A stretch of DNA of 64,000 bases. It comes from an uncultured Lentisphaerales bacterium (GTDB lineage: Bacteria > Verrucomicrobiota > Lentisphaeria > JABSQK01 > UBA12247). The translations under genes were made by a program, and so were the position numbers. The notes beneath the pieces were generated by a model, which saw only the letters and a program-made list of their open reading frames with translations, ran no database searches and was not told the DNA's origin. The stretch spans positions 1 to 64,000 of the forward strand of contig CALSSJ010000004.1 in NCBI GenBank assembly GCA_943788985.1, written 5' to 3'. Below, one piece after another: positions 1 to 64,000 of this stretch (position 1 is its first letter; every line of letters begins with the position of its first letter).

Positions 1-75
1 AAGCCCGCAAGGCCGCTCTGCGCGGTTGAAAACGCAGCAGTATAATCCCTGCGATGTCCGCAGATCGGGCCTAGC

Positions 76-180
76 ACTGGGAGCGCCGGGTTCATCCGGC
101 AAAGACGACTCGTTCAGGTTCTGTCTGGAGCAGGACGAGCAGGAGCCTCCTCGAATGCCGGATTAACCCGGCGCTCCCAG
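76..180. repeat. REP-like inverted doublet (two ~25-bp arms, each internally palindromic)
   Basis: ACTGGGAGCGCCGGGTTCATCCGGCA (76-101) and TGCCGGATTAACCCGGCGCTCCCAG (156-180); same family recurs at 56953-56978 and 59115-59140. Confidence 0.8.
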
Positions 181-204
181 ACTCGGTCTAGAGCCCCGTC
201 GCAA

Positions 205-1185
205 TCATTTGCCAGCAGGCTGCGGCTGCGCTCCTCCTGCTTTGATCTTCGCAATCGCCTTCCAGATGTCGGCGGTCCGCCAAACCGGCTCCTTTAGGCG
301 CGCATCCCAAATTGCCAAGCCGACTGACTCATCTGCAATAATCCAGCGGAGGTGTTTCATGGCGGGCGCGCCCTGCCAGGCGGCTTTGTGGCTGGCCATG
401 CCAAGCGCAAGCTTCGCGTGGTGCTCTCCAGCGGCAGCTTTCAGGAAGTCGTAGCCTCGCCACCCGGTGCCTCCTGCGCCAGTTTCTGAGTAGCCCATCA
501 CGTGAAGACCGTCAAGATGTGGCAACAGCGCCGGCCACCAGGTCTGGTTCGGGACATGCCATTGGTGGGAAAACGTGTCGAGGGTCAATTCCTTGCCCTT
601 GGCCTGGAGGCGTTCCGACAACTCCTTGATGAATAGGACGAAAGCTTCCTTTGAAGCGTCGAGCTTACCATTGCCCTCGAGGTCTATGTCTACGCCATCG
701 AGTTGCAGGAGCACGGTCTCACTAACCAGCGCTTCTACAAACGCGGCCCGATTGGTCTCGAAGGCCGACGTTGCCAAGTCCCAGTCCCAGCCAGCGGCTG
801 TCCCATTATAGACGCAAAGCATGACCCGAATGCCATGCGTCTCGCCCCACTGGCGAAATTTGGAAATCGTTGCCTCGGTGATTGGTGCGAATCTCGAGAC
901 CACTTTAAGCCCACCTTCTGCGGTGGGGTTCCAGAACTGCAGGCCCAAGTGGGTCAATCCGTCCTTCATGCCAACGCCGTTGAAGGACTCGTTCAAGCGC
1001 TCCATGCAAGCGTCCACCGCATAGGGTGGCACCCAAGACATCACACGTCGATCTTGGATCCGTTCCTCTGCTCCGGCCATGCCGACCGCAAGGAGAGTGA
1101 CTATGGCTAGCAGCACCAACTGGCGCTGAGACTTTGACCGAAAAATTAGGAACATAAATATACTACACACCGAAAACACACTCAT
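205..1185 (-). CDS. Secreted glycoside hydrolase family 18 (chitinase/ENGase-like)
   Basis: DGVDIDLE matches the DxxDxDxE catalytic motif; hydrophobic N-terminal signal-like stretch; start uncertain. Confidence 0.8.
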   Translation of the reverse strand: MSVFSVCSIFMFLIFRSKSQRQLVLLAIVTLLAVGMAGAEERIQDRRVMSWVPPYAVDACMERLNESFNGVGMKDGLTHLGLQFWNPTAEGGLKVVSRFAPITEATISKFRQWGETHGIRVMLCVYNGTAAGWDWDLATSAFETNRAAFVEALVSETVLLQLDGVDIDLEGNGKLDASKEAFVLFIKELSERLQAKGKELTLDTFSHQWHVPNQTWWPALLPHLDGLHVMGYSETGAGGTGWRGYDFLKAAAGEHHAKLALGMASHKAAWQGAPAMKHLRWIIADESVGLAIWDARLKEPVWRTADIWKAIAKIKAGGAQPQPAGK

Positions 1186-1201
1186 TTTCCGTCCTCACTC
1201 T

Positions 1202-1606
1202 TCATACGATGGCATAAACTAGAAAACCGCCAAAGCATATAGCGATGAGTCCAGCAACGCGACCATACGTTTTTTGCAGGCTCAGCGCCCAAGCAATGAA
1301 TCGCTTAAAATTATTTCGGCCAATGCCAGCGAACGTGATCACGGCGACTATGGCGAGCCAACCAATCACGTCCATTGTTCTTGGAAATCTAGAAATGCCA
1401 GCCGAGTGAATAAGCAGCGCACCCACAACTCGCCTCGCCCCGATGGCTAAGACTTGCAAGCCTAGCTCTTCTGAGTTCCTCCTAAGCACTCCGAATACAA
1501 TGTCCGGATTTACGATTATTGCGACTCCCGCAATGAGTGTCAGCACTCCGAATAGAAGCAATGCAGCGGCTATTTGTGATTCGTCGTAGGGTAGCACGTC
1601 CAGCAT
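1202..1606 (-). CDS. Small integral membrane hypothetical protein (~4 TM)
   Basis: Hydrophobic segments across a 134-aa ORF; start uncertain. Confidence 0.55.
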   Translation of the reverse strand: MLDVLPYDESQIAAALLLFGVLTLIAGVAIIVNPDIVFGVLRRNSEELGLQVLAIGARRVVGALLIHSAGISRFPRTMDVIGWLAIVAVITFAGIGRNNFKRFIAWALSLQKTYGRVAGLIAICFGGFLVYAIV

Positions 1607-1977
1607 CAGGCATGCCGTACAATAACCAGCTCACGTTCCCCATTGATGTCAAGACGTCAGCGGCATTCACTTGTGGCGCTTGCTTAGCGGGCACACTCTT
1701 GATGAGGTCCGAGCAGCGCCTGCATCGTGGCACATCTGTAAACAACTTGGCAGTCACAGCAAGATCGTCTTACTGTTCTCGTCTCGACAGTGTGGTGCAA
1801 CCACAGACGACGGCGGCGGCCGGCCTCTTGGTCCGAACCTCGGAAGACCTTCGACAGCGAGCGATCAACAATGTACACTTCGCAAAAGATGGCAGTTTTT
1901 CGGTTGCCTGACGGTCTATGGCACGTCGTTTGCGACTGGCTATTGGATCTGTGGCGAGATCGTTGTGCTGCACCGAG

Positions 1978-2793
1978 TTACTTCCCGTCATCGCTGTAGG
2001 CGCTGAATTGGAATGCCGGCCAGGTGGGCCGGGTGCGGGCGCTGCGCATGATATTCTCTAATTTCTGGGCAATCTCCGGAAACTCCGCTGCCAGGTTCTT
2101 TTTCTCGCTGATGTCCTGCTCGATATCATAGAGTTGTGGGCACGCACAAAGTCGAGCATGCGATCCGCAATAAGCTGTGGCGGATACTGTTCACCGGTCC
2201 GTTTGCAGAGATTTCCGGCAAGCTCGCGAATCCCGTCGTTGTCCTCGAGATAGGTGGGGTAAAGGTTGTGCGCATTGCGTTGGCAGTTGTAGCCATAGAA
2301 GTGATCAAACCCCTGCCGAAGCGGATCCCCCGTGCTCCCCTGTGCTCCCCTGTGCTCCGAGCCCCCATTTACCAAAACAACCGGTCGTCTCCCCCCGGTC
2401 CTTGAATGCTTCGGCCACCGTGCGGATGCCCTTGGCCAGCGGAAGCTGCCCGCCAAAGCGAGTTGGGCTGGGATTCTTGACTTCCTGATTATCACGAGCG
2501 AAGGCGTGCCCACCATGCATCCCGGTCAGCAGGTTGCAGCGCGCCGGCCCATACACGGGGGAACCAGAGTAGTACTGCGTGAGGCGCATCCCTTCACCGG
2601 CGAGCTGATCAATGTGCGGCGTTTGGATCTTCTTCTGACCGTAGCAGCCCAACTCCTGCCAGCCCAAGTCATCGGCCATGATAAACACGATGTTGGGGGC
2701 CTGTTCCGCCGCGCTGGCGGCACAGGCCGTCGCCACGGTGATTCCCAAGAAAAGAACGATTCCAGACAGGGTGACTTTCTGATTGCTGACCAT
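1978..2793 (-). pseudogene. Arylsulfatase pseudogene (frameshift, internal deletion, catalytic Cys lost)
   Basis: PNIVFIMADDLG N-terminus; SPVYGPAR in place of CxPxR; GKWGLG then frameshift from a 10-bp duplication; GFDHFYGY; jump at ~2135 to C-terminal QLYDIEQDISEKKNLA...GK* ending at 1978. Confidence 0.85.
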
Positions 2794-2877
2794 GATTTTC
2801 CTTGTCTTCCAGTGCTGGAATGCGACGATAGTATCTGTGGTGTCTCGGAGCCTGCGGCCCTTTACGTGCCTTGAAAC

Positions 2878-5014
2878 CTACCGCTGCTTCTTTATCAGAA
2901 CGACCCCGTTAGAGTCCTTTCCGATGTCACCGTAGACCTGGGCCTTGATCTTGAACGAGGCGCCGGTCTCGTAATTCGCCACTTTAATTGTGTAGGTGTT
3001 ATCCTTGGTGGCCCTTCCGGTATACCCATGGTGGATGTCCTCGTCGACATGCACGGTATCATTGCGCACCACTTCGATTCCAGCGATATCGAGGCGCACC
3101 TGGCCGCTCGTATAGCGAAAGGTAATGCGATAGGTGCCATTGCCATCAATCAAACCTGTGGCATCAAAGATGGCTTCTTTGGGCGTCCCCGCTCCCAATC
3201 GCCCCCGACTCCCATGTCCCAAGCAGCTTGCCGTATTTGGCATATTTAGCATAGCGCTTGCTCAAATCAACCGGGGCAAACGACAGGCTTTGGCGTTGCT
3301 CCCCGGCGGTAAATGTGGCGGCACGGAAGCCCTGGACGCTGGCCACGGTCACAGACTCCTGCAACACCTTGGAATCCGCTGTTGGTGTCGAGCCATCGGT
3401 CGTGAAGCGCACCGTCCCGCCGGTCACCGGCGATACCGCGGAGATCTTGAAGGTTCCTGCCAACATAGGCTCGACTTTGGCATCCGGTACGGGCACGCGG
3501 TACTGATAGGCAAGCTTGTCATATCGCACGTACATATCCTTCATCCGCGTCGAGAACCCATCATAGCTGCGCTGTCCCTGTGCCGTCCACGTGACTTCAG
3601 CCAGAGCCGCCATCCGGGGCAAGCTAAGGTAGTCCACATACGCTTCTGAGTGGGCGCTGCCTTGGCCTGGCTTGTCCGCGAGGATCTGCCCTTTATGCAG
3701 GAACATGTCCGTCCAGAGACAGCCACTGGCTCCGAGAATATTTTTTGCCGCAGTTGTACCGGCGATCGCTTGCGGTATCGGGTCCCAGGTATACGCTTTT
3801 TCTAAGGAAATCGGTGGAATCCAGCCAGCGGTGGGCGGTTCTCCTTCAAACTTGCTCTCGGCAACATCGAAATACGCATGGCCCGTCAGTGACATCACCA
3901 CCGGGTTGCCACGCTTGGCTGCGCCAATCGCTGTGCGTGGTTTATGCCAGGTCATGATCCCGGCCTTGGCACTCACACCAGCTAATGGGACTTCATCCCA
4001 GCCGATAATTCGCCTATTTTTCTTCGCTAGATAGGTCTCGACACGAGTAGTCATCCATCCCTGGAGCGCCTGTTCGTTGTGCAACTGGTGCTTCTTGAGT
4101 GCCTTTTGGCAATCGAGACATTTCTTCCACCGAGAATACTTCGCTTCGTCGCCCCCAATGTGGATAAATTTTCCCGGAAAAAGTTCACACACCTCATCGA
4201 ATACATCTTCGAGAAATGTCCACGTGGTCTCTTTGCCTGCACAATAGAGGTCCTGGGAAATGAAGTGCCGTGTGGGCACTTCGAGTTTCTTGTTGAAACA
4301 GCCGAGATGCGGATAGGCCGCCAGAGCCGCTAGGGTATGAGCAGGAAGCTCGATTTCAGGAACGATCGTGATGTTGCGGGCGGATGCATACGCGACAATC
4401 TCACGGATGTCATCCTGCGTGTAAAAGCCGCCATAGCGCTTCTCTCCCGTCCCCCTCCACGCGCCTATCTCAGTCAGCCTCGGGTACTTTTTAATCTCCA
4501 AACGCCAGCCCGCATCATCGATCAGGTGCCAATGCAGGGTGTTCATTTTGTGCATCGCCATCATATCGAGATAACGCAGTACGTAGTGCTTGTTGAAGAA
4601 GTAGCGGGACACATCCAGCATCATGCCCCGCCACTGGAAGCTTGGCTCATCCTCGATGTGTAAGCACGGGATTGCGGCGGGGCCCTCACCCGCGGGTGGC
4701 AGCAATTGGCGTAGGGTTTGCCAGCCATAGAATGCGCCTGCGGGCGTGGCGGCGCGAATGGTGACGCCGACCGATGCCACGTCGAGCACGTACCCTTCTG
4801 AGGCAAGGTCCGAGGTCTCTTCGATGGCCAACGTGATCCCAACCGCCTGTTGCGGCAGGCCGGCGCGAACCGTCTCGACGGATTCCGCGGTCAGCGTAAA
4901 CGCACCCCGCGCCATCTCAATCGTCCGGGGTTCCGGCACCAATCCCAACATCACAGTCTGCTCGGTTGCCCCAACATTCATCAGCCAGAATCCCAGCAAA
5001 ATAATCGCCCTCAT
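2878..5014 (-). CDS. Beta-N-acetylhexosaminidase (GH20) with C-terminal accessory domains; frameshift near 3200
   Basis: RGMMLDVSRYF, HWHLIDD, HIGGDE catalytic motif, FTTDGSTPT (Fn3-associated/CHB_HEX_C-like); ORF 2878-3252 continues the C-terminus. Confidence 0.85.
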
Positions 5015-5026
5015 TTATCACCTTGC

Positions 5027-5330
5027 TCATTTCGGGTAATTCCTCGCGAAGTTCCTCACTGAGCGACAGTGCGAGCGCATGGAGGTCGCTTCCAGCTTGT
5101 CCGGCGAGGCCTTCGAATCGATGACAATCTCAATAATCAGGCTATCCATGCCCTTCAACACAAGCGCCGCCATGTGCGGCCGGTAATCCATCTTCTTTGC
5201 CACTTCACGAATCCGCTGCGCCTTCGCCTCACTTACCACCACCTTATCCGAGCCACTTCCAAGCAGTACCTTGGCTACTTAAAAGCGCGAGACGCCGACT
5301 CCACGTGCAATGTCTTCCAACCCACAGCAT
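5027..5330 (-). pseudogene. LacI-family regulator remnant (HTH only, in-frame stop)
   Basis: Frame reads LEDIARGVGVSRF*VAKVLLG...VSEAKAQRIREVAKKMDYRPHMAA; no sugar-binding domain follows. Confidence 0.8.
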
Positions 5331-5472
5331 AATTCATCAGTGCGTGAATGCCAATCTCGACCTCCCGCCGCTCAGCGCTAGCGGCGCGCAGTTGGGGGAC
5401 TTGAACCACGCACGCGTGCGGCTACGCTCTGGCCGGAAACAGCCCCAATGCAATCAAGGCAGACAAAGCGTC

Positions 5473-7029
5473 ATGAACCGGTTTACCTTCACGCCAGCCC
5501 TTCTCGCCGCCATCAGCATCGTTCTTGCCTCACAGATCGCTGCAGCGGATTCAACTGAACAGTGGACGATTGACAGCCAAGCCGATTGGCAGGCCAGCCT
5601 TGCCGCACAGGAAAATCTGAAAATCGGCGATGGCCTAGCCTCGCCGACTGCGAAAACCGCGACACTCTCGAGCATCGTCAAGCGCTTTGATCAGAAGACC
5701 TCGGCTACGTCCATCACAGTGCAGCAGTCACCCGTTTGGCAAAACTGGGAGTCCGTCGGCAATATTGGCACCGAGAGCATGGCAGACGCGCCAGTGCTGC
5801 TCAGCCTGGGACCAGACAACTACTGGATGTTTGCCCGCTACAACGCAGGGCCCGCCAAGAAAGCCAAGAAGGGTAAGCCCAAGCCCAAATCCAAGGCTGA
5901 GCCGGCATTCACTGCCACTGTCGCGACGCTGGAGGGCTTCGATATCCCACTCGAAACCACAAGGCTTCCCAACCAGTTCAACGCGCCCGGCGGGCTCAAG
6001 AAAAGCCAAGGCGGGTACCACGCCTGGCAGAGTCGCGATATGGTCAACTGGGTGCATCACGGGCCGGTCACGGAGAGGTTTTCAAGATGGATGACCACTG
6101 CCGAGTACGTCGACGGAAAAGCCTACTTCTACTACGATTTCCCCAACGACCAGGATCCGCATGTCTACGTGGACGATAATCTGACTGACGGCATCCCCGG
6201 CCAGAACATGGGCCTGGCCTTCAAGGACCCTTCACATGGCTCGGACTGCGCCTTCATCCGCGATCTCGACGGGAAGTTTCACGTCATCTATGAAGACTGG
6301 AGCCCGATTAAGGCCAGCACCCACGCTTGGGATTCACCCTTAGCCGGGCATGCGATCAGCGATGACGGCCTCAAAAATTTCAAGATCCTCGCACCGGCTG
6401 TCGACGAGCGAACCACGCCAACCGGAAAAATCGGGACCTACAAACACCCACATTGGGTCAAGGAAGACCCAAAGAACTTCAAGACCAGCGTCGCCGAATA
6501 CGAGATTCACGAGCCGGAGCAAGAAGCTTTTGGCGACTGGGCCTCGATCAGCATTGGTGGTCAGTACTACCTCTTCGCAGACTACGATTCGGCCGAACAT
6601 GGCAAACCGATGAGCGTCGCCTGGTTTACCTCATCCAGCCTGGACAAGCAGTTCACATTCTGCGGCAGCATTGGCAGAGGCCATCCCGATCCCGACATCT
6701 GTTTCGCCGAGGGACGGTTCTATCTGGCAACTCAGCAGAAGGACGACTTTGTCAGCCCCGGGCCGTGGGTAGAGACCGTCGAAGCCCGCGTCGGTGTCGA
6801 TACCGATGGCGACAGCAAGATCGACCAGTGGACCGACTGGCAAACGACAACCGAGAGCTACGACTATACGCCAGGCTTCGCCAAGCAGGTCACGAAAACG
6901 GCGGCATCCCTGGACCTGTCCAGCTTACCAGCAGGCTTCGGCTTCCAATTTGAGCTGAAACTGACGGATACCACCGAGAACAAATCCAAGCCAATTCTGG
7001 ACAACGTGGTCTTGTCCTTTACCCGCTAG
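5473..7029 (+). CDS. Secreted hypothetical protein, possible beta-propeller glycoside hydrolase-like
   Basis: Signal peptide MNRFTFTPALLAAISIVLASQIAAA; ADAPVLL, WQSRDMVNW and HPDPDI segments resemble GH43/GH32-type propellers. Confidence 0.6.
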   Translation: MNRFTFTPALLAAISIVLASQIAAADSTEQWTIDSQADWQASLAAQENLKIGDGLASPTAKTATLSSIVKRFDQKTSATSITVQQSPVWQNWESVGNIGTESMADAPVLLSLGPDNYWMFARYNAGPAKKAKKGKPKPKSKAEPAFTATVATLEGFDIPLETTRLPNQFNAPGGLKKSQGGYHAWQSRDMVNWVHHGPVTERFSRWMTTAEYVDGKAYFYYDFPNDQDPHVYVDDNLTDGIPGQNMGLAFKDPSHGSDCAFIRDLDGKFHVIYEDWSPIKASTHAWDSPLAGHAISDDGLKNFKILAPAVDERTTPTGKIGTYKHPHWVKEDPKNFKTSVAEYEIHEPEQEAFGDWASISIGGQYYLFADYDSAEHGKPMSVAWFTSSSLDKQFTFCGSIGRGHPDPDICFAEGRFYLATQQKDDFVSPGPWVETVEARVGVDTDGDSKIDQWTDWQTTTESYDYTPGFAKQVTKTAASLDLSSLPAGFGFQFELKLTDTTENKSKPILDNVVLSFTR

Positions 7030-7152
7030 CAGGAATTCCGTTTCCGTGCTCTTCCGTGGTTAATTCGGACGGCCACGCTTTAGAAATTAGCTTGCGGCCA
7101 ACTGGCCCTGCAAGTCCCACCAATATCTGGACCGGTGGTGACTTGGAAAGAT

Positions 7153-7229
7153 TGGTACACCCGGCGCGATTCGAACGCGCGACCTTCTGCTTCGGAGGCA
7201 GACACTCTATCCAGCTGAGCTACGGGTGC
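7153..7229 (-). tRNA. tRNA-Arg (anticodon CCG)
   Basis: Reverse complement GCACCCGTAGCTCAGCTGGATAGAGTGTCTGCCTCCGAAGCAGAAGGTCGCGCGTTCGAATCGCGCCGGGTGTACCA; cloverleaf, TTCGAAT T-loop, encoded CCA. Confidence 0.97.
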
Positions 7230-7322
7230 ACTCAAGGCCTTAAACATAAGGCTGGGCGTGAACCACGCAAGAGTCACACCGCAGCAGATCTTTCAGAGTC
7301 AGCGACCACATACACGATCTGC

Positions 7323-9473
7323 TCAGACGCCGGCGATCCGGACCCCGAATCCTTTGAGCGTCTCGCGCGAGACCAAATTGTGATTGTAAAGATTCTGCAT
7401 GGCGCGTTCCATGGTGACCATCCCATCCTTGGCGCAGGTCTCGATGGTCGACAGCAGCTGATGCGTACGGCCGTCGCGAATCATGCTGCGAACCGCGGCA
7501 TTGCCCAACATGATTTCGAAAGCCGCCACGCGCCCTGCCCCGTCAATCGTCGGCAGCAGACGTTGCGCCACCACACCCTGCAGACAGTTGGCCAGCTGCG
7601 ACTTAATTTGCGGCTGCTGATGCGCCGGAAATGAGTCGACGATACGATCGATCGTGTTTGGACAGTCGTTCGTATGCAGCGTCGCCAACACCAGATGGCC
7701 CGTCTCGGCAGCGGTCAAAGCGGCCGAGATGGTCTCATGATCACGCATCTCGCCGATCAGAATCACGTCAGGATCCTGACGCAGTACGTACTTAAGTGCC
7801 TGCGTGAAGCCGAGCGTATCACTCAGAATCTCGCGCTGCTCCACCACGGCTTGGTGGTTCATATGCACAAACTCGATCGGATCCTCGATCGTAATGATGT
7901 GGCATGACCGGCTCTGGTTGATCTGGTCGATCAAACAGGCCAGCGTCGTCGACTTACCGTGACCGGTCGGGCCAGTCACCAACACCAACCCACTGCTCCG
8001 ATTCGCCAAGTCGATCACGGCCGGAGGAAGCCCAAGATCCGCCGCCTGTGGAATGACCTCATTGATCACCCGAATCGCCGTTCCGACCGATCCTTTCTGA
8101 TAAAACCCGTTCACTCGAAAACGGTGGTCCTTCTCGCCTAGCGATACGCTCATGCCTAGATCGATCTCGCGCTGCGTCTCGAACTTCACCCGCTGACTGG
8201 GGCTGAGAATACTGAACAGCAACCGTTGCGTATCCACACCGGTGAGCTCAGGCAGCTTCAGGTCGCAAAGCGCGCCGTGAATCCGGAGTTTGGGCGGAGA
8301 ATGCGTCGTGATCAACAGATCGCTTGCCGCATGTCGGATCGCGGCCTTCAGCAAGGCCTTCATGCTAAGTGCCTCAGCCTGCGCTCCTTCTTGCACACGT
8401 AGCGAGTCCGCTCCTGTTTCCATGCCCTGTGCGGCCAGCGTAAACTCGTCGCGATTGGTCGCCGCACCAGCCCCGACCTCGAGGCTGATACGCCCTTGGC
8501 TATACAGCTCCAGCAGCGACTGGGTATAGGTCTGCATGCCTTCAGCGCCCGTCTTCATCGCTTCCGACAGTCCTTCAAAAAAACGTGCGGAGATATGCTG
8601 ACGCACCAGCGCCGTGCCCACCAGAATCTCCATCGCCGGCACCATGCCCTTACCGGCGGCTACTGGCACCAGGCGCTGGGACACCACGCCCCGTAACGAC
8701 AGTGCCAGATCCCCGGCTACCTGGCTACGCAGATGATCCGGAAACAAGTTCACCAGCCGCTCCATCGTCTGCACCGCATCGGTCGTATGCATGGTCGTAA
8801 TCACCAAGTGCCCCGTCATCGCTGCAGACAACACAACCTGCAACGACTCCACATCGCGCAACTCACCGACAAAAATCACGTCCGGGCTCTGGCGCACCAC
8901 GTGCTTGAGTGAGGAGGCAAAATCCATCGTATCGTTGCCGATCTCGCGCTGGGTCACCACGCACTGCTCATCCTGATGCACAAACTCGATCGGGTCCTCG
9001 ATCGTCACGATATGCTTGGAGCGGGTCTTGTTGATATGGTGCAGCATCGCCGCCATCGTGGTCGACTTCCCGCTGCCGGTCGCCCCGGAGATTATGATCA
9101 ATCCGCGCTCGCTGTCTGCCAGGCTCTCGATCGCCTTGGGCAGGCTGTACTCGGAGAACTCAATATTGCCCAGCGGAACCCGCCGAGCCACCACGCCCAT
9201 TTTGCCCTTCTGAAAATAGACATTCAGGCGAAATCGCTCCACGGCCGTCAGGGAAAGACCCACATCCATGTCTCGCGCGGTCCGGATCCGGTCCAGCGTC
9301 CCAGCGGGAAAGTGCTCGGCAAAAAACGCCTCCAGCTCCTCCTCGGTCGTCGCCACGTGCTCAGTATCCTTCAGTTCGCCGTAGATCCGCATCACAGGCT
9401 CTTTGCCCACATTCACGAACAGGTCCGAGGCGTTTGCATCAGCCATCGAGGTCAATAGATCGATAATTTGCAT
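7323..9473 (-). CDS. pilT: Tandem double PilT/PilU-family type IV pilus ATPase
   Basis: Two full domains: Walker A GATGSGKST and GPTGHGKST, TIEDPIE twice, GELRD/GEMRD, TMHT/TLHT. Confidence 0.9.
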   Translation of the reverse strand: MQIIDLLTSMADANASDLFVNVGKEPVMRIYGELKDTEHVATTEEELEAFFAEHFPAGTLDRIRTARDMDVGLSLTAVERFRLNVYFQKGKMGVVARRVPLGNIEFSEYSLPKAIESLADSERGLIIISGATGSGKSTTMAAMLHHINKTRSKHIVTIEDPIEFVHQDEQCVVTQREIGNDTMDFASSLKHVVRQSPDVIFVGELRDVESLQVVLSAAMTGHLVITTMHTTDAVQTMERLVNLFPDHLRSQVAGDLALSLRGVVSQRLVPVAAGKGMVPAMEILVGTALVRQHISARFFEGLSEAMKTGAEGMQTYTQSLLELYSQGRISLEVGAGAATNRDEFTLAAQGMETGADSLRVQEGAQAEALSMKALLKAAIRHAASDLLITTHSPPKLRIHGALCDLKLPELTGVDTQRLLFSILSPSQRVKFETQREIDLGMSVSLGEKDHRFRVNGFYQKGSVGTAIRVINEVIPQAADLGLPPAVIDLANRSSGLVLVTGPTGHGKSTTLACLIDQINQSRSCHIITIEDPIEFVHMNHQAVVEQREILSDTLGFTQALKYVLRQDPDVILIGEMRDHETISAALTAAETGHLVLATLHTNDCPNTIDRIVDSFPAHQQPQIKSQLANCLQGVVAQRLLPTIDGAGRVAAFEIMLGNAAVRSMIRDGRTHQLLSTIETCAKDGMVTMERAMQNLYNHNLVSRETLKGFGVRIAGV

Positions 9474-9482
9474 AAAGTTTCC

Positions 9483-10088
9483 TTACATCGAAGCGCGCCG
9501 CAAAGACGCTAATCGGGTTTGCGCTGCTTGCTGCGCACTAATATCCGGTGCCCGTTCCACCCCACGCTGCAGCCATACCAGCGCGTCTTCCCGGTCCCCG
9601 ATAGACAGTAAATAGTCTACCAAAATGTTCAACAGCTCACAGTGTGCATCGGTCCACGTGCGTTGAGTCAGAATCGGAATGGCAACCTCCGCAGCCCGAT
9701 GCGGTTGATGCAGGCGATCCAGTAACAACTCGCTCAACAACCTCGCACCATACGGATCGCCGGAGTCTGCAACTTCCTCCTCCAACCGTTCTGTGGCCGA
9801 GCGGTACTGGCCAGCCTGGATCATCGTGCGGATCTCCGAGTAGTCCCGCTGTAATCGCATCGTGCTATCATCGAAAAACAGGCTAACATTGCCCGATAGC
9901 CAGCTAGAGATATAGCCGACCGAGCAGGCGAAGCCGATCAGCAAAAAAAACAAGGACAGGAGCAGAGCATTGAGTGGCTCCCCCCCTCGCCCGAAACTCA
10001 TGACATAGTACCATGCACAAGTAAAGGCGACCACACCAAGAGAGATCTGGCATGTGTGACGAATCACCTGAAGTGGCTCTCGGCTCAT
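9483..10088 (-). CDS. Hypothetical membrane protein with TPR-like C-terminus
   Basis: Two TM segments then helical repeats; start MSREPLQ assumed. Confidence 0.55.
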   Translation of the reverse strand: MSREPLQVIRHTCQISLGVVAFTCAWYYVMSFGRGGEPLNALLLSLFFLLIGFACSVGYISSWLSGNVSLFFDDSTMRLQRDYSEIRTMIQAGQYRSATERLEEEVADSGDPYGARLLSELLLDRLHQPHRAAEVAIPILTQRTWTDAHCELLNILVDYLLSIGDREDALVWLQRGVERAPDISAQQAAQTRLASLRRASM

Positions 10089-10221
10089 GGGGCCAACCTG
10101 CAATCGAGGGAAGTAAATTTTGGTAGAAGCGCAATCGCACATCCACTCGGGGAGGGATGCCTCCAAAAAAGTACGTCGTTCCTCTGCGTTGTCTATTGAT
10201 GTGCATCAGAATCCCACCGCC

Positions 10222-10827
10222 TCAGCGGTTTGCGAACTGCGCAACCCGCAGCGCTTCGGCAACCTTCACAGCCACACGCTCATAGCCAGCATCATTGGGA
10301 TGGATCCCGTCCGACATCAGCTCGGAATTGCCGAAAACACCGTTCAGGATCTCCGAGACGTACAACACGCCCGAAGCCTCGCACAGCTTTCCGTAGTGTT
10401 TATCACGCGTCATGTTCAATGGGCCAGTCACCCCGGTAAACACTACCACCGCTCCCGTCTCCTGTAGCCCAGCAAAAATCTTGCGCAGGTTCTCCACCGT
10501 CGTATCCCAGTGCACGCGCTGGAGAATGTCATTGCCACCCAGCGTCACGATGATGATCCCATAGTCGGAGTTTGCGAACTCCGCAAGCCTGCGGACGCCG
10601 TCTGCCGTCGTGTCACCACGCTGCCCTAAGTTGACGACAGGCAAGCCCAGCATGCTCCCCAGCTGCGCCGGGTACGTCGTCTTGGCGCTCGAGGCACCCA
10701 CGCCCTCCACCAGGCTATCGCCAAAACAGGCAATCGAGGCATTGCGAGGCGGGGCATTTGTCACCACGGCCGGCTTGCCACAGCCGAAGGTGAACGCAAG
10801 AATCAGCAGTAGCCAGGCCATTCTCAT
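10222..10827 (-). CDS. SGNH/GDSL arylesterase lipoprotein
   Basis: FGDSL, GDTT, LGGND, DGIHPN motifs; lipobox-like FTFGC; ATGA overlap with the upstream gene. Confidence 0.9.
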   Translation of the reverse strand: MRMAWLLLILAFTFGCGKPAVVTNAPPRNASIACFGDSLVEGVGASSAKTTYPAQLGSMLGLPVVNLGQRGDTTADGVRRLAEFANSDYGIIIVTLGGNDILQRVHWDTTVENLRKIFAGLQETGAVVVFTGVTGPLNMTRDKHYGKLCEASGVLYVSEILNGVFGNSELMSDGIHPNDAGYERVAVKVAEALRVAQFANR

Positions 10828-11735
10828 GCGTCCACCGCGAGGCGCACACCGATCGGGAATGCCCACTGCAATTCGTTCTCCCGACCGTTCAGGCTCTGGG
10901 TGAGGCTCACGAGCTTCACTTGTCGCACCACAGCCTCCGCGTGCAGGTCCGCCGCGTGCTTCGTGCCCGGCAGGATGATCGCCGAGCCCGAGACATCGCG
11001 CAATGGTGGCGTCGCGCAGCCGGCCTGCGCAGATCGCAGCTGAGCCCGCCACGCCCGCGGCCAATCCCCAATTGCCGCGTGTCCCGTCTGGTACGGCGCC
11101 GGGATGCGTTGCGCCAGTTCGCGCGCATCCTCGCCATCATGCATCAGGCAGCACCGTGCCTCGGCAGCTGCTTCATCGTTCGCCAGATGCAGCCATTGGT
11201 AGTCGAAGGACAGTAAGTCCGGAGCGAGCAACCGGCGAGCCCCCTCCCCTGCCTCCTGCCTTCCCAACGCCGCCTCCACAACCTCGGGACAGCGTCCCGG
11301 CTCTGCACCGGTCAACGCCGCCCGCGCCAACGGTCGTACCAGCACATCCACCATTCCGAAGCAGACAGCGGTCTGCCACAACGCAGTTGCGAACTCCGCA
11401 ATCACCAGCCCGCCGTCCGCCTGATGGCAGCTGCCTAGCCATGCCGCCTCACGCACGGCAAACTCACCCAAGTCCTCAATTCCCAGCGCCCACTGTCCCA
11501 GCCAGGAAGCAGTCGCGGCAGCAGTTTCCAACCCCAAATTGTAGCGGCACGCGTCCACCAACTCCTGCAGCGCGCTCGGATCCGGCTCGCCGTCGAACAA
11601 CGCCGCTGCCTGTGCAGCCGCCTGCCAGCGACGCAGGAGCGGGCGCAGCCCTTCCTCCACCGCAGCGCAGTCCAAGGCGTCCTGCCACGTGTAGCTGCGA
11701 TCTCCGCAACGTAAAATTTCACGGGTTAGCATCAT
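10824..11735 (-). CDS. Hypothetical protein, possible degenerate PpiC/SurA-like foldase
   Basis: 303-aa helical ORF coupled to the esterase; weak recalled resemblance to PpiC-related proteins. Confidence 0.45.
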   Translation of the reverse strand: MMLTREILRCGDRSYTWQDALDCAAVEEGLRPLLRRWQAAAQAAALFDGEPDPSALQELVDACRYNLGLETAAATASWLGQWALGIEDLGEFAVREAAWLGSCHQADGGLVIAEFATALWQTAVCFGMVDVLVRPLARAALTGAEPGRCPEVVEAALGRQEAGEGARRLLAPDLLSFDYQWLHLANDEAAAEARCCLMHDGEDARELAQRIPAPYQTGHAAIGDWPRAWRAQLRSAQAGCATPPLRDVSGSAIILPGTKHAADLHAEAVVRQVKLVSLTQSLNGRENELQWAFPIGVRLAVDA

Positions 11736-11747
11736 GAATGATTCAGG

Positions 11748-13865
11748 TCAGCTTTGGTAGTAGGTGTCATACATGCGGGCTCCGAGACGTTCGACACTCG
11801 TTCCTGCGCGCCGAAGTAGTAAGTACGCGGAAACCAGCTTCAACACCTGTAAGGTATAGCCCGGGAAACGCTTTTTCTCCCAGCGCCGCGTGGATACCTG
11901 CAAGCAGGCCCCCAGGCTGGCCCGCATCGGCTCATCTGCCAGCCTCAGTGAAAGCTCCACGTCCTCCATCAGCTTGATCCGCGGCATCCCCACGCGGTTC
12001 AGCACATCCCGCCGCAAGAACATACCCTGATCCCCAAACGCGATGCCGCCCAGATGAAAACGCAGGCGGTTGCTCAGCTCGATCACATGCATCTTCGGAG
12101 TTGCGTCAATGTAAGTATGCCCAAGAATGCCCCAGGCCAGCCCGGGGCGGTTTGCGAACTTCGCAACTAGCCGCTCGATGGTGGACACGGCAACCTTCGA
12201 ATCTGCGTGCAACATCAGCACCACGTCGCCCTCGCCACGATCCACGCCCAGTCCCATCTGCCCCCCGCGCCCGCACGAGTCTGACTCGAGCAAAGTCAGG
12301 TCGTATTCCCTGGCAATCTCACACGTGCGGTCCGTGCTCTTCCCATCGATCATAAACACGCGGACCTGCCACGGGTTCTCGCTGCGCCGATGCTGCTCAA
12401 TCGCGGCAAACAAGCTATCCAAATGCTCGCGCAACGAGCGTTCCTCGTTGCGAACCGGCAGGACAATATCCAGCGACCGCGGTTCCTCGGCCAGACTCAG
12501 CTGTTGTCCGCCCCGGCTCAGACTACGCCACAACGCCACCAGGCACGGCCCCCAGACCAGCAGCCAGACCATCGGATACTCGCGCCACACCCCATCCACC
12601 AGCTGCACATGCAACACCCAGAACGTCGCACACAGGCCCATTTGAAAAACCAGCCACGGCCACGATGGTCGCAGAATTAGCAGCGCGGCCAGCGGCACCG
12701 CGTACCACGGATGCACCGTGGGCAGGAAGGCCAGCAGCCACATCCAGCAGATCGCAATCCCGCTCAACGGCGCATCCTGCTTCACCAGCCAGGTCGCCCC
12801 AAAAGCCGCCAAGAGCGTGGCCACAGTCACCAGCGGTGCCCAGCCCCCGGCTACTACGCGAAACACCTTCGGCAACAAATCGTTGTAATGCATCTCACCG
12901 GCAAAGACCAGCAGCGACGTTAGCGTCGAATCTCCAGCAAACGGCACATAACTGCACAGCGGCAACGCCACACACCACGCCCACTTCCAGTTCTTCCGCG
13001 TCACCAAAAACGGCAGTGCGAGGATCGCAAAAAACTTCACCAAGATTGCCAGCCCCAGCGTGACAAAGCCAAGAGCAGCAAAGCGGCTGTGACGCAGCAA
13101 CAGCAACGCCACTGCCAGCCACAGCACCTGCAGCCCATCAAAATGTCCCTCCCCGGCCACAAACAACAGCACCAGCGGATTCCACGCATACAGCGCCAGG
13201 CGATCCATTGGCAGCCGCTCTCGCGCCAGCAACATCGCCAGCAGCACCAACGCCAGCAGGTCCAGCAGAATCAACTGCCCCTTGATCATCAGCAAGCTCA
13301 TTGCGCTGTCGGCCGGTACGCCCAGCCCCGTGGACACCGCCATCATCGCCCGAAACGTCAGCATTGTCACTGCTGGATAGGCCGCTGGGAGGTCCCGATG
13401 ATTCATTCCCTCAAACATCACCTTTCCCGCTTGCTCCGCTGCGAAGTTCGCAGGTGCGTGGGCATACGGATTGATCCCGGCCAGCTGCTGCTGCCCTTCC
13501 CAGACATAGCGATAGACATCATCCGAGATCTCCTGCGGCAGAAAGGCGACGCGCAACACCACCCCGACCAGCACGATAAACCATGCCTTCTCCAACAAAG
13601 CGGGCTTTTGCGAACTTCGCAACACCAGCAATGCGAGGATCGTAAAACCAGCCACGTAGAGCGAGGCGGCAAGGAACGGGTGCTCAGCCGGCCGGACGAA
13701 CAGTCCAAGAGAAGAAAGTATGCCAATCAAGGCGAAGAGAAGCGCGAAGTACAAGAGGCAGTTGCTTTCCAGGTATTGCAATGGCGGGACGGTCGGTGAA
13801 TATACATGCATCCCACACGTCACAATGGTGTCTCCGACTTGAAACTGCACACTCCGCGAATACAA
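11748..13865 (-). CDS. Fusion of membrane GT-C (GT87/DUF2029-like) and C-terminal GT2 (TIGR04283-like) glycosyltransferases
   Basis: SDDVYRYVWEG, YAWNPL, GEGHFD, PTVHPWY (GT-C); IVLPVRNE, IDGKSTD, LHADS, FGDQGMF, MEDVELS, STRRW (GT2); start uncertain. Confidence 0.8.
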   Translation of the reverse strand: MYSRSVQFQVGDTIVTCGMHVYSPTVPPLQYLESNCLLYFALLFALIGILSSLGLFVRPAEHPFLAASLYVAGFTILALLVLRSSQKPALLEKAWFIVLVGVVLRVAFLPQEISDDVYRYVWEGQQQLAGINPYAHAPANFAAEQAGKVMFEGMNHRDLPAAYPAVTMLTFRAMMAVSTGLGVPADSAMSLLMIKGQLILLDLLALVLLAMLLARERLPMDRLALYAWNPLVLLFVAGEGHFDGLQVLWLAVALLLLRHSRFAALGFVTLGLAILVKFFAILALPFLVTRKNWKWAWCVALPLCSYVPFAGDSTLTSLLVFAGEMHYNDLLPKVFRVVAGGWAPLVTVATLLAAFGATWLVKQDAPLSGIAICWMWLLAFLPTVHPWYAVPLAALLILRPSWPWLVFQMGLCATFWVLHVQLVDGVWREYPMVWLLVWGPCLVALWRSLSRGGQQLSLAEEPRSLDIVLPVRNEERSLREHLDSLFAAIEQHRRSENPWQVRVFMIDGKSTDRTCEIAREYDLTLLESDSCGRGGQMGLGVDRGEGDVVLMLHADSKVAVSTIERLVAKFANRPGLAWGILGHTYIDATPKMHVIELSNRLRFHLGGIAFGDQGMFLRRDVLNRVGMPRIKLMEDVELSLRLADEPMRASLGACLQVSTRRWEKKRFPGYTLQVLKLVSAYLLLRRAGTSVERLGARMYDTYYQS

Positions 13866-13897
13866 CGCTCGACCACAAACTAAAGAGGACCAACCTG

Positions 13898-14683
13898 ATG
13901 AACTTTTTCCTAAGCTTCACCTTCGCCTTTCTGGCGACTCTCCTGCCAGCCACGGCCACCGACTTCGACCAGAGCCACAGCAAGTGGCACGCGGATCTGC
14001 AACTGCACGTCAAAAATGGCTCAGTCAACTACCAAGCCTGGTCCGCGGACCCCAAGCGGCTAGACGCCTATTTAAAGGAACTGGAACAAGCGCAGCCTGG
14101 AACCTGGACGAGCGACGAGAAGCTGGCCTTGTGGATCAATGCCTATAACGCCTGGACCGTGAAGCACATTCTCAATTACTATCCATTCACCGCGGCCAAG
14201 CGCACCAGCAAGCGCTTTCCGGTCAACAGCATTCGTCAGGTCAAGGGCATCTGGAAAGAGTTCAAGATGGACGTGGCTGGGCGCAACCTGAGCTTGGACC
14301 AGATGGAGCATGAAATCATGCGCAAGGAACACAAAGAGCCGCGCATTCACTTCGCCATCGTCTGCGCCAGCATTGGCTGTCCCTCACTGTCCAACGAAGC
14401 GTTTGTGCCCCAGAAGCTGGAGAGCCAGCTCACCGAGCGCGCTACGCACTTCAGTCGCGACAAGAGTAAGAATCGCGTAGATCATGCCGACCGCAAAATC
14501 TATTTATCGAAAATTTTCGATTGGTTCGGCGGTGATTTCGATAGCTTTGCCGAGGGCAAGCAGAAGGGAACAGTCAGCTTTGTCGCCAAGCATCTCCCCA
14601 CTCCGGACAAGCGCAAAGTGCTCGGCGGCAAGCCCTACTCGATCGGCTATCTGGACTACGATTGGTCCCTGAACGGGGAATAG
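13898..14683 (+). CDS. Secreted DUF547 domain protein
   Basis: LALWINAYNA, EPRIHFAIVCASIGCP, LSKIFDWFGGDF, YDWSLN; AGAGGA RBS. Confidence 0.9.
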   Translation: MNFFLSFTFAFLATLLPATATDFDQSHSKWHADLQLHVKNGSVNYQAWSADPKRLDAYLKELEQAQPGTWTSDEKLALWINAYNAWTVKHILNYYPFTAAKRTSKRFPVNSIRQVKGIWKEFKMDVAGRNLSLDQMEHEIMRKEHKEPRIHFAIVCASIGCPSLSNEAFVPQKLESQLTERATHFSRDKSKNRVDHADRKIYLSKIFDWFGGDFDSFAEGKQKGTVSFVAKHLPTPDKRKVLGGKPYSIGYLDYDWSLNGE

Positions 14684-14720
14684 ATTTCTTCGTTTGGAGT
14701 GACTTCGTTTGGGCCCAGAC

Positions 14721-16682
14721 TCACGGGCGCACGACCTCGCGCTGGCGCAGCTCCGCGATAAACTGCGACATTTTCACGCTCTCGCGCCCACTGTTTAGCG
14801 CCAGGGCTGAGACATGCACCTGCGGCCGGGCGACCTCGTACGCGTGCGGATCCTTGGCCAGCTGAAGCGGCATTTCGGCATGGGCAATCCCGACTGCGGA
14901 CTCCGCACTCCGGCCACGAACTGCTGCCAGGGCACGCGCCGGACGAGTCCAATAGCCACGCGGATTTGCCGAGTTTCGGTCCATGCGATCGTCGGGGTCC
15001 GCCATCACGAGATAGGAAGAATACGGCGTGCGAATCTCGTGGGCATCGGACAGGCCCGCCAGCTCCTCACGCAGCTCTCGCGAGTCACCATCCAAACGCA
15101 GTTGGGACATCAACGCCCCAATCCGACGGGCAGCCCACAGGTGAGGCACATGCGCGGTGGTTGCGGAGTCCGCAAGCTCCAGCATGTAAACCCACTCGCG
15201 AGGCTGGGCATTCACCATGCCCTGCAGTCTGATCGGGACCCTCCCGGAGCCTTCGTAACGCCCGGTGATAATCAGCTGTTGGCCGTCAGTAAGATCAGGA
15301 ATTTGAGCGGGATACAAGCCGCTGAGGGTCGCGTGGCGGGAGACCAACTGCACGTCGGTCAGCACCGGTCTGGCACGCGTTGCGAAGTTCGCAGCGATCG
15401 CCGCACTGGCATCTTCGCCATCGGCGTAAAACTTGGTGGTTCCGCCGCTCATGGCGGCAAGCTTATCGAACAAGCGCGCCGGGACATCAGCGCCAAGCGC
15501 GCATGTGTAAATTCGCGACGGCGGGCCGGGGAACTGGTGGGCACGGACCTCGCTCTCGAACAGACGTACGAAGGTCTTCCCCACCGTGGGCCGACCGTCG
15601 GTCACCCACAGCACACTGAACGGGCGGGAAGCGGCCGTACGCATCATTAGCGCCGGAAAAAGAGCTTCCGACATCGCGGTCCCGCAGCGGGGCACGGCTT
15701 GCCCGATAAACTCGAGCGCGTCTCGCTTTCGGTCCATGCCGACGAGGTCTTCGGCGAGCATCTCGACTTCCACGCCAATGCGCATGACATTGAAGCGGTC
15801 ATCGGGCCGAAGCAGGTTAATACAGGCGCAGATGGCCTGTTGCGCTTCTTGAAAGCGCGCGCCTTTCATGCTCCCGGAGGTATCCAGCAGGAAGATGATG
15901 TCCTGCGGAACCAGCCGATCACTCGGCGTGCGTAGTTGCGGCACCACAGACAACTGAAAATAGCCAGGTTGCTCGCTGTCGGTCCGATGACACAGTAGGT
16001 CGACACCAATCTCACCGTTAGCCGAAGAAACGTAGAGGATTAAGTCCTGGTCGGTATGGCCCAAGGACCAGGCGGCTTCGTGATTGGTCCGGCGCAGCAG
16101 GTCAATGCTGTGGCTGGGTGACATCACCGACTTCAACGGCTCCGTGGTGCGCACGCTGGCTTCGAACGAGAAGCTCTGCACGAGCCGACGTTCGCGTACT
16201 CCACCTGCCAGCGGGCAGCGATAGGTGGCGAAACTTCCGGCGCTACCAAGCGCATGCTCGTAGGTAAGCTCGAGAGTTAGGCCTTCCGCTGGCACCTCCG
16301 GCAACGACACGACCAGCAGGCTCCCCGTGAGCTCTCCCCACCAGGCGGGATGGCCCGCGGCACGCCACTTTTTCACCGCTGCTTCGCTGCCGAGAATCTC
16401 ACCGGCGTATGGCTTGGTGCCCAAGTACGCGTAGCAGCGATCGACTTCGACACCAGCAGGAAAGGCAAACAGAAACTCACCGGCGAGAGACTGCCGATGC
16501 TCGTTCTCAAAGGTGTGCGTCATCTTGGTGACGGCATGATTGTCCTCGATTCTAACGACCGTGTGGCACTCGGTGAGTGGGAGTGGCGGGAGTGCACGGT
16601 CACTCGGAGCGAACACGCCGAGCGCGAATATGCTTTGTGCGATCAACGCCAGCAGAATGCCGATTACCGGTTTCATCATCAT
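14721..16682 (-). CDS. VIT + vWA domain protein (inter-alpha-trypsin inhibitor-like)
   Basis: N-terminal VIT pattern; MIDAS LLDTSGSM and VTDGRPT; HLWAARRI. Confidence 0.85.
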   Translation of the reverse strand: MMMKPVIGILLALIAQSIFALGVFAPSDRALPPLPLTECHTVVRIEDNHAVTKMTHTFENEHRQSLAGEFLFAFPAGVEVDRCYAYLGTKPYAGEILGSEAAVKKWRAAGHPAWWGELTGSLLVVSLPEVPAEGLTLELTYEHALGSAGSFATYRCPLAGGVRERRLVQSFSFEASVRTTEPLKSVMSPSHSIDLLRRTNHEAAWSLGHTDQDLILYVSSANGEIGVDLLCHRTDSEQPGYFQLSVVPQLRTPSDRLVPQDIIFLLDTSGSMKGARFQEAQQAICACINLLRPDDRFNVMRIGVEVEMLAEDLVGMDRKRDALEFIGQAVPRCGTAMSEALFPALMMRTAASRPFSVLWVTDGRPTVGKTFVRLFESEVRAHQFPGPPSRIYTCALGADVPARLFDKLAAMSGGTTKFYADGEDASAAIAANFATRARPVLTDVQLVSRHATLSGLYPAQIPDLTDGQQLIITGRYEGSGRVPIRLQGMVNAQPREWVYMLELADSATTAHVPHLWAARRIGALMSQLRLDGDSRELREELAGLSDAHEIRTPYSSYLVMADPDDRMDRNSANPRGYWTRPARALAAVRGRSAESAVGIAHAEMPLQLAKDPHAYEVARPQVHVSALALNSGRESVKMSQFIAELRQREVVRP

Positions 16683-18133
16683 ACCTGCAAGGCTTCAAGT
16701 TGTGGCCAGAATTCCGGACCGGTATTGGATTGTGGCTCACCTGGCGTGCTGCGCCCCGCGGTTACGTACTGCCGCATGAGCGCGCCCAACTCGGCCACAA
16801 TCTCAGGATGCTCAGCCTCCAGATTAGCCCGCTCGCCGACATCTGCCTCCAGATCATAAAGCTGAATTGATGGCAAGCCTTGGAGGTCGTCGCTGCCGGG
16901 GCGGGGAAAACTCCAGCCGCCAGATCCGGGACAAAATTCGAGCTTCCAGCACCCCTTACGTATGGAAAATGAGCCATTGATCGAATGGTGTACGGTGGCT
17001 TCGCGCACCGGGTCCGCTGCAGAACCGCGCCACAAACCGAGGTTGCTGACGCTGTCCTCGGCGGCGTGATTTGGGAGGGAAACGTCGTGAATGTCAGCGA
17101 CGGTCGCCAGCAGATCGGCCAGGCAGACCGTCTCGTCACAGCTGGTTCCAGCCTGGATTGCCGCTGGCCAACGCGTGAGCAACGGGATCCGGTGGCCGCC
17201 TTCGTAGATGTCCGCTTTGTGCCCGCGAAAGTGATAACTGGGCTGGTGCCCCACAGCGGCGAGCGCCTCAAAATCTGCCTGCGGACTACAGCCATTGTCG
17301 GCCGTGAAAATAAGGATCGTGTTCTCGGCCACACCGGCCTCTTCGAGTGCCACCATAACCTGGCCGACGACGTCATCGGTCATCAGGCAAAAGTCACCAT
17401 AGGCATTGGTGCCACTGGCTCCCTCAAAGGCCGCGGACGGCAGAATTGGCGTATGTGGCGAAGGCAGCGGCATGTAGGCATAGAAGGGTTGCCCGATGGC
17501 CGCCTGCTCTTGGATGAATGCGCAGGTGCGTGAGGTAATCTCGGGCAACACTTGCTCAGGAATCAGATCTGCAGCAATCTCGCCAGCACGCATGAACCGC
17601 TGGCCAGTGTAGCCCTCTTTCTCTGGATCCAACCGACGGATGTCCGTCGTCGTCGGCTGGTCGTCCTCGACCCAGACATAGGGAGGAAAGTCTAGCGAAG
17701 CGGCAATGCCGAAGAAGTGGTCGAATCCATGCGCAACCGGCCCGCCCTTCACAGCTCGGGAGAAGTCCAATTCGCCGTCGCTGTCACGGCCCCATTCCCA
17801 GCCCAGATGCCATTTGCCGAAGCAGGCTGTCGCGTAGCCTTGGTCCCGCAGAAAAGACGCCACTGTCATGCGGTCGTCCTCAAGCAACGGCGAGCCGTAT
17901 CCATTCAAGACGCCAGACTTGAGCGTGGAGCGCCAGTTATAGCGCCCAGTCAGCAGGCTGTAGCGCGACGGCGTGCAGACCGCAGATGTGGAGTGCGCGT
18001 CCTTGAAGGACATTCCTTCGCTCGCCATGCGGTCGAGATGCTGGGTCTGGATCTTCGAGTTCTCGTTCAGGCAGGACAGGTCGCCGTAGCCCATGTCGTC
18101 CGCAAGGATGTATACCAGATTCGGTTTATTCAT
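16679..18133 (-). CDS. Arylsulfatase (Cys-type)
   Basis: PNLVYILADDMG, CTPSRYSLLTG, GKWHLG, ADNG, YEGGHRIP. Confidence 0.95.
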   Translation of the reverse strand: MNKPNLVYILADDMGYGDLSCLNENSKIQTQHLDRMASEGMSFKDAHSTSAVCTPSRYSLLTGRYNWRSTLKSGVLNGYGSPLLEDDRMTVASFLRDQGYATACFGKWHLGWEWGRDSDGELDFSRAVKGGPVAHGFDHFFGIAASLDFPPYVWVEDDQPTTTDIRRLDPEKEGYTGQRFMRAGEIAADLIPEQVLPEITSRTCAFIQEQAAIGQPFYAYMPLPSPHTPILPSAAFEGASGTNAYGDFCLMTDDVVGQVMVALEEAGVAENTILIFTADNGCSPQADFEALAAVGHQPSYHFRGHKADIYEGGHRIPLLTRWPAAIQAGTSCDETVCLADLLATVADIHDVSLPNHAAEDSVSNLGLWRGSAADPVREATVHHSINGSFSIRKGCWKLEFCPGSGGWSFPRPGSDDLQGLPSIQLYDLEADVGERANLEAEHPEIVAELGALMRQYVTAGRSTPGEPQSNTGPEFWPQLEALQV

Positions 18134-18316
18134 GCAGCCAATTCCTCATTTCGCACAGTAATCGGTAGCCAACCATGTACCGCGATTTTAGATGGTCAAT
18201 AAATAGAAGGAAAACTTTTTCGAAACTATTTGACATCATTTGATCACCAAATCAGACATATGATATTCTGCGATCCTTAAAGATTCAAAAACACGGATTG
18301 CGAGGAGGAGCGAGTC

Positions 18317-19784
18317 ATGGGCAGCGTGATACCAGAACCAATCAAGGGCCGGGTTTTCACCCGGAATCTGCTGGAATTCAATCGGCTCCTTGTAGGGAGC
18401 CCCGTGTTGCTGGCAGCGGGGATGTACGGCTTGTGGAGCGACGCCTCATGGCGTGGCGAGATGGAACATCTGCAGATGAACCTGCTCTCGTTGTCCGGGT
18501 ACGAGCTGCTGCTGATCGTCGGGGCGGTGTGGTTGGCCTCACGCAAGCTTTGGTACGATGCACTCCTTCTTGCGGGGCGGGACGCGCTGCCGCTGTTCGT
18601 GCCGTCTGTGCTGCTCAGTACTGCCAGCTGGCTCGATGCCCATGTCGGTCCTGCGATCATCGCACTCTGCGCGTCGGCTGGCGTGGCCACGATTGCAAAG
18701 TTTGCACTGCTTAAGTGGCGGCTTCGAGGCCTGATTCTACCCCGGAGCCTGATTGTTATCGCCGGCGAGTGCGCCGATGCCCGCTCGTGGTACTTCCAGG
18801 CCGCGCTCTGTCTGGTGGCGCCGTTTCTAGTCGTACTCGGAGCCGCGCTACCAATCCGCCGCGAAGATCGTTCACGCCTGTGTTCTCACGCCGGGATTCC
18901 GCTGGTCTTTCATGCCTTCTGGTGTGGCGTGACCTTTCTCATTTCTGGGCGCTCAGCTACGTCTATGGCTCGGATTTTCCACGGCCACTGCTGCTGCCTT
19001 CCTGCTGGGTGTTCTGCTTGCTGCTCAACTATCGCTGGCAACAACTCAGTCACGAACAACGGCCATCACCTTCATGGCTGGTTGTCCTGTCGATCCTGGT
19101 CAGGTTCGGCGCACTCAGCAGCTCCAATGCCGTTCCTGAGCTCGCCTTAGGCATGTCAGTCCTGAATGTGATGCTCTACGGCTATCTCCGAGAGCGAGTC
19201 AGCCTCGTCTGGCGTGCCTTGGCGGTGGTGGCCGCACTCGGCTCAATGGGTGCGCCCTGGCAATTCGCTGGATACGATCTCGATTACTGGTTCTTTGGCA
19301 GCACGGCTAGGAATGATTCTCTCGCTTACCACCGTATTCTGGGCTGTGCTGCAACCGAGTGCCAGAGCCTCAATCTGTGCCATAATCGTGCTCTCCAGCT
19401 CCACGTCGACGCTGGGATGGCACCCGAACTGGTCATACAGCTGAATATTGTCGCGCTGTTGCTTCACCCCTCTACTGGAATCCCACACATCTGGGGCGCG
19501 ACCTGAGCCGTGGCGCTGCTTCCACCTGTTGGGTGCTGCATACGATCTGCTGGTTGCGCTGGGGCAAGGAGGGGATCAATCCTGCGGCAGTCACGCCGCT
19601 TCTGGCTCTCATTGTGATCGAGACCTACTTTGCCTATTGGCAGATAACGGCGATCCGCCCACCCCGGACCGTGCTGCAAGGCGACATCGGAGTCTGGGCC
19701 TGCAAGAAGGAAATCATCCTGGCGCAGCTCTACGCAGAAAAAGAGCCCATTCAGGATCCAGCCGTAGTTCAGGCGCATGCCTGA
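18317..19784 (+). pseudogene. Multiply frameshifted polytopic membrane protein of unknown function
   Basis: Hydrophobic coding segments alternate across frames (18317-, 18715-, 19214-, 19533-19784). Confidence 0.55.
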
Positions 19785-19904
19785 GCCCTTGGCCGTTCCG
19801 CACTATCATGGCGCAAAGATGCGTTCGCTGGGCATATTGGACAGCTCCAACGCAGACCCCACAGCGAGTACGTTCTGGAACCCGCCTCCGACTCTCACAT
19901 CTCT

Positions 19905-20534
19905 GTAAGCCCGCACGTCCCCCGTGCCATAGACGGCTTCGCGTATTGCTGCGCGGCGCTGGCCGTCATTCTGCTGCATGGCCCGCTAGCAACAAGCGTC
20001 GGTGGCATGATCCAGGTTCTGGCGCTGATCCCGCTCGTCGGGATCACCCGCTGTGCGTTCCAATTGCCGATTTCCAAGGGGCCGAAGCTGGCCAAGCGTG
20101 CGTGGCGCATTCGTTGCCTGTCCCTGCTTGTGGCGGGTACGGCGCCGCTGGCCGCGCAGTGGCCCGTGGCGCCGGACCTGATTTATTTGTTTCTAAATGC
20201 AACAATGTTCTACCTCTGCAGCGCATTGCTTCTGTTTGAGACTTTGGCGCTAGCCGCCAGCCTGCAGCAACAGCTTTTGCCACGTATGGCCGGTGCCATT
20301 CGCACCTTCGCGCTGGTTGCCCTAGCGGCACCTATTTCCTTTGCCGCAGCAACTCTCTGGGCAGTGGTGAGCAACACCCGCGACGCGCAGCAGTGGATTC
20401 CGGCGTGGGAGATCTACCGCACCGTATCGCATTTCCTGCCTACTCTGGCCTTAGCTACTGGCAGCGCATTGCTGGTGAGCACCTTCTTCCTCCTTACGAC
20501 GGCGAACGTCCTGACGAGCCACCGAGAGCAGTAG
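19905..20534 (+). CDS. Hypothetical membrane protein (5' part probably frameshifted)
   Basis: Hydrophobic ORF 20007-20534 extends upstream in frame (VSPHVPRAIDGFAYCCAALAV). Confidence 0.45.
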   Translation, partial: VSPHVPRAIDGFAYCCAALAVILLHGPLATSVGGMIQVLALIPLVGITRCAFQLPISKGPKLAKRAWRIRCLSLLVAGTAPLAAQWPVAPDLIYLFLNATMFYLCSALLLFETLALAASLQQQLLPRMAGAIRTFALVALAAPISFAAATLWAVVSNTRDAQQWIPAWEIYRTVSHFLPTLALATGSALLVSTFFLLTTANVLTSHREQ

Positions 20535-20654
20535 CCAGCTGGAGCAGGCCACCGAGAACGCTGCTGCCGAAGCAGGACTGGACAACGAAAGGAAAAAAGC
20601 GCTGGTTTCGCGCATGTCTGGGGTCTCCCGTTCCGTGCGGCTAAGGCATTCTGT

Positions 20655-22030
20655 TTATCCCCAACAGGGCAGAAAATGAATCGCCAGATCATCGTGGTCC
20701 CACGTGTCCTGTGAGATCTGCCACCATTCGTTGTCGGGCAGGGCCAACGGATAGGGGAAGATGACGTATAGCTGGGGATCTTTCAAGTTGATCGATTCCA
20801 AGTTGAAGCTCACTGCCAGCGGAAAGATGTAGTGGCCATCCACGTCACGCGTAGGCACAGCCGGGAGTCGCTCAAGCATGGCCCGCCACAGCGCGCGGTC
20901 GCTCTCACGGGTCAAGCCCTCCGGCAGTTCCGGCATCTCGGGCAGCAGGGTTTTCAAAGCCACAATGGGCACCAGCCGATTCACCGCGTTCTCGTAGGTT
21001 GCCAGCGCCTTGATTAGGGCAAAGACGTAGTAGCCTGCGTCGTCCAGTTCCTGCCCGCTCGCGAGGCGAAACTGGTAGCGATAGTGCTCGTCAAAGAAGC
21101 GAATGGACGCACTGATAACGGGCAGCCAGACACTGATAGCCGCGCCGCTTTAGCGCTGGTACTGCACGACCATGTGCGAGAATTCAAGCTGGCTCTCGAA
21201 GTAATAGCGCACCCAACGCCCGCCTTCGGCTCCGGGATCCAGGCCAGGCTCGCGCACACACATCGGGTCGGCTCCAGGCCAACCGTAGCCCCAGCCGGAG
21301 GGCAGGCCAAAGTTCTCAAGTTGCGCGCCAAAGCAGCAGCCTTCGTGTCCCGAGCAGAGTTGGGTCGGTGCCGTCGCCGCCGGGCGCCCGCGGCGATAGT
21401 AGTCGAACTGCGCGGGTCCCAAATCGAAGTCGCCATTTGCCAGCAGCGGCCAATAGATTAGCCGCTGTTTTTGTGCCGTGAAGCTGCCTCCGCCCCAGCA
21501 CCGGCAGTCTGGCGTCAGACCTGTCAGGTCTTCCCCGCTAACGAATTCATCCAAGGACCATCGATGTAGGCGGGCTCAAAAGTAAAAAAGTGAGCCGTTG
21601 AACTTGTTTGGGTGCTCACCAAAAGTTAGGCCGCGCTGGGGCATTGGGAATCGCCTCTGCGACGGCCCCAGACCTTGCTGTGTAATCAGCTGATTAATCA
21701 ACAGGTCAGGGTCCCGGCTTCGGTGAAAGAACAGCATAAAATCGTCGCAAACGTCCACAGAGTCCGCCCAGGTTGTCACCGTGCCTTCGTAGTCGCGCAG
21801 GGAAATGGCAGCATGACAGTACACGGGTGGAACGTCCAGCAGGGCCTGGCGCCAGCTTTCGTAAATGCCTCGCAGCGAGATGTCCTGCTCAGCTCGCTGC
21901 TCGAGATGAATCACTTGCCGAAACACCTCGACCCAAATATTCAGGCCGATGTCATGCCCCCGCAGGGCATTGGCGCAGAGTTGTTGGTGCTGGCAGTGTC
22001 CTAGCTCACGTTGTAGGCATCCAGCCAGTC
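20655..22030 (-). pseudogene. Unknown protein interrupted by two in-frame stops
   Basis: ORFs 21576-21926, 21150-21554 and 20655-20984 share one frame, separated by TGA (21576-78) and TAA (21150-52). Confidence 0.6.
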
Positions 22031-22172
22031 CAGGGTATCGCCCAGTTCTTCCTGTAGATGTATCGCTCGATGACTCGGGCTAGCACTGTCAACGCAGCTG
22101 TCCGGGCGGCTAATCGGATGAGACGGTCCCTCGTGGTTGCATAAGGCTGATCATGGGAGTAATTGTCTCGCC

Positions 22173-23072
22173 ATGAATTTTTTCCTTAGATCTATCCCAA
22201 TTGTACTTCTTCTCGGCACCGCGGCCTCGTACGCGGCTGCCCCCATCGGGACTGGAACGGTCAAAGCAACCACGCTAAACGTCCGGGCCCGCGCCACGTT
22301 GCAGCGTGAAGTCATCGCCCAAGTCAAGCGCGGCAGCGAGGTGACTATCCTCGAAGCGGTCGATGGTTGGCTTCGGATTGTCCCGCCGGCTGGCACCGTG
22401 GCCTGGATCCCGGCGCGAGCACTCAACGGCAGTACCGTCACAACCAAAGCCAATGTTTACGCAGGCCCGGGAATGTTGTTCTCAGCCATCGCGACGCTGA
22501 AACCCGGCGACACTGTGAAGGTCCGCAGCAAGCGGTCCGACGGCTGGGCGCGGATCGCACCGCCCGCAGGAACGGCGGCGTGGGTCTTCGGACAGTATAT
22601 CGACGCAGACATGCCCACGACACCCACCGCGACCGCCACGCCGAATACCGCACGGCCCACCGAGACCAGCACTCAGCCAGCAGAACAACCGGCGGAACCG
22701 GCTGCAGCCCTCACTCCAAAACCCACCGAAAACCCGCACATACCGCCACTGGAGCTCCCGGATGATCCGGAAAACATGGTCCTGCATGAGATTCGCGCCG
22801 AGCCGCTGACGGAAGAGATCAAGTACGTCAGCCCGCCCAAGAAGATGGAGAAGAACGGTGTCATCTTCCGGGTCGCGCAGAAGGATAAGCTCTGGGCCTA
22901 CGTCATCGCAACGCCTCTGCACCAGAAGTATTATCCTGTGGCCTATCTCGCATGGGAGGGACAAGATCTCTCCCAATGGGAGCACAAGGCTGTCCGTTTG
23001 AGCGGGACGCAGCAGTTTGTGCACGGGTGGCCACGTCCGTTGCTACGGATTGAGACGTTGGAGGAGCAATAG
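22173..23072 (+). CDS. Secreted protein with two bacterial SH3 domains and a Pro/Thr linker
   Basis: TLNVRARA...GWLRI...AWI and ANVYAGPG...GWARI...AWV repeats; signal peptide. Confidence 0.85.
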   Translation: MNFFLRSIPIVLLLGTAASYAAAPIGTGTVKATTLNVRARATLQREVIAQVKRGSEVTILEAVDGWLRIVPPAGTVAWIPARALNGSTVTTKANVYAGPGMLFSAIATLKPGDTVKVRSKRSDGWARIAPPAGTAAWVFGQYIDADMPTTPTATATPNTARPTETSTQPAEQPAEPAAALTPKPTENPHIPPLELPDDPENMVLHEIRAEPLTEEIKYVSPPKKMEKNGVIFRVAQKDKLWAYVIATPLHQKYYPVAYLAWEGQDLSQWEHKAVRLSGTQQFVHGWPRPLLRIETLEEQ

Positions 23073-23081
23073 AGAATTTTT

Positions 23082-23453
23082 GATGCTGACGGCGGACGGC
23101 CGCTGCTGCCTTCGGGCAGGGGAGGAAAGTCCGGACTCCATAGAACGGGAAGTCCAGTCGCAAGGCTGGATACCGCGGACCAGATGCCGCGGGAAGGAAA
23201 GTGCCGCAGAAAATATACCGCCTTGTCACTCTTTGAGTGTCGAGGTAAGGGTGAAATGGTGAGGTAAGAGCTCACCGGGCTTTGGCGAGAGTCGGGCTGC
23301 TAGGCAAACCCCTTCCGGAGCAAGACCAAATAGGACTTGAGGTGCTGTTCGTACCGTACCCGCTTGCGGGTTGAAGGGTCGGGTTGGTCGCATAGATGAA
23401 TGGTCGTCACTCCGCTTGCGGGGTACAAAATCCGGCTTACAGCCGTTGGCATC
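23082..23453 (+). ncRNA. rnpB: RNase P RNA, bacterial type A
   Basis: GAGGAAAGTCCGGACTC, GGAAAGTGCCGCAGAAA, GGGTGAAATGGTGAGGTAAGAG, GGAGCAAGACCAAATAGG, ACAAAATCCGGCTTA; P1 GATGCTGACGGC/GCCGTTGGCATC. Confidence 0.97.
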
Positions 23454-23469
23454 TTTTCTCCACTACCTC

Positions 23470-24036
23470 ATGAGCATTGTGCTTACCCTCGTAGACCCGG
23501 ACCGCCGGGGCCCGATTGAACGCGAACTCCACAATTTGCGGCAGGCACAGCCTGAGCAGCTTGCTGCGATGTTTGCAGCCTGTGAGCGCCCGCTCTCAGA
23601 AGCGGTCGTCGCCGCCTACCGAGACGCGTTTGGCACAGAGGCCCAGCGCCGAGAATTTCGCGCCTGCTGTCTCGCGCGCCTGTGCTGCGAGGATCCAGTG
23701 ATCCTCGGGCCCGGGATTAGCGATCTCCGCAATCTGGCGCCTCGCTTTCCCCATGCCCTTCAACTCCACGCGGAACTGCTCGTAGACATCCCCTCCATTC
23801 CAGCATCAGGGTGGCAGGCCCTGTGGTCGGCAGACGCAGTCCAACAGGCACATACCGCCGGCCTGCCTTGGTTGAATACCGAAGCTATCGATCACTGGGG
23901 AGACACAGCATGCAGGCAAAGACAAGCCGCAGATGCCTGGCTGGAGCCACTATGCTGGGAATCCTGGCAGCATCTGGCCAGCGTTCTGCAAGACGCTAGC
24001 GCCTGCAATGGCGAGGTCGCGGTACTGCTCGAGTAG
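23470..24036 (+). CDS. Hypothetical protein
   Basis: ORF starting just after rnpB; no motif recognised. Confidence 0.55.
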   Translation: MSIVLTLVDPDRRGPIERELHNLRQAQPEQLAAMFAACERPLSEAVVAAYRDAFGTEAQRREFRACCLARLCCEDPVILGPGISDLRNLAPRFPHALQLHAELLVDIPSIPASGWQALWSADAVQQAHTAGLPWLNTEAIDHWGDTACRQRQAADAWLEPLCWESWQHLASVLQDASACNGEVAVLLE

Positions 24037-24103
24037 TTGCGGATTAGCTGGCATTGGTGTACCTGTGCGGCTCGTACTAAGGCCTGAATTGTAGGAACTG
24101 AAT

Positions 24104-24955
24104 ATGGCCCACTGGAGCCCCAGTCACATCTTTCACCCCACAGACTTCACCGAAGACGACTACGTCGCGTTTGCCCATGCGCTACGGATCACGGTCGGAA
24201 CCAAGGGCGAGCTCTGCCTGCTGCATTGCGGGGAAGCGGAGGACTCGGTTCACTGGGAGCATTTCCCACACGTCCGTAAAACGCTGGCTGCCTGGGGTTG
24301 GGTCGATGATGACAAGGGCGCGAAAGGCCTCCACGCACTCGGCATCTCATGCAGCAAAGTGCAGCTGAACGAGCGTAAGGCTGTCAGCGCCGTCCTCCAC
24401 TATATCGAGACGCATCGTCCAGATCTCGCGGTAATGAAGACGCATCAGCGCAGCGGCCTGGCCCATCTTCTCGACCCATCCGTCGGCCTGCCTATTGCGC
24501 GTCACTCGGGCGTCCCCACGCTGTTCCTGCCAAGTCATATCGAGGGCTTCGTGGACGCGGAGACAGGCCGTGTCACCTTGCGCCGCATCCTGATCCCCGT
24601 CCAAGACGGACTGCGCTCGCAGGCGGCCATTCGCGCTGCCGAAGCACTTGCTCTCGCCGTGGACGCTACTCGCGTGCACCTCACCCTACTCTATGGCGAC
24701 AAACGCGAAGACGAGCATGACGTCTCCGCCCCGGCTCGCGAAGGCTGGGAGACCGAAAAGCTAGAAATCAAAGGCAACCCCATGGACGCCGTTGCCGAGG
24801 TGGCCGCCGAGCGCGCAATCGACCTTATCGTCGTGCGTACGCCAGGCGTCTGCGGCTTATTTGACGCCCTGATCGGCACCCCCGTTGAGCGGCTCATCGC
24901 CCACTCAGAGTGCGCGGTGCTGGCGATCCCACGCTCCAAGGACGGACACAGCTAA
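24104..24955 (+). CDS. Universal stress protein (two Usp domains)
   Basis: IFHPTDF, DLAVMKTH..SGL, RRILIPV, DLIVV..G..D.LIG. Confidence 0.9.
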   Translation: MAHWSPSHIFHPTDFTEDDYVAFAHALRITVGTKGELCLLHCGEAEDSVHWEHFPHVRKTLAAWGWVDDDKGAKGLHALGISCSKVQLNERKAVSAVLHYIETHRPDLAVMKTHQRSGLAHLLDPSVGLPIARHSGVPTLFLPSHIEGFVDAETGRVTLRRILIPVQDGLRSQAAIRAAEALALAVDATRVHLTLLYGDKREDEHDVSAPAREGWETEKLEIKGNPMDAVAEVAAERAIDLIVVRTPGVCGLFDALIGTPVERLIAHSECAVLAIPRSKDGHS

Positions 24956-24956
24956 C

Positions 24957-25577
24957 ATGCGCATCGCCCTTACTTGCCTCTTGCTTGCCTCCGCCGCGAT
25001 CGCCGGTGAATCCGAATTCATCTCCCTGTTCGACGGCAAATCCACCGACGGCTGGAAGTCCGTCGGCGACGGCACCTGGCAGGTAGAGAGCGGTCTGCTC
25101 ATTGGCCAAAGCGAAAAACACCACGGTAAGCACAGTGTGCTGCTAACCAACGAAACCTACAGCGACTTCGTCCTGCAGGTCGAGTTTCGCCTAGCCCGAG
25201 GCAACAGTGGCATAGTCTTTCGCAGTACCCCCATCGTCAGCAACACCAGCGTACGCGGGTACCAGGCAGAACTTGATGGCGGCAAGCGCACCGGCGGGCT
25301 CTTCGAACCCGCTGGCAGGCAGTGGCTTGTGGTTCCCCACGAAGACACAGTCGCCAAGCACTACCGGCCACGCGATTGGAACACCATGCTTATCTCGGCT
25401 TCCAAAGGGCATATCCTCGTCCGCTTAAACGGCTCCACGGTCTCCGAAATCAAGGATAAATTCGGTGCCCGCGAAGGCCACATCGGTTTTCAGCTGCACG
25501 GAGGAATCGGCAGCGTAATCGAACTGCGTAAGGTAAAGGTAAAAGTGCTCAATCTTCCCGACGGCATAGTCCGATGA
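24957..25577 (+). CDS. DUF1080 (3-keto-disaccharide hydrolase-like) secreted protein
   Basis: LFDGKSTDGW, YSDFVLQVEF, NSGIVFR, WNTMLI, GHIGFQLH. Confidence 0.9.
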   Translation: MRIALTCLLLASAAIAGESEFISLFDGKSTDGWKSVGDGTWQVESGLLIGQSEKHHGKHSVLLTNETYSDFVLQVEFRLARGNSGIVFRSTPIVSNTSVRGYQAELDGGKRTGGLFEPAGRQWLVVPHEDTVAKHYRPRDWNTMLISASKGHILVRLNGSTVSEIKDKFGAREGHIGFQLHGGIGSVIELRKVKVKVLNLPDGIVR

Positions 25578-25942
25578 CCCCAACCACGCTCTACCACAAT
25601 CCACGCTGCTCCAAAAGCCGCGAGGCGCTCAAGCTGCTACAAGACGCAGGCGAATCCTTTGTCCAGATAAACTATCTCGAGCAGCCCCCCTCCCAGGGCA
25701 CGCTGAGCGAGCTGGTCAAGACTGTGGATACAGGGTTCGCAGGCATGATCCGTCGCAAAGATCTCGCCAAGACAGGTCTCTCAGCAGCCGACATGCCCGC
25801 GACTCCCGAAGAAGCGGTCTCGTTACTGGCGCAGCATCCCGAATTGATGGAACGGCCGCTCGTGGTGATAGACGGCCAGACGATCGTGGCGCGACCACCA
25901 GACAAGTTGGTGCCTCTGCTAGGCACTGGCACCACGACATAG
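25574..25942 (+). CDS. arsC: ArsC-family arsenate reductase (glutaredoxin type)
   Basis: YHNPRCSKSR, LMERP, ARPP. Confidence 0.85.
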   Translation: MTPTTLYHNPRCSKSREALKLLQDAGESFVQINYLEQPPSQGTLSELVKTVDTGFAGMIRRKDLAKTGLSAADMPATPEEAVSLLAQHPELMERPLVVIDGQTIVARPPDKLVPLLGTGTTT

Positions 25943-25975
25943 CCGCCAGAACAGGACCAAACAAGGGCCGATCTG

Positions 25976-26968
25976 ATGCAACTTTCCCTACGATTACTGG
26001 CCTCATTCTGCATGCCCCTCGCGGTCTTGCTCGCAGCGGTGAGTTGCAACAGGCCAGCTGAAAATACCGCAGCATCCGGCCAGGCAGCAGAAGACGCGCC
26101 TATGACTCTCCACCTGTTGCTGCCCGCACTCCCGGACGCTACCGCAGGAGGCTACGTCTACGCAGAGGAGCGCGGCCTTTATCAGAAAGCTGGCCTTACG
26201 GTTCGGGTATCTCATGAGGCCCCAGCAGACGCAGAGGCACCAGAGACCATACTCATCTGCGATGCGCTTCAGTTCCTCGAGCGCATCCGCGAAGGTGAAG
26301 ACCTCGTTGCTGTCCTCGCCCCCTTTCAGGACAGCCCCAGTTGCGTCTTTGTCTGGCAAGACAGCGCGCTGACCACAGGCCTCGAGAAGCTCGAAGGCGC
26401 GACAATCCACGGCGACACCTCGGACCCACAGTGGGCCTTTTTAAGCAAGCGCTACGAAATGCCACCGCTCGCACTCGAGAAGCCGGACCCGGAGTTTGAA
26501 GCCTTCAGCCAGAATTCCACCTGCGCCGTCGCTGGCGATCACGTCCATGACCTCGCGCGCCTCGGCACCCGTGGCGTCACCACGCAGACGCTGTTGATCT
26601 CCGATAGCGGCTTTAATCCCTACTGCGGCCTGCTGGCAGTTCCGCGCCCGCTGCTGGAATCACAGCCCGACGCCATCCGGGCGCTCGTGCAAGCCTCGCT
26701 CCGCGGCTGGCTAGGCTACCTCAGCGCCCCTCAAGCGATCAGCCCGCAACTGGCGGAACGCAACCCAAAGCTTAATGCGAGCGAGTGGACCGCGGCCGGA
26801 GTCCGTGCCCGGCGCTTTGTGCTTACAGGCGCCGCCGAAAGCGGCGTAATCGGGGTGATGACCGCAGCCCGCTGGGCCAAAATGGTGCATCAGCTAGAGG
26901 GTTTTGCCGAGAGCGAGCCCACACTCCCTGCCCCCGGCAATCTCTTCACCAATGAATTCCTGCAGTAG
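25976..26968 (+). CDS. NMT1/THI5-like ABC substrate-binding lipoprotein
   Basis: Lipobox AVSC; GGYVYA...G.Y...GL.V; SGFNPY; ASLRGW. Confidence 0.75.
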   Translation: MQLSLRLLASFCMPLAVLLAAVSCNRPAENTAASGQAAEDAPMTLHLLLPALPDATAGGYVYAEERGLYQKAGLTVRVSHEAPADAEAPETILICDALQFLERIREGEDLVAVLAPFQDSPSCVFVWQDSALTTGLEKLEGATIHGDTSDPQWAFLSKRYEMPPLALEKPDPEFEAFSQNSTCAVAGDHVHDLARLGTRGVTTQTLLISDSGFNPYCGLLAVPRPLLESQPDAIRALVQASLRGWLGYLSAPQAISPQLAERNPKLNASEWTAAGVRARRFVLTGAAESGVIGVMTAARWAKMVHQLEGFAESEPTLPAPGNLFTNEFLQ

Positions 26969-26977
26969 GAGCACAGC

Positions 26978-27442
26978 ATGGCAGTGGAAATTGAGCGAAA
27001 GTTCCTCGTCACCGGGACCAACTGGCAGGAGTCGATCAGCCGCTCGACCCATTATCATCAAGGGTACCTGGCCGCTGACCAGCAGATCACAGTGCGCATT
27101 CGCAAAGCCGAGGATATCGCCTATCTGACACTGAAAGGAAAGCGCTGCCAAATCTCACGCGCAGAGTATGAATATCCGGTACCGCTCGGCGATGCTGAAG
27201 AACTTCTCCAGCTCTGCGGAAGGCGCACCGTGCAGAAGGTCCGGCATTTGGTCGAACACCAAGGTCACACCTGGGAAGTCGACGTCTTCGATGGCGAAAA
27301 TGCCCCGCTGGTGATCGCTGAGCTCGAGTTGCAGTCTGAGGCAGAACCATTCAGCCTACCGGATTGGCTCGGAAAGGAAGTGTCCACCGATCCGTGCTAC
27401 AGCAATTCCTACCTAGCCAACAACCCGTATTCAACCTGGTGA
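26978..27442 (+). CDS. CYTH domain protein (triphosphatase-like)
   Basis: EIERKFLV, QGYL, VRIR, WEVDVF, AELEL, YSN. Confidence 0.93.
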   Translation: MAVEIERKFLVTGTNWQESISRSTHYHQGYLAADQQITVRIRKAEDIAYLTLKGKRCQISRAEYEYPVPLGDAEELLQLCGRRTVQKVRHLVEHQGHTWEVDVFDGENAPLVIAELELQSEAEPFSLPDWLGKEVSTDPCYSNSYLANNPYSTW

Positions 27443-28249
27443 GAGCCGCCCCTGCTGTATACTATTCAACGCAGGGACGGTAGCTCGCGCCCGCGTCAGG
27501 GCGCTCGGCTCGAGCACGCAGTGCATCTCTCCGGGCGCTGCATCCAACTCCTCCAGCACCAGCCCCCATGGGTCCGCCACCAGCGAGTGGCCGTACGTCT
27601 CCACGCCTAGCGCCTCATGGGTACCGCACTGATTCACCGCGGCAAAGAAACACTGATTTTCAATAGCCCGGGCCCGGGCCAGCACCTGCCAGTGTGCCTT
27701 CCCGGTAAACGCGGTGAAACTTGCCGGGCACAGCATCAGGTGAGCGCCCGCATAGCAGCGGTATAACTCCGGAAAACGCAGGTCATAGCAAATGCCCGCG
27801 CCGATACGCCAACCCGCCACTGAGAACTCCGCTGGCTGGGTCCCGGCTGCAAACGTCTTCCTTTCGTCCACCGGGCTATCCGTATCGAGCAGCTGGAACA
27901 AGTGAATTTTGCGATATTCACAAATCAGTTCGCCGCGTTCATCGAACGCCACCAGAGCGTTGTACACCTGATCGCCATCCCGCAGCGCAATGCCGCCCCA
28001 GACACACACCGTTTTGAACTCACGGGCTAGCGGTGCCAGCAACTGGCGATATTCAGCCGCAGTCTGCGCGGTTTTGCGAACTCCGCAACGCGTGCCGCGA
28101 TACAGTACATTCTCGGGAAAAATCACCAGCTTGCTGCCAGCCTCCGCGGCTTTGCGAACTCCGCAACGCGCGGACTCTAGATTACGCTCCATGTCCTCAC
28201 CGGCATCCAGCTGGACCAGCGTAATGCTGAGGCTTTGGGTCGGGATCAC
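27431..28249 (-). CDS. Carbon-nitrogen hydrolase (Nit1-like amidase)
   Basis: Triad [31 protein letters not shown] start overlaps the MoxR stop (GTGA). Confidence 0.9.
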
Positions 28250-29244
28250 CGACGCGGTTCTGCGATCTCTTTTAGCAAGCGGTCGACAATGTCGTCCGGG
28301 GTTACACCCTCGGCATTTGCATGAAAGTTGGTCATGATGCGGTGCCGCAGCACGGGTTTTGCCAGTGCACGAATATCTTCGCAAGCGACATTCGGCCGAT
28401 TCTGAAGCAGCGCCCGCACCTTCCCCCCCCAGTACGAGTGCTTGGCTGGCACGACTGCCAGCTCCCCACTTGATGTATTCGCGAATAAACGCAGGAGAAT
28501 TTGGCTGCAGCCGGGTGTTTCCGGTCAGCGCCACAGCGTAGGAGATGACATTGTCCGGCGCGGGCACTTCGCGCACAAAACGCTGAATCTCAATGATTTG
28601 CTCGGCGCTGAATACCTTATCCAACTCGGGAACGGACGGATTTGTCGTCCGCCGGACCATCTCTTCCTCCTGCTCCTGGGGCAGGTAGTCCAAGACCACA
28701 TTCAGCAGGAAGCGGTCAAGTTGCGCCTCGGGCAGCGGATACGTCCCCTCCAGCTCGATGGGATTCTGGGTCGCTAGTACGAAAAACGGCCGCTCAAGCG
28801 GGTAGGTCGTTCCAGCTGCAGTCACCTGGCGTTCTTCCATTGCCTCCAGAAGCGCAGCCTGCGTCTTGGGCGGCGTACGGTTGATCTCGTCTGCCAGCAG
28901 CATGTTCGCGAAAACCGGGCCGCGATTGAACGAGAAAGACCGCTTGCCTGTAACCGGATCCTCGTCGATCACCTCGGTACCGGAAATGTCCGCTGGCATC
29001 AGGTCTGGGGTAAACTGAATACGCTTAAAGCTCAGCGAGAAGATCTCCGCGATGCTTTTCACCAGCAGTGTCTTGCCAAGGCCAGGCACACCCGTCATCA
29101 GGCAGTGCCCGCGGGCAAATAACGCGAGATGATCTGTTCAATTACGTCTTCTTGCCCAATAATCGCTTTGGCAAGCTCGCTGCGCATTGCGCCACCGGCG
29201 GCGGCAACGCGCTCCATCGTCTGGGCGGGTAGGTTTTCAGTCAT
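28246..29244 (-). CDS. moxR: MoxR-family AAA+ ATPase (two apparent frameshifts)
   Basis: [47 protein letters not shown]; shifts near 29120 and at the C-run ~28423-28430. Confidence 0.9.
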
Positions 29245-29283
29245 ACAGAATTCTCGAGAGGGGGATTGGATACGTAGAGTCGT

Positions 29284-30297
29284 CAGTTTTAACAACGCGT
29301 ACATCACGATGTTTACGCCAAGCTGTGTGTAGAAAACGTGGGCGTAGTCGCTGATTTCGCGACTGCCGTAATAGCGAAAAGACTCGCCAGGTCCCATCTG
29401 GCTCATTGACCCAGCTTGGAAGCGCTTGCTTCTGACAGTAGATCACGTCTTTGAGACTGTCCTCACGAGTGGATTCATAGCGGGCTCCAGAATAGGCGGG
29501 CGGTCTCCAAATAGTCCGCCAATCCGGTCGTCCCCTCCCGAACCCGGAATCGAATGTTCGTGGACCAGTTTCCCATCGAATTTCTTCCCCAGCCCATAGC
29601 GATGATGGGAGGTTGCCAGAACAGCAACTCGGCCATGCACCTTGAGCCCGACAGCAGAATAGGTCGCCTCTGGCCACTTCTCGTTAATCACGAACTCTCG
29701 CACCGTATCAGGAAGCAGAGATGCGTCGGGCAGATCCGGGTACATCACATCGTACAGCTCGTGCTCCCGTTCCAGCGGGCGAAACTCCTTCTCGGGATAA
29801 AGCGCGTGAAAGGCGTCTTTAAGTGCTGGGGAGGCACTCCAATCGGCAAAGCTATGATGCTGGCCGGGGATTGCCTTGTCCCCCGCAGAAACTCGGCATT
29901 GATCCCCTGCGTCGATATACAGAAACCCGCCCCGCTCTAGATAACGCTTCAGATTCTGAATCTCCAGCGGTGAAAAGGTCCAGTCCTTGCGGTCTGCGAA
30001 GTTCGCATAGATGAACGGGTATTTGAACATTTCGGGGTCCTCGAAGCTGCGCAGGATCATCGGGTCGGGCGCGGTCTTGATCGTCGATACCCGGTTAATC
30101 TCAGCGAGCAGTGTCGGAAAACGCGTTCGCGTAGGCACGAAAGCCCTGTTCACCCGCGCACCAGTTGGGCAAGCCAAACCTCGGGCGGCCCTTCCTTGCG
30201 GATCTCCACTAATTCGCGTTCCGCAGCCTCTTCTTCTGCGAACCCCGCAACTGCGATGCACAGCAGCGCTATCACGCACCATCCTTACTTTTCCCAC
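29284..30297 (-). CDS. DUF4159 domain secreted protein (multiply frameshifted)
   Basis: MFKYPFIY, NLKRYLERGGFLYID, GRVAVL, QLGVNIVMYAL spread over three frames; signal-like N-terminus. Confidence 0.7.
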
Positions 30298-31903
30298 GCG
30301 CGTTCTCCCGCTGGCTTCGTTGTTTTTTGGGGAGTCGGTGGGACGACTGCTGGGCTCGTGATCCGAATCGTCGAAGTGCCCGTGGCTCGTATCGTGGTGC
30401 TGCCAGTCGTAGGGATCGTGGTTGGGCCTTGCAGCACGCGCACATTGGGCTCCACAGCAGAGCGTGCTCGGCTGGCTGAGCTTGAGCGCCTGCCCGATTG
30501 CCGCCGCCAACGCGTGATCGGATGTAGAGTCTTGCAGCTCAGTCAGCAGCTCTCGGCCCTTCGGCTTGCTTCGCAGGGTTCCGATCGCCCAGCCGCGCAG
30601 ATTAAACTCGTTAGTCTCCAAAACGTCCTCAGCGACCATGGCCCAGTCCGCCAATTGCAGCGAGAGTATGTGTTGGACCGCGGCCTCTCGCACCGCATCG
30701 CTGTCATCGAAGAGCAGCTCCTCGATAATCGCGCTAGCAACTTCTGGCGGCTTCTGAGCAGCGAGCCGCACACAGATCGCACGTACATCCGAATATTGGC
30801 TGGTCGCCAGTTTCTCTAGTTCCCCGGCGGTCCAATCTGCCCCCTTTGTGTACATGCCAGCTCGCTGGCGAATCTGAGAAGAATGATCCTCAAAGAACGG
30901 CCACAGCCGCTCCACCGCCAGACCCTTGCCACGGGCTTGCAGCCACGTGCTCACCGCCGCCTCGCGATAGGGCGCGCGGGTATGCTGCAACAGCTGACTG
31001 AGAATCGGCTCCTTTGCATTGATCACCGTACTACGCACAAAGCGTATCCCGATAGCCTGGTCCAAGGCGGGGTTTCCGAGCAGTTCGAGCAACTCGGCAG
31101 TGCGTTCCTTATCTCCCCAGCATGATCAGATTCAGGGTCGCCTCCGCCCGGATACTAACATCTGCGTCTTCTGCCAGCGCCTCCATGATCGGCTTGGCCT
31201 TCGCCCTTCCGCGCAAGACCCGCACCACTTCCCGGCGAATGTTTGCATCCTCGTCGGTTGCCAACGGGCCAACTGCCTCGACCATCGCATCTTCGGACAA
31301 CATGTTCGCATTCCGGATCGTCAACGAGCGAATCTCGCGGTCTGGATCCTTCAAGCCTGCGAGCAACTGCGCCGCTCCCGCCGGCGGCCGTAGAATCGAG
31401 AACTTGTCGTACAGATTACGGCGCACCACGACGTCCTCATCGGCAAACGCGGAGAGCACGATCTGATCGTTCAGCTTGTCGAGTTCGTCTAGCGGTTTTC
31501 CCAAGCGCACACGTCGTAGGCGACTGTAGATGGTGGGCGCGTGAGAGGCTGCGAGCCGGCGAATGTTTACGTCCGCATCCATCAGCCTGCGCAGCAAACC
31601 GTTGTAGGCGAAGCTGGGGATCACTGGCGTCTCAGTCAGAGAAACCAACGCGGCCTGGCGAACCGGCGCGTGCTTGTCGCCAAGCGCGCTTAGCACGGCC
31701 ATCGTTGCAGGGGCAGTCTTGTACTTGCCGAGAATCAGGATCGCCCGCAAGCGCTTGTCATTGTCGGCCAGAGTGAGGTCGCCCAGGCACTTAGTGATCG
31801 TTTCTTGCTCTGTCTCATGCCTGGTTTCTCCAGCTGCAGGTCCGGCAGGCTGATCTGCGAATAACGCAGCAGACAACAGGATAATCAAGGCACGCAGAAT
31901 CAT
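30285..31903 (-). CDS. Secreted HEAT-repeat protein (frameshifts near 31110 and 30460)
   Basis: Repeated D.D..VR..A motifs in ORFs 31109-31948 and 29443-31092; signal peptide MILRALIILLSAALFA. Confidence 0.75.
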
Positions 31904-32003
31904 GAGTTGCTCAGGAAATTGAAGGCCAAAATGCCTGTGAGACAGCATGCCACAGGCAAAGTTGCGGCGTCTGTTGATCCGGGTTGGCTGTGTGGGAACC
32001 GGA

Positions 32004-32678
32004 TCAGGTGGACAGTTTACTTAGACGGTCCAGCGCATCCTCGTAGGAAATACGCCCCGAATCAAGAGCGTCCAAAATATCTGACGGCACGTTATCTATC
32101 GGCGCAGCAGCCGTTTCAGCCACCACTGGCTCCGGCTCGGGCGCGACTGGGGGAGGCTCAGCCTCGGGAACTGCCGCTTGGGGGACCGGCGCAGGTGTCA
32201 CAGGTGCTGGCGCTGCCTTGGCGTGCGGACGCGCTATGGAGCCGGCAATCTTAAAATTGGTCGAAGGCAGTGGCGCCAATGGCGCAACTGGCTGGCGACG
32301 GGGATTCTCCGTGTGCGCATCCGTCGGGCGGACAGGACGGAGAGTATCCTGAACGACTACAGGCCGAGTTGGCCGGGCTGCCGGTGTCGTGCCATCATCC
32401 GAGAGCTTCTGCTTGATTCCGGCTAATCGGGCCTTCGCTATGGTAAAGCTAAGCTCAAGCGCATCCCCTACGTCATCAAGTCGCCCTTCTGCTAACAAAA
32501 ACTCCTGTGCGAACGCGAGCTCCGCTCCGGTCAGCTTCGCGAGAGGCTCATCCTGGTTCGATTCTTCAGAGAAACTACCTTCCAGGCGGACGCCACATGT
32601 GGCGCAACCTAAGGCATGAACATGCAGAGTCCTTGCCTCACAGCATGGGCATTGACTGGGTCTCTTTTGCGCCTTCAT
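32004..32678 (-). CDS. DUF2089-family protein (Zn ribbon + HTH) with Pro-rich linker and SHOCT-like tail
   Basis: CPCC...CATC..LEGSF; FAQEFLL..G.L; ILDALDSGRISYEDAL. Confidence 0.75.
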   Translation of the reverse strand: MKAQKRPSQCPCCEARTLHVHALGCATCGVRLEGSFSEESNQDEPLAKLTGAELAFAQEFLLAEGRLDDVGDALELSFTIAKARLAGIKQKLSDDGTTPAARPTRPVVVQDTLRPVRPTDAHTENPRRQPVAPLAPLPSTNFKIAGSIARPHAKAAPAPVTPAPVPQAAVPEAEPPPVAPEPEPVVAETAAAPIDNVPSDILDALDSGRISYEDALDRLSKLST

Positions 32679-33785
32679 TTTGCTTTACTCTCCTGGATAA
32701 CTGCTAGAAAATCGGCTAAACTCTCAATTGTGCGGTCCATGAAGTCAACATTCTCGCAGTCGATATCCTCCATGGTAAATCCACGCATGACGCAGCCTTC
32801 AAGGTCGCAATTGTAGAAATTGCAGTTGCTGATCTTCATGTCTTCCATGGTCAACTTGCGTAGATTGCCGATTCCCTCACGGAGCCGGAACTTCACGTCC
32901 TTCAACGTGACTCGCCGAAACAGTGTCTGAGACTGGTTATGCCCGGAGAAACTCACGTGCTCAAATACAGCCTCGTCGAACTGAGAATTGTCCAGATCCA
33001 CGTTATTGAAATTCACATGACGAAATGTGGACTGGCGAAACAGCACGTTCTGCCCATCGATCCCGTTCATCGACAGATCGCGCAGCTTACAGCCTTTACT
33101 GATCTCAACCTGCGCGAGATTGGCGGAGTTGAATGAACAGTCGTTCAAATCAGAATCTTCCACCTGCCAGTCATCGATGCGGCTGCCGTTAAAGGAGCAA
33201 TGAATGACCTGCGTGCGCTGAACGGTCAGGCCACTGACATGTGCGCCAGTGAAAGAGGACTTCTCAAGCTGTGCATCCTGAAGGGAAATCTTGCTGATCG
33301 CAGCCCCCTTGATGGAACAATGCGCCATCCCGGCCGTCCACTATTTCCATTCCGTGAAACCGCGTCGCGCTGAACGTGTTGTTTGCGAACTCACCGCGAG
33401 TCAGCGTGATATCGCCGACATCGCTGCTGTACATCGAGTTGCCCTTGGTCGTCGAGTCTGAGCCTTCCGCCCCAACACAGGTTTCCGCCTCAAACGTGCC
33501 AGACTGCTGGCCCGCTCCGTGGTTGGAGAGCAAATCAGAAATCACCGTCGGCACACTCTTCAGCCCTTGGAGAGCATCGCGGAGAACGCCGTGCAACCCA
33601 GGCTGCGTCGTGGTCGTTTGGTAGGCCTCACGATGCAACTCATCTGGCGTCGCAGTGCCGGCTCCTATTCTCCCAGAAGATTTTTCATTCTCGGTGGTTA
33701 GGGCAGACAGCAACTTAGCGGTCTGATCATCGCTGATCTTCCCACTCTTGTTCATCTCCATGATCTTGCGAATCTTATCGTCCAT
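32675..33785 (-). CDS. Pentapeptide-repeat (beta-helix) protein with N-terminal SHOCT-like domain; frameshift ~33330
   Basis: MDDKIRKIMEMNKSGKISDDQTAKLLSAL; periodic SF.G/CSFN/L.N..F repeats. Confidence 0.7.
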
Positions 33786-33892
33786 CGTCCCTCTTTCCTG
33801 GGGTCATCGCGCGCCACTCTGGCAAAACGTACTAATAAACGCCCTGCCCGACGATTCAAGACAGATCACCGTCCTCGTCGGGACGTCACGAT

Positions 33893-35258
33893 TTAGAAGG
33901 CAACTCGAACGAGATAGCGATTCAACAGCCGTCGCCGGTGATCCAGCCTGTCCACGCGGTCAATCACTACGTCGACCCACGTCTCCGTGGCGGACACTCT
34001 GCAATGCCCGGGCAAGATGTTTAAAGCTGGCAACCGGCACTTCGCCGATACGCACCAGCACGTCTCCCCGCTGAACACGGCTGCGCGTCAGGCTGCTGTT
34101 TGCATCCAGCGACGCGATCACCAAGCCACTGCGATAGGGCAGCCCCAGCGCGGTCGCCATCCGCGGCGTCAGCTCCTCCACCTCAGCTCCCAAGCGCTTC
34201 CTCGCCAGGTCTTCGCCGCTCAGTACCGGCACCGGAATCACCGCCAGCGTCACCGTCTCGCCGTCGGCCAGTGTGAACGTCACCTCTTCCGACTCCTTGA
34301 GCAGCCACAGCGCCCGACTCACCTCGATCGCCCGCGATACCGGCGTGCCGTTCACTTCCAGAATCACGCGCCCGGTTTTCAGCCCTGCCGCTTCCGCCGG
34401 GCTATCGGGCAGAATCTCACCGATCACAACGTGCGACGTGCGCGCCCGCTGATTGAAACTCGTGCCCGGGACGATCCCCAACTGTGCGTCGCGGAAGCGC
34501 TCCGGCAACAACCAGCCACAGAGCACCCGCTCGATCGTCTTCATTGGAATGGCAAAGCTGATCCCCTCCGCTCCCTCGCGAATTGCCACACTGATCCCGA
34601 TCAACTCGCCATCGGCGTTCACCAAGGGGCCGCCACTGTTCCCCGGGTTGATCGCTGCGTCCGTCTGCAACAGCGACTCCAGAATGACCCGGCCGTCGCT
34701 TGCCAGGTTGCGGTCCTTGGCGCTCAGCACCCCGACAGAAACGCTGTGCCCATATCCCAGCGGATTGCCGACCGAGACCACGCGCTCCGCTAGAAACAAA
34801 TCGTCTGGCGCCGCAAACTTCACTGCCTGTAACAAGGTATCGGGCGGCACGTCTATCATCGCCAGCAACGCCAGGTCCGCATCCTCGTTTGTAGCCAGCG
34901 GCAGAGCGTCATACTCCTGCCCATCCGCCATGGTCACGATAATCCGCGTTGCCCGGTTGATCACATGGCTGTTCGTCAAGATCAAGCCACGACGATCCAC
35001 AATCACGCCGCTACCGAGAGACGGCTGCGAGCGTTCTCGTTGGCCGAGCAAAAATTGCATAATGGCGAACGGATCGTGTTCGTTCACGTGCGTGGTCACA
35101 GATTGCATCGTGCTGATATTAACCACGGAAGGCAACACTTCGTTCGCCGCCAGCATCTCCGCCGTCACTCGGCGCGTCTTCTTTTCCCCCTCAACCTGCT
35201 CCTCTGCTTGGAGCAGCAAAGTCATACTGCAAACAATCAACAAAAATTTATTAGCCAT
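33893..35258 (-). CDS. HtrA/DegP-family serine protease with two PDZ domains; frameshift ~33975
   Basis: LGSGVIV, LTNSHVI, DLALL, QTDAAINPGNSGGPL; DSPAEAAGL. Confidence 0.92.
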
Positions 35259-35340
35259 CAGTCATTGATCCGCGTCGGTGGTTGTGGTATCGGTAACGGT
35301 CTGACACCGTACTTTCCAACTGGCTCCCGGCGAATTAAAA

Positions 35341-36702
35341 ATGGCGGATTTTGGTTACTTCTACGAGCAACTGCTGAGCGAAGGCTTTTTTGTCTGTGAC
35401 CAAGAAGAGCCATACTTCCAAGAACTGCTGCTACAGGTCATCTGGAATGAGCAATGGCTGAATCAGCCGCTTCGGACAGTCGATGGCAAAGAAGTCGCCG
35501 TCCTGCATCAGGGCATCTGGAATGTCGAAGCCGGCCCCGACTTTCACGACGCAGCTCTGGTCATCGACGGCAAGCCACGGCGCGGCCCAATCGAAATTCA
35601 CTTCTCCCCCAAGAACTGGACGCAGCACGGGCACCAGAACGACCCCGCGTACGACGATGTCATCCTCCACGTGGTCTGGCGAAACCCCGAAGAGCTAGCC
35701 GAATCGCCCCCCGGCGTCCCCCTCCTTGTCCTGAAGCCGCAGCTATCCCGGCCCCTGAACACCATCGTCGACGAAATTGATGTCCGCGGCTATCCCTACG
35801 CGAACAAAGTGAGCCCCGATGACCTGGCCGCGCATTTCGTCCGCCTGTCCGATTCAGAACTGCTCGACTTATTTACATCCGCGGGCATTGCCCGGTTGCT
35901 GCGCAAAGCACGGGACATCAGCCTCCTGATCGAAGAAGTTGGCCTCGAAGAGACGGCCTATCGCATGCTTTGCGATGGCATGGGCTACAAAGCGAACCGG
36001 GCGCCGTTTGCGGACCTCGCAAAAGCCGTGCCGCTTGCCAGCCTCAGCGGCCAGTCCCCGCTCGTCGCCCAGGCCCTCCTTTTTGGTGCCGCCGGCCTGC
36101 TGCCGGATCCATCCCAGCACCCGATTCCCGCCGAACTCCGCGACTGGACCACCAGCCTCTGGCAAGAGTGGTGGCCCCGCCAAACCGGCGCGCCAGCCCC
36201 GACCTGGATCTCTGCGGGCCTGCGGCCCACGAACACCCCAGAGCGCCGCATCCTCGCGCTCACCCAACTGCTTGAGCGTACCGAATGGCGTCCGGGCAGC
36301 GCGATTCTGGACACCATTCTCAACAGCGAAAGTTCCGCTTCCTGCGTCCGTGAGCTGCGAGCCATTCTCACCTGTAAGGCCGAACCACCGTTCGATCGTT
36401 TTCATCATTTCACCGGCCTCTTGAGCAAGCCCACCGCGCTGGTCGGCACGACTCGCGCGGACGACCTGATCGTGAACCTCGCGATCCCTCTCTACTTCGC
36501 CTGCTGCTTCTTTCGCAACCGCGCCCTGGACTGCGAGAAAGGCAAGCAAGCCGTCCTGCGCATGCCCCGGTTGCAGTCAAATCGAGCTCTTGAAGAAGCC
36601 ATTCACCGTTTCTTCATTCCACCCAGCCGCAGCCGCGACGTCGTCCGCAGCGCCTGCGCGCAGCAAGGCCTACTGGGCTTGTATCGAGAGCATTATTCTT
36701 AA
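35341..36702 (+). CDS. DUF2851 family protein
   Basis: LLQVIW, GPDFHDA, IEIH...W..HGH..DP.Y..VILHVV, LGYK.N-like, RP.N.P.RR, QQGLL. Confidence 0.88.
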   Translation: MADFGYFYEQLLSEGFFVCDQEEPYFQELLLQVIWNEQWLNQPLRTVDGKEVAVLHQGIWNVEAGPDFHDAALVIDGKPRRGPIEIHFSPKNWTQHGHQNDPAYDDVILHVVWRNPEELAESPPGVPLLVLKPQLSRPLNTIVDEIDVRGYPYANKVSPDDLAAHFVRLSDSELLDLFTSAGIARLLRKARDISLLIEEVGLEETAYRMLCDGMGYKANRAPFADLAKAVPLASLSGQSPLVAQALLFGAAGLLPDPSQHPIPAELRDWTTSLWQEWWPRQTGAPAPTWISAGLRPTNTPERRILALTQLLERTEWRPGSAILDTILNSESSASCVRELRAILTCKAEPPFDRFHHFTGLLSKPTALVGTTRADDLIVNLAIPLYFACCFFRNRALDCEKGKQAVLRMPRLQSNRALEEAIHRFFIPPSRSRDVVRSACAQQGLLGLYREHYS

Positions 36703-36716
36703 CAACTGCATAGATC

Positions 36717-36865
36717 ACGCGATTCGTCGCGAGAGGGCCTAAAGTGTTTGGATTCGGCCAGTTACGGCAGTGATCCGAATGAGAGTGTCTCAAGATACAC
36801 CGAAATCGGAGAGCAAGGTAACTGGCCGAAGGTGAGCGCAGTAGGCTCTCGTACCAGAATCACGT
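36717..36865. ncRNA. Putative rod-shaped structured RNA (6S-like candidate)
   Basis: Nested complementary arms incl. perfect 13-bp TTCGGCCAGTTAC/GTAACTGGCCGAA with an 11x11-nt internal bubble; intergenic. Confidence 0.45.
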
Positions 36866-36898
36866 AACTTATAAAATGTTAGACACAGCGAGCGTATC

Positions 36899-37690
36899 AT
36901 GGCATTCTCAGCAGCAGACCTTCAGCAATTCGACGAGCAAGGCTACGTCATCTGCCATTCGTTCTTCAACGACAAAGAAGTGGCGGCCATGCAGGCGGAA
37001 CTGGCGCGCTTGGTCGCCGACGGCCTCCTGCGCAACGTGGCCACAGAGGGCGACGGCACCACCCACTCCACCACCCAATTCAACCTCCAGATCTGCCCGC
37101 TTGCGCCGCACTCAGAGGTCTTTCGCGCCCTGCCGTTCTGTACCAAAGTCCGCACCGCCGTCCACGAATTGCTGCGCGCAGACTTCCTGATCCATCTCGA
37201 CCAGATTTTTCTCAAGCCCGCCGGCCATGGCGCCGGCACTGGCTGGCACCAAGATGACAACTACTTCCGGACCGGGATTCCCACCGCTGGCACAGGCATG
37301 TGGATCGCCGTGCATGACGCCATGGTCGAGAACGGCACCATGCACATCGTTCCCGGCGTCCATGAAATCGCCCGCCCCCACACCCGCGACCTTGGCAGTG
37401 ACCACCACGTCACCTGCTTGGTCGATGAGAACCAAGACACCGTCATTCCCGTAGAAATGAAAGCCGGCAGCGCTCTCTTCTTCAACTTCGGCGTGCCTCA
37501 TTGCACCAAGGGCAACACCACCGAAAACGACCGCGCGGGCCTCGCGCTTCACTTTCTAAAAGAATCCTTCCGGGACCAAGCTGGTGCCCGGCTCAAGAAT
37601 CGCCCCAGCCTCTGGGGACCGGACTATGACGCGGGCCTTGCAGAATACGGCACTTCGCAGGACGGAGCCTGGGAGCAAGTGACCAGCTGA
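36899..37690 (+). CDS. Phytanoyl-CoA dioxygenase (PhyH) family Fe(II)/2-oxoglutarate enzyme
   Basis: FDEQGY, WHQD, WIAV.DA..ENG, PG.H, PHCT..N....R. Confidence 0.92.
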   Translation: MAFSAADLQQFDEQGYVICHSFFNDKEVAAMQAELARLVADGLLRNVATEGDGTTHSTTQFNLQICPLAPHSEVFRALPFCTKVRTAVHELLRADFLIHLDQIFLKPAGHGAGTGWHQDDNYFRTGIPTAGTGMWIAVHDAMVENGTMHIVPGVHEIARPHTRDLGSDHHVTCLVDENQDTVIPVEMKAGSALFFNFGVPHCTKGNTTENDRAGLALHFLKESFRDQAGARLKNRPSLWGPDYDAGLAEYGTSQDGAWEQVTS

Positions 37691-38235
37691 AAGTCCCAGC
37701 ACGCTGGACCTGGCAAGCCTCCCCATCGTAACTCCGACCAGGCTTGACAAATAATTGGTCCATCTCGAAACAATGACGAGCCTGGATAATTCATGCTAGA
37801 AGCATTCCAGAGAGAAAAACTACATGTGCGTCCGAATCAGGGAGAATGACACCGCCGCCAGAATCTGAACGAGTTTCGATTACGAATTTTTCGTGTGCCA
37901 AATATACGCAGATAGCCGTGCGTTCTGATTGGCCAGAAGAATCAGTGGACTGCATTCGCTATATCTCGTAGACGTTCAAAGTATTTTCATGGCTGCCATT
38001 CATAGTACTCAAAGGGCTGCCATTTCGTAGCAGGACAGTGTAGCGTCAAGCCGGACGCCAGCAGAGAGCTGATGTAGCACCAAAACGGAATCTGCCGTTT
38101 GTGCAAACCGAACCGGGACTGATGGAAGTAAAATTGAGATTAAGAGTCCACGGCGAGATGGCATCTCCACCGTTCGCCCACGTGGGCTTTATTTGTTGCG
38201 ATCTATGCTCTTGGTCTTCTCTGTGCCTTAAAACT

Positions 38236-39465
38236 CTATCTTCGTACCAGCGCTGCGAGAGCCTGGCGATCTGGCTTGAGGCGGCCCCGCTGGTTCTCGG
38301 GCCACGGGTGCCAGGCGACGGGGATTTTGTAGGCGGGCAAGACCTCGCATAGCTGTGCGGCCCAATTGCTGCCGCCCTCGACGAAGGCCACGGGAACTTG
38401 CCCGTACTCGGCGTCCGGCCGAGCCACCACGCAGGCGCGGCGCACGCCGGGCAAGCCCAGGATCGCCCGCTCCAGCTCCTCGGGATACACATTCTTACCG
38501 CCGCAAATCAGCATCTGATCCCGCCGGCCATGCACCGTCAGCGCGCCCGCCGCATCCAGCGTGCCCAAGTCTCCCGTGCGAAACCAGCCGTCCACCAGCG
38601 GCAGGGGCTCGCCCACATAGCCATCCGCCAGCATCTCGCCCTTTAGTTCGATCTCGCCCTCGGTGATGCGGACTTCGCGACCGGGCAACGGCAGGCCGGC
38701 ACTCACTGCCCCCTGTCCCAGCGGCATCATCGTCACGGTCGAGGCCATCTCGGTCGATCCGTAGCTTGCTGCCACCGGCCAGCCCCGCGCCAGCCCTTCG
38801 CCCCAAGCGGTCTCCGGCACCGCTGCCCCACCGATCAGGATCAAGCGCCCGGGCACACCGGCCTCAGTCTCCTCCGCCAACCAACGCACCAGCTGCGTTG
38901 GCACCACGCTCGCGTGCGTCACCCCAGCAGTTGCGATCTCCCCAAGTGAGGGCGGCTTGCCCGCCAGCACCACAGTCGCCCCTGAAACCAGTGCTCGAAA
39001 CAAAACCGCCAGTCCGCCCACGTGGTACAGCGGCAGCCCCAGCAGCCAGCGATCCCCCGCCGCCAGCGAAATCCGCTCACACATCCCTCGCGCGCTGGCC
39101 AAATGCCGCTGCGTCTGATGGATCACCCCGCGCGGTCGTCCCGACGAGCCAGACGTCTGAATCACCGTTCCCCCACCCGAAATTGCGAACTCCGCAGGAA
39201 GCGCCAGGCGTTGCGGAGTTCGCACATCCACGGGCATCACCGTGCCGCCAGCGGCCAGTCGGCCGAGGATCTCCAGCACTGTTTCTGCTCGACGTGTCGC
39301 CTCGATCACCGCGCAATCGGCTGGGTAGCCACGGCAAGCCTCCGCGAGTTCCGCCCAGGTCCAGGCGCGCCCAGACTCCAGCTCTAGTAGAGCCGGGGCG
39401 GCTCCGTCGGTCTGTTGCCGATGCTGCAGCAACTCGCTGACGCGTAGTCCGGGACGTTTGGCCAT
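38236..39465 (-). CDS. menE: O-succinylbenzoate-CoA ligase-like AMP-binding enzyme
   Basis: TSGSSGRPRG, LPLYHVGGL, SVVPTQL, YGSTEMAS, FRTGDLG, YGQVPVA. Confidence 0.75.
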   Translation of the reverse strand: MAKRPGLRVSELLQHRQQTDGAAPALLELESGRAWTWAELAEACRGYPADCAVIEATRRAETVLEILGRLAAGGTVMPVDVRTPQRLALPAEFAISGGGTVIQTSGSSGRPRGVIHQTQRHLASARGMCERISLAAGDRWLLGLPLYHVGGLAVLFRALVSGATVVLAGKPPSLGEIATAGVTHASVVPTQLVRWLAEETEAGVPGRLILIGGAAVPETAWGEGLARGWPVAASYGSTEMASTVTMMPLGQGAVSAGLPLPGREVRITEGEIELKGEMLADGYVGEPLPLVDGWFRTGDLGTLDAAGALTVHGRRDQMLICGGKNVYPEELERAILGLPGVRRACVVARPDAEYGQVPVAFVEGGSNWAAQLCEVLPAYKIPVAWHPWPENQRGRLKPDRQALAALVRR

Positions 39466-39531
39466 AGGACGCTCGTGCGCGTGGGTGTATCGGTACCCGG
39501 CAAAACGTTTCCCCACATTCAGAGCTACACT

Positions 39532-42444
39532 ATGCCAGACCACCCCGCTTCCCTGCATGGATTTACATTGCGAAGTACGCAAACCATAGCAGAGAGTGAC
39601 TCGATCGCACTTCTTTACGAACATACCCTGACCGGCGCACCCGTAGCTTTTCTGCTCAATGACGATGACAACAAAGGTTTTGTCATCGCCTTTCGCACCC
39701 CGCCATCGGACAGCACAGGCGTCCCGCACATCCTCGAGCATTCCGTGCTCAACGGCTCAGCGCGCTACCCCGTCAAGGAACCGTTTACCGAGATTATCCG
39801 CAGCAGCCTGAACACCTTTCTGAACGCGTTTACCTACAGCGATCGCACCGCCTATCCGGTCGCGAGCCGCAACGACCAGGACTTTCGCAATCTCGTGCGC
39901 ATTTACCTCGATGCGGTGTTCGCACCACTGCTGGCCGAGACCTCGTTCATGCAAGAAGGCTGGCACCACAAGCTGAATGACCAGGACCAGCTGGAAGTCA
40001 CCGGCATCGTCTACAACGAGATGATTGGCGCCTACTCATCGCCTGAGAATCAGCTGGCAGATGCGATCTACAGTCAGCTCTATCCAGGCTCGATCTACGC
40101 CCATTCTTCCGGCGGCAAGCCAGAGAACATTCCGGACCTGTCGTTTGATGAGTTCCTGGCCTTTCACGAGCAGTTTTATAGTCCCACAAACAGCCTTGCG
40201 GTCTTCGCAGGGAATGTTGATGTGGCCGAGTCCCTCGCAGAAATGGCCGAGTATCTTGTGCGGTTCGCCCCTGGCACACTCGCCCCCGTCCCGGCAATTG
40301 AGGCCCAGGCAGCCCCGGTCGTCTGCACCCTACCCTATTCCATCGGTGCCGACGAGGATGCCGCCCACAAGACTTTTGTCCAGCGCGCTTGGTGCACTGG
40401 CGAGTTGACGCCCGAGCAAGGGCTCGCCTGGACCATTCTCGGCCAGATTCTGCTCGGCTCAGCGGGCGCACCGCTGCGGCGCGCGCTTATCGAATCCGGC
40501 CTTGGCCAAGAAACGATGCATTGGGGGCTGGACGGCGACGTCAGCAAGCCGAACTTTAGCGTCGGCCTGAAGGGTACCGAGCCCGACAAGCGCGAAGCGA
40601 TCGAACTCAAAATCGATGAGACGCTGGCCGCACTCGTGGCCGACGGCATTGATACCTGCCAGGTAACCGCTGCGTTGAACACGATCGAGTTTCAGCTGCG
40701 CGAAGCCAACTACGGCGGTTTCCCGCCCAATCTGCACGACGGTCTGCGAGTCATCGGTGCCTGGATCTACGATGCCCCGCTGTTTTCCATGCTCGAGTAC
40801 GAAGCGCCGTTGCAGGCAATTCGCGACGGCGTGACCGCTGGCCGTTACTTCGAAACGCTGATCGAGCAGTCGCTGATCAATAACCAGCACCGGGTGACCA
40901 TCGTCCTCGCGCCAGACACCAAACTGGCCCAGCAACAGCAGGAAGCACTCACAGCCCGGCTTGCCGCACAACGCGCTGCCCTCAGCGACGCTGGCGTGGC
41001 CCGCGTGCGCGAACGCGTTGCGAAGTTGGAGCGCGTGCAGCAAACGCCAGACACCCCCGAAGCCCTCGCCAGCATCCCTGCCCTGCCCCGCTCTGCGGTA
41101 AAAACGCAGGCAGATGTGCTGCCATTTGCGATGATCGCAGACGACGGCCCACGGCTCTCATTCAGCGAGCGCAACACGCGTGGGATCGCCTACGTGAAAC
41201 TACGGTTCGACGCCGCGGCAGTGCCGCAGCCGCTGTTTCCCTACCTCGGGATCTTCGCCAAGCTGCTGCGTGAGACCGGCACTGCGAAACGCGATTACTC
41301 CGAGCTCTTGGCCGAGCTTGGCATCCACACCGGCGGCCTTTCCGGCGCGAGCGGAGCCAGCTGCAAGCTGGCAGACACCACAGCGGTAAACCCCGGCCTC
41401 ACGTTCGTGGGCAAGGCGCTCACGCACAGCGTCCCCCAAATGTTCTCGCTGCTCCGTGAAATTCTGACCTCGGCACGCCTGGATGACCTCGAGCGAGTGC
41501 GCGAAATCGTCCGCTCGGTGATCGCAAATACTCGCAGCGCAGTCGTCCCCTCTGGCAATCGCTACGCGAGCATGCGCCTGAACGCCGTGCACACCACGGT
41601 CGGCGGCTACAGCGAGGCGCTCTCGGGCCTGGAGCAGTTCTTCTTTCTCCAGCAACTCGAGAAACGGCTGGCGACTGAGCCAGACGCCGTGCTTGGCGAG
41701 CTCCAACAAGTGCGCGAGCTGGTTTTGCGGAGTTCGCAATGCCACGTCCATGTGACCGGTGGTGCTGCAGACCTCGCAGCTGTCCAAACCGAGCTCGCTG
41801 CGCTTGCCGCAGATTTGCCCGGCGAGGCGCTACCGGCAACCGAGTATTCGTGGACTGCCGCGCAAGCTGGCGAGGGCTGGATCCTGCCAGCAAACGTCCA
41901 GTATGTGGGCCAGGGCCTAAACCTGTACTCGCTAGGGCTGAACTACCACGCGGCCTTTTCCGTGCTTTCGCACCTGATCGATCAGGAATACCTCTGGAAC
42001 GCAGTGCGGGTGAAGGGCAATGCCTACGGCTGCTCGTCGCAGTTCGACGCGATCACAGGCCAGCTGAACTGCCTGTCCTATCGCGATCCGCATCTGGAGC
42101 AAACGCTTGAGGCATACGCTGGGTTGCCGGATTTTGTCCAGGCAGTCGATCTCTCTGCGTCAGAATACGACCGGGTACTGATTGGCACGATGGGCGGGCT
42201 CGACTCGCCACGCACGCCGGATCAGGAAGGCAGCCTGGCCTTTCGCCGCCACCTCATTGGCGTCACCCAGGAGCTGGTGCAACAGCGCCGCGATGAAGTC
42301 CTGAGCTCCACAGTTGCGGACTTCGCACGGTTTCAGGACGCGATTGCGGAGTTCGCAAACCGCGGCACAATCTGCGTCTTTGGCAGCCAAGAAGCGTTGG
42401 AGCGCAACAAGACGCGCTTCAGTCGAATCGCGCCCGTCCTCTGA
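39532..42444 (+). CDS. Insulinase family M16C (presequence protease-like) metallopeptidase
   Basis: TGVPHILEHSVL, FLNAFT, GIVYNEM, SYRDP. Confidence 0.93.
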   Translation: MPDHPASLHGFTLRSTQTIAESDSIALLYEHTLTGAPVAFLLNDDDNKGFVIAFRTPPSDSTGVPHILEHSVLNGSARYPVKEPFTEIIRSSLNTFLNAFTYSDRTAYPVASRNDQDFRNLVRIYLDAVFAPLLAETSFMQEGWHHKLNDQDQLEVTGIVYNEMIGAYSSPENQLADAIYSQLYPGSIYAHSSGGKPENIPDLSFDEFLAFHEQFYSPTNSLAVFAGNVDVAESLAEMAEYLVRFAPGTLAPVPAIEAQAAPVVCTLPYSIGADEDAAHKTFVQRAWCTGELTPEQGLAWTILGQILLGSAGAPLRRALIESGLGQETMHWGLDGDVSKPNFSVGLKGTEPDKREAIELKIDETLAALVADGIDTCQVTAALNTIEFQLREANYGGFPPNLHDGLRVIGAWIYDAPLFSMLEYEAPLQAIRDGVTAGRYFETLIEQSLINNQHRVTIVLAPDTKLAQQQQEALTARLAAQRAALSDAGVARVRERVAKLERVQQTPDTPEALASIPALPRSAVKTQADVLPFAMIADDGPRLSFSERNTRGIAYVKLRFDAAAVPQPLFPYLGIFAKLLRETGTAKRDYSELLAELGIHTGGLSGASGASCKLADTTAVNPGLTFVGKALTHSVPQMFSLLREILTSARLDDLERVREIVRSVIANTRSAVVPSGNRYASMRLNAVHTTVGGYSEALSGLEQFFFLQQLEKRLATEPDAVLGELQQVRELVLRSSQCHVHVTGGAADLAAVQTELAALAADLPGEALPATEYSWTAAQAGEGWILPANVQYVGQGLNLYSLGLNYHAAFSVLSHLIDQEYLWNAVRVKGNAYGCSSQFDAITGQLNCLSYRDPHLEQTLEAYAGLPDFVQAVDLSASEYDRVLIGTMGGLDSPRTPDQEGSLAFRRHLIGVTQELVQQRRDEVLSSTVADFARFQDAIAEFANRGTICVFGSQEALERNKTRFSRIAPVL

Positions 42445-44303
42445 TGGCAACCACGCCTCCAACCACCTCCCAATCCTACCGGCGACTTCTCGGCTACGCA
42501 AGGCCGTACATGAAGCTGTTGGTGATTGGCACCTGCGCTGGCCTGATTGCCGGCGGCTCAATCTTTGGGCTCCTGCAATATCTGGGAGACTTCTTGGGCC
42601 AGTTCGACGGCTCAGCGGTCGCCGGGAGCGCGAGCGGTGGTGGCAGCGGCGGTGGCAACAGCATGGAGGCAATGGCCGCTAAGATTGGGATTCCAACGAC
42701 CCGCGAGGATGGCACGATGAGCTGGCAGTTTTTGCTGCTCACGATCATCGGCTTTCCGCTGGTGATGTTTCTGAAGGCACTCTTCACCTATATCAACCGG
42801 CTGTGCATGCGCTGGGTCGGCGCGCGCGTGGTTTACGACCTCCGCAACTCGCTGTTTCGCTCGCTGCAAGAGCGCTCATTGCGCTTCTGGGGCCGCTGCA
42901 ACGTGGGCGACTTGATCACGCGCTGCGTAAACGACACTCAAATTGTCGAGAGTTCTGTCGCCAACACGATCGCAGATATCACGCGAGCACCGTTCGAGAT
43001 CCTGGCCGCGGCCAGCTTTGTGATATTCAAGGCCCAGCAGAATGACATTCTCTCGGTCCCAGCGATCATGCTCGTGGTGCTACCGCTCACGATTGCGCCA
43101 GTGATCGCGTTAGGACGAAAAGTAAAGAAGTACACGCGCCGGGCCATGCAACGGGTCTCGATACTGGTCGAGCGGATGCAGGAGAACTTCACCGGGATCC
43201 GGGTGATTAAGGCATTTCACGCTGAGTCACGTGAGATCGAGCGCTTCACCGAGGTCAATCAGGGCTACTTCAAGCAGTTGATGAAGGCGTTGCGCGCCGA
43301 GTTGCTGATGGCACCGATGATGGAGTTCGTGGCCGTGACCTGTGCGGTCGGGTTCCTGATGTATTGCTACGCGCAGGACGTGCAGCTCAGCTCGATCTTG
43401 TCGATCGGCATGGCTGGCATCATCGCCTATCGGCCGATCAAACAGCTGGCTAAGATTAATAATCACATCCAGCGGGCCACGGCCTCGGCCGAGCGTGTCT
43501 TCGAAGTAATGGACGTCGAGGACGCGATTCAGGAAGCGCCCAATGCCCAAGACATTGCGAACTTCGCAAACGAGATTCGGTTTGAGAAAGTGACCTTCTC
43601 CTACGATACGGCGACGGTGCTGCACGACGTCTCCTTCACGATCAAGAAGGGCCAATTCGTGGCCTTCGTTGGTGGCACGGGCTCCGGCAAGACCACGATC
43701 GCCAATCTACTGGCGCGCTTCTACGATACCGATGGCGGCTCAATCACGATCGATGGCACTGATCTGCGAGAGATCAAGATCGCATCGCTGCGCAAGCTCA
43801 TCGGGATTGTGACCCAGGACACGGTGTTGTTCAACGATACGATCAGCAGCAACATCGGTTTCGGTGCGCCGGGATCTACCGAGGAAGAGATTCGTAGTGC
43901 CGCCAAGCTAGCGGACGCAGCGAGCTTCATCGAAGCCGACCCGCTGGGCTACGACCGGATCGGCGGCGACAAGGGCTTTCAGTTCAGCGGTGGCCAGAAA
44001 CAGCGCATCTCGATCGCGCGGAACATCCTCAAGAATCCAGAGATTTTGATCTTGGACGAGGCAACCAGCGCACTCGATTCGGCAACCGAGCAACAGGTGC
44101 ATACGCAGTTGCGCGCGTTAATGGAGAATCGGACGGTCTTCGCCATTGCCCACCGACTCAGCACAGTGCAGGACGCAGACTGCATTCACGTGCTGCACGA
44201 AGGACGCATCGTCGAAAGCGGCACGCATGACGAGTTGATTGCCGTCAATGGACGCTATCGCGAGCTGCACGACCTGCAGTTCGGCAAGAGCTCCGCCAGC
44301 TGA
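42444..44303 (+). CDS. MsbA-like ABC exporter (TMD + NBD)
   Basis: GGTGSGKT, SGGQKQR, ILDEATSALD, IAHRLST. Confidence 0.9.
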   Translation: MATTPPTTSQSYRRLLGYARPYMKLLVIGTCAGLIAGGSIFGLLQYLGDFLGQFDGSAVAGSASGGGSGGGNSMEAMAAKIGIPTTREDGTMSWQFLLLTIIGFPLVMFLKALFTYINRLCMRWVGARVVYDLRNSLFRSLQERSLRFWGRCNVGDLITRCVNDTQIVESSVANTIADITRAPFEILAAASFVIFKAQQNDILSVPAIMLVVLPLTIAPVIALGRKVKKYTRRAMQRVSILVERMQENFTGIRVIKAFHAESREIERFTEVNQGYFKQLMKALRAELLMAPMMEFVAVTCAVGFLMYCYAQDVQLSSILSIGMAGIIAYRPIKQLAKINNHIQRATASAERVFEVMDVEDAIQEAPNAQDIANFANEIRFEKVTFSYDTATVLHDVSFTIKKGQFVAFVGGTGSGKTTIANLLARFYDTDGGSITIDGTDLREIKIASLRKLIGIVTQDTVLFNDTISSNIGFGAPGSTEEEIRSAAKLADAASFIEADPLGYDRIGGDKGFQFSGGQKQRISIARNILKNPEILILDEATSALDSATEQQVHTQLRALMENRTVFAIAHRLSTVQDADCIHVLHEGRIVESGTHDELIAVNGRYRELHDLQFGKSSAS

Positions 44304-44306
44304 GCG

Positions 44307-45674
44307 ATGGGCATGCGCTCGACAAACCCGGCGACTGGCGAGGTCTTTGCGGAGTTCGCGAACCACACAGCCGCTGAGGTCGAGGCCATCGTCGCCGCCG
44401 CGCACGAGGCGCAGGCCACGTGGCGAACGGTACCGCTGACCGAGCGGGAGCACTGCCTGCAGCGTTTGGCCGTGCTGCTCGAGGAAGAGGCGGAGTCATT
44501 GGCCCGGCTGGCCACGCTGGAGATGGGCAAGCCGATCGCTGAGGCCATTGGCGAAGTTCGCAAGTGCGCCTGGGTTTGCCGCTATTATGCGGAGTCCGCA
44601 ACCGAGCTGCTGCGCCCGCGAGCGATCGCCACAGAGGCGACCGACAGCTATGTCCGCTACGATCCTCTGGGCGTGATCCTGGCCGTCATGCCTTGGAACT
44701 TTCCGTTCTGGCAAGTCTTTCGCTTTCTCGCACCAACGCTTATGGCTGGCAATGCCGGCCTACTCAAACACGCCCCCAACGTCCCCCAATGCGCCCAGGC
44801 AGTGGAGTGCCTCGCCCGCCAGGCAGGCTTTCCCGCAGCATTATTTCGGGCCTTGTTCGTAGACGTCAACACGGTCGGACCGCTGATCGCGGATCCCCGC
44901 ATCGCTGGGGCCACGCTCACTGGCAGCGAAGCAGCTGGCCAGGCTGTGGGTGCCGCGGCAGGTGCTGCAATCAAGCCGGTGGTGTTGGAGCTGGGCGGCT
45001 CGGACCCATTCATCGTGCTCGCCGATGCGGACCTCGCAAAAGCCGTAACCGCGGCCGTCGCCTCGCGCTGCCTCAACAGCGGCCAGAGCTGCATTGCCGC
45101 CAAGCGCTTCATCGTCGTGGCCGACGTCTACGACACATTCGTCGAGCAAATGGCCACGGGCCTATCCGCGCTTCGCGTTGGCGACCCGCTGGCTCCCGAG
45201 ACTGAAATTGGTCCCTTAGCCGCGCCACGGTTTCGCGACACGCTTCATGGCCAGGTCCAGCGCCTGATCGCCGAAGGCGCCACCCTCCAGCTGGGAGGCA
45301 CTATTCTCGCCGGCCCCGGCTGCTTCTACCCACCTACGTTGCTGACAGCTGTGCCACACGGAAGTGCCACCGCCCGCGAAGAGGTCTTCGGCCCCGTCGC
45401 CTGTGTCTTTCGCGTAGCCAACACTGAGGAAGCCATCACCCTGGCCAACCACACAGCATTCGGTCTAGGCGCCAGCCTTTGGACGCGCTCACGCGCCACC
45501 GCGGACGCCCTCATTCCACGCCTTGATGCAGGCGCAGTTTTCGTCAATAGCATGGTCAAGTCCGACCCGCGCCTCCCGTTCGGCGGGACCAAGCGCAGCG
45601 GCGTCGGCCGCGAACTCAGCCGCGAAGGAATCCTCGCGTTCATGAACGCCAAGACCGTGACCATCGAGACCTAA
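44307..45674 (+). CDS. NAD(P)-dependent succinate-semialdehyde dehydrogenase (Sad/GabD-like)
   Basis: MPWNFPFWQ, TGSE, LELGGSD, GQSCIAAKR, EEVFGP, PFGGTKRSG. Confidence 0.9.
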   Translation: MGMRSTNPATGEVFAEFANHTAAEVEAIVAAAHEAQATWRTVPLTEREHCLQRLAVLLEEEAESLARLATLEMGKPIAEAIGEVRKCAWVCRYYAESATELLRPRAIATEATDSYVRYDPLGVILAVMPWNFPFWQVFRFLAPTLMAGNAGLLKHAPNVPQCAQAVECLARQAGFPAALFRALFVDVNTVGPLIADPRIAGATLTGSEAAGQAVGAAAGAAIKPVVLELGGSDPFIVLADADLAKAVTAAVASRCLNSGQSCIAAKRFIVVADVYDTFVEQMATGLSALRVGDPLAPETEIGPLAAPRFRDTLHGQVQRLIAEGATLQLGGTILAGPGCFYPPTLLTAVPHGSATAREEVFGPVACVFRVANTEEAITLANHTAFGLGASLWTRSRATADALIPRLDAGAVFVNSMVKSDPRLPFGGTKRSGVGRELSREGILAFMNAKTVTIET

Positions 45675-45746
45675 AACGTGCCTGGTTTGTACTGAGCCTT
45701 GTAGTACGATTTCGCCATTTTCCCCACTCCTTTTACAATTGCTGGA

Positions 45747-46289
45747 ATGACCTTGCGTTGGGAGGCGGCTGACTTGCTGACACAGCAGGATATCGGTGTG
45801 ATCGTACCGTCTAAGCTGAATCCAGGGCCGCTGACCACACGGATCACTTTCTTCGCGCCGGTCTGCCTGCTCTTCTTCTTCATCTTGGTACTCACGATCA
45901 ATATCGTGTATGCCGTGCCGATTCACCCCATGCACTATCTCTTTGTGACTGCCGGCTTTTTCTCGTTTCACCTCCTCTTGGCCTACCTGGTGGATCTGCT
46001 GAACATCCATCTTGCCTTCGGTATCGCCGCGCTGGTTTCGGTAGGCTTGGTGACAAGCTATCTGCGGAGTGCATTGGGCGGGCGCTTTCCGATGCGCGCA
46101 GCGATTGGAGGACAGCTTTTCTTCTTGGTGCTCTTCTCCTACACCTTCTTTATCGACGGAATGACTGGCCTGACCGTGGCGATTGGCTCCGTGATCACGC
46201 TGGCGGTCCTGATGCGAGTCACTGCGCACACGGACTGGGAGGGGCTTTTTCAGCGCCCAAAAACGGCGAGCACATCCGCCCAGTGCTGA
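45747..46289 (+). pseudogene. CreD-like inner membrane protein, C-terminal part only
   Basis: IHPMHYLF..FFSFHLLLAY, FSYTFF..G.TGL; N-terminal region absent. Confidence 0.6.
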
Positions 46290-46485
46290 AGCAGCACCGG
46301 CCTTTTCTCAGCGCGCCCTCGCCCGCCGGCGTGGAACGGGTGCGCTCGCTTAGGGCCCGCGCCGAGGAGTAAGTGGGCCTCTACTTCTTTCTCCCTGGTT
46401 GCCCCCACAGTCTCCCTTCCGTGGGCTTCCGTCTTTTCCGTGGTACAATCTCTCAAAACCTTGTCTTCTTTGCCTGTTTTTCGCG

Positions 46486-46645
46486 AGGCCAGGCACGAGC
46501 GCAGGCCTGGGGTTACAATTACAAGAGCAAAGCAGGAAGCGCTGAAAGTGCGACACAACGGTTCTCCCGTGCTGTTGTTTCGCACTTTCAGCGCTACTGG
46601 GTTTCACCTGCAAACCCAGGCCCGCGCTCGTGCCTCGCTTGGCCT
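46486..46645. repeat. Long imperfect inverted repeat with central bubble (ncRNA or REPIN/MITE)
   Basis: Outer arms 46491-46514/46613-46635; inner arms 46538-46561/46572-46595. Confidence 0.75.
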
Positions 46646-46815
46646 GGGCTACCTTGTCTCGGCCCGTTGGGCCTTGAACCGCAAGCTGACGATGTACCTT
46701 AGATTGCGGGCAAATCCCGCGCTAAACATTCCGTGGAAAAATCTTAATCCACCACTGAAAATACTGCTACTCATGGTGGGGCGCAGCAGGTGTCGCGTTG
46801 TCCTCTCTGCCAGCG

Positions 46816-47836
46816 TCAGGCCGTGGGCTCGGCGGCCTCTTCTTGGCTCTTAGCGCCTTTGCGCTTGGTGCAGGCGAAGACGATCCCGCCGATGACGCTC
46901 CAGATGACCATGGCACCGGTTCCGAGCAATGGCAGCAATGCGGACTTCGCAGGCTCGACGTTGCAGTCGGTGAAGATCGCGTTGAACACCGCGTCGCGAA
47001 TTCCAAGCCCACCGGGCACCACGGGGATGCTGGCAATGGCATTGGCCACCTGCGTGGTCAGGAAATACAGGTTTGCCCCGACATTTTCGATATGGAGGCC
47101 CTGGCCAATAGCCATGTAGGAGATCGCGAGGCTACCGTGCACCAGCACAGACAGCGCAATGACGGCAGCGATCGCGCTGCGACGTTCACGATAGAGGTCA
47201 AGCGCTGCCACCAGACGGCCAAACACCGCGCACACCGAGTCAGGCAGCAACCGCTGCGCGAGATTGATCAGACTGCGGATTCCCGGCAGGCGCTCTAGCG
47301 CGACGTGGAATTCAAGCGCGAGCAGCCCCCACAACACCGCAGCCACTCAGGGCTGCGATCCAGTACACGGCCACGCGAATCCTTGGATCCTGGGAGGCCT
47401 GAACATAGTCCCACGAGATTGCCGTCGACACCAACGCGATCAACAACAGCCCCAGCAATCCCATCACCCGGTCCAGCATGATCGTAAGCACCGCAGCCGC
47501 CTGTTTGCTCCCGGCGTGATCACGGATGTAGACCATCTTGACCAAGTCTCCGCTGACAGAGCCCGGAATCGCGATGTTAAAGAACTGGCCGATCAGATTA
47601 AGCTTCACGATATCCATGATCCGCGTCTCGATCCCCTGCACCGCCAGCAGGATGCGCCAGCGAAACACGCCAATGAGCAGCACCCAGCCATAGAGGACGA
47701 CCGCTAACGCTACCCAGAGCCAGTTGACCCCGTCGAGAGACTCAGGCTTGATTTCCTTCACCAGCGGACGGATCAGCAATCCGGCCAAACCAAAGGCAAT
47801 TCCGAATCGCAAAACGGCGTAAATAAATCGTGTCAT
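46816..47836 (-). CDS. Lysylphosphatidylglycerol synthase TM-domain (UPF0104 flippase-like) protein; frameshift ~47330
   Basis: RWRILL, IGQFFN..PGS.SGD.VK, DRVMGL, IP..PGGLG.RD. Confidence 0.85.
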
Positions 47837-47872
47837 AAACAGCGGTCAATTAGGGGTTTGTGGATTTAGCAA

Positions 47873-47902
47873 TTGACAAGGGGGAAGCGGTCTCATATAT
47901 GT
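47873..47902 (+). promoter_or_regulatory. Possible sigma70 promoter upstream of the sigma gene
   Basis: Perfect TTGACA at 47873-78 and an AT-rich CATATATG ~17 bp downstream; the -10 match is weak. Confidence 0.3.
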
Positions 47903-47973
47903 CTTTTCTGGGGATCGTGCCCGCTCCCACCACATTATCAACGCTCTAGGCCCAGAAGGCGGAACTGTATCGC

Positions 47974-49182
47974 GTGAATGACCCGATGAAAGCCTACATG
48001 CAGGAGATTAACGAGGTACCGTTGATCACTCGCGAGGAAGAAGTCGAGTTGGCGGCGCTGATTAAAGGCGGCAGCCACGAGGCGAAGAATAAACTGATTC
48101 AGGCAAATCTTAGGCTGGTGGTAAAGATTGCCCATGACTTCAAGGGGCTCGGTCTGCCGCTGCTGGATTTGATCTCTGAGGGAAACATCGGCCTCGTGCG
48201 CGCGGCGGAAAAGTTCGACCCAGAAAAAGGCGCAAAGTTCAGTAGCTACTCAGCTTGGTGGATTAAGCAGTCAATGCGGCGAGCATTGTCGCAGAAGAGT
48301 CGAACCATCCGCATTCCGGTAGCATCCGCAAGTCGCGTTCACAAAATCCGCACGGCCAAGATCGAGCTGGCAGAAAAGCTGGGCCGACTTCCGACTGACG
48401 GTGAGATAGCGCTCCGTTTGGATCTGACGCTGCGCACCGTGGCGGGGTTGAAGATGGCCGACCTGCGGACGTTTTCGTTGCAGGATCAGATCCAACGCGG
48501 CGAGGCAGGAAGCTTCGAGGATTTGATCGCCGACACCAACGCTGTGACGCCAGACAAACGGATGGCCCAAGCAGAGTCTCTGGACCGCATGCGAAGCCTG
48601 CTGCACCTGCTGGATGAGCGCGAGCAGACCATCCTCACCTACCGATTTGGGCTTAATCATCATCCGCGCAAGACCTTGGAAGAAGTGAGCGAACTCATCG
48701 GACGCACACGGGAACGGGTGCGACAGATTCAGATTCAGGCGCTGCGCAAGATGCGTAAGCTAATCGAGGACGATGGTCCAGACTGGGATAATAGCGCCGA
48801 GGATGACGAGGACGAAATCCCCGGAATTCCTGCATTGTCGACGAATAATGGTGAGGTGCCGTGGGACAACAGGCGCTTGCTCGGCTATGAGTCTAAAGAG
48901 CTGTACTTCGACCCCACACCGATCACCAAGCTCGGCCTCTCCACGCGCGCCTCAAACGCGATGCGGAATGCGGGTCTGCGCACAGTCGCGCAGTTGGTCT
49001 ACAAAAGTGAAGGCGAGTTGATGCACCTGCGGGCCTTTGGCGATCGCTGCCTCACTGAGGTCAGGGATGCGCTGCAGATACGTCTTAAAGAGCTATTGGA
49101 AGCGGAAACAGCCGAAGCGGATGTGGGAACAGCCCAACTGGGGGAGGCAGCGGAAGCGGAGCTGGAGGCAGCGGCAGAGTGA
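47974..49182 (+). CDS. RpoD/SigA-family sigma factor (regions 1.2-4, no 1.1) with C-terminal RNAP alpha-CTD-like domain
   Basis: NLRLVVKIA, DLISEGNIGL, KFSSYSAWWIKQ, TRERVRQIQ; then PITKLGLSTRASNAM...FGDRCLTEVRDAL. Confidence 0.9.
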   Translation: MNDPMKAYMQEINEVPLITREEEVELAALIKGGSHEAKNKLIQANLRLVVKIAHDFKGLGLPLLDLISEGNIGLVRAAEKFDPEKGAKFSSYSAWWIKQSMRRALSQKSRTIRIPVASASRVHKIRTAKIELAEKLGRLPTDGEIALRLDLTLRTVAGLKMADLRTFSLQDQIQRGEAGSFEDLIADTNAVTPDKRMAQAESLDRMRSLLHLLDEREQTILTYRFGLNHHPRKTLEEVSELIGRTRERVRQIQIQALRKMRKLIEDDGPDWDNSAEDDEDEIPGIPALSTNNGEVPWDNRRLLGYESKELYFDPTPITKLGLSTRASNAMRNAGLRTVAQLVYKSEGELMHLRAFGDRCLTEVRDALQIRLKELLEAETAEADVGTAQLGEAAEAELEAAAE

Positions 49183-50180
49183 CGGAGCGTTGTTCGTACG
49201 CGGCGCGCTACATCAACCGTGGGCAAGTGAGCGCAAGCGCGACGGCGTTTGCCCCGGCAAACATTGCCCTGTGCAAATACTGGGGGAAGCGGAACCGGAC
49301 GCTAAACTTGCCGCTCACGTCAAGCCTGTCCGTGTCTCTAGGAACGCATGGCACCACCACCACCATCGAGTTTTCCGAGCACGATACGCTGACTCTGAAC
49401 GAGAAGCAGATCGGGCTGGAGTCGACCAATGCCTCGGCTAGGGCCTTCGCTGAGCGACTCTGGGAATACATCGACCTGTTCCGGGAGCCCGGCGAGTGCC
49501 TGGCCGTTCGCACGAGCAACACCATTCCTACCGCTGCCGGTCTGGCGTCGTCCGCATCAGGCTTTGCCGCTTGCACCAAGGCGCTAAACGATCTGTTCGG
49601 CTGGCAGGCAGATGATGCTGCGCTTTCGCGCCTGGCACGACTGGGAAGCGGCAGCGCCTGCCGCTCACTTTGGCACGGGTTTGCTCGCTGGAACGCAGGA
49701 GTGCGCGAGGATGGCGACGATTGTTATGCCGAGCCATTCGGCTCAGATTGGCCCGATCTGCGTCTCGCAGTCTGCCCCGTCGACACCAGCCAGAAGCCGG
49801 TTTCGTCCCGCGACGCGATGAACGCGACTGTGGCCAATAGCCCACTTTTCCGGGGCTGGGAAGCCTGCGTCACGCGCGACCTGTGCGCGATCGAGACATC
49901 GATTATTAACCAGGATTTTGAGCGATTGGGCAAGACCGCGGAGCGCAACGCGCTGGCGATGCATGCGACCATGCTTGGCTGCGAGACACCGATTCTTTAC
50001 TGGTTGCCAGCCACGGTGGACGCCATCCACCAAGCTGCGCGCCTTCGCGCGGACGGGATACCGATCTATGTGACGATCGATGCTGGCCCCAACCCCAAGT
50101 TGCTGTATCAACAACAGCACGAGGCCGTGATCGCCGCGCAATGGCCCGACGCGATGCTGATTACGCCCTGGTCGGCGTAG
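49179..50180 (+). CDS. mvaD: Diphosphomevalonate decarboxylase
   Basis: NIALCKYWGK, PTAAGLASSASG, GSGSACRS, TIDAGPN. Confidence 0.95.
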   Translation: MTERCSYAARYINRGQVSASATAFAPANIALCKYWGKRNRTLNLPLTSSLSVSLGTHGTTTTIEFSEHDTLTLNEKQIGLESTNASARAFAERLWEYIDLFREPGECLAVRTSNTIPTAAGLASSASGFAACTKALNDLFGWQADDAALSRLARLGSGSACRSLWHGFARWNAGVREDGDDCYAEPFGSDWPDLRLAVCPVDTSQKPVSSRDAMNATVANSPLFRGWEACVTRDLCAIETSIINQDFERLGKTAERNALAMHATMLGCETPILYWLPATVDAIHQAARLRADGIPIYVTIDAGPNPKLLYQQQHEAVIAAQWPDAMLITPWSA

Positions 50181-50199
50181 CAGCCAGATTTGGCCTTAT

Positions 50200-50647
50200 C
50201 AAAACAGCCAACGAGCGACTTTCGACAAGAAGATTTTGAGGACAAGAAAATGGGACAGCGCTCTACCAGGGTAGCATGTTCTTGTTCCTTTAATTTTCTT
50301 GGGCAACTCCAGTCGATAGCTCTGCGCATCAGATCGTCGGCGGCTCCCTGCTAAACAAGAACCGAGATGTGCTTGTTGAGCTGTCAGAGTCAACGAACCT
50401 ATGGGCAAGAAAAATCTCGATCATCGCGACGCTTCACCTTATAAAAAAGGCCAGGACACTGAAACGCTCCGAATTTCGAAAAGCCCTCTCACAGACAACG
50501 GAGGATCTCATCCACAAAGCTTTAGGCTGGATGCTTCACGAAGTCGCAAATCGAGACAGGCAGATCGAAGAGGAATCCTTGGCCCGCCATTACACGTCAA
50601 TACCGCGGACTGTTTTGGTTCGCCGAGAATTGGACATTCGGTGGTGA
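50200..50647 (+). pseudogene. AlkD-like DNA alkylation repair protein remnant
   Basis: STNLWARKISIIAT, EDLIHKALGWML.E, IPRT; 5' part broken. Confidence 0.75.
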
Positions 50648-50703
50648 CTTGCTCAGAGACTCCGATGACTGTTTGTGTGCTTCGATTATCCTTTCTGTGA
50701 CGA

Positions 50704-50817
50704 CCACGACTGAGATCGGCTGTCAAATGGACTTCCGGCATAACTCCTTCGCTGCGCTCAATCGCCCCACAAGGGGTCTTATTCCGGCTTCCATTTGACA
50801 GCCGGTATCAGTCGTGG
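50704..50817. repeat. ~115-bp MITE-like palindromic element
   Basis: CCACGACTGAGATCGGCTGTCAAATGGA and TCCATTTGACAGCCGGTATCAGTCGTGG inverted arms. Confidence 0.65.
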
Positions 50818-50849
50818 CGTGGTTTTCTTTCGCCAAAGAAAATTTTCTT

Positions 50850-51650
50850 TGGCGCGTGAGTTCAGTCGGCGTTCCCGTGCCGCTTGCAGAGCCCGGTCAC
50901 GTCGGTCATGAATCTCCTGTGCCTGCCCAGCAAGCATATCGTATGGGGCGATTTATCCCAGCGCGCTGGGTAGGCGGTCCTCGTTGTAAGTGCGAACGTA
51001 TTGGGCCGTATTTTCACGGGCCTGCTTGAAGTTAAAAGGGGGGCGTGGCCGAATACTCTCGCGCTTGATGGTACCGTGAAAGGGCTCGAGTTTGCCGTTG
51101 CTTTGCGGGTAGTACGGCGATGTACGTACATGCTTCATGCCGCTGATGCGAATGAACTCCTTGAAGTCGCGCGCAATGAACTGCGGGCCATTGTCGGAGA
51201 TGGTACGTGGAAAATACCCCGCACAGCGTTCCCGACCTCACTGCAGAATCGTCTCGACGTCTCCCTCGGGCATCGTCTCGCGGATCTCCCAATGAACAAG
51301 AGAGCGGCTGTAGCCACCGAGTATGCGGCACAGGCAGTAGAAGCTGCCCGCAATATTCAAGTAGCTGATGCCAATATCCCGGTGCTGGTGTGCTGCGGTT
51401 GGCTGGTGGAAGCCTGTGCCCTTCTTGGAGGGCTTACGGCGCCCAACTCCTCAGTGCGTCAGCCTGCTTCAGTGTGCAATAGACCATTGCGGGGCTGGCG
51501 GCGACGATGCCATCATGTACGTGCACCGCCGATAGCCGTGGTTCGGATGTCGTACGATCGCCTCGCGCTCCCAGTCTTATCATTCTGGTGGCCGTTACGG
51601 TTCTTCTAGGTGTAGAACTTCGAGCGTTGCTGCCCCAGTCCAGCAACAAG
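50850..51650 (-). mobile_element. Degenerate IS3-family transposase (integrase core)
   Basis: ISDNGPQFIARDFKEFIR, SPYYPQSNGKLE, YNEDRL.SALG; stops, frameshifts and D-to-G changes. Confidence 0.85.
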
Positions 51651-51688
51651 CAACTGCTGGGCGAACCCGCCTTATGGCTCTTGCCACT

Positions 51689-53296
51689 TCACCCTTCATC
51701 CTTCACGCCACCACAAACCGTTACTGCCTCCAGCCGCATCGCTTCGGCGGCGGTGGGATCACCGGCGGCAAGCAGCGCCTGGACCAGATTGCCATAGACC
51801 TCACAGCGAAACGGAGTGTCGTAGGCAACGGCCTGCGACAAACAGGTGACTGCCGCCTTGGGCCGACCGCTCAATAGCGCGGCGCGACCCGCATTCACCA
51901 TCGCCTCCACGTAATCGGGGCGCAGCGAGAGCGCCTTCACGAACAACGGAAACGCATCCTCATTCCGCCCTAGGGCAGTGTAGCCATTCCCCAGATCAAA
52001 GAGCACCTCCGGATCTTCTGGCAACTTGTCGGCAGCCACCTCCCAGAGCGGCACGATCTCGGTCCAGTCGCGTTCGGCGTCCAGATAGGCGCGCCCAAGC
52101 TGGTGATAGGCAAAGCCCGAATCCCGATATTCCTTGTAGTATTCCCACAGCGCCGAAGCGCTCTCCCAGCGCTGCAGATTCATCACCGTCGGCAGAACCA
52201 GAGCGAGTGCCAGCAAGCCCGCACAGCACCGGGCAAGCCCCGACCGCTTCACCGCCATCCTCTCGAACAGCAGGCACACTACCAGCGCGACCCCAAACAT
52301 GGCCATGTAGGTGTAACGATCAGCAGTGATGAACTCGCGATACGAAAGCAGCAGCTTCACCTGAGGCAGCAAAAACAGGGCAACGCAACTCGCCCCAGCC
52401 ACAATCACATACTGCTTCCGCCATGCAGCCCAGCCAACGCCAGCCACTGCTGTCAGAATCAGCCCTGCCCCCACCCAGGCCAAGGTTGCGAACTCCGCAG
52501 GCCACTCGTAGTAATGCAGCGAGGGCTGCCACAGGCTGAGCCGCTGAAGCCAGTCCGTAAGAATCCATGGCACGTGCGCCAGTCGCAAGGCGACAGCTGG
52601 GGCATCGCCGGGCAATGGCGCTGCTGTCTGGTTCAGCAACAGACAGATCAAGCCAGCGCAGCCGACACCGCCGATCGCCACAAGCCGTCCCCGCGTCAAG
52701 CTCTGCCCCTCCGCCAGAGCCAGGACTACCAACACCCCAGGCAAGACAATTGCCACCGGTTTTGCAAACATCGCAACAATCGCGAGCAGAATACACAGCG
52801 TCCAACGCCGATCCAGAAAGCTCCACATAGCAGCCAGCGAGAAGGCTGCCGATAACACATCTTTGCGCCCGGACGCCCAGGCCACAGCCTCCACTTGCAG
52901 CGGATGAAAGCCGAACACAACCGCCGCCACCACGCCAGCCAACCAGCCGCCGCTGAGGCGCTCGCAGATCTTCCACACCAGAAGTGTCGAGATCAGGTGC
53001 AACAGCACGTTCGTGAGATGAACAGCCCAGGGCGCGAGCTCGAACAACGCCCGTTCGAGCCAGAAACTCAGGTAGGTGACCGGGATGTACAGGACTTCCC
53101 CAGGAATCGTGCCGGGCCGCAGTACTTGCCTTAGCGTCTCCCAGCTTGCCTCGAGCAGCACTGGGTTCTGGAGGATGTACTGCGGGTCATCCCAATTAGT
53201 AAAGGAAAAGCTGAGACACTGCCCATAGACTAAGAGAACAGCGGCCCCTAGGGCTGGCCCAGTGTACCGCCGCCACTCTGTCTCGGTGTCGCTCAA
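51689..53296 (-). CDS. TMTC-like membrane glycosyltransferase (GT-C) with C-terminal TPRs
   Basis: FTNWDDPQYI..NP, HLTNVLLH, HPLQVEAVAW.SGRKD, ADRYTY, TPR helices. Confidence 0.85.
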   Translation of the reverse strand: MSDTETEWRRYTGPALGAAVLLVYGQCLSFSFTNWDDPQYILQNPVLLEASWETLRQVLRPGTIPGEVLYIPVTYLSFWLERALFELAPWAVHLTNVLLHLISTLLVWKICERLSGGWLAGVVAAVVFGFHPLQVEAVAWASGRKDVLSAAFSLAAMWSFLDRRWTLCILLAIVAMFAKPVAIVLPGVLVVLALAEGQSLTRGRLVAIGGVGCAGLICLLLNQTAAPLPGDAPAVALRLAHVPWILTDWLQRLSLWQPSLHYYEWPAEFATLAWVGAGLILTAVAGVGWAAWRKQYVIVAGASCVALFLLPQVKLLLSYREFITADRYTYMAMFGVALVVCLLFERMAVKRSGLARCCAGLLALALVLPTVMNLQRWESASALWEYYKEYRDSGFAYHQLGRAYLDAERDWTEIVPLWEVAADKLPEDPEVLFDLGNGYTALGRNEDAFPLFVKALSLRPDYVEAMVNAGRAALLSGRPKAAVTCLSQAVAYDTPFRCEVYGNLVQALLAAGDPTAAEAMRLEAVTVCGGVKDEG

Positions 53297-56200
53297 CTAC
53301 GCGGCCGGCTCTGCTGGTTTCCACCGCTTACGCCGCTCCGGCAGATTGCGGTCTCCCCGGATGTGCACCGCGTCCTCTCCCAGCACGTCACGCAATCCAT
53401 GATAGCAGTCCATCGTCAGCGTGATCTTGTCTCGCAGCTCAATAAAGGCAATGTTCCCCCCCTTGCAGCCCGCCGTAAGAATGACCGGCGTATGCCCAGG
53501 ATTGGCCTGCAGCAGGCCCTGAACCGAGGCAAGCTGATCCGACGTACTCTCGTCTTCACGAATTCGGACATGAAACTCCTCAGTGTAGGTGGCAGGCGCA
53601 TCTTCAATCGGCATCACCCGCGATACGATGAGCTTGGCCGACTCTTCCGAATCGCGCCGAGCCACGAACCCTTCCAACACGACGACTGCCCCGTTGATTA
53701 CCGCCGGGCCAAACTCGGCATACTTCTTCGAGAAACACAGACATTCCACGGTCCCATCCAGCCCTTCGAGATAGATCACTGCCCAAGGCATTCCGTCCTT
53801 CTTCGAAATCTTGGTCTCCACCAAATTAATGAGCCCGCCAATCCGAATCGGGTCATTGTCCTCCGCGTCCTTCATCCCGATCACTGTCGTGGACGAGATT
53901 GACCGAATCAACGACGAGTGCTGCCCCAGTGGATGTCCAGTCACATAGAAGCCCAGCAGCTCTTTCTCGGTCTTCAGAATGTCAGACTCATCCCATTCTG
54001 GCACGTCGGGCACCACTAGGTCATCATTGGAAGTACCGGTATCGTCGATCAGCATATCGAAGAAGGTATTCTGGCCCAATTCCTTATCCTTCGAAGCCGC
54101 GCTGGCTCGCGCCAGAGTATCATCGATCATCAGCATCATCTGCGAACGGCGCAAGCCGAAGCAGTCGAACGCTCCACAGCGGCAAAGATTCTCCATCACC
54201 CGCCGGTTGACCGCACTTCCCGTGCGCTCGCACATATCAAGCATGGTCTCGAAGTCGCCATTCTCCTCACGCGCCGAAATAAGTCCCTCCGAAGCCGCGT
54301 GGCCCACGCCCTTGATTGCGGCCAGCCCAAAGCGAATCGACCCGGCGTCCACGGTGAAATCCAGATCGCTGCGATTAACATCTGGCGGCAGCACCTGGAT
54401 GCCCATCTCATTCGCCTCACTGATCAGGATTGTCACCGCATCGGCAGTGGACATGGCGCTCGACAAGTTGGCAGCCAGAAACGCGACCGGATAATTCGCC
54501 TTCAAATAGGCGGTCTGATACGAAATCAGGCCATAGGCTGCACTGTGGGATTTATTGAATCCATAGCCTGCGAACATCTCGATTTTATCAAAAATGCGCT
54601 TGGCTCGCTCCGCTGAGATGTCACGCTTAGCGCAGCCCTCGATAAACTTCTCGAGCTGGGCGGCCATGACATCGATTTTCTTCTTGCCCATTGCCCGACG
54701 CAGCAGATCCGCTTCTGCCAGCGTAAATTTTGCGAGCACCTGCACCACCTGCATAACCTGCTCCTGGTAGAGCATGATCCCGTAGGTCTCACTCAGAACT
54801 GGTTCCATGTCAGGGTGGTCGTACTCGACCTTGGTCTTGCCCATCTTGCGCTCGATAAACTCGTCGATAAACTGCATCGGCCCAGGCCGGTAAAGCGCAA
54901 TCAACGCAATGATGTCCTCCAAACGGTCCACGCCAAACTTACGGCACAGGTCTTGCATCCCCCCCGATTCCAGCTGAAAAACCGCGACCGTCTTGCCTTG
55001 GTTCAACAGGTCGTAGGTCGGCTTGTCCTCAAGCGGAAAGTCGATCGGCACCAGCTCCTCGCCCATCGCCTTCTTGACGATCGCCACGGTGTCACTGATG
55101 ATCGTCAGCGTTCGCAGCCCCAAAAAGTCCATTTTCAACAGGCCAAGATCCTCGCAGGGCCCGCCCGGATACTGGGTAATCGCCTCGTTCCCCTGCCCTC
55201 TTCCCAGCGGCACAAGGTTCGTCAACGGCTGATCGCCGATAATCACCCCGGCCGCGTGAATACTCGTATTGCGGACCAGCCCTTCCAGCGGCTGCGAGTA
55301 CTTGAAGATCTCCTCGACCCACTCCTCATTTTCGCGCATCTGGACCAGTTCGCTGCTCTCCTCCAAGGCCCGAGCAAGCGTCATTTTGGGATCGGCAGGC
55401 ACCGCCTTAGACAGCCGGTTTCCATCCTCAAAAGGCCGTCCTAATGCCCGCGCCACATCCTTGAGCACAGCCTTGGCCTTCAAGGTCCCGAAGGTCCCAA
55501 TCTGCGCCACATTCTCCGCGCCGTATTTGTTCCGCACGTAGTCGATCACTTCGACCCGGCGACGCTCGCAAAGATCGATATCAAAGTCGGGCGGGCTCAC
55601 GCGATCCGGATTCAGAAAGCGCTCAAACAGCAGGTTATAGCGCAACGGCTCAATATCAGTAATATTCAGCAGATACGCCACGATACTCCCGGCACCACTA
55701 CCGCGCCCAGGCCCCACGGGGATCCCCTCCTTCCGAGCGTAGTGCAGAAAGTCCCAGACCACCAAAAAGTAGCTGACAAAGCCCATGCGATCGATAATCG
55801 CGATCTCATGCTCCATGCGGTCCAACACCGCCTTGCCCTCCGCATCCTGCCCCTCGTAGCCATTGGTCTCGAGGTTTATCCCATAGCGGGCCAGCAGTCC
55901 CAGCTTGCACTGTATTCTGAGGAAGTCGTTCCGATCCGAGCCATCCGGTGGATCATAGACCGGGTAATGGTTCACCCCGGTTTCCATCGTCACGTTGCAC
56001 TTCTCGGCCACTTCCATCGTGTTGCGCAGCGCTTCCGGATAGTCCTTAAACAGCTCCGCCATTTCCTCAGGACTCTTCACGTAGTACTCCGGCCCTCCGG
56101 AGAAACGCATGCGGTTCGCATCCTTCATCGTCTTCTGGGTGCCGATGCACAACAGCACCTCATGCGGCAAGGCATGATCTCGGGTCAAATAGTGCGCGTC

Positions 56201-56818
56201 ATTGGTCGCCAGCAGCTTCACATCCATTTCCGAAGCCAGCTTCAACAGCCCTCGGTTCACCACCTCCTGCTCCCGGAAGCCATGGTCCTGCATCTCGATA
56301 TAAAAATCTTCTCGGCCAAAAATATCGAGGTAGTCTCCGAGAATCTCCTTTGCCTGCTTCTCGGTGCCATTCAGCAGTGCCTGCGGCACCTCTCCGCCCA
56401 GGCAGCTCGTCGTCGCGATGATCCCCTTCGAGTGCTGCGAGAACGACTCGCGATCAATCCGCGGTTTGTGGTAGAAACCCTCCAGGTAGGAGATCCCACT
56501 CAGCTTGCACATGTTCTGATAGCCCAGGTTGTCCTTCGCCAGCGCCAGCTGATGATAGCCACGACAATTCGAATGGTTCGGGTTCTGCTCGAAGCGACTC
56601 CCGGGAGCCAGATAGAACTCACAGCCGATAATCGGCTTGATCCCCGCTTTGGACATCGTGTGATAGAAATCGAAGGCCCCGGCCATGCTGCCATGATCCG
56701 TGATCGCGATCGAGTCCATTCCCATCTCATCCGTCAACTGCGCGAGATCTTTGATCCGGCACGCGCCGTCCAATAAACTGTAGTCGCTGTGGCAATGCAG
56801 GTGCGTAAATTCAGCCAT
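53297..56818 (-). CDS. dnaE: DNA polymerase III alpha subunit
   Basis: HLHCHSDYSLLDG, GRGSGAGS, PDFDIDL, YGFNKSH, C-terminal OB fold. Confidence 0.98.
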   Translation of the reverse strand: MAEFTHLHCHSDYSLLDGACRIKDLAQLTDEMGMDSIAITDHGSMAGAFDFYHTMSKAGIKPIIGCEFYLAPGSRFEQNPNHSNCRGYHQLALAKDNLGYQNMCKLSGISYLEGFYHKPRIDRESFSQHSKGIIATTSCLGGEVPQALLNGTEKQAKEILGDYLDIFGREDFYIEMQDHGFREQEVVNRGLLKLASEMDVKLLATNDAHYLTRDHALPHEVLLCIGTQKTMKDANRMRFSGGPEYYVKSPEEMAELFKDYPEALRNTMEVAEKCNVTMETGVNHYPVYDPPDGSDRNDFLRIQCKLGLLARYGINLETNGYEGQDAEGKAVLDRMEHEIAIIDRMGFVSYFLVVWDFLHYARKEGIPVGPGRGSGAGSIVAYLLNITDIEPLRYNLLFERFLNPDRVSPPDFDIDLCERRRVEVIDYVRNKYGAENVAQIGTFGTLKAKAVLKDVARALGRPFEDGNRLSKAVPADPKMTLARALEESSELVQMRENEEWVEEIFKYSQPLEGLVRNTSIHAAGVIIGDQPLTNLVPLGRGQGNEAITQYPGGPCEDLGLLKMDFLGLRTLTIISDTVAIVKKAMGEELVPIDFPLEDKPTYDLLNQGKTVAVFQLESGGMQDLCRKFGVDRLEDIIALIALYRPGPMQFIDEFIERKMGKTKVEYDHPDMEPVLSETYGIMLYQEQVMQVVQVLAKFTLAEADLLRRAMGKKKIDVMAAQLEKFIEGCAKRDISAERAKRIFDKIEMFAGYGFNKSHSAAYGLISYQTAYLKANYPVAFLAANLSSAMSTADAVTILISEANEMGIQVLPPDVNRSDLDFTVDAGSIRFGLAAIKGVGHAASEGLISAREENGDFETMLDMCERTGSAVNRRVMENLCRCGAFDCFGLRRSQMMLMIDDTLARASAASKDKELGQNTFFDMLIDDTGTSNDDLVVPDVPEWDESDILKTEKELLGFYVTGHPLGQHSSLIRSISSTTVIGMKDAEDNDPIRIGGLINLVETKISKKDGMPWAVIYLEGLDGTVECLCFSKKYAEFGPAVINGAVVVLEGFVARRDSEESAKLIVSRVMPIEDAPATYTEEFHVRIREDESTSDQLASVQGLLQANPGHTPVILTAGCKGGNIAFIELRDKITLTMDCYHGLRDVLGEDAVHIRGDRNLPERRKRWKPAEPAA

Positions 56819-56952
56819 GGGTCTCCCGATCATCCTTCTCACTCATTTCATCGATTGCGAAGCCTATCTAACCGGCCCGCTTTCCATCGTCAAGGGAAAC
56901 AAGCAAACTTCCTCGAATCCTAGTCCCAATCGAAAGGCTTCTTCCGCCCACC

Positions 56953-56978
56953 ACTGGGAGCGCCGGATTTATCCGGCA
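56953..56978 (+). repeat. REP-like element, left arm
   Basis: ACTGGGAGCGCCGGATTTATCCGGCA, the exact reverse complement of 59115-59140. Confidence 0.85.
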
Positions 56979-57189
56979 AATCTAAAGACCACCGTCTTCT
57001 TCACCGAAGTAGGCTCCGCTCCCCCTCTCCGCTGGACAATGTCCCACGCTCTCCTGTCGTTGCTACCAGGCGGGCCCCTCCCTCGACTCCTTCGCTGCCC
57101 ATGCAGGCCCCACGCTTACTCGTCGCCCGGCTCCTGTTTCCTCGCCAAGCTTCGCGCTAGGCGACCATCGAGGGCGTCAGGCGGTTGGA

Positions 57190-57398
57190 CGACTAAGGAC
57201 AGGATCAGCGGCAATGTCCAGGGCTTGTTCGACTTCAGCATTGCCGGCGAGGAGATCAAGCAGGAGTGGATTCGCAGCGGCTTTGAAGCAACTCATCAGC
57301 TCAACGACCGCCTGAGCGTGACCGCGTCGATCTTGGCCTCGACGCGCGGCGAAGATCCGCAGGTCTCGACAGGAATCAATCTTTGCTATCAGCTCTAA
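57190..57398 (+). pseudogene. Autotransporter/outer-membrane beta-barrel C-terminal fragment
   Basis: WIRSGFEATHQLNDRLSVTASI...STGINLCYQL* alternating beta-strand pattern; no N-terminus. Confidence 0.5.
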
Positions 57399-57561
57399 CT
57401 GAAGGAGCCCCGAACTTGCTTACCGATCTTATCAGTTTACAGCAAGTCAGGCCTGGTGGGGAATTGTGTCATAACAAGCGGAACGCCTGTATCAAGACAA
57501 GCATTCTTGCATGTCCCCCCCCCACCGACTTTCCCTCCCACCTCCGCATCGAGACTCGATC

Positions 57562-57992
57562 ATGATGCCCTACAACCGACACTTTGACGACGAACGCCTG
57601 ACCAACTTCACCCGTTCGGTTGATCGCCAGAAGATGACCCTGCGCGAGGAAGGCGGCTGGCTACTGCCAGGCGGTGCCTACTTGGCTGTGGACGACAAGG
57701 CGGGACAGACGCACAAAGTGATCGCCGAGAGTCTGGGCCGGGCATTGGTGGCTCGGGCTCGATTGCGACGATGCCGCCGGTGGTGCGATTCTATTGCCTG
57801 ATGGGGGGCAATGCGGATCGTCTACCTCTCTCGGGCCAAGACCACGGGGCGGACCTCCTTCTGTGTCGTGTTTGCGCGGGAATCAGGACGGATCGTGGCC
57901 AGGAAACGACGTTCGAGGGCTTCAGCGAGGAGCCGGAGCCTGAGGCATGGGAGAGTTGGCTGGATGCCTTGCGCCGCCGGCTTGGCGGATAG
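57562..57992 (+). pseudogene. Frameshifted hypothetical gene
   Basis: Overlapping coding-like segments in three frames (57511-57801, 57811-, 57771-57992). Confidence 0.35.
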
Positions 57993-58096
57993 TCCGCAAT
58001 GGGAGAGCCCTTCGGCGGGGTCAGGGGCAATGATTATGCAATTTGAATCTGCGGTGTGGTAGGGTTTATTCCTTGGAATCGGAGCAGGATTGAATC

Positions 58097-58200
58097 ATGG
58101 CCCGGCCTTTGCGGGTAGAGTTCGAGAATGCCTCGTATCATCTTGTCAACCGCGGCAATCAGCGACAGCGGACCTTTCGTAGAAGGGACTGCCAAATGAT
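58097..58200 (+). mobile_element. Truncated REP-associated tyrosine transposase (RAYT, Y1/HUH) N-terminus
   Basis: MARPLRVEFENASYHLVNRGNQRQ matches the MARP.R......YH...RGN start of RAYTs; not listed in the ORF track. Confidence 0.75.
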
Positions 58201-59114
58201 CTTCTTCCCTTCTTTCCTTCCTTGCTGTGGAATTCCCTGCTCTGGCTAACTCGATGGCTCGCATCGCGAGCTGGTCTTGAACTAGGGTTCCGCGTGTTCC
58301 GAGTTGGTCAGTCCAGCGGCCCGGAGAGTTCGTTTGAACCGGATCGACACGGTAACGATATGATAAGACTATCTGGGAGTTCATCTGGAAATTAGTTGCC
58401 GCACTCATGGCAGCATCCGGCATGAGCGTTGCCATGTCGGTCCTCTTCGGGCACGGCATCATGCGGACTGAAGCCTCGGGAGAGGTCGAAGAGTTCGAGA
58501 GTATCCTCTGCCTCCCACAGGCTCGCGCCCCGGCCGATCACCTTGTCTTTCGACGTTGGTTCCAGGCACTGCTGCTAATGGTTTCGGTGGGGGCCGTTGC
58601 ACTACGTATAGGCGGAACGCTCGATGGGAGAACCTTTGAAGTTCCGATCGCAGTTCCAGGGATTTTCGATGCTCTTTTGCTCGTGCAATGCCGTCGCAGT
58701 GTCCAGCGCCAATTCGCGATGCAGCTCGCCAGACTGAGTGACATTGAACGTGACCTAGATGCCGTTTTTGATGGAAGCGACAGCCAACAATCAGGTGCTC
58801 CCGGAAAGCGGGAGACTTGAGCGTTGAATATCGCTGGTGAGGGGGCTGAGAATGCGGAGTCCGCACCTGGAATGGATCGGCCCAAGAGGATCTGCGGAGT
58901 CCGCAAGGAGAATAATGCAGGCGAGACGCCTGCGCTCCCAAGGGTTGGATTAGTCGCGCAGGCGCTCTAAGAGGCCCTGGGTGGCGCGGTGCAGGAGAGC
59001 CCTTCGGGCGGGGGCAGGGCTTGATGATGATGCAGCTCAAGGGCAACACGCTAGAAGCTGATAGTAGCCACTCCCGCAATAGCGGGCCGTCTCTAACGGC
59101 ATGAGGGTCAGGAA

Positions 59115-59140
59115 TGCCGGATAAATCCGGCGCTCCCAGT
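59115..59140 (-). repeat. REP-like element, right arm
   Basis: TGCCGGATAAATCCGGCGCTCCCAGT. Confidence 0.85.
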
Positions 59141-59319
59141 CTTACTCGCGCCGTTATCCTAGGGAGGACTGACTGAGAACAGCACCTCGCTACTCTGGCG
59201 GAGAACCATGCGGCTCGACAGGTGAGCGACAATCCAGCCGTTCGAACCTTACGGAATCTGCGAATATGCGCATGGTATGCTCTTTCCTCACACGCGCGCG
59301 AATAATTTAAGAACATTCC

Positions 59320-63081
<3,762 letters not shown>

Positions 63082-63403
63082 GAATCTCCCGCAAACACGC
63101 AGAGAAGAAGGTGCCCGCTAAGAACGCGAGCCGACCTCCAGGGAGCCGGGCTCCCTGCAAGGGGGCAGCGAAGCGGCAAATCGCGCGAAAGAAGAGCTAG
63201 TGCAACTCCTGCTCTAAATCAATCATCAAATAAGGTACTTTCGCGTGTTTAGCGGGCTATTCCTTCGGGGGAATCATCTTGGTGGCAGGTAAGTTCTGAA
63301 GTCTATTTCGGCGCTGAGCGGGCCGTAACGGCCAGCTCTAATCCATGCCTGCACAATCTACGGATCACTTGCCCATCGCCTGACCATGCTCCGGCAGCGC
63401 CGC

Positions 63404-63530
63404 CCCCCTCCGGACTCTTTGCGTTCTCTGCGTTCTTTCGCGGCCATTCTTCCTCGAAATGACTCCCCCTCCGGACTCTTTGCGTTCTCTGCGTTCTTTC
63501 GCGGCCATTCTTCCTCGAAATGACTCCCCC
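63404..63530. repeat. Perfect 61-bp tandem duplication (two copies)
   Basis: CCCCCTCCGGACTCTTTGCGTTCTCTGCGTTCTTTCGCGGCCATTCTTCCTCGAAATGACT at 63404 and 63465. Confidence 0.9.
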
Positions 63531-63854
63531 CCCCTGTGGTGCATGACGCAGCCAACAACCAAACGTGGGAGATCCCCCTGGCGAATGTCACCATCCTCGG
63601 TGCCCACGGCCGGTCCATCATCTACAGCAGGACGGACAGCGCTGGCAAGGCAGCCGTGTACATGGCAGAGATCGTGCTGCCTTAGGGCGTGCGCATAAAT
63701 AGAGCCGAAAGAGCGATAGGATCAACGGGGAAACAGTCTGACCACGGTAAAATAAGCTTGACCGCAGCCAGAGCCCCCGTATAGTCGCTAAACTTTCAGT
63801 GCCAGAAATCGCAGTGAAAGTCCAATTGAATTGCTGCTGGGCAGAGAAATAGAG

Positions 63855-63928
63855 AAGGCCCTGCAAAACAGTCTGTTGACCAGACGCGGTGACCCCGTGT
63901 GTGCTCAGCTGTTTTGCAGGGCCTTTTT
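63855..63928 (+). terminator. 17-bp inverted repeat with T-tract (terminator/attenuator or MITE)
   Basis: AAGGCCCTGCAAAACAG ... CTGTTTTGCAGGGCCTT+TTT, upstream of AGGAGG and an ATG at 63996. Confidence 0.5.
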
Positions 63929-64000
63929 GTATTCTAGCCAGGCCGCAAAACTGTCGGCCACCGGATTTAACAACCCAACACGCAGGAGGATCCCCATGAA

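Follow-up and report, generated by a model that had tools for sequence, protein, structure and literature searches.

Organization of the locus

Positions 47974-49182 on the forward strand of the stretch of DNA analyzed here (the window, 64,000 nucleotides) form a single open frame of 402 codons with no internal stops. Pfam identified sigma-70 domains and a C-terminal domain like that of the RNA polymerase alpha subunit (alpha-CTD) on this one frame, which bore out the architecture proposed when the window was read from its sequence alone. The features of the gene and its flanks are listed below.

47873..47901, forward strand: candidate promoter found by eye (TTGACA, 17 nt, TATATG), about 70 nt upstream of the gene
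47974..49182, forward strand: whole fused sigma gene, 402 aa from GTG 47974, stop TGA at 49180-49182
47980..48072, forward strand: sigma-70 region 1.2, residues 3-33 (Pfam PF00140, Sigma70_r1_2, E 5.1e-11)
48094..48306, forward strand: sigma-70 region 2, residues 41-111 (Pfam PF04542, E 5.1e-19), with the -10 reading helix WWIKQSMRRAL
48340..48558, forward strand: sigma-70 region 3, residues 123-195 (Pfam PF04539, E 4e-13)
48601..48759, forward strand: sigma-70 region 4, residues 210-262 (Pfam PF04545, E 7.9e-13), with the -35 reading helix IGRTRERVRQIQ
48760..48903, forward strand: acidic linker, residues 263-310, with a semi-conserved LGY..EL stretch at its CTD end
48904..49077, forward strand: alpha-CTD-like helix-hairpin-helix (HhH) domain, residues 311-368 (RNA_pol_A_CTD, PF03118)
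49078..49179, forward strand: Ala/Glu-rich helical tail, residues 369-402, not conserved among relatives (alignment, AlphaFold model)
49179..50180, forward strand: diphosphomevalonate decarboxylase gene (Pfam MVD-like_N, E 6e-47), whose GTG start overlaps the sigma stop by 4 nt

All four Sigma70 Pfam models (r1_2, r2, r3 and r4) scored above their cut-offs. Region 1.1 is absent, as the protein begins at region 1.2 and Pfam gave no Sigma70_r1_1 match, and Pfam likewise detected no RpoA N-terminal dimerization and core-assembly domain (PF01000/PF01193) in the fused sigma. In the AlphaFold model of the whole protein the sigma body was confidently predicted, linker residues 268-291 had pLDDT values below 50 and are predicted to be disordered, and the C-terminal domain had values above 90. 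The Foldseek matches of this full-length model were sigma A and sigma S chains. The protein contains all the strings quoted in the sequence-only reading: TRERVRQIQ...ALRKMR (region 4.2), DWDNSAEDDEDE (the acidic linker) and DPTPITKLGLSTRASNAMRNAGLRTVAQLVYKSEGELMHLRAFGDRCLTEVRDAL (the CTD-like stretch). Together, the Pfam, NCBIfam, PDB, AlphaFold and Foldseek results showed the observation made in that reading to be correct in every detail that could be checked.

The gene has three candidate start codons, CTG 47965, GTG 47974 and ATG 47986. Its relatives begin with an ATG in the context M-Y-x-x-N-D-P-M-K, at which point the window has CTG 47965, and that codon is preceded by the purine-rich AGAAGGCGGA. 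The uncertainty over the start leaves the finding unaffected. A consensus promoter scan of 47700-49400 returned no sites, the candidate at 47873..47901 falling below its threshold.

The neighbors of the gene differ between relatives, and a conserved operon partner was therefore rejected. The diphosphomevalonate decarboxylase gene is not conserved next to the sigma gene in the relatives at loci L083-L085 and L003; relatives of family f2 have a convergent downstream gene that by eye is ketopantoate-reductase-like, and the relative at L003 has an ORF of 957 aa downstream. The lack of a conserved neighbor fits a general transcription factor better than a component of a dedicated module.

An LPG_synthase_TM-like gene upstream (46816-47836, reverse strand) is split into two overlapping ORFs, of which 47312-47836 corresponds to profile positions 3-161 and 46816-47346 to positions 192-296; this may reflect a frameshift, a pseudogene or an assembly error. 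A 180-aa ORF at 45747-46289 on the forward strand matched CreD in its C-terminal third alone (profile positions 279-428 of 428) and may be truncated or mis-started. A short ORF at 50953-51138 on the reverse strand contains ...YYPQSNGKLE..., which we take to resemble the C-terminal part of an integrase-core (rve) transposase and to point to an IS remnant some 1.8 kb downstream of the fused sigma.

Integrity of the fusion

Two studies distinct from the likely source each have a DNA contig that contains the stretch 47900-49250 in one piece, with 2 and 3 substitutions relative to the window and no insertions or deletions, and the gene was intact in independent marine and estuary assemblies. The junction between the sigma body and the appended domain (48760-48910), on whose continuity the original proposal depended, was unbroken in these independent DNA assemblies. 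Contigs from the RNA-library run X14 covered 29 of 30 bins, contig presence being no proof of transcription; none of them alone bridges 48760-48910, where the pieces are 48458-48839 and 48831-49017. The contigs of a second RNA-library run, X17, covered only 48053-48674.

The same architecture was found in database proteins, as 60 of the best 120 protein clusters (P0002-P0061) combined PF03118 with four sigma domains. An alignment of 19 fused proteins (A1) showed a highly conserved sigma body, a linker that is hypervariable in both length and sequence, and a conserved C-terminal domain. The linker is approximately 45-110 residues in these relatives, which is longer than that of alpha. A conserved body and a conserved CTD on either side of a variable linker is the pattern of a functional fusion, not of an assembly error. 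That the fusion is an artefact (a misassembly, a missed stop or a frameshift) or a decaying gene has next to no probability: the draft genome, in 48 contigs, is 83.6% complete, and the LPG-synthase-like gene upstream appears split, but the artefact reading is refuted by the single indel-free contigs that span the entire gene in two other studies, by the conservation of the CTD beside a hypervariable linker, and by an architecture common to 60 clusters and to all 15 sampled genomes of the order (see below).

Distribution of the fused sigma

Genomes were surveyed with a profile of the C-terminal domain (A2, an alignment of 17 sequences), for which the phylum sample comprised 401 genomes. Each of the 15 sampled genomes of the window's order, which represent five families and 11 genera and include the window's own genome, had exactly two matches to this profile, one copy of the fused sigma and rpoA. 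The fused-sigma match scored 76-107 bits and lay in an open frame of approximately 390-437 aa (205 aa in one genome), and the second, rpoA-type match scored 47-59 bits. The profile gave no second alpha-CTD match in any of 129 genomes from other orders of the same class, and a weak second match in 4 of 267 genomes from other classes of the phylum. Two of these four proteins have an N-terminal alpha-CTD followed by Sigma70_r4 (Pfam) and the other two end in a similar C-terminal tail; none of the four resembles a full sigma factor. The fused sigma was thus found in no sampled genome of the phylum outside the window's order. Among the best 80 relatives that the A1 search found in genome contigs, only 4 extended through the CTD, and the remainder, which are mostly from Victivallales, stop at about residue 268. 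The closest named records are uncultured Lentisphaeria, one of them labelled Verrucomicrobia. These data indicated that the fusion is no isolated case and that an entire order of marine Lentisphaeria has conserved it.

Beyond the phylum the survey consisted of word-based searches, which can miss distant fusions. With residues 300-372 as the query, only the protein's own cluster was returned, the word index being coarse for a short divergent domain, and a search of the protein-cluster atlas returned ordinary sigma clusters only. A search of protein representatives with the CTD profile was dominated by proteins with multiple alpha-CTD repeats and was unusable for counting sigma fusions.

The same search matched 21,132 representatives at E <=0.001, and many proteins (P0122-P0270, 180-2200 aa) had 2-12 tandem alpha-CTD-like stretches. 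The alpha-CTD-like domain is far commoner than RpoA alone.

Sigma class and paralogues

The best NCBIfam matches of the protein were to RpoS and RpoD models, with which residues 2-270 align nearly end to end. The scores were below the equivalog cut-offs for both, at 261.1 bits for the RpoS model TIGR02394 (cut-off 378.7) and 226-234 bits for the RpoD models (cut-offs 555-572). With no region 1.1 and a score under the RpoD cut-off, the protein falls outside group 1 (housekeeping RpoD); it is a primary-like (group 1/2 type) sigma-70 without region 1.1. Source databases name its relatives "RNA polymerase primary sigma factor" or "sigma-70 family".

The sigma factor sets of five genomes of the order were compared by their core identity to the window sigma.

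Fused sigma: 68-71% core identity, 5 of 5 genomes
Short unfused paralogue (own contig C22): 64-67%, 5 of 5 genomes
Second short paralogue (own contig C10): 56-60%, 4 of 5 genomes, with only a 141-aa fragment at 60% in genome G070
Longer sigma with an N-terminal extension (own contig C26): 36-42%, 5 of 5 genomes

The order, as seen in these five genomes, keeps four primary-like sigmas, the fused, C22, C10 and C26 types.

The relationships between these proteins were examined in a quick IQ-TREE analysis of 265 core columns and 57 rows, from which neither the root nor the order of events was inferred. The rows were 17 sequences from the five genomes, and every third entry in each of the ranges P0003-P0061 and P0062-P0121; loci L135, L137, L138 and L142 and the fragment L140 were left out. 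All 25 fused rows fell into one clade (SH-aLRT 98), which also contained P0062, a protein of 316 aa that has the linker and is without the CTD. This fused clade was in an unresolved fork with the C22-type clade and the C10-type rows. The C22-type clade includes both short (274-327 aa) and long (412-579 aa) RpoD/SigA-type proteins from other Lentisphaeria. The tree fits a putative duplication followed by a single acquisition of the CTD.

The fused and C22-type clades are closely similar in the sigma core. At a conservation of at least 80%, 157 of 265 core positions were identical in the two clades and 15 were fixed differences, and regions 2.4 and 4.2 were identical between the fused and the unfused C22-type clades. 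The -10 and -35 elements are read by Y430, W433, W434 and Q437 and by R584, E585, R586, R588 and Q589, respectively, and in an alignment to E. coli RpoD the equivalents of all of these residues were kept, with no difference between the fused sigma and its short unfused paralogues. Relative to E. coli RpoD, the window sigma has R in place of T440 and A/S in place of H455/E458. The position aligned with R603 is E265 in the window sigma and E in 16, D in 2 and N in 1 of the 19 fused proteins; it is acidic in the C22-type, H in the C10-type and R in the long C26-type sigmas. The long C26-type keeps T440 and R603 as in E. coli sigma70, and the short sigmas have R440. Since the fused sigma shares its reading helices with the unfused paralogue, the CTD that it carries in addition is the main feature that could give it a distinct promoter preference or strength.

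Fold and conserved residues of the alpha-CTD-like domain

The assignment of the C-terminal domain was supported by both sequence and structure comparisons. The RNA_pol_A_CTD model matched residues 311-368 with 56.9 bits (gathering score 23.8, E 1.8e-15). A sequence search of the PDB with the last 100 residues returned 51 alpha-subunit chains and 3 weak, unrelated chains with E >0.3. The C-terminal 67 residues folded alone in AF2 with a pLDDT of 95.8, and all 47 Foldseek matches listed for this isolated domain were RNA polymerase alpha chains, 43 of the 47 having TMq values of 0.71-0.82 and rmsd values of 0.5-1.5 A, including 3K4G, 1LB2 and 3N97. The HhH alpha-CTD fold claimed from the sequence was thereby confirmed by the PF03118 match and by superposition of the AF2 model on solved alpha-CTDs.

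To compare individual residues, 17 family members were aligned to the RpoA of E. coli K-12 and of the host. The correspondences that the sequence-only reading had given for the window protein all held: R325 aligns with R265, N328 with N268, G356 with G296, R358 with K298 (K to R) and C359 with S299 (S to C). The state of each position in the family, by E. coli alpha numbering, was as follows.

R265 equivalent: R in 17 of 17
N268 equivalent: N in 17 of 17
G296 equivalent: G in 17 of 17
K298 equivalent: K in 16 of 17, R in 1 of 17 (the window protein)
S299 equivalent: Cys in 17 of 17
C269 equivalent: G, S, A or R in the 17 members
N294 equivalent: Y, A, S or F in the 17 members
P293 equivalent: R in 17 of 17
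L295 equivalent: F in 17 of 17
D259 equivalent: acidic in 4 of 17 (E in 3, D in 1)
E261 equivalent: E in 1 of 17, K in 6 of 17, R in 1 of 17

R265, N268, G296 and K298 of the alpha-CTD contact UP DNA, and these four (R, N, G and K/R) are what the family keeps of the six-residue UP-element contact set R265, N268, C269, G296, K298 and S299. The replacement of S299 by Cys, of C269 by G, S, A or R and of N294 by Y, A, S or F means that the DNA-contact surface of the fused CTD is altered. In E. coli, D259 and E261 form the acidic pair of alpha that contacts R603 of sigma70. This acidic "261 determinant", through which the E. coli alpha-CTD contacts sigma region 4, is not kept in the fused CTD.

The host has its own RpoA of 346 aa, encoded on contig C32 adjoining rpsD. 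This protein retains R265, N268, C269, G296, K298 and S299 in the alignment to E. coli RpoA, with E at both 259 and 261, so that the canonical CTD expected of the host rpoA is indeed in place. Over 52 residues, the fused CTD and the alpha-CTD of the host share 38% identity.

Possible roles of the appended domain

Based on its position and residues, we give about even chances to the fused CTD being a sigma-specific, tethered reader of upstream DNA. The fused sigma would have arisen through duplication of a short RpoD/SigA-type sigma of Lentisphaeria, followed in one copy by the addition of an alpha-subunit C-terminal domain behind region 4.2, with a flexible acidic linker in between. When a holoenzyme is on a promoter, its region 4 covers the -35 element and the alpha-CTD binds the minor groove immediately upstream; a CTD tethered to region 4 would therefore be kept at a high local concentration on that upstream DNA. 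The equivalents of R265, N268, G296 and K298 would there bind the minor groove or backbone, as the alpha-CTD does at UP elements, and through the tethered domain, promoters that have a suitable upstream element would be bound with higher affinity or selected. We infer the DNA binding, the placement upstream of the -35 element and the effect on promoter choice from the position of the domain and the conservation of its residues. The occurrence of an alpha-CTD together with sigma region 4 in other architectures (described below) suggests that the two modules work side by side. Against a role as an upstream reader, the DNA-contact surface is altered at the S299, C269 and N294 positions, the acidic 261 determinant is lost, the locus has no conserved neighbor, and P0062 belongs to the fused clade and has the linker but no CTD. 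In addition, another CTD could be superfluous beside the two canonical alpha-CTDs of the host, or could be in competition with them.

A more specific possibility, which we consider rather doubtful, is that the CTD is a charge-swapped partner dedicated to its own region 4. At the position of E. coli sigma70 R603, which meets E261 of alpha, the short sigmas carry E or D, and with E at 259 and 261 the host alpha would be repelled from such a sigma. The fused CTD is without the acidic patch and often has K or R at the E261 position. It would then occupy the promoter-proximal UP subsite next to the -35 element, and that subsite would be unavailable to the host alpha-CTD in the holoenzyme with the fused sigma. 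The charges at the R603 and E261 positions suggest that the fused domain may be adapted to sit beside its own region 4. If such a charge swap is real, there would be a sigma-specific promoter class among paralogues that read identical -10 and -35 hexamers, and a holoenzyme with three CTD-type DNA readers.

We also regard as unlikely, though still to be weighed, that the appended alpha-CTD is mainly a protein-docking module for class I type activators or Spx-like factors, by which regulators would be recruited to, or diverted from, the fused-sigma holoenzyme. The alpha-CTD is the usual contact point for activators, solved alpha-CTD complexes with Spx, CAP, RpaA and other proteins were among the fold matches, and the segment aligned to alpha 285-289 keeps a (T/S)xx(E/D)L pattern. 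However, it is the positions of DNA contact (R265, N268, G296 and K298) that are invariant and not those of the activator-contact surface, the residues at 286 and 287 vary greatly, and no candidate partner gene is linked to the locus.

Less probable again, and in our judgment a poor candidate, is an intramolecular regulatory module, in which the acidic linker and CTD would fold back on region 4 or region 2 and mask the DNA binding of free sigma or tune its binding to core. Region 1.1 of primary sigmas masks and tunes in a similar manner, as do the C-terminal extensions of ECF41/42. The fused sigma is missing region 1.1 and its linker is strongly acidic; moreover, with an acidic E265 at the R603 position and a frequently basic residue at the E261 position of the CTD (K in 6 and R in 1 of 17), a contact between sigma region 4 and the CTD would be allowed. 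ECF sigmas with fused C-terminal regulatory domains exist, according to the available part of PMC3426412. Nevertheless, region 1.1 is also missing from the unfused paralogues, which have an acidic tail as well and manage without a CTD, and autoinhibition would not need invariant alpha-CTD DNA-contact residues. Both the docking and the fold-back roles are compatible with DNA binding by the domain.

Comparison with known systems

The fused sigma is a real, conserved and uncharacterized sigma architecture. Full-text literature searches found no description of a sigma factor carrying an alpha-CTD, in agreement with the initial statement that no characterized example was known, and the available portion of the review PMC6524683 treats only the canonical division of labor between sigma and alpha.

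The closest comparison is with the alpha-CTD of RpoA itself. The fused CTD has the same fold (TMq 0.79-0.81 and rmsd 0.8-1.5 A to 3n97_B, 1lb2_E and 3k4g_A) and the equivalents of R265, N268, G296 and K298, and it would adjoin sigma region 4 on DNA as the alpha-CTD does in PDB 3N97. It differs in being attached to sigma and not to the alpha N-terminal domain, in having Cys at S299 and G, S, A or R at C269, in not keeping N294, and in being without the acidic D259/E261 patch, where it is often basic.

Among sigma factors, the group 2 proteins (RpoS and the cyanobacterial group 2 sigmas) share with the fused sigma the presence of regions 1.2 to 4 and the lack of region 1.1; unlike the fused sigma, they are without an alpha-CTD. 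ECF41 and ECF42 belong to the group 4 sigmas and have just regions 2 and 4, whereas the fused sigma has regions 1.2 and 3 as well. The C-terminal extension of ECF41/ECF42 has a SnoaL-like fold and is unrelated to the HhH domain of the fused sigma. What they have in common is a sigma extended past region 4, in ECF41/ECF42 by a domain that modulates activity, as described in the available part of PMC3426412.

Proteins from other Verrucomicrobiota at loci L117 and L119 also combine RNA_pol_A_CTD and Sigma70_r4 in one chain. These proteins (L117:1369-2532 in genome G008 and L119:1429-2508 in genome G050; 360-388 aa, with a C-terminal tail that ends in ...HYR.I...RV.R..Y) are a separate, uncharacterized family. 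PF03118 and PF04545 are likewise combined in P0271-P0277, P0279 and P0280, some of which also have helicase or HARE-HTH domains; P0271, P0273, P0274 and P0276 are proteins of 817-1885 aa with an alpha-CTD, Sigma70_r4 and a helicase (PF00270/PF00271) or HARE-HTH (PF05066) domain. In contrast to the fused sigma, the alpha-CTD is N-terminal to region 4 in the proteins of this kind that were scanned, and they are not close kin of the fused clade. As they are without sigma regions 2 and 3, they are presumably unable to act as sigma factors. Together with the fused sigma, these proteins suggest that an alpha-CTD paired with region 4 is a recurrent evolutionary unit.

In the usual division of labor, sigma recognizes the -10 and -35 elements, and the reading of upstream DNA and the reception of activators fall to the alpha-CTDs. 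A sigma-borne alpha-CTD shifts part of the upstream reading onto an exchangeable subunit, such that the rules of promoter strength or of activator response could switch along with the sigma. Paralogues with the same -10/-35 heads provide a natural test of the selectivity that upstream contact alone can give, and the sigma-borne CTD is a possible part for engineered sigma factors.
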